Assembly (NCBI GenBank): GCA_951406725.2 | Contig: CATOCA020000003.1 | Coordinates: forward strand, 558,001 to 622,000 | DNA length: 64,000 bases | Direction of reading: 5' to 3' | Origin: Octopus vulgaris | Taxonomy: Eukaryota | In this document: one piece after another, positions 1 to 64,000 of the stretch | Position numbering within the stretch: position 1 is the first letter of the stretch | Layout of the letters: the number at the start of each line of letters is the position of its first letter | The notes under the pieces: model-generated | Told to the model about the DNA's origin: nothing | Database searches by the model: none | What the model saw: the letters and a program-made list of their open reading frames with translations, nothing else | Position numbers and translations under genes: made by a program

Positions 1-1048
1 TTCCATGCTTTCGTTTCTCATCGAGTTCAACGTTTTTTTGGTGTCCTGTACCCACATATGCATGTATATATACATATAGATATAGGTAAGTACATATATG
101 TATGTATATATGCATATGTTTTATATTGTTATGGAGGTAAGAAAAAGGAAACAGACAGAAAAACACTATGCCCCTTGTTCCATTAGTTGGAAATGAACCG
201 GCGCTCCAGTTGTTCAGGACAGTGGTATTTTCCTTTGTCCTGTCAACGAGCACGGTAATTAATGATCTTAAGAAGCGAACTTTGATCACAACACGGTCAA
301 GGAGAGTTTATAAAAAAAATTTAAATGCTACCCTTTAAAAATGCGACTGGCATTGGGGTTAGTAGTCAGTTGGCGAAAGAGGGTCAGTCGATGCGGAACA
401 GCGGAGCGAATAAAAGATGGTGGAGATGGCGAGAGGCAGTGACAACGATGAGAAAGACAGACAGTGAATGTGAGAAATGACAAGCGAGAGGAAGTAAGGA
501 AGATGACAGTGAAGGGGGCAGATAGAAGTCGAACTGATATAGTAGGAGTTGCGAGTTAAGAAGACGTTGCTGATATGAAATTAAGGGAAGAAAAAAATGT
601 TCTGGTAAATGTTGTTTTTTTCTGTATGTTTAGAACTTTGATGTTGGAATGTAAAAGAAGGGGAAACTTTGATGTGATAAATGTGTTAAATCTTTCAAGA
701 AAGAAAGGAAAGACTCTGTGACGTAGACTGTAGAAAAGAAAGAAGAGAAAAGAAAAAGAAAGAGACTGTTAATTGATTTGTTTTGAAGGATCGAACTCTG
801 TATTGTATTGAACGTTAACTGATTGTTTTTGGACTTTGTAGTATGTTTAAATGTATTTATTCGAACTGTGTTATGTTTAAATGCAACTGATTGTCTTTCA
901 AACTCTGTCAAATGTGTGTTAACCTTTGTTGTTAAATGCTTTTGTTTAAAAGCAAAAAATTGTTAAACTACGCAACCTCCGCAGTGTCTGCCTCTTTTGT
1001 TGTTGTCTTGGTTTCTGGCTATGTTCGCTGGACTTGGTGGAGGCGTGA

Positions 1049-1777
1049 GTGGGTAGCCAGACCAGAGAGAAAGAGATCTCACTGGCCATGATTGTGGAGA
1101 TGCTGAAGGATCAGAGAACACAGCTAGACACATTCATGGGAAGGCTTGAGAAAAGGCAACAGGGCTTACGGGAAGATGCCCAGGTGCTTGAGGATGCAGA
1201 TGGGTCAGCTTTGGAGGATGAGTGTTTGACATGTGGTAAGGGTGGTCACGTGGGTGGAGATTGCCCAGCAAGTGCGAAGGAAAATCAAGGTGACCCAGAG
1301 GAACTTTGTGTTGTTAAATCTGAAGAGACTACTGAGTCTGAGGTTGCTGAACTTAAAGTTGCTGTAGCTGTTCCATGTCTTAAAACTGGATCCCTGTCTC
1401 CCGGGACACAGGATGACTGTATGGTGCCCATTGGGGAGAAGCCACAGGCATGGATAGACTGTTGGCTGAACATGCGTTCCAGGAAGCCTTCGATGCAGAA
1501 GGCAGTAAAGAGGACCAAGCCTGGTAACAAGGCGAGACGGCTGCGGACGATGGTAGGACCACCAAGGTCAAGAAGACTGCTTCAGTGTCGGGTGAGCTTT
1601 GTATTTGATGGCTGCTTGGGGCTGGTGGAGCCCAACAGGCAGTGTACGGTGAAAGCTCAAGTGAGGGTCGGGCGGACCCTGGTAGAGGCAGGAGCTGACA
1701 GAGCGCTGGTTGGGTCAGCCAATTTATCGGAAGTGGCACAAGCGATTTGTAGAGGGCAAATCGAGGGACTGTGCTAG
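1049..1777 (+). CDS. Gag-like ORF of the LTR element with CCHC zinc knuckle
   Basis: 242-codon open frame right after the PBS-like site, containing CLTCGKGGHVGGDC (CX2CX4HX4C). The true start codon is uncertain (the track starts at GTG; first ATG ~1088). Confidence 0.65.
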   Translation: MGSQTREKEISLAMIVEMLKDQRTQLDTFMGRLEKRQQGLREDAQVLEDADGSALEDECLTCGKGGHVGGDCPASAKENQGDPEELCVVKSEETTESEVAELKVAVAVPCLKTGSLSPGTQDDCMVPIGEKPQAWIDCWLNMRSRKPSMQKAVKRTKPGNKARRLRTMVGPPRSRRLLQCRVSFVFDGCLGLVEPNRQCTVKAQVRVGRTLVEAGADRALVGSANLSEVAQAICRGQIEGLC

Positions 1778-2219
1778 GTGGTGGACCAGCAGTGGGGTCA
1801 GTTGTGTCACTACAGGAGGGCAGTTGAAGGAGGTAGTGGTCTGTCTGTGCAGTTGCAGAAGCGGTTCGCAAGGAGTCGCCGGTGCTTGGAGGGTACTCAG
1901 GTGTTGCGGAGGAAGCAACTGTTGGTGAGGTCTGCAGGACATTGGTCGCAAGGTGTGTAGGATGTTGGTCGCACGGACCTGGCAGAGCGCTATATCGACC
2001 CGGGTGGCCATCGCTCAATGAAGCAGTGAGCTCGGAGGATGGTCCCAGTTCGGCAGTGGGAAATGAAGGGAGATCGATGACAGGGAGCAGTGAAAAGGCC
2101 GAGCAGTCCCTGGTCGTCAGCAATTTTTGTGCAGAATGGAGACGACACAGCAAGATGTTACGTGGGCTACAAAGCGCTGAGGGAGGTAGCTGCCGTGAAG
2201 GATTAGCCAGTCCCTGCTT

Positions 2220-2480
2220 GAGTGAGGGAGTTGAGGAGTTTCCTCGGACTGTGCACCTATTATAGGTGCCTCATAGGAAGCTTTGCGATGTGGGCTGCAC
2301 CATTACACAAGATATAGAGGAAAGATGCCGATTTATAGCCAGTGGTAAAGTGGCTACCCAAGGAAACCTCCAGTTACATAAAACATCTGCAGGAGAGGCT
2401 GACTGGGGTACACCAACAGGTTAAAGAAGTTCTGAAGTTTTCGGGTGAGGTGATGAAGCGTCGGCATGACACCAGGACTG
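2220..2480 (+). pseudogene. Gypsy pol remnants (RT/RNase H connection and integrase C-terminal helix)
   Basis: Manual translation gives VRELRSFLGLCTYYRCLIGSFAMWAAPLHK (Gypsy 'RSFLGL..YYR..I..FA..AAPL' motif), then YIKHLQERLTGVHQQVKEVLKFSGEVMKRRHD. The catalytic RT and integrase cores are absent. Confidence 0.75.
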
Positions 2481-3687
2481 GTGACGTCTTCTCCATAAAT
2501 CGAGCAGACGAACCATCCGTCAGGGAACCATGGGTCTGGCCAGTTCAGCTGGAGCACACTTTCGGAGGTTGGGCTCACACGTTGAGAAGGTCGTCTGGAG
2601 ATACGACTGTAGTGTGCTTTTGTCGGGTCGACAAAAAGATTAGGGAGGGAGTAGTGTTATGGAGGTAACAAAAAGGAAACAGACAGAAAAACACTATGCC
2701 CCTTGTTCCATTAGTTGGAAATGAACCAGCACTCCAGTTGTTCAGGACAGTGGTATTTTCCTTTCTCCTGTCAACAAGCACGGTAATTAATGATCTTAGG
2801 AAGCGATCTTTGATCCCAACACGGTCAAGGAGAGTTTATAAAAATATAAAAATGCTACCCTTTAAAAATGCGTTTGGCATTGGGGTTAGTAGTCAGTTAG
2901 TGAGAGAGGGTCAGTCGATGCGGGACAGCCAGCCAGAAGTGTGAGCGGAGCAGACAAGGGAGTGGATGGAGATGGTGGAGATGGCGAGAGGCAGCGACAA
3001 CGATGAGAAAGACAGACAGTGAATGTGAGAAATGACAAGCGAGAGGAAGTAAGGAAGATGACAGTGAAGAGGGCAGATAGAAGCCGAACTGATATAGTAG
3101 GAGTTGCGAGTCAAGAGGACGTTGCTGATGTGAAATTAAGGGAAGAAAAAAATGTTCTGGTAAATGTTTTTTTCTGTATGTTTTGAACTTTGATGTTGGA
3201 ATGTAAAAGGGGAAACTTTGAGGTGATAAATGTGTTAAATCTTTCAAGAAAGAAAGGAAAGACTCTGTGACGTAGACTGTAGAAAAGAAAGAAGAGAAAA
3301 GAAAAAGAAAGAGAGTGTTAATTGATTTGCTTTGAAGGATCGAACTCTGTATTGTGTTGAACGTTAACTGATTGTTTTTGGACTTTGTAGTATATTTAAA
3401 TGTATTTGATTTGGTTATTCGAACTGTGTTATGTTTAAATAACCTTTGTTGTTAAATGCTTTTGTTTTAAAGACAAAAAATTGTTAAACTACGCAACTTC
3501 CACTGTGCCTGTATCTTTTGTTGTTGTTGTCTTGGTTTCTGGCTGCATTTGCTGCCTTTCCTTTTCCCCCGCTTTCCATGGTGGACTTCCAGTTTCACTG
3601 AGCGTCGTCGTCGTCGTGACTTAGGGCCCGTGGTGGAATCGGAAGGCCTAGGGCTCGAGCGCACGACATAACAATATATTATTTTGT

Positions 3688-3733
<46 letters not shown>

Positions 3734-3763
3734 AACATATATAATGTGTATATATATTATATA

Positions 3764-3794
<31 letters not shown>

Positions 3795-3904
3795 ATATAC
3801 AGATATAATGTGTATATATATATAATATACGAACAACATGTATATGTATATATATAATATACGAACAACGTGTGTATATATATATATGTAATATACATAT
3901 ATAA

Positions 3905-3980
<76 letters not shown>

Positions 3981-3983
<3 letters not shown>

Positions 3984-4124
3984 TCATCATCGTGTAACAT
4001 CCGCTTTCCATGCTAGCATGGGTTGTACGATTTGACTGAGGCCCGGCGAACCAGACTCCAATCTGATCTGGCAGAGTTTCTACAGCTGGATGCCCTTCCT
4101 AACGCCAACCACTCCAAGAGTGTA
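3981..4124 (-). mobile_element. RTE LINE 3'-terminal fragment
   Basis: (CAT)n tail, CCATGCTAGCATGG hairpin and CAGCTGGATGCCCTTCCTAACGCCAACC motif, as at the 3' ends of the RTE copies at 9.3, 24.1 and 43.7 kb. Confidence 0.85.
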
Positions 4125-4129
4125 TATAC

Positions 4130-4179
<50 letters not shown>

Positions 4180-4235
4180 CATTATATATATATACATTAT
4201 ATATATATATAATGTATATGTATATATATATATAA

Positions 4236-4673
4236 TAGAATCGAAAAATAGATGAACATCAATGGAATTTGTGTCCTTGTGGTACCAGTGCCGGTGGCAC
4301 ATAAGAAAACCATCCGAACATGACCGTAGCCAGTACCGCAATGACTGGCCTCCGTGCTGAGGGCACGTAACAAACACCATCCGAGCGTGGCCGTCCGCCA
4401 GCCTCGTCTGGCACCTGTGTCGGTGACACATAAGAAAACACCATCCGAGCGTGGCCGTCTGCCAGCCTCGTCTGGCACCTGTGTCGGTGGCACATAAAAT
4501 CACCCACTACACTCTCGGAGTGGTTGGCATTAGGAAGGGCATCCAGCTGTAGAAACACTGCCACATCTGACTGGCCTGGTGCAGCCTTCGGGCTTCCCAG
4601 ACCCCAGTTGAACCGTCCAACCCATGCTAGCATGGAAAGCGGACGTTAAACGATGATGATGATGATGATGATG
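4236..4673 (+). mobile_element. RTE LINE 3' UTR fragment with 4 tandem modules and (GAT)n tail
   Basis: Reverse-complement match to 24079-24560; ends ...GGACGTTAAACGATGATGAT. Confidence 0.88.
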
Positions 4674-4715
4674 ATATAACGTGTGTGTATGTATATATAT
4701 ATATATATATATATA

Positions 4716-5280
4716 TAAAACGACCAAAACGCCCCCCCCCCACCGTCCAATGGATGGTTCTAAGTTATCAAACATTTAAACCAAATTTTCTCAAAACAAC
4801 TTGTCCGACCGTCCCATAGGCCTCCCCTTTCGTCAAACACTGACTTAACTTAAATCTGAGACACCAGCAAAAGAAGAAATAAAGATAGACTTTTTTTCTA
4901 TTCCAAAGAAAAACGATTTTATTCACACAAATATGCAACTGAAGAGTTTAAAGTACCAGTAATGATAAGGCTGTTGACTGGAAGAACACAAATATGGTTT
5001 AAACAGTAAGTTTGGCAGGAATGAAACGTGCCTTTAAGCTGTACAAAAACAAGAAAAAATGGAAGGTACAATTATGTACAGGTTGTCGGAAGAAAAGCAG
5101 GACAAAAACAGCTTTATCGATTGCATTCTCACCTGGAATCTATTTTGGTAATTTTTTCAAAACTTATACATGCCCTGATACCATTGGTATCTACATATCA
5201 AATTTGAGCGCAATCGGATGGAGGATGCCTGAGATCCGAGAAGACACACACACAGACAGACAGAATGAATTTTATATAGA
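4716..5280 (-). mobile_element. Probable non-autonomous Helitron, 5' part
   Basis: Minus strand starts TCTATATAAAA followed by a (TCTG)n/(TG)n tract, the same architecture as the Helitron 5' ends at 46577 and ~55365. No 3' hairpin/CTAG is visible. Confidence 0.5.
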
Positions 5281-5290
5281 TATATATATA

Positions 5291-5332
<42 letters not shown>

Positions 5333-5441
5333 TAAAATATACATATATAATGTATATATATAATATACATATATATATATATAATTTATATGTATATATA
5401 TAATATACATATATATATATATTGTATATATATATATATAT

Positions 5442-5486
<45 letters not shown>

Positions 5487-6699
5487 CAATAATAATTCTC
5501 TAAACGAGGTATATACAGTAACTGCTCCATAACATAAGGGACGTTAGCCATCCGAATGTGGCTAGGGACAGGGCAGGGCGGTGGGGGTGTTACTGATGCA
5601 TTTAGCCCCAGGCGATCATCAACGTCACCAGAAGGGCTGACGCCATCACGGCATCCTAATGGAGAAACACAAAATGTATAAGCAGATGATGAGTAAAGCA
5701 CTGGCACAGTTTCGATTACTAATTGTTATCCGTAGATTCATTGTAGGAACTTCATAGTAATAAAATAGATGGATGGAATGAGTAAAAGAATTTATTTAGT
5801 AAGACATATGTTTTGACCAGTTCTGGATCTCTTTGGGTACATAAATAATTAAAAAAATAAAAACTCTCACTAGAGATTTTCTAATTTGGTTTTACTTATC
5901 GCTATATGTCTATCAACTTTGGGAATGAGAAAAAAACAGAAAAAGTTCAAATATGAACATGAAAATTATACATTCTAGTTTAGAGAAAATAACGTAATGA
6001 GCTATCGTTGTTATAACTGTCAAGAGAGAGAAAAGGAAGTAGAAGTTGAAAGGAAGATAATATTAAGATGAAATTTTTTTTGTATTCGTGCTTAGATGCA
6101 CATATATATACACAGATACATATACATATATATACATATATATATGCACTTATAGATCCACTCTCACACACGCACATCCAAGTGTATGGGTATATACATA
6201 CATACATATATGTATAGGAACTCATATATACAGGTACATACTTGTATATATATACAGGTACATGCACATAGCATAAATATGTGAATATATTCGAACGTAA
6301 AGTGAGATACAGATGTCTGTGCAAAGTTTGACACTCACACACATGTCAATACACTTGCTTATAAACATAAGTAAATATATACACACACATACCTACATAT
6401 ATACATACACACACAAACAAATACTTATATGTATGCATATTCACATAGAAGGACGCATCTGCATACATGTATACACAAATTCACATTAATATATACATAC
6501 ACCTACAAAAAATGCAAATGCACACTGATAGAGATGTAGACATGTATATCTCAGCATATATATACATATAAACACATCCACACACACATGCACAGATATA
6601 TGTATATATACATACATATGCACATACACGTACATATATGCATGTATGCAAATATATACATATAAATGTAAATATATATATATATACACACCTACATGT

Positions 6700-6738
<39 letters not shown>

Positions 6739-7781
6739 ATAATATATTGTTATTAATATCAGGAAATCAATATTAGAAAATTCTCCAGAAAGATCTATAT
6801 GTGTGTAAACTGTTGTATTAAAACTATATATATATATATATATAAAAATATATGTAAATATGTATAAATATAAATATATAATAATAAATATGACAGTTTA
6901 AAAATTTCGAAGTTTATCCTCTTTTATTCCTTAGATTTTTAAGGTTCATTCATTATTTTTATTTTCATTCATTAATTTTCATTCATTCATAAATTAAAAT
7001 TATGCTAACAATTTTTAGCCAAATAATTTCAATTATCATAGAGTTATATAGAATGTAGATAGAGTAATAAATGGGTAGAATCCAGACCTGAAGATCGGGA
7101 GTATGTCGCTCTGAGTATTGAAACTAGAGACCTTATATACTGTCATGAAAAATGAGTTGTCTTTAAAATGGAAAGTATGGGATTCTGAATAAATATAGTA
7201 AGTATCATATTTAATATTTTATGGCTCAGTCGGGTATAATATCTTTCAATGTTGATTGAGTTGAGGGTGGTTCTGTCTCTAAAACTACTTTTATAAATAT
7301 GTATTTGTACATATATATATGCATACATACAAAAATGCATATGTATATACGTGTATACTTTTATATATGTGAGCATGTATTTGCATACATATTTTTGTAT
7401 ATTTGTTTGTGTATCCATGTGTATATATTTGTATGTATATTTATACTTATGTAGATCTACATGTAATTTTATGTGTACATTTTTATCTGTTCGTTGTGCA
7501 AGCCATATGAAGTATCCAAATGTTGTTGGTTACTTTCGGGTGTCATTATGTAGCACACTCTGCCCCTATCTATTTTTCTCTTTCTCTCGCTAGTTCTGTT
7601 TCTCTTTCTTTCATTTATTTTCTTTTTCTTCTTCTCCACTGTTTTGTTCCTCCTCCCCATACTTAATACTCTCTGATTTTTCCTTCTCTTTCTTTTGCCT
7701 GCAACAACTAACTTGTATAAACATACACCATGAGATTTTATGCACATGCATGTGTGTGTGTGTATACATACATGTATATAT

Positions 7782-7829
<48 letters not shown>

Positions 7830-8250
7830 GTCTTGCCTATATATGCCTGTGTATGTATGTACCAATGTACATACATCTGTATGTTTTAGTTTATATATGT
7901 ATACTATAGATGGTTTGGTATGTGCATATACTGCTAAATGTATATGTAGTCCGTGAAAATTTTTTAAAACAGATATAACTTTTAATGTATCACTTGATTA
8001 ATATTTTACAAATAATTATTTAGCCTGAGTAGTTTGACTCTGTCCTTCTTTATAAGTTATTTTTGATTTAAGGTGTTCTTCAACTTTATATTAAGATGAT
8101 TTTATACCGAATTTTGTTCATTGCATGCAACCAGTTATTATAAAGACCGTTAGTTGAAAGGACCAATGAAGCAAAACCATTTTCAAATGTGTATCCACTA
8201 AACTAATTGTATATGCTTGCTTATAACTTTATTTTTGTTCCATTCTAAAC

Positions 8251-8294
8251 AAAACTGTCTGACGAATGGAAACGTGAAACTGAGTAACAGTTTT
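8251..8294 (+). ncRNA. Minimal type-I hammerhead ribozyme (Penelope-type)
   Basis: Stem I AAAACTGT/ACAGTTTT (8 bp), core CTGACGA, stem II ATG-GAAA-CGT, then GAAAC-TGA-GTA (GUA cleavage triplet). The downstream tail (8320-8390) recurs at 11455-11530. Confidence 0.8.
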
Positions 8295-8416
8295 TGTGAT
8301 ATTTTTGCTTCTTTTTAATAAAGCATATTACTCTACCTCTGGTATTCGAGTACTATTTTTTCCACCTTGATATGTGATTACTCTGGTACATACATATATA
8401 TATATATATATATATG

Positions 8417-8627
8417 TTTGTGTGTCTGTGTTTGTCCCCACCACCATCACTTGACAACCAATGCTGGTATGTTTACATCCCTGTAACTTAGCAGTTCAGC
8501 AAAAATGACTGATAGAATAAGTACTAGGCTTACAAAGAATAAATTCTGGGGTCAATTTGTTTGATTAAAGGCAGTGCTCCAGCATGGTCACAGTCAAATA
8601 ATTGAAACAAATAAAAGGGTAAAAGAG
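8417..8627 (+). mobile_element. SINE, 3' half
   Basis: Same body and tail as the minus-strand SINEs at 13.5-14.2 kb (…TAACTTAGC…GATAGAATAAGTACTAGG…GGCAGTGCTCCAGCATGG…TAAAAGAG). Confidence 0.75.
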
Positions 8628-8939
8628 CTTTTCACTATGAAAATGAATGAAAGGGAACTTCCTTTTTTAAATGAACACACACCAATATTTAGATATTAGA
8701 TCTTGCCACCCATTCCATAATAAAAGGAACTTCATATTCAATATGGCAAGATATATGCTCAATAGTTATGGACAAAAATAGATGAGAGAAAAGACTGGTA
8801 GAACTAAATATGTTCCTTCAGAAAGAAAAATACCTGCAAAATTTAGTAAATCATGCTATAACCAAAGCAAGAGAAATTTCAGTCTCTGTCTTATGGAGAA
8901 ACCCTCACAATGAGGATGAAAACAAAGTACAAATATTCC

Positions 8940-9305
8940 ATTTACACAAAGAACATATTGCACAAAGAACACCACCTAAGCTACAGAAACTGAATTTGGG
9001 AGTACTCTGTCATCTACCATATTCACTAGACCTTGCACCAACTGACTATCATATTTTCTAGGCATTAGACAACTTTTTGCAAGGAAAAAAATTCAAATCA
9101 GAAGATGCAAAAACAGCCTCCCGTGATTTCATCACCTCTTGCTCTCCAGAATTCTTTGGTGCTGGCATAAATAAGCTACTGAAAAAACGGCAAAATTGTA
9201 TTGATAATTTAAGTGCATACTTTGATTAACTGCATTGCTTTTTGTTGAGATAAAGTAAAATAAACTTTCAGTTCAAAATTGGACATTTCATTCTTAATGA
9301 CCTGA
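8940..9305 (+). mobile_element. mariner transposon 3' fragment
   Basis: HLPYSLDLAPTDYHIF*ALDNFLQGKKF (mariner YSPDLAP.D motif), followed by a TIR-like end ...TAATGACCTGA and TA. Confidence 0.85.
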
Positions 9306-9307
9306 TA

Positions 9308-11101
9308 TCATCATCATCATCATCATTTAGCGTCCGCTTTCCATGCTAGCATGGGTTGGACGGTTCAACTGGGGTCTGTGAAGCCAGAAGGCTGCATCAG
9401 GTCCAGTCTGATCTGGCAGTGTTTCTACGGCTGGATGCCCTTCCTAACGACAACCACTCTGTGAGCGTAGTGGGTGCTTTTTATGTGCCACCCGCACAGG
9501 TGCCAGACGGAGCTGGCAAACGGCCACGGACGGATCGTGCTTTTTACGTGCCACCGGCACGGGGCCAGGCAAGGCTGGCAACGGCCACGAACGGATGGTG
9601 CTTTTTACGTGCCACCGGTACGAGGCCAGTTGGGGCGGCGCTGGCAACGGCCACAAACGGATGGTGGTGCCAGACGAGTCTGGCAAACAGCCACGAACGG
9701 ATGGTGCTTTTTTACGTGCCACCGGCACGGGGGCCGGGCGAGACTGCCAAACAACCACGAACAGATGGTGCTTTTTATGTGCCACTGGCACGAGGCCAGT
9801 TTGGGCGGCGCTGGCAACGACCACATTCGGATGGTTCTCTTACGTGCCACTGGCACTGGGAACTCAGCTGCAATTTCCATTGATCGATTTCAATTCTAAT
9901 CCTCACTTGCCTCAACAGGTCTTCACAAGTAGAGTTTTGTGTCCCAAGAAGGGAAGGTATGCATAAGTGGGCTGGTTACATCCCATGTAGAAGGCCATGG
10001 GTTATGGTCTCACTTGTCCTGCCGGGTCTTCTCGCGCACAGCATACTTCCTGAGGTCTCGGTCTCTAGTCATTTCCTCGGTGAGACCTAAACTTCGAAGG
10101 TCGTGCTTCACCACCTCGTCCAAGGTTTTCCTGGGTCTGCCTCTTCCACAGGTTCCCTCAACCGCTAGGGTGTGGCACTTTTTCACACAACTATCTTCAT
10201 CCATTCTCGCCACATGCCCATACCAGTCCAAACGTCTCTCTTGCACACCACAACTGATGCTTCTTAGGTCCAGCTTTTCTCTCAAGGTACTTACACTCTG
10301 TCGAGTATGAGTACTAACATTACACATCCATCGGAGCATACTGGCTTCATTTCTTGCGAGCTTACGCATATCCTCAGCAGTCACGGCCCATGTTTCATTG
10401 CCATGTAGCATGGCTGTTCGTACACACGCGTCATACAGTCTGCCTTTTACTCTGAGCGAGAGGCCTTTTGTCACCAGCAGAGGTAAGAGCTCTCTGAACT
10501 TTGCCCAAGCTATTTTTACTCTAGCAGTTACACTTTCAGCACACCCGCCCCCGCTGCTGACTTGGTCACCTAGGTAACAGAAGCTATCAACTATTTCTAG
10601 TTTTTCTCCCTGGAAAGTGACAGAAGTTGGTCTCAGAGCATTTTCAGTGTATATTGTTCCTGAGCATCTGCCACATACAAAAACCATCTTCCTAGTTAGC
10701 CTTCCTTTGACATTGCTGCACCTCTTATGTGTCCATAGCTTACACTTGGTGCATCTTATAGAGTTTCTACCTACACTTTTTCTACAGATCGAGCAGGGCC
10801 ATCTACCTGAAGGCGTTTGTGATTTGTCTACCTTCCTGCTGATTACGACTTTGGTTTTAGCTAGATTGACTCTAAGGCCCTTCGATTCTAATCCTTGCTT
10901 CCACACCTGAAACTTCTCCTCCAGTTCTGATAGTGACTCAGCAATTAGAGCAAGGTCATCAGCATAGAGGAGCTCCCAAGGGCATCCTGTCTTGAATTCC
11001 TCCGTTATTGCCTGGAGGACTATGATAAATAAGAGGGGGCTGAGGACTGAGCCTTGGTGGACCCCTACCTCTACCCAGAATTCTTCACTGTACTCGTTGC
11101 C
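9308..11101 (-). mobile_element. 5'-truncated RTE-clade LINE (RT C-terminus, zinc finger, 3' UTR array)
   Basis: VGVHQGSVLSPLLF...ELLYADDL, a Cys-rich finger (CSICRK...CTKCKLWTHKRC) and GRGRPRKT. Stop at 10010, followed by a 3' UTR with modules and a (GAT)n tail. Confidence 0.95.
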
Positions 11102-11124
11102 AAAAATATATATATATATATATA

Positions 11125-11410
11125 AGAAATTTTTGCGTAATGAGATGAAAAAACCAAGGCTGTATAGATATTAGAGCATTTATAGATAGAAGCTGTAAGA
11201 CCTTCTATCTATAAATGCTCTAATATCTATACAGCCTTGGTTTTTTTATCTCATTACGCAAAAAATTCTTACATACACACGCTGACATAGAACCAATGTT
11301 AAATCCTTTATTCGCAAATTTACCGAATCTGGAACTTAACTATGGTTTGTCTATAGCACTTATTCAGTATTACCTGACACCTTTGGGTATCAATGACACC
11401 ATTATCTCTT
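11125..11410. mobile_element. Penelope-type non-coding element fragment with ~70-bp inverted duplication
   Basis: Near-perfect palindrome 11125-11270. Same family as 43260-43727, which carries hammerhead-like cores. Confidence 0.7.
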
Positions 11411-11527
11411 ATAACCTCAACTTCGCTATAGATATATATATATATACTTTATTTAAAGCATATTACTCTACCACTGGTATTTGAGTACTCTTTTTTCCAC
11501 CTTGTTTCACATTTCTGTGTTTACCCC

Positions 11528-11558
<31 letters not shown>

Positions 11559-11561
<3 letters not shown>

Positions 11562-12475
11562 TTGTGGTGTGCAAGAGAGATGACTGCACTGGTATGGTCA
11601 TGTGGCGAGAATGGATGAGGATAGCTGTGTGAAAAAGTGCCACACCCTTGCGGTTGAAGGAACCTGTGGAAGAGGTAGAGCCAGGAAAACCTGGGATGAG
11701 GTGGTGAAGCACAACCTTCGAACATTAGGCCTCACCGAGGCAATGACTAGTGACAGAGACCTTTGAAAATATGCTGTGTGTGAGAAGACCCGACAAGACA
11801 AGTGAGATCATAACCCGTGGCCTTTACCAAGGGTGTAGCCAGCCCACTTATGCGTACCTTTCCTTCTTTGGACACAAAACTATGCTTGCAAAGACCTGTT
11901 GAGGCAAGTGAAATCGAAATTGAATTCAAAATCGAACCAAATTCGACGACTGGCACCCATGCCAACCTTCCTTCATTGGACACTAAACTCTGCTTGCGAA
12001 GATCTGTTGGGGCAAGTGAAATCGAAATTGAACCAAATTCGATGATTAGCACTAACAGCTCCATTAGCACTTAGCACTAACAGCTCCATCCAAGCGGGAT
12101 CACTGGCAGAGCAGCTGTCTGACTTCTGCACCAGTGGCACGTAAAAAACATCATTTGAGTGGGATCATTACCAGTGTCACATTACTGGCACTCATGCCGG
12201 TGGCACGTGAACAAAATATTTGAGCGAGGTCGTTGCCAGTGCCGCTGGACTGGCTCCTGTGCAGGTGGCACATAAAAAACACCATTTGAGCGTTGCTGCT
12301 GCCAGTACCACCAGACTGGCCCATAAAAGCACCCACTACACTCTCAGAGTGGTTGGCATTAGGAAGGGCATCCAGCTGTAGAAACTCTGCCAGATCAGAT
12401 TGGAGCCTGGTTCACCAGTCCTCAGTCAAATCGTCCAACCCATGCTAGCATGGAAAACGGACGTTAAATGATGAT
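11559..12475 (+). mobile_element. RTE LINE 3' fragment
   Basis: HVARMDEDSCVKKCHTLAVEGTCGRGRARKTWDEVVKH, then degenerate modules and a CCATGCTAGCATGG...ATGATGA tail. Inverted relative to the 9308-11101 copy. Confidence 0.92.
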
Positions 12476-12513
12476 ATATATATATGTATGTATATATATA
12501 AATAAAAAAACCA

Positions 12514-13373
12514 AACAAGAATGTAACAGATGACAATTAAAACATACAGACTGATGGACGATACAAAGATGGAAAGGAAAACCAGGACAGAACAATTGTG
12601 AGTTTCTATTCATCAGTCAAGCTTCCAATCATCACTACAGTTTCGGCCTGTTACACTTGAGACTGTTCAAAATTGATAGGCCCCAAAAATCTAAGCTAAG
12701 GGCATTAAATTTTTGAAAGAATGTGGGCAAATATGTGTGAAAACACGGACAAAAAAATGAGAAAACAGAGAAAATGTTACACGATTACAAATAAAAACAA
12801 GAATAACAACAGGTGTCTTTCAACTAAAAAGGCAAGTTAAGTTAAGCTGGCGTGTGAAGTGGAAGCCTTGTGGCAACAAATATAGATGAAAGTCAGGAAA
12901 CAAGAAAATAAGGTGTTGTGCGAGCGACAATCAGACCAAGAAAGAAAGATCATGCTTGGCTGAGCACTGACCGCCGCTCGTACAACACCATATTTTCCTG
13001 TTTCCTGACTTTCATCTTTGCTTGTTGCTGCAAGGCTTCCACTTCACATGCCAGCTTAACTTAACTTGTCCTTTTAGCCGAAAGACAACTGTTATTATTA
13101 TTCTTGTTTGTATTTGTAAACGTGTAACATTTTCTCTGTTTTCTCGTTTTTTTTTTTGTTCATGTCGCATATATTTGCCCGGTTTCTTCCAAAAATTTAA
13201 TGCCCAATGCTTAGATGTTTGGGGCCTACCAGTTTTGAACAGTCTCAAGTGTAACAGGCCGAAACTGTAGTGATGATTGGAAGCTTGACGAATGTTCCGT
13301 CCTGGTTTTCTTGTCTGTCTTTGTATCATACAGCTGTCTGTATGTTTTCATTGTCGTCCGTTACATTCTTGTT
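12514..13373. repeat. ~400-bp-arm inverted repeat (arms 12514-12926 and 12975-13373), probable Penelope-type inverted pLTR
   Basis: Arms align throughout (e.g. CTACAGTTTCGGCCTGTTACACTTGAGACTGTTCAAAA and its reverse complement at 13233-13270), with a ~48-bp spacer, flanked by (TA)n. Confidence 0.85.
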
Positions 13374-13427
13374 CCATTTTGGGGATTTATATATTCATAT
13401 AGCAGCATATGTACACCTTTTGCTCAG

Positions 13428-13473
<46 letters not shown>

Positions 13474-13499
13474 TACATACATACATACATATAAAAGCT

Positions 13500-13822
13500 T
13501 AAATGGCCATGCAGGGCACCGCATTGAAGAATTTTTAGTCAAATGTTTCCATCTTATTACTTACTTATTTTTCATTCCTAGTACTTATTCTATTGGTCTC
13601 TTTTGCTGAACCACTAAGTTTCAGAGAATGTAAATATACCACCACCAGTTGTCAAGAGGTGATGGGAGACAAACAAACGCACACACACAAGTTCACTCAC
13701 AAGGCTTTGGTCAGCCTAAAGTTATAGTAAAAGACACTTGCTCAAGGTGCCATGCAGTGGAACTGAACCCGGAACCATGTGGCTGGGAAACAAGCTTCTT
13801 ACCACATAGCCACATCTGCGCC
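13500..13822 (-). mobile_element. tRNA-derived SINE (internally deleted)
   Basis: Minus-strand head GGCGCAGATGTGGCTATGTGGTAAG...GGTTCAGTTCC (A/B boxes) and tail GCGGTGCCCTGCATGGCC. Confidence 0.8.
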
Positions 13823-13844
13823 TATACATTTATACATATACATA

Positions 13845-14203
13845 TTCTTTTATTCTTTGACTTGTTTCAGCCATTTAACTGCCATCATGTTGAAGCACTG
13901 CCTTTAGACGAGCAAATCGACTCCAGGATTTATTCTTTGTAAGTCTACTACTTATACTATCAGTCTCTTGCTGAACCGCTAAGTTACAGGGACGTAAACA
14001 CACCCAATCACAGAAAGATATACACACACATACATATATACAATGGGCTTCTTCCAGTTTCCTCCTACTAAATCCACTTGCAAGGCTTTGGTTGACCCGA
14101 GGCTATAGTAAAAGACACTCGCCCACAGTGCCATGCAGTGGGACTGAACCTGGAACCATGTGGTTGGTAAGCAAGCTTTTTACCACACAGCCACTCCTGC
14201 GCC
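13845..14203 (-). mobile_element. tRNA-derived SINE
   Basis: Minus-strand head GGCGCAGGAGTGGCTGTGTGGTAA...GGTTCAGTCCC, a body homologous to 8417-8627, and an A-rich TAAAAGA tail. Confidence 0.85.
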
Positions 14204-14438
14204 TATACATATTTACATATACCAATCTAAACACACATGCACATATTATCACCATTCTGATGGCCAATGTCCACAGTGGTATGAACTGGGCCAGACAGCA
14301 AAGTTCAATTCAGTTTTTATTTGAAGTTCTGCCTACCTAGGAGGAGATATGTCTCACTACTGTATTCCATTTTGGCACAAATTCTATGGATGCTATAAAA
14401 GAATATCACTTGATGGTATATATAGTGCTATAGAGACA

Positions 14439-14706
14439 ATTTAGGTGAAGCCCACCTACAATTAAATATTGCATTATGTTGCAGCTTTGTAAAAAGGAAA
14501 AAGCAGAATATGTCTCATGACACAAATAGGATTTTGTCAAATTTGAAGTTGGAAGTTCTTTAAGAGGTGTGTACATTCATTTATTTATTAAACAATTTCC
14601 AACTTCAAATGAGAGATAATCCAATTTGTGCCATGAAATGTTTTCCTTTGTATCCTTTTTAATAAGCCCCTAACAACATTTACTAATGCAAAGGCTACAC
14701 CTAAAT
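14439..14706. repeat. Degenerate fold-back/MITE-like inverted repeat
   Basis: Outer ends ATTTAGGTG...CACCTAAAT, with inner arms AAAAAGGA/TCCTTTTT, CATGACACAAAT/ATTTGTGCCATG and ATTTGAAGTTGGAA/TTCCAACTTCAAAT. Confidence 0.65.
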
Positions 14707-15089
14707 AATCACATAACTATCAGGGAGACTAATCCTAAAATCAAATAATCAGTTATGTTTCACTGTTCGTGTAGAACTTATTGAGTTCTACATAGATACG
14801 GCTTTAATTATTGTTAAAAAAGTCCATTAGTTTCATATGGGAAATTAAAAAAATTAACAATGCTTTATGGAAAAATTTATATGGGACAAAATCATGTGAA
14901 TTATCTAAGTCGGGTTATACGAGTTAAAACATTTTTGTTGTTTTTGCTGAGTAAATGACATTACCAAATAATTGGGTACGTCACCAATTATCAAAGAGCA
15001 ATGAATTTTTTTTTATCAATGCCTAAATGAATATTTTTACTTCTACACTGAAGAATTTAAATGAACAAATAATTATATAAAATACTCAC

Positions 15090-15129
15090 CGCCAGTGAAT
15101 CCAGAGAGTCTATCAAGGTTAGGGAGAAA
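15090..15129 (-). CDS. EDEM3: EDEM3-like (GH47 ER mannosidase-like) 40-bp internal coding exon
   Basis: Acceptor TTACTTTTGTTGCAG and donor GTGAGT. Reads T-FSLTLIDSLDSLA, matching the GH47/EDEM 'FSLTLIDSLDTL' motif. Its phase-2 start is compatible with exon 36838-36938. Confidence 0.92.
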
Positions 15130-15237
15130 CTGCAACAAAAGTAAGAAATTATACAAAAATAAAGAATTAAATCACATTAATATAGTTTCAAATTACAAAT
15201 AGAATTTATGGAATAACGTTCAGTGATTGAAGAGCAA

Positions 15238-15454
15238 TTTGTTACTGTATTTATTTTGAGATGCTCTGTGTTTCTTTTAATTACTTTAAATATAACAAAG
15301 AATTTAGTAAAATAACTTAGTTATCATTAAACTAGTGTTAGGAATATAAATTGTGACTAAGGTTTGGTGATATATTCTAATGCAAAACTTATGAAAACAA
15401 GACATTTGTACTACAGAGCCAGAGCCGGTTTTGGCCGGGTTAGTAACAAAAGGG
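15238..15454. mobile_element. piggyBac-type MITE (left TIR eroded)
   Basis: Right end GTAACAAAAGGG followed by TTAA, the same TIR as the piggyBac copies. Left end TTTGTTACTG is a partial TIR. Confidence 0.6.
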
Positions 15455-15607
15455 TTAAATACTAAGAACAATAAAGGCAGTTACAATTCACTAAAACAAA
15501 GCATGGAGACACATTAAGATATTAGTTTCAAATTTTGGCATAAGGCCAGCAATTTTGGGGTTGAGAGTAAGTTGATTACATCAACCACAGTGCTCGGACT
15601 AGGCTAA

Positions 15608-16695
15608 CCTTTTCGTTACTATATTTCTGACCAAAATACACCCCTTATGTGTTTCAATTAATTTCTAACGTAATCATAAATTTAGTCTGGTTTCATTAAA
15701 CAACTATAACTTTTTTATTTATCAATATATTAATGTGATTTTTGGAAGATAATTTAATGAAAGGTTCTCAACCAATTCTATACTATAATTTTTGTCACAA
15801 AGTGACTCTAATTGCAGGTAGATACAGGTAAATTCAACAAAATATAAAATTATTAAAATTTTGTTCAAACATCGCTATAGAAAATGGGTTATCAGCTAAT
15901 ATTCAATTGGGTATACAACAAAATTTTACGATAGAATATGTTATTCTGGGTAACTTTCTGATACCCATAATAATATTTATGGCAAAATAGTCTTAATTTC
16001 ATTTAAGGTTGTGGGAAACCACTAACTATCCTTTCTTTCGCTTTGTTTACATTTAGCGTAACGGTTCGTTTCCGCTGTAATGATTTCAAATAGGCTCATT
16101 CGAAAAAGTAAAAAGAAATAGTCTAAGGCTTTACTCTCCTGGGAAAGTCTGTGGCTTGGTCCAGTTTCTTCAGAAAAATCACCGAAAGAAACAGCTTTTA
16201 AATTTTCACTCCATTCAGGTGCCAATTCATTTTCTTTATCGCTGTCAGAGCTCTCGGATTCACTGTTTTCACTTTCGGAAAATGAAACATCAGATTCATT
16301 ATCAAATACCACGTGCTTTTTTTCTTTTCAGTCATAGAGTTAGATTTATGAAGGTCTTCAGTAGAAAATCCTTCGAATTCTGACTCGCTGCTTGATATAA
16401 TGAAATTCATATCCATTTTTTGTCAGAATTACAAATTTTGAAAACACAATAGGAACAAATTTCGGAAAAAAATCTCCCAAAATTCACGGAATTAAAATTA
16501 CACTTCGATCTTTGTACAAAACTGTAGATGAACTTTTTACGAAGTATAATACGTGTTTTCACGAATGTACTAAAGAGATTTGCTCTGATATTCTCATTTA
16601 AATATGAATAGGTAAATACGGGCGGGTTTGGGCAGTTTGGTCACATTAACCAAAATTTTTTTCGAGTGGCTTTGGGCGGTTTGGTAACGAAAGGG
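15608..16695 (-). mobile_element. Internally deleted piggyBac element
   Basis: TIRs CCTTTTCGTTAC / GTAACGAAAGGG with (C)TAA and TTAA target sites. Colinear with 39923-42571 but lacking ~1.57 kb of the transposase core. Confidence 0.92.
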
Positions 16696-16888
16696 TTAAA
16701 CTAGATAAATTAAGCCCACCACAGACCCTATCAAATTTCTCTCACATGGGTTTTGTTAATCACACAGCCATAGGTGTCTTTGTTTAAGTCAAACTAATTC
16801 AGATTGGTGAATGTGTGGGTACATGTGTACTAAGAATTAATAGTTTGTAATTGTGTGTGTACAGTCATTAGGAAATTCAAATACAGTA

Positions 16889-17276
16889 ATTTACATTTGA
16901 CAGATATTTGTCCTCATCTTGTTTGTTGTTAACACAACGTTTCAGCTGATATATCCTCCAGCCTTCATCAGGTGACTGCATGGAATCGAACACAGAATCT
17001 TGGGGTTAGTAACCCATGGGCATATGTCATAGTGGTTAAGAGGGCGGGCTACTAACCCCAAGATTCCAAGTTTGATTCCAGACAGTGACCTGAATAATAA
17101 TAACATCAAAAAAATACCTTAGGAATGAGAACCCAGGTTCAAAATTTCCCCAAGACACCTGATGAAGGCTGGAGGGTGTATCAGCCAAAACATTGTTAAC
17201 AACGAATAAGATGAGGACAAATATCCGTCTAATGTAAATAATGTTCATAATTCCTCATCTCTTAAATACAGAACTG
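16889..17276. mobile_element. tRNA-headed, hammerhead-containing short retroelement present as an outward-facing inverted duplication
   Basis: tRNA-like head 17024-17088 (A-box TGTCATAGTGG, loop CTACTAA, B-box GTTTGATTCC; the inverted copy has GTTCGATTCC). Hammerhead cores lie at 17155-17197 (+) and 16932-16974 (-). Shared tail AAGATGAGGACAAATATC. Confidence 0.8.
16932..16974 (-). ncRNA. Minimal type-I hammerhead ribozyme (intact core)
   Basis: Minus strand CAC-CTGATGA-A-GGCTG(gaggatatat)CAGCT-GAAA-CGT-T-GTG, with palindromic AACGTT stem III. The + copy has GAAA mutated to AAAA. Confidence 0.7.
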
Positions 17277-17699
17277 TCAAATGCAGTAACTTTAAAATAT
17301 TTTACACATATCTGTATTTGGAGAATTTGAGCTAGTTTGCTTTGTTGTTTCTAGGTAAATCCAGCATTTCCAGGTTTTTATGTAAATCTTATTATCTACA
17401 TCAGTGCATCTATAATAATTGGTATAAATGAAAATGTATAGCCAAGATATAAGAGCTATAAGTTTTTGATGATATGAACAGTTCTCTTCGTGTAGGTCAG
17501 TCCATCATCCCGAGTCCCATAGTAAATTTGTATACTCAGAATACTTATTCAGCAGTTCTACACTTACTCTCAAGATACAAACAACTCTAACTTCAAACTT
17601 TCTTAAGTCAGTTGAAGAATTCTTTGGTCACTAACTTTTATTCCTAGCTCTACTGTGTGGAACATTTTCATCAATTCCAAGAAATTTGAAACATTTATC

Positions 17700-17855
17700 A
17701 CTGGAGATAGAGTAGACAGATGGGCAGTGAATTAGTAGAGTTATTAAAGCATTGGATAGAATGCTTCATAGTACCTGTTCCAACTCCCTCTGCATTGAGT
17801 TCAACTCTCACTGGGATCAACTGTATTTTTTCAAGGTTGAGAAAAAGTACCAATC
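17700..17855 (+). mobile_element. Highly decayed tRNA-derived SINE
   Basis: B-box-like GAGTTCAACTC and a downstream ...AAAAAGTACCA, resembling another common octopus SINE recalled from memory; strongly diverged. Confidence 0.35.
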
Positions 17856-17869
17856 CAAGGAGATGAATT

Positions 17870-18860
17870 GCAGTATCTGTTCTGGTTCTTTTCATTCTGA
17901 CGGCAATTCTTGCAACAAAATGGGTGCCAAACTGAATCAGCTCAAGCTAGCAGCCTTTCTTTTTGATAATATCACTAACATGGAGAGAAAATGGGCCATT
18001 GCCAGTCTTAATAAAAAAATTTTTACCCAAATCTTCACATACAAATGTGGATAAATGGCCAACCGTAAGCAATGCAGGCTTCTATTGATATCAATAGTCC
18101 TTCGCAGGTTAACAAACTTTTCTCAGTTGACTACTAAATATGAACACTTTTCCTGAGCAAACTCTATTCCTATGATTCTTGAGAAAGATGAGATCAGTTC
18201 TTATAGTCCCTTGATGTGAACATTACCTGAATATAGTTTTAGACCACTGACAAAAAAGGTTTGGGTCACATTAGTTTTCTCTCTTCTGCAGATCCTAACA
18301 AGTAACCAAGGCATTTCCTCAACAGGGTTGACAACAGTTCACTTCCAGAAACTACAGCAATACACATAAACTACCCTGCTGGAATTCCCTTTGACAGTCT
18401 ACTTCTGCTTGTGACTATAATAGTTACTTCAGTTCTTAAGAGACACTTGTGTGGACCATTTCGTAGTCATGGAATCTTGACGAAGCACAGCAACTTTAAT
18501 GCCTATAAGTCAGGGTCAGAGACAAAAAATCTCAGTCTTAGCCATCCTGTCAATAGATTTCAGTGATATTGCTTCGTTTCTTTCAGCTTAGCTTTGTTGA
18601 TGAGGAGCTGCTCTGCATAGCCCCATATCCCATTTTCTCTCCAATGTGCATTCTGTATTGATCTTGGAGAAATACATTTAAGTAACCTGTGTACAATTTA
18701 TAAATAACATTTAAGCATGTGGTGGATCTGTAATTGCTTTCTATATGTCTCCTAGTTCTCAGAGAGGAGCATTGTCTGTGCAACTACCAGCTAGTCTCAC
18801 ATATCATGGTCAACACACTTTTATTTTTGACAGGTTGATGAAAAATTTCTTGTAGACTGT
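17870..18860 (-). pseudogene. Decayed non-LTR RT fragment, R4/Dong-like
   Basis: Minus-strand NYRSTTCLNVIYKLYTG, WGYAEQLLINKA, a GIFQGDSL-like segment and IGIEFAQEKC; many stops and frameshifts. Confidence 0.65.
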
Positions 18861-19169
18861 GTGCTTCCTCTGCCAGTATCAGGCTATTAGGTTTTTACTC
18901 AAGTGCTTTTCTATTCAGTTGTGTCTGGGGAGAGTCATATTGTTTTAATATCTTATTATCTAACATACTCACTGGTTCAATTTCCACACATCTATTATTT
19001 ATATTTTTTCTTCAAGGTAGTTCTTACACTAGCATGCACACTCATTTTTTTTCACCTGATTGTTGTTCCCAAGGTCCTGGGTGGGTATAGTCTAACCACT
19101 CCAGCATTCTGTGGTGCTTTTCTTCACTGCCGATGTGATGGTGGGTGGTCTTCCTCTCTGTGAACTGGT

Positions 19170-20060
19170 GGGGCAGAATCAAATTAGGTTATGCTTGTCC
19201 AAGTAGTTTTGTTCATAGCTTAGTGTTAGGAGGAGGCCCAGTTCCCTCATGCTAACTTCATGGAATTCTACTTCACTCTCACAGATAATCTCAATGCATT
19301 TTTCCACAGCAAAATCTATGTCTATAGATGGGTAGAGTGAAACCACATCCATACTACCCACTACACAACTTGTGAGGTCATTAGAGTGGTTGCAACTACT
19401 GGTACAACTGAGGTGGAAATCCATGCTCACACAGACATCTGGGGATATTATAACACCTGTGAGAGGAAGTAGGATAGCCTATAATTGCTGGAGATATTTG
19501 CTCCACAAACTGGCCAGGTTGGGGGCCCCATAACAGGGTTTATGGTCCATTTGTAACCCATACAGCATAGAAACATCGTTGTTGAATGCTTGTAAATTTT
19601 CTGCAGTCCATTTCCTGGGTTGGAGTATATTACACCACATTCCCATGTGTGCACTGAGAAGTTTTTCTACTTTTCATGTTCCTGTGGTGCGACCTCTCTC
19701 ATGCTACTGATGTGTTGTTGCATGGCCTGGACATAGTTCTGTGAGCAATCGATAGTCTGCCAGACCTGTCCATAGGGAAGCACACTAATTCCCTGTTCCT
19801 AATTTACTGTTTCAGTTTTTGTAGATCTTTGGCAACTGTTGTTTTTTAGTGGGGTTTTTTTTGTAGGCCTTTGGCAACTGTATATTTTTCAGTGACTTTG
19901 TTATAGTGGTCGAAGATATGTCAGAGTCTATTTCTAACTAAAGAAATGTTTGCCTCTGTCTCACTGTCAGTCTGTGATGATATACATACCCTTTTGATGA
20001 AGGGTAAGTCTGTGGGGTAGATCCTCATCATGTCGTATGATTTATCATCAGGGTTATAGA
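19170..20060 (-). pseudogene. Penelope-like RT remnant
   Basis: VVGSMDVVSLYPSIDI (Penelope RT 'S.DV.SLYP.I' motif) and upstream PVCGANISSNYRLSYFLSQVL. Flanked by a ~110-bp direct repeat at ~18915 and ~20830. Confidence 0.7.
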
Positions 20061-20089
20061 AGACAGAGTCTAGGGTGCTACCGGTGTTA

Positions 20090-20360
20090 CTATTGTTGTT
20101 GTTATGGTTGTCAGCATTGTTGTTGCTGCTGGTGTTGTGTTCATCATCAATATTGTTATTATTGTTGTTGTTGATGGTGTAGAAGGTGGTGTTGGCAGCA
20201 GTTGGTATTGTTGTTTGTATGTGGTTACCATTGTTGTTGTTGTTTTGGTTTTGTGTGTTTGTGTGGGGGATGTTGCAGTTATTATCACTATTGTTGTTGT
20301 GACTAACATTACTATTGCTGTTGTTGTTTTGGTTTCGTATGTATGTTGTTGTATTGTCCT
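20090..20360. repeat. Degenerate (TTG)n trinucleotide tract
   Basis: Runs of TTG/GTT. The Thr-rich and Val-rich ORFs here are low-complexity products. Confidence 0.8.
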
Positions 20361-21481
20361 AATCTCCATCTTATTTTTAAGAATGTTTTTTCAATTGCAG
20401 ACAATCAATTTTTCTGACCTTATATGTAGCAAATGTTTGTACTGTGTTGTATATTCCAGGGGTGTAATTGTTGCTGTTAGTGGTGGTATTGTTGTTTGGT
20501 GCACTGGCATCTAAGTCTTCTGGTAGTTCACATTCCGATATGACTATCCCATCAATAATTTTTGGGTACCTGTATTCATTCTTACCAGGCTGCGATCGTT
20601 GTTGTTTCATCCACTTGAGTTAGCTGTTAAGCCAAATTAACAGATTTCATGTATAGCTTGGAGGAGATGAATGCTTTAATGAAGTGGAGATGTCAGGTAG
20701 TTATTTTGATTTTTAGACAGCAGAACACAGAGCCTTTCAGCATCGTTCTAGCTTGGCCAGAGCTTATTCGACTTCATTTTTGTACCTGGTTTGCAAGATT
20801 CTTTATGTGAAGTTATGTGTTGAAGCAAATTATTTTGTCTGGGGAGAGTCATATTGTCTTAATGCCCTATTATCTACCACACTCACCAGTTTGATTTCCA
20901 CTCATTTATCATTTATATTTTTCCTTCCAAAAATTTTTGTTGCTTTTGTAACCTTGTCAATGGATGTTGGATGAATGTCTGTTATTGGAGCTGCATTGTT
21001 TTTTGTTTGTTTGTGCATATATGTGTGTGTATGTATTCTGCATATTCATGTGTTTGTATGTGTGTGTGTACCTCTGTCTCCTTGTATGTGCGTGTTCGAG
21101 TGTCTATGCATATGGATTTGTGTGACAATGTACATGTGTCCGTTATGTATGAATGTGTCTCCATGTGCCTTTGTGTGTATGCATGAGTGTGTTTATAGGG
21201 TCATGTGTTTCCATCTCCTTTTGTGTGTGTCCGTGTGCTTGTGTGTCTGCATTACCTATGTACCTATCTATTATCTATTCAATTGTTTTGCAACAACTGT
21301 GAAGAGAATTTCCCACGTATGTGTGTTGTTCTAATTTTATTTATAAAATTTGTCATCAACAGAGAAAGAGCTGATTTTCATCTCAGAAACAAGACTCTTT
21401 CATAGAAATTTAAACATAATGCACACATAATTATGTATGCATGGATGTGTGGATCTACATGTTTAGACTTATGTATAACTA

Positions 21482-22704
21482 CAAGGGTGGGCTGAAAATT
21501 TCATAGGCAGATTATGAAGGTGTGATACTAGAGCTGTGAAATTTTGTATGCATTAATTTCAACTGCACTGTTTCCTCCCAAATAAACTGACATCTAACTA
21601 TTCAAAGTAGATTTCAAAAGTAGTGATTTCTCTTGAAAATGGACAAAATTTGGCTCTGTGGTGTTATCAAGTAACTGCAGAAAAAGAGTTTAGCCCCCAA
21701 GGACATTCATGCTGACATTAGTAGAGGATGCACAATGGTGCAAAAGAGGGCAGATGATTTTAGGAGGGGTAGGGAGAGTCTTGAAGGTGACCCAAGATCT
21801 GGATAACTGCCACCACTGAGGAAAACATTCCTCATGTTCACCACATGGTAATGGATGCATGACAGGCAACTGATTATAATTCAAATAGCCAATGCCATTA
21901 GCATGTCCCATGAGAGAGTTGAGAATATTTTGGACAATGAATTTCTCATGACAAAGATTTTTGTTTGGTGGGTGCCACCTGATCAAAAGTGCACCAGGTT
22001 GATCACATTACAGGATAATCTGACACTGTTTGAGGCAGATACAATTGGTTTCCTTGAACATTACCTAACCTAGAATGAGTGTTGGTTCTTCACTTTGAGC
22101 CAGAGACAAAGAAGATAATACAGTGGAAACACTCCTCCTCACCTGCTCCAAAGAAAGCCAAGTTCATTTCATCTGCAGGGAAGGTGATGGCCTTAGGTTT
22201 TAGGAATGCAAAAGGCACTGTGTTTATTGACTATCTTCAAAAGGGCCTTATCATTAATGCAGAGTACTCTGCCAACTTACTGAGATAATTATGAAAGGCT
22301 ATCAAAACCAAACACTTGAGAAAACTGACGAAAGGGGCCTTGTTTTGTCAGAGCTGTACTCCAGCACACAAGTCCCTAATTTCAATGGCTGCTGTGTGTG
22401 ACTGTGGCTTTGAACTGGTTGATCAGCCTCCCTATTCTCCTGATTTGGTCACATTTAACTATCATCTATTTCCCTGACATAAAAGAAAAACTTGGCTGGG
22501 AACAAGTATTGCAGTGATGACAACATTATATCTATTGTTGACCAACAGAGTGAAAACTTCTTCACCAATTGTGATCCAAGAACTGCAACACTGATGGAGG
22601 AAGTATGTGAACCGCAAGGGGAACTATGTTTCAAAATAAACCTCATTTGGTCACATTCCACGAGAGTATCTTGGTCAGCCTATGAACTTTTCAACTGACC
22701 TTCA
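21482..22704 (+). mobile_element. Full-length decayed mariner element
   Basis: TIRs CAAGGGTGGGCTGAAAATTTCATAGGC / GCCTATGAACTTTTCAACTGACCTTCA flanked by TA. WVP, HFEPETK, SAGKVMA and PPYSPDL motifs are present with stops and frameshifts. Confidence 0.92.
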
Positions 22705-24078
22705 TACGTATGTTTGAATGTCTATACATGTGCATATGTATCTATGATAAGCTAAACTTCTGAAATGCTTTACATATTTTCACAGCTCTGACTTGTAACT
22801 GTAGTTTTGTGTAGTACTCAGGCAGTCAGTTACATAACCAAAACATGCAATAATCACAGCTATAAATCCAAAACTATAGTCCAAAGGCAGCATTTGTATC
22901 CAGAGAATTTGTTTCAGTATGGATATTTTCTTTTTAATATATTAATAGGACAACTAATTTTTACTCTTTTGTACACTTTCTTTACTGTTCCAGGTGATTA
23001 TGTTTGACCTTTTATACCCACATAAAACTATAATTCTAACAAGAGCATATCACCAGTATTCATACACATACTCTTTATATCACTTTCAATCTTCACAACT
23101 ATCCTTTCTATTGCTTGCATTGTATTGTACTTTAGCCCCTATATCTGGGGTGGGCAACCCCTGGCACACTTGCCAAACACAGCACGCCAATAACTTGTTT
23201 TTGGCATACAAAACCCTCTCTCTAGTAACCCTCCATTTAACGACTTTCTCTCAATAGTATATTACAGATCCGATCTATATATTTGTGGAAACTACATTTT
23301 ATTTTCCAGGCTGAAATTTGAAACCGAATCTAAGGATTCTTGCTCACTCGATCACGAAAAATTTCTTTGTCCTGTCAAATTGATGGATGTGTTTCCAACT
23401 CAACCTCCGACCTGGACTGTATCATGGCAAAATCAGATGGACAACAGGTGACCTAAATAAGTACAAACTACTCTTATAATGGTATATCCATCCATCTAGC
23501 TAGAATGGCTATTATAAATATGGATTCCAGAGACACATGCCAGTTAGCCAGATAGCTAGCAATGAGCAAGCAGTGACAAGCCAGATAGCCAGCAACACAA
23601 GACAGTAGCAGTTGCAGATCACAAACAGACAAAATAGAAAAACAACATAACACGACCAAATGACAAATGCACACACAGATAAAATATGCCTTGTACATTA
23701 CATCAACATTCTCCTATTTTTACCTTGCTGATGAAACTGTAACAAATGGGAAAACTGCATTCCTATTCTTTTACATTTGCTTTCCTTCAATGCTGGTCAA
23801 ACACACCTAGTATAATCTGCTACACCCGGCAACTTACATTGATTCATCACATTTCACTACACACCCTGCTACATTTGGTGAACCTGACATGATATGAGAT
23901 GTCACTTAAGCTGCCACAACTGGTGACCCTCAGCTGCTACATATTGAATGTAAGTTGAAAAATATATTTACCTTTATGTAGTTCTTCTCAGATTTCCTAT
24001 CATGCCATTTGTTATGACTTATGAATACAGTAAATATACTTGTATAGCTTGTATACAATAATATCACAACTTTTTCGA

Positions 24079-25958
24079 CATCATCCTCATCATCATCGTT
24101 TAACGTCCGCTTTCCATGCTAGCATGGGTTGGACGGTTCAACTGAGGTCTGGGAAGCCCGAAAGCTGCACCAGGCCAGTCAGATCTGGCAGTGTTTCTAC
24201 AGCTGGATGCCCTTCCTAACGCCAACCACTCCATGAGTGTAGTGGGTGCTTTTTATGTGCCACCGACACAGGTGCCGGACGAGGCTGGCGAACGGCCACG
24301 CTCGGATGATGTTTTTTCGTGCCACCGACAGATGTGCCAGACGAAGCTGGCGAACGGCCATGCTCGGATGGTGTTTTTTACGTGCCACCAACACGGAGGC
24401 CAGGCGAGGCTGGCACGGCCACGATTGGATGGTGGTTGTTACGTGCCCACAGCACGGAGGCCAGTCGATGCGGTACTGGCTACGGCCACGTTCGGATGGT
24501 TTTCTTATGTGCCACCGGCACTGGTACCACAAAAATACAAATTCCATTGATGTTCATCGATTTTGGTTTGTTTGATTTGATTTTCACTTGCCTCAACAGG
24601 TCTTCACAAGTAGAGTTATGTGTCCCAAGAAGGAAAGGTATGCATAAGTGGACTGGCTACGTCCCAGGTAGAGGCCATGGGTTATGGTCTCACTTGTCCT
24701 GCCGGGTCTTCTCACGCACAGCATACTTCCATAGGTCTCGGTCTCTAGTCATTTCCTCGGTGAGACCTAAACTTCGAAGGTCGTGCTTCACCACCTCATC
24801 CCAGGTTTTCCTGGGTCTACCTCTTCCTCAGGTTCTCTCAACCGCTAGGGTGTGGCACTTTTTCACACAACTATCTTCATCCATTTTCGCTACATGACCA
24901 TACCAGTGCAAACGTCTCTCTTACACACCACAACTGATGCTTCTTAGGTCCAACTTTTCTCTCAAGGTACTTACACTCTGTTGAGTATGAACACTGACAT
25001 TACACATCCATCGGAGCATACTGGCTTCATTTCTTGTGAGCTTACGCATATCCTCAGCAGTCACGGCCCATGTTTCACTACCATGTATCATGGCTGTTCG
25101 CACACATGCATCATACAGTCTGCCTTTTACTCTGAGCGAGAGGCCTTTTGTCACCAGCAGAGGTAAGAGCTCTCTGAACTTTGCCCAGGTTATTCTTACT
25201 CTGGCAGTTACACTTTCGGCACACCCACCCCCGCTACTGACTTGGTCACCTAGGTAACGGAAACTATCAACTATTTTAAGTTTTTTCCCTGGGATGTGGC
25301 AGAAGATGGTCTCAGAGCATTTTCAGTCTTTATTGAACCAGAGCATCTGCCACATACAAAAACTATCTTCCTAGTTAGCCTTCCTTTGACATTGCTGCAC
25401 CTCTTATGTGTCCATAGCTTACACTTGGTGCATCTTATAGAGTTCCTACCTACACTTTTTCTACAGATCGAGCAGGGCCATCTACCTGAAGGCGTTTGAG
25501 ATTTGTCTACCTTCCTACTTATTAGGACTTTGGTTTAGATAGATTGACTCTAAGGCCCTTCGATTCTAATCCTTGCTTCCACGCCTGAAACTTCACCTCA
25601 AGTTCTGACAGTGATTCAGCAATTAGAGAAAGGTCATCAGCATAGAGGAGCTCCCAGGGGCATCCTGTCTTGAATTCCTCTGTTATTGCCTGGAGGACTA
25701 TGATAAATAGGAGGGGGCTGAGGACTGAGCCTTGGTGGACCCCAACCTCCACCCGGAATTCTTCACTGTACTCATTGCCAACCCTCACCTTACTAACAGC
25801 GTCCCTATACATGGCACGCACAGCTCTCATTAACCATTCATCAATCCCTTGTTTCCTCATTGACCACCAGATAATGGATCAGGAGACCCTGCCAAAGGCT
25901 CTCTCCAAGTCAACGAAATCCAGGTACAGAGTTTTATCTTTGGCTAGGTATTTCTCCT
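24079..25958 (-). mobile_element. 5'-truncated RTE LINE nested in the hAT element
   Basis: RT motifs VGVHQGSVLSPLLF and LLYADDL, zinc finger, frameshifts, 5 UTR modules and a (GAT)n tail. Confidence 0.95.
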
Positions 25959-26537
25959 GATAATTTCTGATAAATAAGCCAGTACTGTATTGTAATTTTT
26001 GTTAAGCAGATCATTTGATGTCTGCTAAGTTCGAGTGACTAAATTGCATTTATAGGACTGTGGGTCAATGCTACTAAATTCAGCTCTCATGCAAGTCAGG
26101 ATAGTTAGTTGACTGTGGTAATGTTTTCGTTGTAGTTGTTGTGTACATTGTGCATATAGAGTACATGTATTGCATACATACAAGATTATGCATACACCAG
26201 ACTGTTAGCTCGAGCTTGAACTATTGCACATGTCATTGCTTCTTGAAATGAGTTACTGTAAGCGTCTAATTATTTGCGGCCATAAAATTTCGCGATTTGT
26301 TACAGGCTTTGTCTTTTCTTTACTGATCTTTGCGCCGTGCTGTTCCTACCATTTTGTGGGGATAGTAAACTACTTTTTTTCTATTTTCTTTAATTAAAAA
26401 ACTAATAAAAAGTAAAGTGGTTTAATCAAACTTATTAATCACTTAATGACATTTTACTTTCCTTTTTTCTCATTTTTCACATATATCATTATCTCGTGTA
26501 TTTTTTTTTTTTTTCTGCCCTTTATACATTGTGCAGA

Positions 26538-28414
26538 ATGTCAGGACCACCAGCTAAGAAGCAATGTCATTCATCTGAAGAGGTTATTAGAGAATTTCAA
26601 GAATACTGGACTGAAAAATGTGGTATAATTAAGAGAGACAATAAAGCATTATGTATCTTCTGTTCCAAAACTGTTGTTTGTAGAACTTCTGTAAAAAGGC
26701 ATTTTGAAAGTGTTCATAAGAGGAACAAAGAGAATTTCTCATGAACTCAGTAAAACAAAAAAACAGGCTTGATACTTTTATAAGCTTTATCTCAGGCAAG
26801 TCCAGTTCCAACTTAGTTGTTGCTAGTTTTGAGGTTTCAAAAGTTATTTCCCAACATGGAAAGCCACTCAGTGATGGGGAGTATATTAAAGAAGCTTGGC
26901 TAGAGTGTGCACCTTTCCTGTTTGACAATTTTTTAGAAAAGGAAAAGATTATTCAATGCATTAAAAAATTGTCTGTGAATAGGAAAACAGTTAAGGATAG
27001 AATATTTAAGATGGAGAATAATACTTCTGAACAATTGACAATTTGTCTTCATATAAGTTTTTTTTCAATTTGTACTGATGAAAGTACAGACATTACATCA
27101 TCAGCTAGGTTAGCCATTTTTTCTTGATTTTGTAAAGGTGATGAAATATGTGATGAGATGGTTGCCCTTTTCAACCCAGTTAGTACACTGCCTGAGTGTA
27201 CTAACTGGGCTGAAATATGTAAAGCAGCTGTGAATGTATTCTCTTCTCAACATATTGACATTTCAAAAGTAGTATCCATCACAACAGATGGTGCCCCCTG
27301 CATTAATGGAGAGAAGGCAGGATTTTTAAATCTGTTTGCAAAGGAAGTTAGTCATACACTGATAGGTTTTCATTGCATCATTAATGAGGAGGTTTTATGT
27401 GCAAAAGCTGGCCTGAAAGAACTTCAGGAAGTGATGCAGATTGTTACCAATGTTGTTAATTACATTTCTACTCAGGCTTTAAATAAAAGACAATTTCAAA
27501 TTTAATGAATGAGGTAGAATCTGTGTATAAAGGACTGAAAATGTACAACAATGTTCGATGGCTTAACCAAGGTTTGGTTCTGAAATGACTTGTTGAATGT
27601 TTAAATGAGATAAAACTCTTTTTGGATGACTGTGTTTCTTATCAAGGATTGTCTGACATCATGAGGGTTTGTAAACAGGTGTTTTTTTGCAGATTTTTGT
27701 GAACATTTGAATAACTTGAGTGTTAAATTACAGGTCTCTTGTAAGACGCTTGATGTTATGTTTGGTTACATAAAGGCTTTTGAAATGAAGCTAGAAGTTT
27801 TTAAGAAGGATTTAGATACTTCCCAAACCTAAAGAGGTACATCAATGATCTCTCAAAAGATGACAGAACAGAGTGCTAATATCTTCAAAAGCTGTTTGTA
27901 AACATTATCAAGTCAACTGCTGAACAGTTTTCCACAAGGCTTGCTAAATTCAGGGATATGGAAGAGACAGCAAAATTCATAAAGTTTCCAGACGTTATCA
28001 AACTGGAAGAACTAAACTTGCAAATGTTTTCATGGATAGACATGATTGATTTTGAATTGCAGTTGATTGAATTTCAAAGTCACTCAATTTGGAAGCAAAA
28101 ATTTATTGACCTTAGAGTTGACTTAGAAAATATTGAAAAAAAGCAATTAGAGATAGGAGTACTAGAGAGGAGTGCAGAATGCCATTCCAGAAAACTTTTC
28201 CAGTTTGAAAAACTTTGCAACAGTACTAATATCCATGTTTTCATCAATATATGCCTGTGAATCCTTGTTCTCAGTAATGAATTTTGTTAAGTCATGTAAT
28301 AGGAGTAACCTGACGGATGAAACTAGTAGTGCATGCATATCTCTGAAGGTTACAAAATATAAACCCAATACAAAATCTCTGTCATCAGTGATGCAGCAGC
28401 AGAAGTTCCACTGA
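26538..28414 (+). pseudogene. hAT transposase pseudogene
   Basis: MSGPPAKK...ALCIFC...VKRHFESVH (BED finger), DESTDITSSARL, ITTDGAP, FHCII, NVRWL and SIYACESLFSVMNFVKS...LTD dimerisation motif; multiple frameshifts and stops. Confidence 0.92.
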
Positions 28415-28794
28415 TAATACTGCATATACATGTATATCGAAAGGAGTCAGCAAGTTTTCTATCAAAATAATACTTCATCTGACTGATGTTTTGTTTTGAA
28501 AGTGGCAAAGGTTATCTGCTAGTTTTCTGCTGGACTGATATTTTATCTAATGTTTTCTTTTGAAAATGACAAAGGTTGTTTAGATGTAACTTTGAAGGTG
28601 AATAAATACATTTTCAATTATTATATACTGTGTTTTACCACTTATTAAAAAAGTTCTTAACATACACTTCCTTAAGAGATATCAAGTAGCATAATAGGCT
28701 ATCTTTCATTTTAACTTGAAGGCATGTGTGTGCAGCTCAGCTATTACCATATGGCGTTTGGTAAATTCCATAAAAAATTTTCATTTATTGTGCT

Positions 28795-28872
28795 TGACAT
28801 TTTCTTTCAAGGCAGCATAAAGTGAAAGAGAGGAAATAAACATGGACAGAAAGTGAGTGAGTGAGTGAGTGA

Positions 28873-28908
<36 letters not shown>

Positions 28909-29024
28909 CAAAGATGTGTGTTGCTGTGTGTGTGTGAGAGAGTGACAGTGTACATATTTTCATTCATTTTTCTTGCATTTTTTTGAGTGAGTGATTGACT
29001 GAGAGAGAGAGAAGGTATACATTG

Positions 29025-29059
<35 letters not shown>

Positions 29060-29269
29060 ACAGACAGAGAGAGTGAGTGTAAATTTTATTTATTTATTTA
29101 CTTTTTCTCGCACCTTTTTTTAGTGCGTGATAGAGAGAGAGAGAGAGAGAGAAATGTGTCTTGCAGTGTGTGTGAAAGAGAGGGAGAGAGTGATAGTGAA
29201 AATTTTTTTGCAAGAAAAACTTAGTTTTATGCTATCACTTTCTCTCTCTCTCTCTCACAGAGCAAGACA

Positions 29270-29305
<36 letters not shown>

Positions 29306-29357
29306 AAAAAAAGATGCATGAAAAAATAAATAAATAAAATTTACGCTATCTCTTTCA

Positions 29358-29390
<33 letters not shown>

Positions 29391-29491
29391 GCACACACAG
29401 CAACACACCTTCTTTCTCTCTTTCTCTTTCTTAGTAAATAACTCTCACACTCACTCAAAAAAGATGTGAGAAAAAATTTTTTAAATGTATG

Positions 29492-29542
<51 letters not shown>

Positions 29543-29647
29543 CCACACACGCATGCACTTTCTGTCTCACCCCCTCCCCATCAACACATACATGCGTTCA
29601 TGTCTATTTCCCCCCTTTGTTTTATACTGCCTTCAAAGAAAATGTCA
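28795..29647. repeat. Long internal inverted repeat with (GA)n/(CT)n and (GT)n/(AC)n arms inside the hAT 3' region
   Basis: TGACATTTTCTTTCAAGGCAG at the left end and CTGCCTTCAAAGAAAATGTCA at the right. Inner pair GTAAATTTTATTTATTTATTT / AAATAAATAAATAAAATTTAC. Confidence 0.8.
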
Positions 29648-30530
29648 ATTTCCACCTACAAAAATAATAACGATTTTTTAGGGAATTTTCTGAATGCTGG
29701 ACCTTAACAGCTGATTGATTTTTGACATATCGAAAGATCATTGCCAAATATGTTCTCAAAAAAATTTAGTTGGCACAAGTGAAAGAATTTTGTGACAGAG
29801 ATTTTTGCCAGTTTTGGCATGCACTCTAAAAAAGTTGCCCACCCCTGCCCTATATCATGTTTCATAGAAAAATAGCATTATGATGACATTTTGTACAGCA
29901 ATGAGACACCTTTAGTATACATCCATACAGTCTGCATTGCCCTTCACATCTAATTGTTCTACCTCATCTGTTCTTGTATGCATGCATGCATATATATGTG
30001 TCTGCATGTATGAATATGTAAGATTCATACCATGCTGCATAGGGTTTGTGGATATAGACATATATGATGTATGTATATATAAACATATAAGGTTAATACT
30101 GTGTATATGTATATATATGGATACATGACTACTTTCACACCCTTCTTACCCATCTCTTTACTGGCCCTTAATCTGGATGCTGTATGGGAGTGAAGAAATT
30201 ATACTTCATTGAATCAAAAACACAATGTACCAAGGTTCTACACTACCTAGCAAGCATTTCCATAGATCATTTCAGACACAGACAAAAGCCCCACAATTAC
30301 CTTCCCATTGTCCCTCCCAAGTACACAATTTTAGGGCTGCAACCATCAATGCTGACACAATGAAGGGGAAATCTGGTGAGATTATCAAAATGATGGAGCA
30401 TCGCCATGTTGATGAGTGTGATGTGCAAGAAATGAGATGCTAGATTCCTCACGGGTAATAAACAGAGATTCAAATTCTTCTGGGTGATGGAGTGGGTGGT
30501 GTGGGCATACTCCTAGCATAAAAGTAGGTA

Positions 30531-30977
30531 TTAGGTTGTCAAGAAAGTTCTTGCAGTTTTTAACTTTTAAATTAGTTAACTGTTGTCAACATCCGATGGC
30601 TGACCACTATGCTTATCCTTTTCAAGACTCTCGTCACCGCTACAAAATTTCTTGAACTACCATTGTGCTGTACATTCATTAGTGGTTCCTGGGCCAAACA
30701 CATTGTTGATATTGTGAGATGTTTCAGCAGCTTTTCAGCCTAGCTTGAACTGGAATAAGAAAATTGTGCGAATTTGCATTTTGTCCATGTTGTATTCAAC
30801 GTTCCGGAAAAAATGGCCTAATTATTCAAAAAGAAAAAGAGTAACACAATTAGATAGAGAAAAAAAGTGGCTTTAAAATGATATACAACGTCAAAGTAAT
30901 TTAACGAAAATTAATTTGAAAATACATCATTTAAAACCAAAATTTAAAATTCTGCAAGAACTTTCTTGACAAACTAA
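30531..30977 (-). mobile_element. Internally deleted mariner
   Basis: TIRs TTAGGTTGTCAAGAAAGTTCTTGCAG / CTGCAAGAACTTTCTTGACAAACTAA with TA TSDs. Minus-strand MDKMQIRTIFLFQFKLG... HTH; the RTE reading frame resumes across it. Confidence 0.92.
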
Positions 30978-32032
30978 TAAATAAGGTAACTGAGGTAGTC
31001 AGAGTATGCAACAGGGTTATTAAGTTGAGACTTATCATACATAGATTAACAGTTACAATTATCTCTGCCTATGCATCACAGGTTGGGTTTACTGATGACC
31101 TTTTGCAGACTATCTCAACAACAAATGACACAGAGTCCATTATTGTGGCTGGCGACTTTAATGGACATGCTGGGCAACATTCCTATGGATGTCATAGTGG
31201 TTAAGGTTTTGGCCCCAGGAATAAGAAGGGAACAAGGCTACTTGAGTTCAGTGATGTAAATGATCTCATGATCTGCAACACTAACTTCAGAAAACCAGTC
31301 AGCCACCTAATCACTTAATAGTCTGGTGGGAACATAAACCAGGCTGACTACCTCATCACCAGGCAATGAGATAGGCTGATGCTCACAGGCTCACAAATAC
31401 AAAATCTTTACCAGGTGAAGAGTGTACACCCCAACATAGGGTACTAGTTTGTGACTTCAGAATTAGGGCTAGAGAGACTTGGAGAAATAAACCACACTGG
31501 AAAAGAAGATTATGGAAGCTCAAAGACCCAGCAAACCAACAAAAATTTAGAGACATTCTATTTGAAGCCTATGATGATAGAGAGGAGGAGGAGGAGGAAG
31601 GGACATAGAGCTTAGAAAACAACTGGAAGTTTTTGTGGGACAATTTACGGGGGGGGGGGGGGCAATGACCTACTCTGTGACTGATGCAAATTCCCAGCTA
31701 GGCAGAGGGTGACATGGTGGTGAAATAAGGAAGTGGACAGTGCAAAGGGGCAGGTGTGGAAAGCCTGGAAAAATGGTGGAAGTAGAGCATTATATCAGGG
31801 ACCCAGAAGGGAGACTAGGCGACAGGTTTACATAGCAAAAGGAATAGCAGAAGATAAAAAGTTTGCCAATGTTCAACAGCATGAGTATCAGAGGTGTGAG
31901 GTATTCAGGATTGCAAAGCAGTGTGGAATACAGCCTAGTCTCTCACATAGTTAATCAGGTTATTCAGGAAGGTGTCATCCCCAAAGACTGGTGTTGTAGT
32001 ATTATAATTAGCTGATACAAGTGCAAAGGTGA

Positions 32033-32315
32033 AGGTACGTGGCTTAGTGGTTAGGGCATTTGGCTCATGATTGTAAGGTCATGAGTTCAATTCCTGGCGA
32101 TGCATTGTGCCCTTGAGCATGACACTTTATTTCAAAGAGCCAGCCTTGTACACTCTGTGTCACACTGAATCTCCCTGAGAACTATGTTAGGGGGACACAT
32201 GTCTGTGGAGTGCTCAACCATTTGCACGTTAATTTCACGAGCAAGCTGTTCCATTGATCGTAGCAGCTAGGACACTTGTTGTTGTAATCGACAGAGTGCT
32301 CCTATTCCTATTATT
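32033..32315 (+). mobile_element. tRNA-derived SINE (second family)
   Basis: A-box TGGCTTAGTGG, B-box GAGTTCAATTCC, TTGTGCCCTTGAGCATGACACTT core and (TAT)n-like tail. TSD AAAGGT(G/A)A at 32025-32032 and 32316-32323. Confidence 0.85.
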
Positions 32316-35300
32316 AAAGGTAATGCCTTAGATAGAAAAAACTACAGAGGTATCAAGCTGTTGGATCAGGTCATGAAAATTACAGAGAAAGTTACAGCTC
32401 AATTGATTAGGAATAGAGTTAAACTAGATGAGATGCAGATTGGTTTTGTTCCTGGGAGAAGTACTACAGATGCCATCTTCCTAGTGAGACAGCTGCAAGA
32501 AAAGTATTTGGCCAAAAGTAAACCACTGTACTTAGCCTTCATCGACCTGGAGAAAGCTTTCGACAGGGTTCCCCGCTCTCTTATTTGGCGATCTCTAAGG
32601 AAGCCAGGAGTAGAGAAGTGGCTTGTTAGAACCATACAAGCCATGTACAGCAATGCTGTCAGTAAGGTGAGAGTCAGCTTTGAATACAGTGATGGCGATA
32701 GTATACAAGTTGGAGTTCACCAGTGATCAGTTCTAAGTTCATTCTTATTTATCACAGTTCTCCAGGCCATAACAGAGAAATTCAAAATTGGAATCACATG
32801 GGAACTGCTATATGCTGATGACTTAGCTCTTCTTGTAGAATCTGAAGCAGAATTGGAGAAGTTCCCGATTAGGAAGTAAAAGCTGGAATCAAAGAGCTTT
32901 AAAGTTAACCTAGCAAAGACTTAAAGTTGTTGTTGGCAAGAAAGCAAAGACTCTCTTTCTTCAGGAAAATGACCCTGCTCAATATGTAGGAAGGGAGTGG
33001 GAAGTAATTCCATTTGTTGCACCAAGTGTAAGCTGTGGACACATAAGAGATGCAGTGGAACCAAAGGAAGGTTAACAGATAAGGTCACTTTCATGTGTGG
33101 CAGATGCACAGGAACAATAGGCACTAAGAGCACATGGGACTTAGACTCAATCAAATGCCCAGGCGGCTCTCTTGACATAGTAGATAGTTTCTGCTACTTA
33201 GGTGAGAAAATTAGTAATGGTGGTGGATGTTCTGAAAGTATTGTTTCTAGAATAAGAATAGGATGGAAGAAATTCAAAGAGTTACTACCTCTGTTGGCAA
33301 CAAAAGGATTCTCTCTTAGAGTGAAAGGTAGATTGTGTGAGAATGGCCACACTCGTGGTAGTCAAACATGGGCTCTGAATGCAGAGTACATGCATAGACT
33401 GGAGAGGAATAAAGGTAATATGCTCTGTCGGATTTGCAACATCAGTGTGCATGACCGACAAAGTGCAACTGTGTTGAAAGAAAAGTTAGGCATAAGAGGG
33501 ATTAAATGTCGCTTCAAGAGAGGAGAATGCATTGGTCTGGACATGTGATGCATATGGGTAAAGATAACTCTATGCAGAAGTGCCAACCACTGAAAGTGGA
33601 TTGTACCTGTGGAAGAGGGAGACCCAAGAGGACATGGAATAAAGTGGTGAGGACTGATCTTAGGATGTTAGGGCTCATAGAGGAAATGACAATAGATTGA
33701 GATGTTTGGCAATATGAGATTCTAAAGAAGTCCCACCTATGTCAGTGAAACTGAGTTCTAGAAGCAGTGTTCCACTCACATGTAACATCAAACTTTTCAC
33801 ACACCCTACCCCAAGAAACCAAACTACATCTCCTCTTCTAAACTGTATCTTTCTCTTCTTTACATTTCTTTTTCATAAACTATGATTGTCTTCCAATCCC
33901 CTTTCCTGCCCTCACTGTCCTGCTCACTGTTTTGCTGCTTTCCCCCCACCCTATCTTTATACCCAGGTTTTCACCAGTCACGGCAATCCCCACTCTTTAC
34001 TTGCGCCTTCTTGGCAATACCTGACCATGTTTATTATGACCTCAGTACCTCTCTCCTCATTACTCTACCATCACATCTATGCTCTGATTCATGTTACTTG
34101 TGAGTATGCCCTGGCACTTCACCAGCTCTCTCTTGCACTTTTACTGTTACTTACTCTTTCTTTCCTTTTCCCTTGCTCTTCCCTCTGGCTAGGTACCCAT
34201 GTATGCACTCTACAGCAGCACACCTGTTTCTGCCCTGATTCTTGATCACTCACTGTCTCTCCTACTTTTGCTCTTCCCTCTGACTAAAAGTATCTCTTTT
34301 ATATCAGCACACCTGTTTCTGTCCTCTTTCTTATCCTCTCTCTCTCTCTGAGTAACCATGTACCTCCTCAATAGCAAGACACCTGCTTCTGCCTCTCTGT
34401 CTCACTCTAACCTTTCATCCTTTAACACAAGTTCCCTCCTCAAATGCCCCTGCCTCTCTCAAAATTCCTTGTCTTGTGAGTTACTTGGTGACCCTGCCAG
34501 TGCTGGTGCCACTTAAAAAGCATCCAGTCTACACTATAAAGTGGTTGGCATTTGGATGGGCATCCAGCTGTAAAAAGCATGCCAAAACTAACCTCACTTG
34601 TGCTAGTCCCACATAAAAAACACTGAGTCCACTCTACAGAGTGGTTGGTGTTAGGAAGGGCATACAATCATAAAAACCCAGCCAAAAGAGACACAGCAGC
34701 CTAGAATAGTCTTCTACCTGGCCAACTCCTGTCCACCATCCTACCCATGCATGCATGGAAGACAGACGTTAAATGATGATGATAATGTTATAAGTTCCAT
34801 CACAGGACATATTTTCATCTATCTTTTGATCTCTAGTTCATTTCTTATAAGATAAAAGAAAACTAAACCATTTAATATAGATTTGTTAGTCTGGCTTGTA
34901 TTCTTCCTTCACTTTACAATCGGGTAGGAATATTTACCTTGGTCAAACTTAATATCTATACAGAATCAAGTCAAACTTTTCTTCGTCATTTATATTTTTG
35001 ACATATACTTTGAAGGTATTCTCAAAAAAGACATGTGTAAAGCTGAACTGACTCCTTGACATATTTCATGCAATACCTTATTCTCTCAATGATAATTCCT
35101 GATGGTAGATCAGGACGAATCTTGGTTTTCTGACTTTGTGATCTCTGGAATTCTAGGATTTACAAGAGGTGAACAGGACTGAAAGCATTTTACTTTTTCT
35201 CTACTTCAACAAGATTGTAACCAAATGCCTCCTATGCTATTGCACTTCTGAAATCATTGTTTTGTTTATCAGAAGCTGCTTAGCTCATCCCCTAGCTCCT

Positions 35301-35647
35301 TTCTTTTCAGTTGCTTGTTTGGTTGTGATGATATTGTTACCGTGTGTGTGTGTTAATCTATGATTACAAACCCTTAACTGAAAAATCTTACAGAGTCATG
35401 TCTGGGTTAACATACTCCCTCACTGAAAGGCACATTTGGCCCAGACATGGCTAGTTGCAATAAAAGCTTTTGGTTTGCAATCCTAATTATCCCACAATGC
35501 ATACAAACTTACATGTAAATAAATAAATACCTTCAAAGCCATACAGTAGCAGAGTAAAGAAAATACAGAATAAATGTTGGAAATTGATGCCTCTACTAAT
35601 AAAGAAAAAGGATTTTATCCTGTATGAAAAAGCAGGCTCTAGCATTT

Positions 35648-35693
35648 TTTTGCAACTGAGAGGCATCAGTTCATCAACAGGATAGTCATCTTT
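35648..35693 (-). pseudogene. Decayed partial duplicate of the EDEM3-like 101-bp exon
   Basis: Acceptor TTATTCTATAG then [15 protein letters not shown], versus [15 protein letters not shown] in the real exon. Upstream intron blocks (35.7-36.25 kb) match 36.94-37.43 kb. Confidence 0.85.
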
Positions 35694-36837
35694 CTATAGA
35701 ATAAGAAATAAGAAATTAAACAATAATTTGCATGAGCAGACCAAATCAACCAATTGTCTTTCTTCTATACAACCTGGTTCCCTGACATTGTTAATATTAC
35801 TGCTTTCAGTTTCCTCTTCCAGACGTACTATCCATTGGTAGTAAATGACATTTTTTGACCCAGCACTCATCCAATTAAGTTAAGAATCCAAACCACTGCA
35901 ATCATCTCTTTAGCACACTTCAGTTGATATCTTTAATGTCTGGTCACTCTCAAACCATTTATATTTAGTTTCTTCACATACTTCAAAGCAAGGGATTCTG
36001 TTAAAAACCTACTGAAAATTAATAAATACAAAATATGGTTTGTTCTGAGATAAGAACTTCTCTTGCAGTTGCTTCACAAGAAATATGGCATTTGTAGTTT
36101 TGGTGCAAAATGAAACTAAGTTTTTGCTGAAACACTTTCAGCTTCTTTCAAAACATGTTCCATTAGCTTGAGGGCTCTCTCTCCATCTATCAACTTTGCT
36201 TATGTAGCAGTTAAAGATGATACTATTATATCATTGGGGAGAATATCCACCTGCATTGTCTGATTAACTATGTGTACCTGTTTTTCTTTATGAAATAAGC
36301 TACACAAAACATGTTTTTGAATTACGTGTATTTACTTTATATACATATATGAGATGAAAACTTTCTTTTAACATTTAATGTCTATGTTCCATGCTGGCAT
36401 GGGTTGGAGAGTTATTAATGTAGAAAGTTGGTATCTCAGCTACTAGCAGTTGACCTGCGTAATCTAGATGGTGTTTTAAAATTTCATTATTTTCTTTAAC
36501 CCAGGCAACACCTGGTATTTCTGCTAGTGATGTTAATAAATTTGACATCTAAAATCAACAATGTTTTATCCTAAAAGGAGTTGCAAATAATTCATTAGGA
36601 ATTTTTATTCATGTATTTTATGAAGAGGTTTCATCATCATGAAATAAAATTTTTTTTTCTCATGTTCTTGAACCAGAACTTCTCTTAAAAGTATTTAAAT
36701 AATAATTTTATACACCTTCAGAGAAATTTCACTTTTAACTTTAGAGCTGTTAATATACAGAAAAATTTATTTAAATACCTGAGAATAAAAGAGATATTAT
36801 TTTAAAGTTAAATAAAAAAAAAAAAAAACTGCCTTAC

Positions 36838-36938
36838 TTGCCCATGCATTCATCTATATCTCCTCGTGATTTTTCTCGACCTCGATAGCGCTCTTTGCAA
36901 CTGAGAGGCATGAGTTCATCAGCAGGATAGGCATGTTT
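36838..36938 (-). CDS. EDEM3: EDEM3-like 101-bp internal coding exon
   Basis: Acceptor TTTCTTATTCTGTAG and donor GTAAGG. Encodes [33 protein letters not shown]+AA, matching vertebrate EDEM3 '[31 protein letters not shown]' as recalled. Confidence 0.94.
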
Positions 36939-38139
36939 CTACAGAATAAGAAATTAAAAACTGAAGTCAATAATTTGCATGAGTAGAGAAAGTCAGCTAC
37001 AAAGTATATTACTAATTCATTAAATTATGTATTCCAATCACTGCAATCATCTCTTCAGCACACTTCAGTTGACGCTTTTGATATCTAGGCAGCTTGAATC
37101 ATTCAGATTTAATTATTTTATTTTACACCAGACTTCAAAGCAAGAGAGTCTGTCAAAAACCTTCTGCAAATCAATAAATGCAATGTAGTGTGATCTTTTT
37201 CTAAGATAAGAACTTCTCCTGCAGTTTTCCCACAAGAAAAACAGCATTAGTAATTTTGTGACCAGGCCAAAGAATTAACTTCATACGGAACTAATTTTGC
37301 TGAAAAACTTTCAGCTTCCTTCAAAACATGTTAATTTAGAATAAAGTTTATGTCCAGTATATCTGCTTTACCTATATAACATGATACTGTTATATCATTC
37401 ACTGAGGAGAGCATCTATCAGCATTATTGAATTGTGAGCATAAGGCAACTCTTCTCAATAAACTAGTTAATTTTTCTTCCTGCATATTCCTTGTAATCAC
37501 ATAAGCCTGAGAAATAGAATAAGCTGTCTGCTATTTTTAATCCCTAAGAATATTAAGACATTTGCAAATAAGCACATCTTATGGTTAATTAACTATTTTT
37601 CAATGCTTCAACTTCACTAAAGTTTCAATTTTCAGAAATAAATATGGAATATATGCCAATTAAAATGTTGAAAAATATTTTTTGTTCACTTGACATCATA
37701 TACCAGTCATTAACAGATGGATTCCTTTCTGTGTTGGTCACAGCTGAGTCCTATGTTCTTGCCGCTAAGACTGCCTTTTTCCACTACCAAATCCAACAGA
37801 CACACAAAAAAAAAAATATATCTATATTTTATCTACAATCAGTTGTCGCAAGTATCACTGTTCATGGCTTTGGCATGACTTGATAAGCTTTTTCCATAGT
37901 GGTTAGTTTTTCACTTGGGTTTGCCATTTACTATGATCAATTCCTTTCCACATTTTTGCAGTATTTTAAAATCTCAGTCTAGGCCTTGCTTAGTTTCTCT
38001 TCCCCTTGCATAGTTGGGAGTAAATGATTTACTAGCTGGCCTATTCCTTCTTAATCCCTCTGGAGAGCTCTACAGAGATGGGGAACTCCTTACTGTGACT
38101 GGATTATCTTGACCTTCTGTTGAACAAACCAAGAGAGCC

Positions 38140-38830
38140 CTATGTAAACTTTTTGAAAACTATAACCTGAGTATATCTCATTCAAAAATGACACTAAAGT
38201 GACCAATTTCTTAGACATTACTCTGGACTTAAATACAAATCTATATCACTCTTTCCACAAACCCAATTAATTTTTACAATATATCAACATTCTGTCAAAT
38301 CACCCTAAACTTACCCTTAATAGTATAATCACAGGCATTTCTATCAGAATCTCCAATTTATCTACTAATGAAGAAATTTTTAACAGTTATGCCCCGTATT
38401 ATAATTAGGCTCTCCAGATAAGTGGCTTCCATGAAAAGATCTTTTATATCCCCAATACCAAGCTTAAAACAAAAATTGCACATTTCTTTCCTAATATTAA
38501 TCCTTCTCAAAAGAAACCTCCTACACATCGCACTCAGCAGCCCCATTGGCCACCTCTAACCTATAATAACTATGAGCCTCCCTATCAAGATCCACCCACT
38601 ATAACCACAAGCCCTAAACATTCTAAGGGCTGGAAGTGGGAGATCCTATGGTTCAAACCACCTTTAAATCTCTATCCAAACTTTTCTTTAAAATCCTAAA
38701 CTCGAACTTCCCACCACAGCATAAATACTATCCCATCTTTAATAAATCACTGTAAAAATCTCCTACTCTACTACACCTAAGTTAGGATCCGTAATTGCCT
38801 CCTCAAACAAATGCAAACTACACTGCAACG
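38140..38830 (+). pseudogene. Penelope-like element RT thumb / linker remnant
   Basis: VTNFLDITLDLNT...HKPN*FLQYINILSNHP...ISIRISNLSTNEEIF...YYN*ALQISGF, then ILWFKPP and VKISYSTTP. Confidence 0.8.
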
Positions 38831-38975
38831 CCAGTTTTTGCAACAGGAAATTTATCACACTGCAGCTCACATTAACCCACCTAGTGGCAATGATACAACC
38901 TTCAGCAACCCCCTTGACTAAATAATAACATACTCAAGGCATCTTCCCACAACACGGCTCATGTGACCACATATA

Positions 38976-39858
38976 CTGGGTCATCCCATGAATAATGCAA
39001 TTTTTTCAATTGCATGAACTAAAAGTCAGAGGGGGATGGAATAAACTACCTGCATCATCTAACTGTAAAAGCAAGTAGTAATTTTACCTTGTCCTTATTC
39101 TTAGTGCAAGTTTTGAAGAGTGCAGTTCAATTTTAACAGTTATTTTTTCAAAACTATTATGGAAGTGACAAAGGAGCTTATTCGGCATATTTTGCTTTAT
39201 GAGGTCAATAAAGGCAACAACATAATGGAAACTGTAAGGAATATCAATGCAGCATATGGGGAGTGTAAGCCAATGTCAATGGTGGTTCCAGAAATTTCAA
39301 GCTGGACACTACAGCCTAGAAGTTAAGCCTTGTCCTGGAAGATCTGTAGAGCTTGATGAGGATGCCTTGCAAACCTTGGTGGAATCAAATCTCACTGTAA
39401 CTGATGAGGAACTAGCAGAGAAGCTTGGATTTGGTCATTCAACCATTTATCGACCCCTGTGTGTCATAGGAAAAGTTAGCAAATTGAGTCAATGGGTTCC
39501 TCACAAACTTTCCAAGTTTAATTGCATGCTGAGAGTGAATGTGTGCTCTTCTTTGCTGTTATGTCTCATAAATGAACCCTTTTTGAACAGAATAATGACT
39601 AGCAATGAGAATGGGTTCTCTATAAAAATGTCAAGTGCTAAAGACAGTGGGTAGAGAAAGGAGAAACACCAGCACCCCAGGCTAAAGGTCTCCACCCACA
39701 TAAGGTGCTGTTATGTGTTTGGGGGGATATGAAAGGTTTAGTCCAATTGAACTTTTAAACCCAAACCAAACAAGCTTGAGTGGCTTAAGTCAGTGCTAGA
39801 AAAAAAATACGACCAAAGGGTTTCAACACAAAAGATAATGCTTGGCCATATACAGTAT
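38976..39858 (+). mobile_element. mariner, 3'-truncated and decayed
   Basis: TA + CTGGGTCATCCCATGAATAATGC TIR-like start; MEVTKELIRHILLYE, PGRSVELDED, WVPHKL and HPHKVLLCVWG. Confidence 0.88.
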
Positions 39859-39922
39859 GTATAAATTATGTTTAAGAGAATTGCTAACCATCCATCACAA
39901 CCTCTCCATTTTGTAAATTTAA

Positions 39923-42571
39923 CCCTTTCGTTACTATATTTCTAACCAAAATATGTGTTTCAATTAATTTCTAACATAATCATAAATTTAGTCTGGTTTC
40001 ATTAAACAACTCTAACTTTTTTTTATTTATCAACATATTAATGTGATTTTTGGAAGATAGTATAACGAAAGGTTCTCAACCAATTCTATACCATAATTTT
40101 TGTCACAAAGTGACTCTAATTACAGGTAAATACAGATAAATTCAACAAAATATAAAATTATTAAAATCTTTGTTCAAACATCGTGAAAGAAAATGGGTTA
40201 TTAGCTAATATTCAATCGGGTATACAACAAAATTTTACTATAGAAGAGCTATGCACATTACTGGATTCATTAGGTGAATTTAAACATACAAAAGACAGGT
40301 GTACCATAAAGATATAAGTAAAACGAAAGACTGGAATTTGTCTGTGAAGAAAACTAGAAAACAAAATACACACACACCATCAACTAGATTAAATAAGCTC
40401 TCCCACATACATAGATACACAGATACAATAATGTATAGATACATACATAGATACAATGATGATTTACAAAAGAAATTAATCAAAATTCGTCACTCACCTT
40501 ACAGGTAAATTAAAATAACGAGTAAATTAAAATAACGAGTAAATTAAAATTACACATAAAGAAAAATAAAAACGAAGTAAATTTGAAAATATTTATAAAA
40601 TCAAATCACACATATATACAAATCAAACAATATTCCTATCATGAAAACTTGTAAAGCACCCTGCTCTACATAATGCAACCTTGCAGAATGCACATTGGAA
40701 AGTTGTTTCAACAGCCCTTCTACTAGGAGCTTTCCTTTTTTGATGAAGGCAGTCACGACACTGCTTTTTGCGACCCTTGATTTTTTTCTAATTTATGAAG
40801 ATCGGCTGAATTCAGAGGGATATCCCTCTGGCAGGCTTTGCTTTTTCTCCCTACAGTTTTTTTTTTTTTTTGAGGAATAACCAGCTCTTAGTTGTGTTGC
40901 TATATCTGCTTGGAACTGCAGATGGTTGCATCGCTTTCAAGCCGGCCCCGATTTGGTATATAGTATAAACGCATTAGTAATACTCATGTTTACTATATAC
41001 CAAACCAGGTATCGCCAACATTTATTCCCCAGTCTGCCAACTGGATAGTAAGACATCATCTGATTCAGCCGATCTACACCCATGTACCTGTTATAGTCGA
41101 GGTTCACAAATGGCATGCCATTTTCATCCACATGTGGCCGTGCACAGGTAGACAGAAAATTGATCTGCCTCTTATTTCTGTATGCGATCACTAGCAAATT
41201 TCCTTTCTGCCGTTGAATTATTTCACCATTCTTTTTTAAATTTTGCTTTTTTTATATCCAACGGCAGTCCTTTTCTACTAGCAATCACTGTAGCACATGT
41301 ATGTGTTGCCACAGTATCTAAATTCTCCGCAAGTTTGACCAAACTGAAAAATCAGTCAAAAAATAATAGGTGGCCCTGGTTATGGTATGGAAGTGATAAA
41401 TTCCAGACCACATCATACCCTAGGCCATGCTGACTTGCATAATTGTCTCTTTTTCCAGTACAAAATTCAAATCCCGAGCAGTGCCCAGTATTTGATTCAC
41501 AAATCTTCCAAACTTTGATCCCCCATTTTGTGGGCTTTCCTGGCATACATTGTTGAAAAAGCACTCGGCCTTTATAGCCCACCATACCCTCATCAATACA
41601 TAAATATCTCCCTGGTTTATATACTGTTTATATGTGTTTTGAACACAGTCAATGAGGAGTCTTATTTTAAATAAGGGATCAAAATCTGGTCCTCCATGTA
41701 CTGGTGTACTGCTCGTGTCTCTTACATGTAAATACTGAGTCAATTTCAAAAATTGTGTCCTCGTCATTATACTTGAGATATATTCGTCTCCAAAGGGCTC
41801 ATCGCTACTCCAGTAATTTGTTATTCTGGGTAACTTTCTAATGCCCATAATAATATTTATGGCAAAATATGCCTTAATTTCATTTAAGCTTGTGGGAAAC
41901 CACAAACTATCCTTTTTTACATTTTGTTTACTTTCAGCGTAATGGTTTGTTTCCGCCATAATTATTTCAAATAAGCTCATAGGAGAAAGTAAAAAGAAAT
42001 AGTCTAACACTTTACTCTCTTGGGAAAGACTGTGACTTGGTCCAGTTTCTTCAGAAAAATCACTGAAAGAAACAGTTTTTTTAATTTTTACTCCATTCAG
42101 GTGCCAATTCATTTTCTTTATCGCTATTGGAGCTCACGGATTCACTGCTTTCACTTTCAGAAAATGAAACATCAGATTCATTATCAAATACCACGTGCTT
42201 TTTTTTTTTAGTTATAGAGTTAGATTTATCAAGATCTTCAGTGGAAAATTCTTCGAATTCTGACTCGCTGCTTGACAGAATGAAATTCGTATCCATTTTT
42301 CTGTCAGAATTTAAAATTTTGAAAACACAACAGGAACAAATTTGGTAAAAAAATCTCCCAAAATTCACAGAATTAAAATTACATGTCGATCGTTGTAAAA
42401 AACTGTAGCTGAACTGTTTACGAAGTATAATCATGTGTTTTCACAAATGTACTAATGAGATTTGCTCTGATATTCTCATTTAAATAGGTGATTATAGGCA
42501 GTTTTGGGTGGCTTGGTCACATGAGCCAAAATTTTTTTCGGGTGGCTTTGGGTGGTGTGGTAACAAAAGGG
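39923..42571 (-). mobile_element. Full-length piggyBac element
   Basis: TIRs CCCTTTCGTTAC / GTAACAAAAGGG with TTAA on both sides (39919-39922, 42572-42575). Confidence 0.95.
40623..42296 (-). pseudogene. piggyBac transposase pseudogene (PGBD4-like)
   Basis: Acidic N-terminus, DPLFKIR, MPGKPTKWGIKVWKIC, YNRYMGVD and C-terminal CAFCKVALCRAGCF..FH Cys-rich domain; several frameshifts. Confidence 0.92.
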
Positions 42572-43259
42572 TTAACTTCAGATCTGATTTCTGGTGAGGT
42601 GAAAGTAGGTGTTCTTGACTCTTACTCAGTTCCAGGTGTCGATTTGTTGATCAGAAATGATCTTATGGGGTCCAAGGTTGGTGCTCATCCTATTGTCACA
42701 GTTTCTCTAGAGAGTTCAGTTGGTACAGAAAAATTAGAGGAAGATTTTCCCGGTATTTTCCCCATTGTTCTCAGAGATATGTCTCTCTTTCTTGCTATTC
42801 TGCAATAATTGTAAATACTAAAATCCCACAAGGATAAGTTAGTTGGTGAAAGTGACAACCGCTAAGTTAGTTCGTTAAATGAAGACAAGAGACGACTATG
42901 ATACAATTTTCATTAGCTCACATTTCAATGGTAAATGTCATTTTATCTTTCTCTGCGGCTCCTGAAATAACAAGCACAATGATAGCATCATTCTGTCTTC
43001 CTACTCTACTCACTGTCATTGTATCTTTTCTCCCTTCACTGTGATGGGAGACCAAAACAGTAAACAATAACAACACATAAAGATGAAAAGGCTGACCACC
43101 ATTTTGTTTTCAATGGTATATTGAGAATTTGGAACATTGCTCAAGCTATTCTTATTCTAGCATCAACACTCTTAGAACATCCAGTCCCACTACTGACTTG
43201 GTCACCTTTATATATATCATCGTTGTTAATATACATGTATGTATATATGTATATATATA

Positions 43260-43727
43260 AGATATAATGGTGTCATTGAGACCCAAAGGTATCAGGTAAT
43301 GCTGAATAGGTGCTATAGACAGACCATAGTTAAGTTCCAGATTCAGTACTATTGCGAATAAAGGGGTCAACATTGGTTCTATGTCAGCGTGTGTATATAT
43401 AAATTTTTGTGTAATGAGATAAAAAAAACCAAGGCTATATAGAGCATTTACAGATAGGTCTTACAGCTGTTTCTAGAATATTAATTAATAATAACATACC
43501 TTCATCGAAGACAGTGTGAGAGGAAAAGTTAAGTCATAGTTACATCAAAACTAACTACATAAGTCACATCGAAACTAACTATGACTTAACTTTTCCTCAC
43601 ACAGTCTCCGATAAAGGGATATTATTATTAATTAATATTCTAGAAACAGCTGAAAGACCTTCTATCTATAAATGCTCTAATATCTATACAGCCTTGGTTT
43701 TTTTTATCTCATTACACAAAAAATTCA
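43260..43727. mobile_element. Penelope-type non-coding element as inverted duplication with two degenerate hammerhead cores
   Basis: Arms ~43401-43541 and ~43575-43725. Cores are GTCT-(C/T)CGAT(G/A)A...GAAAC-AGCT-G(T/A)A-AGAC at 43458-43512 (-) and 43604-43658 (+). Confidence 0.72.
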
Positions 43728-43735
43728 TATATATA

Positions 43736-46262
43736 TCATCATCATCATCGTCGTTTAACGTCCGTTTTCCACGCTAGCACGGGTTGACCGAGGTCTGGGA
43801 AGCCAGGGGCTGCACCAGGCTCCAGTCTGATCTGGCAGTGTTTCTACAGCTGGATGCCCTTCCTAATGCCAACCACTCCGCGAGTGTGGTGGGTGCTTTT
43901 TAAGTGCCACCTGCACAGGTGCCAGACGGGTCTGGCATCGTCCACGATCGGTTGGTGCTTTTTATGTGCCACCGGCACAGGAGCCAGTCGAAGCGGGGCT
44001 GGCATCGGCCACGTTCGGATGGTGCTTTTTATGTTCCACCGGCACAGAAGCCATTCGAGGCGGGGTTGGCATCGGTCATGTTCGGATGGTGCTTTTTATG
44101 TGCCACCGGTACAGAAGCCAGTCGAGGCGGAACTGGCAACGGCCATGTTCGGATAGTGCTTTTTATGTGCCACCTGCACAGGTGCCAGAGGGGTCTGGCA
44201 TCGGCCACGATCGGTTGGTACTTTTTATGTGCCACCGGCACAGAAGCCATTCGAGGCGGGGTTGGCATCGGTCACGTTCGGATGGTGCTTTTTATGTGCC
44301 ACTGGCACAGAAGCCTGTCGAGGTGGCACTGGCAACGGCCACGTTCGGATGGTGCTTTTTATGTGCCACCGGCACAGGTATCACTACTACTATTTCCATT
44401 GATATTTGTTTCGATGTTCATGTACATGCACTTGACTCAACAGGTCTCCTCAAGCACAGCGAGATGTTCCGGGATCCAAGATACTTTGAATGGGCAGGGG
44501 CTATGCGGAACTGGTGCCGGAAGCATCCCGGGTCTTAGTAGTCACAGCACATCTCCAGAGATCTCGGTCCTTCGCCATTGCCTCAGTGAGGCCCAACGCT
44601 CTGAGGTTATGCTTGACTACCTCATCCCATGTCTTCCTGGGTCTACCTCTCCCCCCGATTCCTTCAACTGTTCGGGAGTGGCACTTCTTCACACATCTCT
44701 CCTCATCCATCCGCAGTACATGACCATACCATCGCAAGCGTCGCTCTTGCACACCACATCTGATGCTTCTTATGCCTAGCATTTCTCTCAGGGTGCTTAC
44801 ACTCTGTCGTGCATTCACACTGACATTACACATCCAGCGGATCATGCTAGCTTCATTTCTTTCAAGTCTACGCATGTCCTCTGCAGTCACGGCCCATGTT
44901 TCACTGTCGTGAAGCATGGCAGTTCGCACACATGCATCATACAATCTACCTTTCACTCTGAGTGAGAGACCCTTTGTTGCCAGTAGGGGTAGGAGCTTTG
45001 TAAACTTTGCCCAGGCTATTCGTATTCTAGTGATGACACTCTCTGAGCATCCACCCCCACTACTAACTTGGTCACCCAGGTAGCGGAAACTATCAACTAC
45101 TTCTAGTTTCTTCCCCTGGAGTGTGATGGAATCTGTTTTCTGAGTATTTGTGGTGTCTATTGTCCCTGTGCATCTGCCGCACATGAAAGCTATCTTATCA
45201 GTTAATTTCCCTTTGATGTTGCTGCACCTCTTATGCGTCCATAGCTTACACTGGGTGCATCTTATGGAGTTTCTACCTACACCTTTCCTACAGCTCGAGC
45301 AGGGCCACCTGTCCGATGGGGTGTGTGCTGAGTTCGCCTTTCTGCTTACTATAACTTTGGTCTTCGCTACATTTACTCTAAGGCCCTTTGATTCTAACCC
45401 TTGTTTCCACACATGAAATTTCTTTTTTAGTTCCGGTAGTGATTCTGCTATGAGGGCCAGGTCATCAGCATAGAGGAGCTCCCAGGGGCAACCTGTTTTG
45501 AATTCCTCTGTTATTTCCTGGAGGACTATGATGAATAAAAGGGGACTGAGGGCTGAGCCTTGGTGTACACCTACTTCTACCTGGAATTCTTCACTATATT
45601 CGTTGCCAATCCTAACCTTGCTGACAGCCTCTCTGTATAGAGCCTGTACAGCCCTTATTAGCCATTCGTCAATCTCCAGTTTCCGCATCGACCACCAGAT
45701 AAGGGACTGGGGAACCCTGTCAAAGGCTTTCTCCAAGTCCACAAAAGCTATGTAGAGGGGTTTATCTTTAGCTAGGTACTTCTCCTGCAGTTGTCGGACC
45801 AGGAATATAGCATCAGTAGTGCTTCTACCCAGCACAAAACCGAACTGCATCTCATCTAAGCAAATTCTCTCCCTAATGAGATGGGTTATGACCCTCTCTG
45901 TGACCTTCATCACCTGATCCAACAGTTTAATACCCCTGTAGTTATTTCTATCTAGAGCATCACCCTTACCCTTGTAGCAGTTGACTATGGTGCTGCTACG
46001 CCAGTCATTGGGTATGATTCCATTATGAACTACCTGGTTAACAATACGGGTGACTAGGCCATAGCCCACATAACCAGCTGTTTTAAGCATCTCAGCAGTG
46101 ATACCTGATGGGCCGGGGGCTTTACCTGGTTTCATACCCTTAATTGCCTTAACTACAAGGGAACTGTCTATTTGGATAGCTGGTCCCTCTACTGGGTCAA
46201 TATTTGGCAGGCTCTCCTCCTCCCATTCATTCTCCACATTCAGCAGTCTTTCATAAGGCTTA
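43736..46262 (-). mobile_element. Young 5'-truncated RTE LINE with uninterrupted RT ORF and 8-module 3' UTR array
   Basis: The 44501-46262 frame is open for ~587 codons (KAPGPSG, NYRGIKLL, DLEKAFDRV, GVHQGS, YADDL, Cys finger). It is followed by the array and a (GAT)n tail. The APE domain is missing and the ATG in the ORF track comes from flanking TA. Confidence 0.96.
43892..44376 (-). repeat. Tandem array of 8 structured modules (62-67-bp period) in the RTE 3' UTR
   Basis: Core GGTGCTTTTTATGTGCCACCGGCAC starts at ~43892, 43954, 44021, 44088, 44155, 44217, 44284 and 44351. Confidence 0.95.
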
Positions 46263-46368
46263 TACATATATATACATATCTTCCTCTGCTGCTACCCCAT
46301 TCTCATTCCTTGAATTTCTTCCTTGTCTCTTCTTGGCTTCATCTATAACCAGGATGATTCTGCTCTAA

Positions 46369-46414
<46 letters not shown>

Positions 46415-46512
46415 GAGAGAGAGAGAGATAGATAGATATAGATATATATATACATCGATAGATAGATACACACATATACATAGATACATATATATATGTA
46501 AATATATATATG

Positions 46513-46576
<64 letters not shown>

Positions 46577-46577
<1 letters not shown>

Positions 46578-47721
46578 CTCTATTTATAAAACTGAAATGC
46601 GAAAAGTTTGTTTGTTTGACTCGACCGCTTGGCCCGCTTTCAACGCCACTACATCCCGTTGGATTGACTCCAAAATTTACAGGGACATGTAAAATGAGGT
46701 GACGATGCCCGTGGGCTACATTAGAAATCCCTATCTTAAAAGGTGTCGTTGCTAGGGCCAAAAACCCACTTTGACAAGTCCACTCTCAGTCTTTTATGTA
46801 TCTGTCTTCCTCACTCACTCACTTTCTATATATAACGTCGATTCGTCAAACGGCGTTCTACAGCGCTTTCACACTCTCTCTCTCTACACATCTGTCTGCA
46901 TTCATACAGACAATTATCATCGCCACCACCACCAGACAGGTTTGGGTGGCCGCACAGCTACAGTTAGACAATGGTTAATAACATTCGATGTTGATAATGC
47001 CTGGATTGTTCCATTCAACCCTTTGCTTTCCAAAACATTTAATGCACACATTAATGTTGAGTACTGCAGCTCGGTGAGATGCATACAATACCTCTGCAAG
47101 TACATTAATAAGGGCGATGATATGGCCGTGTTTGTGTTCAGTGATGAAGACCTTAGACATGACGAAGTTAAACAATTCGTTTTGGGTAGGTATGTATCCT
47201 CCAATTATGCAGCGTGGCGCATTTTTCGATATGAGATTCATCTAAGCTCACCATCAGTTTTCCATCTGAATGTTCATTTACAGAAGAGACAGCTGGTTTA
47301 CTTCACAGAGAAAAATGCACGTCAAGTCATTGATAATCCAAAAGGGACTACGCTTACAGCGTTTTTTAAATTGTGTTCAGTTGATGAGTTTTCTGCTACT
47401 CTCATTTACCCTGAAGTACCGGAATATTACACATACAACATCAATAATTGGAAGCGCAGGTCACATGGAACAGAACTTGACAATTGGCCCGGTGTTTCTA
47501 GGAAGAACGTCATTGGGCATGTGTATAATATTCATCCTACCAAACAGGAAATCTTCTTTTTGAGAATGCTGCTTCATGTAGTTACAGGACCGAAGTCTTT
47601 TGCTGATCTTCGCACGGTTGATGGTATCATCTGCGCCACTTACAGGGAAGCATCTTTGATGCGTGGACTGCTTCTGAATGACGACCACTTACACAGGACA
47701 TTAGCAGAGGCCTCAAAGTGA
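46577..47721 (+). mobile_element. Helitron fragment: 5' end plus Rep/inter-domain coding remnant
   Basis: TCTCTATTTATAAAA...(GTTT)n 5' end; DNAWIVPFNPLLSKTFNAHINVEYC...YLCKYINKGDD, RYVSS..AAWRI, FFLRMLLHVVTGPKSFADLRTVDG. Confidence 0.9.
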
Positions 47722-47806
47722 AATTAATTTATATATGTGTGTGTGGTGTATCTATATATCAATATGTATATATAATGTATATATACAAAGTGTATATATC
47801 TGTATT

Positions 47807-47859
<53 letters not shown>

Positions 47860-47861
<2 letters not shown>

Positions 47862-48202
47862 TACGTTCTACTTGCCTAGAACCTGTCATCATTTCTCTGA
47901 ACCACACCTCCCCACTGGTGCTCCCCTATATATTTCTGCCCCCCCCCCACATAAAAGCACCATCCGAACGTGGCCGATGCCAGACCCCTCTAGCACCTGT
48001 GCAGGTGGCACGTAAAAAACACCCACTACACTCGCGGAGTGGTTGGCGTTAGGAAGGGCATCCAGCTGTAGAAACACTGCCAGACTAGACTGGAGCCTGG
48101 GGCAGTCCAAAGCTCCCCAGACCCCGGTCGAAACCGTCCAACCCGTGCTAGCACGGAAAACGGACGTTAAACGATGATGATGATGATGATGATGATGATG
48201 AT
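47860..48202 (+). mobile_element. RTE LINE 3' UTR fragment
   Basis: Two module cores, the GGAAGGGCATCCAGCTG motif, CCGTGCTAGCACGG hairpin and (GAT)n tail. Confidence 0.88.
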
Positions 48203-48431
48203 ATATACATTTATATATACAAAATTAGAGAATGGAGAAACATACTTAAATCAATAAAACATCAATTATCCGATGATACTCAATCCATACTTTAATACAC
48301 CATTACATAGGAGTAAAGGCAATATATAAAATGAAATGAGATATACAGTAATAGTAAAAGTAAAAGTAAAAGTAAAAAGATAAAGAGATATAAGTAAAAA
48401 ATTACAAATACAATATGCAAATAAATCAAAA

Positions 48432-48539
48432 CTGACAGCTGTTTCGGCAGTGAGGACAGTCATACCTCATTTAACCTATAAGCCATAAAGGCAGGTATAA
48501 ATGAGGCATTAACAAAGATGCCCCACGGCCTCTTCAGAG
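48432..48539 (-). ncRNA. Type-I hammerhead ribozyme with very long stem II
   Basis: Minus strand CT-CTGAAGA-GGC...(~80-nt hairpin including TGCCTCATTTA/TAAATGAGGTA)...GCC-GAAA-CAGCTG-TC-AG, with palindromic stem III and GUC triplet. Stem I is weak. Confidence 0.65.
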
Positions 48540-48881
48540 AATTAAATTAAATTTGTTATAATAGTGAAAAATATTATATAATCATATACATATAAATATA
48601 AAAATATAAAAAAGTAAAATATAAAAACTTATACATCATAATGCTACACTTGTATAATATAATACATATTTGTACAAAAAGGAAGGTAACCAGAACAAAA
48701 TAAAACAAAATATATAACAGTGTATATATAATATTAATAAGTACCGATATCATACATATTTAGCTAATAGTTTTTTTTATAAAAAAAGGGGCTAACACAT
48801 ATGGAGATGAAAAATAATAATAATTAAATCCGTGGTACAGTTCATAAAATTCTAAAGCTATAAAAGTTAATAAAAATTACT

Positions 48882-48915
<34 letters not shown>

Positions 48916-49344
48916 GTAATAATAATAAAAAATAATAAAAATAGATACAGTTAAGTTATCACCAAGTCCATCCTTCCAAGATCGAAATAACTATGAGTTA
49001 AGAAATGCTGACCACTAGGTAAAGAAAATTTAGATTAATTCGATTGGCTATTGGTTTGAAATTTAAATCACAAAAGAAAATTATACGGTTGGTTAGTCAG
49101 GGAACGCCAATATTCACACACGCATCTACAGATCAATCGCACATACACACATAGTTATATGTATATACATACACTTGTACATATACATAATCATAAGCAA
49201 CAACTAACACTTAGATAAACAAATAGGGAAGCAACCATGCTAACACTAAGTCCTTCAAAATTATAATACATTTATATATATACCACACTCTTACCCACGC
49301 GTAGAAGGGGTCACCTTCAGCTAATATATATATATATATATCAT

Positions 49345-49466
49345 CTTGTAGAAAATCTGCCAGATCAAGATTGGAGCTTGGTGTGGCTGTCTGGTCTGCC
49401 AGCCCTCAGTCAAAATTGTCCAACCCAGGCTAGCATGGAAGGCAGATGTTAAACGATGATGATGAT
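49345..49466 (+). mobile_element. RTE 3'-terminal fragment
   Basis: TGTAGAAAATCTGCCAGATC...GCTAGCATGGAAGGCAGATGTTAAACGATGATGAT. Confidence 0.8.
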
Positions 49467-49475
49467 ATATATATA

Positions 49476-49530
<55 letters not shown>

Positions 49531-49771
49531 CTACATTGATACACGCACACACATATACATAGATACATAAATATGTACTTAAATATGTATATATATATAT
49601 ATATATAAACACATATATCTATATATATACACACACACACACATATATATATATATACAAATATATCTATATCTATCTATATATATGTAGGTCCCGGGTT
49701 GAGTCGGGGTTAACCACAGTAAATAAGGTATTCAATACATAGCAGAGTAAATTAATTTATTATATAGAAGG

Positions 49772-49822
49772 AGCTTCTACACGACTAGAACTGTTTCATT
49801 CAAAAGAAATCATCAGGAAGCT
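49772..49822 (-). ncRNA. Type-I hammerhead ribozyme (left end of palindrome)
   Basis: Minus strand AGCTTC-CTGATGA-TTTCTTTTGAAT-GAAACA(gttctagtcg)TGTA-GAAGCT: 6-bp stem I, intact core, GUA triplet. Confidence 0.75.
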
Positions 49823-50709
49823 AGTAGACAAGAGTTGTTTTGGCATTTATACATTTAGGCAGGTTTAAATGGGTGGTGGTGGGGGACTTTTTTGGGGTTA
49901 GGCATGGCGCAAAACTGTCATTATTAGGGGAGTGGTCAAAGGAATTGGTGGTAAAGTAGATAAAAGAATAAATAAAAGAATAAAAAAATATAATTAGAAA
50001 AATAGAGTTTTAGGTAAGTAGGTAGACTCTCACTTGTACATCTACATATATATATATACACATATATACACCCACATATTCACATATATCTATACATATA
50101 CATACATACCCACATATACATACATATATATATACATACATACACATACATATACATATACATATACATACATATATATACACATACCCATGTACGTACA
50201 CACAGATACACATATACATACATATACATACATATATGTATACCCACTCGCACATATATATACAAATGCATATACATGCACACACATACACACACATTTT
50301 TATTCTCTTATTTTAATTTTATTATTACTACTTTTGTTTATATCTTTATTTTTATCTTGACCGGTCAGCCGGTCTCAAGGGATGATCTAAAGATTCCGTT
50401 TATCTATCTATTCACTGATACGAACGCAAGCACTCACTCACGCCCACACACTCACACGTACACACATACGCACACGCACATGTTATATTCATACACGCAT
50501 ACATCTACATACATTCACGTATATTCACATACACGCATACATATACATACCTCAACACACCCACAGAAGACTAGTCCATACATATACACTAATTAATATA
50601 TATACACATATACATATACACATACATACACATACATACATATACATACACATATACATATATATATACATATATATACATATACATACACATATACATT
50701 CATACACAT

Positions 50710-50762
<53 letters not shown>

Positions 50763-50934
50763 TATATATATGCTTACACATACACACACACGGGCATCTA
50801 TATATACACATAAGTACATACATGCATAAATGTATACATATGTCTATACATATGCATACACATCCACACACATATCCTTATGTTCATAAATACATACATT
50901 CATACAGGCATATACATATATACATACATACTCA

Positions 50935-50972
<38 letters not shown>

Positions 50973-51127
50973 TATATACGTGCAGTTACCCATTATACAA
51001 ACGGATGCATACATATAAACATACCCATATATACCTATTTACACATATGTATATATACATACATACATACATACATACACACATAACTCTACATACCTAC
51101 ATATACATAAACACACAAGCGCACATA

Positions 51128-51158
<31 letters not shown>

Positions 51159-51256
51159 CTATATACACATACACACATACACATATACACACACATACAC
51201 ACACATATATATATATATATATACATTTACACACACATTTACACACATACACACAC

Positions 51257-51310
<54 letters not shown>

Positions 51311-51315
51311 TACAT

Positions 51316-51356
<41 letters not shown>

Positions 51357-52055
51357 AGCACATACATGCATAAATGTATACATATGTTTATACAAATGCA
51401 TACACATACACACACTCACGCGCCTCCTTATATACATAAATACATACATGCATACAAACGCATACTCATGTAATAAATAATGAATAATAAATAATAGATA
51501 TATATACACATGCAGTTACCCTTTGTACAGACAGAAACATACATATAAGAATACACGTATATACCTATCTACACATATGTATATATACATACATACATAT
51601 ATATGTATGTATGTGTATGTGTATGTGTATGTATGTATGTGTATGTATATATGTGTATATATGTGTGTATGTATGTGTATGTATGTGTGTATATATATAT
51701 ATATATATGTGTATATATATGTATATATATATATATATGTGTGTACACTCGTGTGTTTATGTATATGTAAGTATGCAGAGTTGTGTGTATGTGCATGTAT
51801 GTATGTATATATACATATGTGTAGATGGGTATATACGTGTATGCTTATATGTATGTTTCCGTCTGTACAAAGGGTAACTGCATGTGTGTATATATATCTA
51901 TTATTTATTATTTATTATTCATTATTTATTACATGAGTATGCGTTTGTATGCATGTATGTATTTATGTATATAAGGAGGCGCGTGGGTGTGTGTATGTGT
52001 ATGCATTTGTATAAACATATGTATACATTTATGCATGTGTGTGCTTGTGTGTATA

Positions 52056-52096
<41 letters not shown>

Positions 52097-52239
52097 ATAT
52101 GTATATGTGTGTGTGTATGTGTATATGTATATATATATGTGTATGTATGTATGTATGTGTATGTATGTATATGTATATATATATATGTGTATATATATGT
52201 GTGTATGTATGTGTATGTATGTGTATATATATATATGTG

Positions 52240-52296
<57 letters not shown>

Positions 52297-52759
52297 ACAC
52301 TCGTGTGTTTATGTATATGTAAGTATGTAGAGTTATGTGTATGTGCATGTATGTATGTATATATACATATGTGTAGATAGGTATATACGTGTATGCTTAT
52401 ACGTACGTTTCCGTCTGTACAAAGGGTAACTGCATGTGTATATATATCTATTATTTATTATTCATTATTTATTACATGAGTATGCGTTTGTATGCACGTA
52501 TGTATTTATGTCTATAAGGAGGCGCGTGAGTGTGTGTATGTGTATGCATTTGTATAAACATATGTATACATTTATGCATGTATGTGCTTGTGTGTATATA
52601 TATATATATGTATATGTATATGTATGTGTATATATACACACACATATATATATATATATATGTATATATGTATATGTGTGTGTATGTGTATATATATATA
52701 TGTGTAAATGTGTGTGTAAATGTATATATATATATATATATGTGTGTGTGTATGCGTGT

Positions 52760-52841
<82 letters not shown>

Positions 52842-52986
52842 GCTTGTGTGTTTATGTATATGTAGGTATGTAGAGTTATGTGTGTATGTATGTATGTATA
52901 TATACATATGTGTAAATAGGTATATATGGGTATGTTTATATGTATGTATCCATTTGTATAATGGGTAACTGCACGTATATATATAT

Positions 52987-53018
<32 letters not shown>

Positions 53019-53188
53019 TGAGTATGCATGTATGTATATATGTATATGCCTGTATGAATGTATGTATTTATGAACATAAGGAGGCGCGTGTGTGTGTGGA
53101 TGTGTATGCATATGTATAGACATATGTATACATTTATGCATGTATGTACTTATGTGTATATATAGATGTGTGTGTGTGTGTATGTGTA

Positions 53189-53247
<59 letters not shown>

Positions 53248-54108
53248 ATGTGTATATATGTATGAATGTGTATGTATAGGTATATATATGTATATATATA
53301 TGTATATGTGTATGTATGTATGTGTATGTATGTGTATATGTATATGTGTATATATATTAATTAGTGTATATGTATGGACTAGTCGTCTGTGGGTGTGTTG
53401 AGGTATGTATATGTATGCGTGTATGTGAATATACGTGAATGTATGTAGATGTATGCGTGTATGTATATAACACGTGCGTGTGCGTATGTGTATGTGTGTA
53501 CGTGTGAGTGTGTGGGCGTGAGTGAGTGCTTGCGTTCGTATCAGTGAGTAGATAGATAAACGGAATCTTTAGATCATCCCTTGAGACCGGCTGACCGGTC
53601 AAGATAAAAATAAAGATATAAACAAAAGTAGTAATAATAAAATTAAAATAAGAGAATAAAAATGTGTGTGTATGTGTGTGCATGTATATGCATTTGTATA
53701 TATATGTGCGAGTGGGTATACATATATGTATGTATATGTATGTATATGTGTATCTGTGTGTACGTACATGGGTATGTGTATATATATGTATATATATGTA
53801 TATGTATGTTTGTATATATATATATATATGTATATGTGGGTATGTATGTATAGATATATGTGAATATGTGGGTGTATATATGTGTATATATATATATGTA
53901 GATGTACAAGTGAGAGTCTCCCTACTTACCTAAAACTCTATTTTTCTATTTATATTTTTTTATTCTTTTATCTACTTTACCACTGATTCCTTTGACCACT
54001 CCCCTAATAATGACAGTTTTGCGCCATGCCTAACCCCAAAAAAGTCCCCCACCACCACCCATTTAAACCTGCCTAAATGTATAAATGCCAAAACAACTCT
54101 TGTCTACT

Positions 54109-54159
54109 AGCTTCCTGATGATTTCTTTTGAATGAAACAGTCCTAGTCGTGTAGAAGCT
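54109..54159 (+). ncRNA. Type-I hammerhead ribozyme (right end of palindrome)
   Basis: AGCTTC-CTGATGA-TTTCTTTTGAAT-GAAACA(gtcctagtcg)TGTA-GAAGCT. Confidence 0.75.
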
Positions 54160-54361
54160 CCTTCTATATAATAAATCTATCTATATATATATATATATAT
54201 ATATAATTTTAAATTAAAAATTAAAGGGTAAAATTTATCAATTAAATTAATTAATTAATCAATCAATTAATTAATTTCACCAACTAGATCGGTACATTAA
54301 AATATATATATATAAATATATATATAATTAACAAGGGTAGAAATTGATATATATATATATA

Positions 54362-56175
54362 TCTCTTATTATAAAAGGCAGATTTTATCTGCCTCCCTTT
54401 GTCTCTTATAGAAATCTACAATATAGGATTTCTTCAATTACAATTTACCTAGCATTTTTAAGAGTAGAATGCATCGGGTCGTGCCAGGTCCAGTTTTTCA
54501 AATTTCAACCCCAATTAAGCAAAATTTAGAGAAAACTCACATTGTGGTGTCGAAGTCAAGTGCTTTTCTTAGTGTGGGCTACAGCACACACACACAAACG
54601 GAGCGAACTGTTTCACTGACACTATCACCCTAATTTCTCCTCCTTTCTCTTTGCAAGTGTGCAACGATTAAAGTGAAAGTAATTCACTTTTTGTAGTGAG
54701 TGACTCTTTCACTCTGCATTCCCACTTCCTCTTTACACACATAGACACGCAAATATATAAATAAAATTGTAAGCTAACATGTGTGTGTGTGTTTGTGTGT
54801 GTGAGGGTGCGTGTGTGTGTCTGTGTGTGAGTGTGTGACAGGAAAGGTTTTTAGGACGAATATAAGACCTAAAGTATATCCAAGTAGCAGAAAGATCGCC
54901 CAAAAGTGTATATAGATATTTAAATGTATTTATATATTCATCTATACACAGATGTATGTATAATGTGTGTGTATATATTTCCATACAGGTAACCATTCAC
55001 TCCGCACAAAGTTTTTTAGGACGAAAATAAGATCTAAAGTTATCTCTAAGTAGCACAAAGATCGCCCAAAAGTGTATATAGATATATAAATGTATTTATA
55101 TATTCATCTATGCACACATGTATGTATAACGTGTGTGTATATATTTCCATAGAGGTAACCATTCACTCCATACAAAGTTTTTTAGGACGAAAATAAGATC
55201 TAAAGTTATCTCTAAGAAACAGAAAGATCGCCCAAAAGTGTATATAGATATTTAAATGTATTTATATATTCATCTATACACACATGTATGTATAATGTGC
55301 ATGTATATATTTCCATAGAGGTAACCATTCAATCCATACAAAGTTTTTTAGGACGAAAATATTTATATATAAAAGAAAGGTTGTGTGTCTGTCTACTCCG
55401 ATTTAGATTCCTAACTACTCCCACATTTTGCGATGCAGTTTAACCAAAACCGGGTATCTTATAGTCGTGATTCATATTGAGCCCTTTTGGGTATTAGCGC
55501 ACGTCTACGATGAGTCTATGATTTTACAAATAATTTACCATCATTTTTTTCCATTTTAATGCATATTTTTTTTAAATAAAGGGAAGTAACTCTCAAACTT
55601 CACACCAATATGCGTGCTCATATGCGACATAATATCACATCAGCAGCATTTCCTCACACCCTCCTTGCACTTGGCGAAGGCAAAATACCAGGGGATGAAA
55701 ATGGTAATATTGCCATCGATTCCATTTGTACCATTGTTAAGACGCCTTCTGATCTCAGAGATGCAGTGTTCCCAGATCTACAAGTTAATTATCAGAATAT
55801 GGATTGGATTGGCAAAAAGGCTATACTGGCCCCGAGGAATAAAACTGTTCACCATATTAATGATGAAATGCTAAAACTCATTCCTGGGGAAGTCTATGTA
55901 TATCAGTCTATCGATACAACTCCTGACCCCAGTTCCTTTGAGCACCCCCGGACTACCACCACACTTTCTCAAACTTAAAGTTGGTGCCCCTATAATGCTC
56001 ATCAGAAATTTGGTTCCCCCAAAACAATGCAATGGCACACGTTTGATCGTTAAGTCCTTATCTCCCACCGTAAACTTATATCAATATTTGCCTGAATAAT
56101 CATCATAATTCAGTGCAATCATTAACAGTACTTTCAAGCAATTCAGCCCCGAGCAACGCCGGGCAATTCTGCTAG
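54362..56175 (+). mobile_element. Composite non-autonomous Helitron with Pif1-helicase remnant
   Basis: 5'-type ends at 54362 (TCTCTTATTATAAAA) and ~55365. The helicase C-terminus spans 55610-56070 (AILAPRN...[27 protein letters not shown]). The 3' hairpin GCCCCGAGCAACGCCGGGC is followed by CTAG (56172-56175). Confidence 0.88.
54843..55360 (+). repeat. ~166-bp tandem repeat, ~3.1 copies
   Basis: TTTTAGGACGAA...AAAGATCGCCCAAAAGTGTATATAGATA...GGTAACCATTCA recurs at ~54849, 55014, 55180 and 55346. Confidence 0.9.
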
Positions 56176-60306
<4,131 letters not shown>

Positions 60307-60307
60307 A

Positions 60308-61495
60308 ACTTGCTGAGTGATACGCAGCATGGTTTTTGACCAGGTAGGAGCTGCCTGACCCAGCTCATACAACATTATGACTGGGTGTTGAGGCAGTTAC
60401 TCAACAAATCAAATGTGGACGTAATATACCTTGATTTTGCAAAAGCTTTAGACAAGGTGGTATGATATGCCACAAACTGCGTGACCTTGGCATAGCTGGA
60501 AAACTTGGAGAGTGGTTACATGACTTCCTGAAAGATAGCAGTCAGGCAGTAGTGGCTAATGGAGCCACCTCTATGAACACACAAACAGTAAACAGTGTTC
60601 TACAGGGCACTGTCTTGGAACCACTGCTTTTTATAGAGGCCCTCTCAGATATGCCCTCAAATGCCCGGAGAGCCATCCTTGCAAGCTATACAAATGACAC
60701 GAAAGTCTTGCAGAAAATACAGAACTCCAGAATGTCAATCCCACAGCCTAAGTCAGTGAGGGACCTGGGTATCGACATGAGTGATGATACCTCTTTAGAA
60801 GTGCACATTACCAGGATGGCGACAAAGTGCAGATGACTGGCTGGATGGATCCAAAGAACATTCAGAATGAGTGATAAGGAATCCATGATGGTTCTCTGGC
60901 AGACATTTGTCCTCAGCCGCCTGGATTACTGCTCACAGCTATGGTCACCCACCAGTGTAAAATTAACAGCAGACCTTGAAGCAATCCAGAGAAGATTCAC
61001 AAAGAAGATCGTCTCTTTGCAACAGCTCAGCTGCTGGGAAAGGTTGAAACAGTTAAGACTCTACTTCATGGAGAGAAGACGGGAGAGGTATGCAGTAATA
61101 TATATCTGGAAGGAATTGTGCCAAATATTAGCATTGAAAGCTACACCAATGCCAGACGGTGACGACACTGCATAACGCCAAAGGTACCAGCAATGCCATC
61201 ACGCTTCAGGACCAGTTACTGCAACAGCCTGGGTTTCAAGGGCCCACAGCTTTTTAATATTCTCCCAAAGAGTTTGAGAAATTTGCACAAAGTAGATATA
61301 GGGGTTTTTAAATCAAAGTTGGACCTCTTCCCAGATGAACCTACCTCACAGTAAGAGGTGCAAATGAGGGTAGCTATATCAAACTCCATGCTTCACCAAG
61401 TGCTACATATTAGAGGAGGCTCTTAGTAATAACAGTGTAGCAAAATGGCGGTGCATCAGCATGGCGACAGCTCTGAACTGAAACTAGAGAAGAAA
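60308..61495 (+). mobile_element. Decayed CR1/Jockey-group LINE 3' fragment
   Basis: [38 protein letters not shown] and ERRRERY. 3' UTR GGCGGTGCATCAGCATGG followed by an A-rich tail. Confidence 0.9.
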
Positions 61496-61587
61496 AAAAA
61501 AATATATATATATATATATATAAATATACATATCATATACACATGTATATATGTGGTATATATATACATAATATATCATATACACAA

Positions 61588-61676
<89 letters not shown>

Positions 61677-61711
61677 CACATACATACATATATCTATATA
61701 TATATCCTTAA

Positions 61712-63737
61712 AAAAATCCTTTAAAATGTTTTAGCCCGAAGGCCGCGGCCATGCTGGGGCACCACCGCTGAATGAGCTACACTAATTTGTGAATCCACCT
61801 CTGATACGTGGCACTTGATCAACAAGGGAGTTCGATGCTGCTACCCGCATCTGTGTCTCCTGTCGTGAGGTAGGTTCATCTGGGACTCCCAACAAGAAGA
61901 GATCCAGTTTAGTTTTAAAGAAACCCACATCCACACCATGTAAGTCTCTCAGGCATTTAGGGAGGATGTTAAAGAGCTGTGGCCCTCTGAAACCCAAGCT
62001 GTTGTAGTATCTGGACCTGTATTTTGATGGTGATGTTGGAATCCTTGGCACCATGCAGTAGCGCCCCGTTCTGCGGTTGGGGTAACTTTGAATGCCATAG
62101 TTTGGGACAAGACCCTCCAGGATTTTCCAGATGTATATCACCGCATATCTCTCCCGCCTCCGCTCCAGGGAGAAGAGGTTTAATATCTTCAGTCTTTCCC
62201 AGTAGCTGATATTTTGCATTGAGACGATTTTCTTTGTGTAGCTTCTCTGAATTGCTTTGAGTTCTGCTGTTAGTTTTATATTGTGTGGTGACCACAGTTG
62301 GGAGCAGTAGTCCAAGCGGCTGAGGACGAATGTTTTCCATAGGACCATCAGTGTCTCCTTCTCTCTTGTTCTGAAAGTTCGGAGAATCCATCCAGCTAGC
62401 CGTCTGCATTTTATCACCAGATTAGCAATATGCACTTGGAAAGATGCATCATTGCTCATGTCAATGCCCAGGTCATGCACTGATTTTGACTCAGGGATTG
62501 CAATTCTTCCTGGGCCAGTGTATCCAGTCTGCACGTCGTTTACCTTTGTGTGCCAGTAGCGCAGGGCCTGGAACTTACCTGCATTAAACTGCATGTTGTT
62601 GTCCTCAGCCTACCTGTATATTGTGTCCAACTCCTGTTGCAGATGCGCAATATTTTCAGGGTTTTGTATTGTGTGGGAGACTTTTGTGTCATCTGCATAG
62701 CTAGCAAGGGTGGTCATCGTAGCAACTGAAGGCATGTCTGAAAAGGCCACTATGAACATCAGTTGCCCCAAGACAGTGCCCTGTGGGACACCGTTTGCTA
62801 TTTGTGTTTCCTTGGAGATGGCTCCATTGCTCACAACTGCCTGTTTTCTGTCTTTTAGGAAGTTGTGCAGCCACTCTCCAAGTTTTCCGCCTATGCCGAG
62901 ACCACGCAGTTTGTGACAGATCATACCGTGGTCGACTTTATCAAAGGCTTTTGCAAAGTCGAGATATATTACATCCACATTTGAGCCATTTAGTAGCTGT
63001 TTTAACACCCAGTCATAGTGTTGCAGGAGCTGTGTTAGGCAGCTTCTACCTGGTCGAAATCCATGCTGGGTGTCAGACAGCAAGTCATTTTCTTCAAGGA
63101 ACATGATTAGTCTCTTACGGACTATTTGTTCCATGACTTTGCTGATGTGTGAGGTCAGAGAGATAGGCCTATAATTTTTAGCATCTGCTCTGCTACCTCC
63201 CTTATAGATAGGGCATATTACCCCCTCTTTCAATTTGACTGGGAGCTTACCACTTGCAAGAAAGCTCTGAATAAGAAGCTGTAGCAGTTTTGCAAGGTCT
63301 CGTTTGCACGATTTGAGAAGGATCGCTGGGAATCCATCAGGTCCAGCAGCTGAGTTTGTGTCAATCTCATCTATGGCTAGTGTGATATCATCATCTTCGA
63401 TGTTGATGTACTCAAATTTTGCCTCTTTGGCCGCAGGTAATGTGGCAAAGAATTCTTCTGGGTTGTTTACTTGCCTGTGTCCTAGAGGTGTAGTGAACAC
63501 ACTTTGGAATTGTTCGTTCAGTATTTCACTTATCCTCGTGGGATTTCCTGTGAGAGAGCCATCCTTTTGGAAGAGAGGTCTATTCTCTGGTGCACTGTGG
63601 CTGTCTCTTTGGCAAACTTAAAGAAAGCTTTAGGGTTTGATTTTATATTTTCTATTACCCAAGCTTCTTTATCTGCTCTCTCCTTTTCATGGGACTGATG
63701 CAGACTTTTCTCAGTTTCCATTAGCATTCTCTCGAAT
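61712..63737 (-). mobile_element. CR1/Jockey-group LINE fragment (RT + C-terminus), tail-to-tail with the previous copy
   Basis: SAAGPDG, NYRPISLTS, YLDFAKAFDKVDH, GVPQGTVLG and YADDTK. One premature stop at ~62610 joins ORFs 62610-63500 and 61782-62594. The 3' UTR reads GGTGGTGCCCCAGCATGGCC. Confidence 0.93.
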
Positions 63738-63750
63738 GTATATATATATC

Positions 63751-63820
<70 letters not shown>

Positions 63821-64000
63821 CATACATATATCTATATATATATATATATATATATATACATACATATATATACATATGCATACATATATATATATATATA
63901 TCTATACATATGCATACATACATACATATATATATTTATACATATATGTATATAAATATACATATATCTATACACATATATCTATATATATATATATATA

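Follow-up and report, generated by a model that had tools for sequence, protein, structure and literature searches.

Tandem predicted pseudoknots in the 3′ UTR of an RTE-type retrotransposon of Octopus vulgaris correspond to a single 5′-UTR element of its relatives

Small H-type pseudoknots occur in tandem in the 3′ UTRs of tobamoviruses, where the upstream pseudoknot domain holds a fixed number of them and the RNA has a tRNA-like end. Units that vary in copy number are also known from the UTRs of retrotransposons, such as the VNTR of SVA and the 5′ monomers of mouse L1, which are inherited in subfamilies and expand after insertion. In vertebrate A-clade R2 elements, the element's protein binds a pseudoknot-hinge-stem in the 3′ UTR that is required for insertion (PMC11601368). 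In RTE elements, a conserved 5′-UTR domain, which is also the Ceph domain of SINE bodies, has been described by sequence and is present in a single copy, or in two copies in AviRTE (PMC5786205). The same source describes bipartite nonautonomous RTE elements (Bov-A, RTESINE, and RTE-N), in which a 5′-UTR piece is followed by the RTE tail and a microsatellite, and it leaves open why RTE-derived SINEs and bipartite elements keep the 5′-UTR piece and what conserved SINE bodies do. Our literature search found no description of the array reported here or of a pseudoknot in the RTE 5′-UTR/Ceph domain; it did not extend to Repbase or Dfam, to patents, or to subscription papers (among them the first reports on Ceph-SINEs and on octopus SINEs), any of which may contain the sequence.

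The window studied here is a 64-kb stretch of Octopus vulgaris DNA. A sequence-only reading had reported a tandem array of pseudoknot cores in the 3′ UTR of an RTE LINE, and the array is confirmed by its positions and by shuffling. Eight cores lie on the minus strand, with starts at 44375, 44308, 44241, 44179, 44112, 44045, 43978, and 43916 and spacings of 67, 67, 62, 67, 67, 67, and 62 nt, between the stop of the RT ORF and the (GAT)5 tail. With up to 3 mismatches allowed, 20 cores are found in the window and none in each of 10 shuffles, indicating that the array is not due to chance. The features are as follows.

44501..46291, minus strand: 5′-truncated RTE ORF that reads through to its stop codon and encodes an RT domain and a PHD-like finger (ORF scan, domain search)
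44379..44500, minus strand: subfamily-specific 3′ UTR spacer, re-duplicated along with modules in some copies
43917..44378, minus strand: seven internal modules, each a predicted pseudoknot core (about 25 nt), a linker, and a GCCA/UGGC hairpin with a variable loop
43892..43916, minus strand: terminal pseudoknot core (predicted), 18 nt upstream of the conserved motif, homologous in position to the single core of relatives
43874..43891, minus strand: short CACUC/GAGUG hairpin in the interval between core and motif
43830..43873, minus strand: conserved RTE 5′-UTR-type motif (GTTGGC...GGGCATCC) that includes RGCY and a stretch rich in A; a GGUUGG/CCRGCY stem is predicted
43754..43790, minus strand: RTE 3′ tail, a near-palindromic hairpin and GGACGTTAAA; the same tail lies directly 3′ of the stop codon in the relative L272
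43735..43749, minus strand: (GAT)5 microsatellite end
4288..4720, plus strand: second copy, with 4 cores, of another subfamily, including a stem-2-broken module
9310..9860, minus strand: third copy, with 6 cores, of another subfamily, with a C-G closing pair
24085..24525, minus strand: fourth copy, with 5 cores
34495..34785, plus strand: RTE end of family B, two core-plus-motif units and then the tail; source of the A-U stem-2 pair

The unit numbers first read from the four copies (4, 6, 5, and 8) are correct as counts, but the copies belong to different subfamilies. Similarly, each unit had been described as a core, a linker, and a hairpin; all eight cores are present but only seven linker-hairpins, and the linker as quoted is exact in 2 of the 7 and the GCCAG/CUGGC stem in 4 of the 7. 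The array contains a higher-order duplication of 263 nt, and all 8 stem pairs are intact in five of the eight cores of this decayed copy. In family B, a long pyrimidine-rich 3′ UTR (33750 to 34490) lies ahead of the two core-plus-motif units. Adjoining the end of the copy that carries the array is a palindromic element with nested inverted arms of 33 to 65 nt (43401 to 43725), which is probably a MITE.

The ORF encodes 596 amino acids in an open frame, with an RVT_1 match (E = 6e-29, domain search) and a weak PHD match. The PHD-like finger (residues 331 to 374) is an insertion on the C-terminal side of the RT domain that recurs in many relatives; it is a candidate RNA- or chromatin-binding part. 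An AP endonuclease lies upstream in longer copies of the element (L197, L202, and L207), and its start is reached in 3 of 20 extended copies, in keeping with frequent 5′ truncation. Protein relatives are single ORF products of 1,044 to 1,135 amino acids with 47 to 57% identity, most of them with both endonuclease and RT domains. The 5′ UTR of the element consists of tandem pyrimidine-rich monomers of about 440 to 480 nt (5′ ends L214, L216, L221, and L237), which show no relation to the 5′ UTRs of the relatives seen and recall the promoter monomers of mouse L1. With its single ORF for AP endonuclease and RT, its microsatellite 3′ end, and its frequent 5′ truncation, the element fits the RTE clade, to which it is assigned by these features. 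A very short 3′ UTR is typical of RTE (PMC2887409); here some 750 nt separate the stop codon from the tail, compared to about 50 nt in L272. The terminal motif occurs in 86 copies in 1.2 Mb of sampled DNA, corresponding to about 200,000 copies per genome. It was also found in 20 sequencing runs under four organism labels, with no RNA run among those listed, and assembling motif reads from four runs gave short contigs that merge many copies and carry no strand or end information.

The location of the core and motif differs between this genome and relatives. An exact search of metagenome contigs for the motif downstream of the core (GTTGGCGT) gave 81 stretches, 80 of which were fetched, in 35 clusters. 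At 9 of the 80 loci, the N-terminal part of an RTE ORF follows shortly after the motif, and all four of the downstream frames tested contain a PF03372 endonuclease. In L153, it lies upstream of an internally deleted RTE ORF and terminates a twister-P1 match (E = 3e-7, below the gathering score). The motif was not seen between an ORF stop and a tail at any of the 80 loci; in L115 and L272, the ORF is followed first by its own short tail and then by a motif-bearing 5′ UTR. A tail-like word follows the motif by 58 to 210 nt at 26 of the 81 loci, by a loose pattern that also matches 14 of the 81 upstream controls, and a bipartite layout of 5′-UTR piece and tail is clear by eye in L123, L142, L151, L155, and L182. 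In this genome, among 64 motif copies, the tail is present in 57, the C terminus of the RT lies upstream in 12, and an endonuclease lies downstream in none. Conversely, neither core nor motif was found within 1.3 kb of the endonuclease in any of 27 5′ ends of the element. The core and the motif lie 5′ of the ORF in relatives and 3′ of the ORF here, where they stand 89 nt ahead of the RTE tail as they do in ORF-less bipartite elements. What differs from those bipartite elements is that their type of end is here fused to an autonomous ORF as its 3′ UTR.

No match to the motif was found in viral contigs. Among prokaryote genomes there were 18 matches, some chance-like and about 10 resembling eukaryotic RTE ends inside binned contigs; five of these loci were examined further (L272, L275, L276, L280, and L287). 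The L272 contig is labeled bacterial and looks like eukaryotic contamination. In L115 (500 to 1241) and L272 (560 to 1250), a 5′ UTR and an ORF start of the same type come within about 500 nt after the end and tail of an RTE ORF, an arrangement that is head-to-tail or circularly assembled.

The link to the described 5′-UTR domain comes from the family represented by L113 and L115, in which the conserved RTE 5′-UTR (Ceph) domain of Kojima runs directly into the core and motif. This one bridging family suggests that the core is homologous to that domain. The terminal segment of the Ceph domain (stem 1, GG loop, stem 1′, A-rich loop, CC) is matched by the core, whereas the upstream stem (TAGCCTTGG...CTAG), although present in the L113/L115 family, was not found in the array or in any of the 27 5′ ends of the element itself. 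Thus, in this element only the terminal pseudoknot of the domain is recognizable, and it is multiplied at the 3′ end instead of residing in the 5′ UTR. The motif downstream of the core had been likened to a MetaSINE motif. It is not the Meta-domain and corresponds, by its location in relatives, to an RTE 5′-UTR motif: GGGCATCC is absent from the supplement text of PMC4824008, where the Meta-SINE sequences differ from it and the Meta-domain is 66 bp long. A tRNA-derived SINE head was likewise rejected, as the RT ORF lies upstream instead and no Rfam tRNA was found in 43600 to 44600.

Several lines of evidence indicate that the isolated core probably folds as an H-type pseudoknot. The topology claimed by the sequence-only reading is backed by changes between families: stem 1 varies from GUGC/GCAC to GUGA/UCAC and GAGA/UCUC, and the outer pair of stem 2 is G-C, G·U, or A-U. 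A pseudoknot descriptor without stem sequence, run on 62 distinct regions upstream of the motif, matched 3 of them compared to 7 of 620 shuffles, and found no such pseudoknot in the other 59. All three matches lie 16 to 19 nt from the motif, compared to 18 nt here, and consist of GAGA/UCUC with GGUG/UACC, CGAGA/UCUCG, and GUGA/UCAC with GGUG/CACU. In family B (30 loci of this genome), the two cores read GGUGC/GCAUC and AGUGC/GCACU, and the outer stem-2 pair of the latter has A in 27 of 30 facing T in 24 of 30. Among 11 hand-picked representatives, 89.9% of the cells pair and four pairs change on both sides. Their covariation score of 0.263 lies above that of every shuffle and of every slid register (up to 0.123 for the latter); it is not a probability, as the rows are related and chosen by hand. 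Stem 2 shows one independent two-sided change. For the junction base, pairing with one of the two stems or with both is seen in 10 of the 11 rows, so that a 4-bp stem 1, a 2-nt loop 1, and a 5-bp stem 2 fit equally well as the register proposed earlier. At the end of the Kojima domain stands GGAG...CUCU or GGGG...CCCU, and the GG and terminal CC there hardly vary (PMC5786205 supplement, by eye); this end appears to share the pseudoknot topology of the core.

The arguments first offered for the pseudoknot, by contrast, were weak. The loop-1 base does not vary freely: it is C in 42, T in 6, and A in 4 of 52 internal modules and C in 24, A in 11, T in 9, and G in 3 of 47 terminal ones, so that T agrees with CpG decay and A is for the most part a trait that terminal modules inherit. 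The coordinates quoted for loop-1 variants mark the right modules but are up to 8 nt off. The switch of the closing pair from C-G to U-A consists of two CpG transitions. We set aside an association across modules at this pair (25 C-G, 9 C·A, 22 U·G, and 27 U-A; P = 0.013), given the relatedness of the copies and the fact that each change is a CpG transition. At 24.4 kb, a stem-2 variant that looks compensated is private, occurring in none of the first 100 listed of the 3,030 genomic matches of its module. We also rejected GUGA/UCAC within the 26-bp arrays of this genome as compensation, since A also faces C there.

Folding energies are marginal. A plain 6-bp hairpin is predicted at −8.0 kcal/mol, and the pseudoknot is estimated at −6.3 to −9.6 kcal/mol, a range that brackets the hairpin. 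In a nested fold of the whole array (z-score, −1.8), stem 1 has a probability above 0.9 in one of eight cores and the hairpin in two of the five matched, as cross-pairing between modules outcompetes local stems.

Could the element act as DNA? A promoter or enhancer moved to the 3′ end might drive the downstream neighbor, as the 3′-end promoter of HeT-A does. The 5′-UTR origin of the unit agrees with such a role, as does the succession in L115 and L272 of an ORF end and a 5′ UTR of the same type. However, the two-sided base-pair changes indicate RNA, an ORF start follows none of the 64 motifs, and the element has a separate monomeric 5′ region, so that we regard this explanation as very unlikely.

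A self-cleaving ribozyme array is the least probable reading and one that we give hardly any weight. Twister and HDV-like ribozymes do occur in RTE 5′ UTRs (PMC8501958, PMC6765202; see also L153), but no Rfam ribozyme family matches the array, while the same search did find twister-P1 in L153. Moreover, cleavage in the 3′ UTR would part the ORF from the priming tail, yet 12 of the 64 copies keep the RT end joined to it.

The sequence-only reading had compared the array to tobamovirus 3′ UTRs and taken the (GAT)n end as a sign of a poly(A) substitute. In such a role, tandem pseudoknots would replace poly(A) and recruit ribosomes or block exonucleases. The array shares with the tobamovirus domain tandem small H-type pseudoknots, predicted ones in this case, in a 3′ UTR and differs in having no Rfam match and no tRNA-like end; the analogy is not supported. 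In 43600 to 44600, Rfam gave no match at E ≤ 10, viral 3′ pseudoknot, tRNA-like, and ribozyme (twister, HDV-like, pistol, and hammerhead) families included. Microsatellite tails are normal in RTE (PMC2887409), so that (GAT)n calls for no poly(A) substitute. In addition, core material is kept in short elements without an ORF, and the retention of such material in ORF-less elements and in Pol III SINEs (PMC5786205) argues against a role in translation only or as a promoter only. A role in translation or stability agrees better with relatives, in which the motif lies just upstream of the ORF and, in L153, directly after a twister ribozyme; uncapped RNA past a twister needs cap-independent translation (PMC8501958, PMC6765202). 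On balance, we consider this role unlikely.

The number of cores varies widely. The 30 nearest copies have 4 to 23 cores per element by the stricter of two patterns, the looser one overcounting; as they were picked by similarity to an eight-core query, this sample is biased toward long arrays. Separate loci have junctions of larger duplications in common, one junction in 5 and another in 3 of the 30 copies, indicating that array variants are inherited from master elements. In another subfamily (L329 and L333), the unit of tandem repetition is a block of about 335 to 370 nt that spans the end of the ORF, the spacer, and three modules, and the loci have a junction in common. Bare 26-bp core minisatellites occur at four loci (L320 to L323) with 69, 69, 138, and 41 units, and at two of them the array is still followed by motif and tail; these loci show locus-specific higher-order patterns. 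At about 200,000 motif copies, the element is a major source of minisatellites in this genome.

These findings raise the possibility of a neutral VNTR, in which the pseudoknot mattered in the ancestral 5′ UTR and is a passenger at the 3′ end, the array being an ordinary minisatellite seeded by a retrotransposon. The range of core numbers and the bare-core loci agree with this, the more so as at least 77 of the 138 units of one locus carry a variant that breaks stem 1. So does the abundance of a module whose loop, GUGG or GAGG, impairs or disrupts stem 2: it has 3,030 exact genomic matches, compared to 327 when the canonical loop is combined with an identical loop 3, and among the first 100 listed matches, 69 have GUGG, 28 GAGG, and 3 GCGG. 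On the other hand, the closing pair is pairable in 14 of 15 module-type consensuses (233 of 340 modules), with none C·A, while the hairpin loops vary in length and sequence; the A-U stem-2 pair is fixed in family B, which is located 3′ in this genome; and the units amplified in at least three families (62 to 67, about 100, and 26 nt) all include the core. We find neutrality somewhat improbable. The presence of the core in all of these units might stem from selection for additional binding sites or from stalling of the RT at the structure.

The same observations contradict a modular device in which every module matters: stem-breaking modules are fixed in successful subfamilies, and cores form minisatellites. 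The stem-2-broken module holds a fixed position in its subfamily, and together with its some 3,000 matches and the bare-core minisatellites, this makes extra core copies look partly redundant. Conservation is not distinctly higher in terminal than in internal cores: full stem 2 is present in 36 of 47 terminal and 30 of 52 internal cores (P = 0.056), with six of the internal misses resembling register artifacts.

The reading we prefer, with a probability of roughly 0.5, is that the array consists of tandem copies, at the 3′ UTR, of a predicted pseudoknot found once per 5′ UTR in relatives and likely is a signal that loads the RT of the element onto its own RNA. RT/RNP loading would be the most likely of the four roles suggested earlier (translation, stability, exonuclease resistance, and loading). 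We infer that the RTE protein recognizes the element, because this 5′-UTR material is kept in ORF-less elements and Pol III SINEs, for which translation and a Pol II promoter are unneeded (PMC5786205), and because the vertebrate R2 protein binds the pseudoknot-hinge-stem needed for insertion (PMC11601368). R2 would be the closest functional model, with a pseudoknot, a linker, and a hairpin near the 3′ end of a non-LTR RNA; the likeness is one of layout, as R2 belongs to another clade and has a single copy at the very end, whose function was shown by structure and mutants (PMC11601368). The feature is best described as a structured cis-element of a non-LTR retrotransposon, relocated from its 5′ end to its 3′ end and increased in number, whose core is probably a pseudoknot and whose function we would propose with moderate confidence.

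Under the loading reading, an ancestor would have exchanged its short tail for a bipartite end (5′-UTR piece and tail), probably by template switching, and captured it as its 3′ UTR. The ancestral 5′ UTR would have been replaced by new monomers, with loss of the domain from that end. Units may then have duplicated through the shared core and short microhomologies, both in master elements, as the junctions inherited across loci suggest, and after insertion, as in the minisatellites. One or a few intact cores, likely including the terminal one, would suffice. Unlike the units of SVA and L1, which also vary in number within a UTR, the unit here is a predicted structured RNA module with a traceable 5′-UTR origin.

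It is tempting to extend this across animals, with the RTE 5′-UTR domain (the Ceph SINE body) as an unrecognized RNP-assembly pseudoknot signal. This lineage would have moved the signal 3′ and, on several independent occasions, multiplied it to give a multivalent array under selection for capturing the element's protein in competition with some 200,000 other ends, with copy number tuning retrotransposition. We hold this extension to be rather unlikely, and a role for copy number in particular is doubtful. A defined pseudoknot with natural compensatory variants nonetheless makes the question of the retained 5′-UTR pieces and SINE bodies testable, and a lineage in which the signal moved 3′ provides a natural experiment on the importance of position. 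Gene-insertion platforms based on RTE-1 rely on both cognate UTRs (PMC13708176), so that mapping a loading signal would have practical value.

A second conserved structure may be formed by the terminal motif (43830 to 43873, and L111 to L190). Immediately after the motif, 34 of 34 clusters have A or G, and the next two bases are G (32 clusters) and C (32 clusters), as fits the GGUUGG/CCRGCY stem; an A-rich stretch and TGC come next in 17 of 34 clusters compared to 65 of 234 control windows, one strand being fixed by the search. Other structured-looking modules fill the slot before the motif, namely, a GTCG-TAARAGG-CGAC type without an Rfam match (L126, L144, and L111) and the twister ribozyme of L153; L280 also belongs to this group. 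The upstream part of the RTE 5′-UTR domain can be drawn as a small H-type pseudoknot in OegopSINE (130 to 153; CCC/GGG, GCUA/UAGC, and an A-rich loop; PMC5786205 supplement), and part of the Deu-domain of BivaMD-SINE1 (CGTGTC...GGCACG, A-rich, CCC; PMC4824008 supplement) is loosely core-like.
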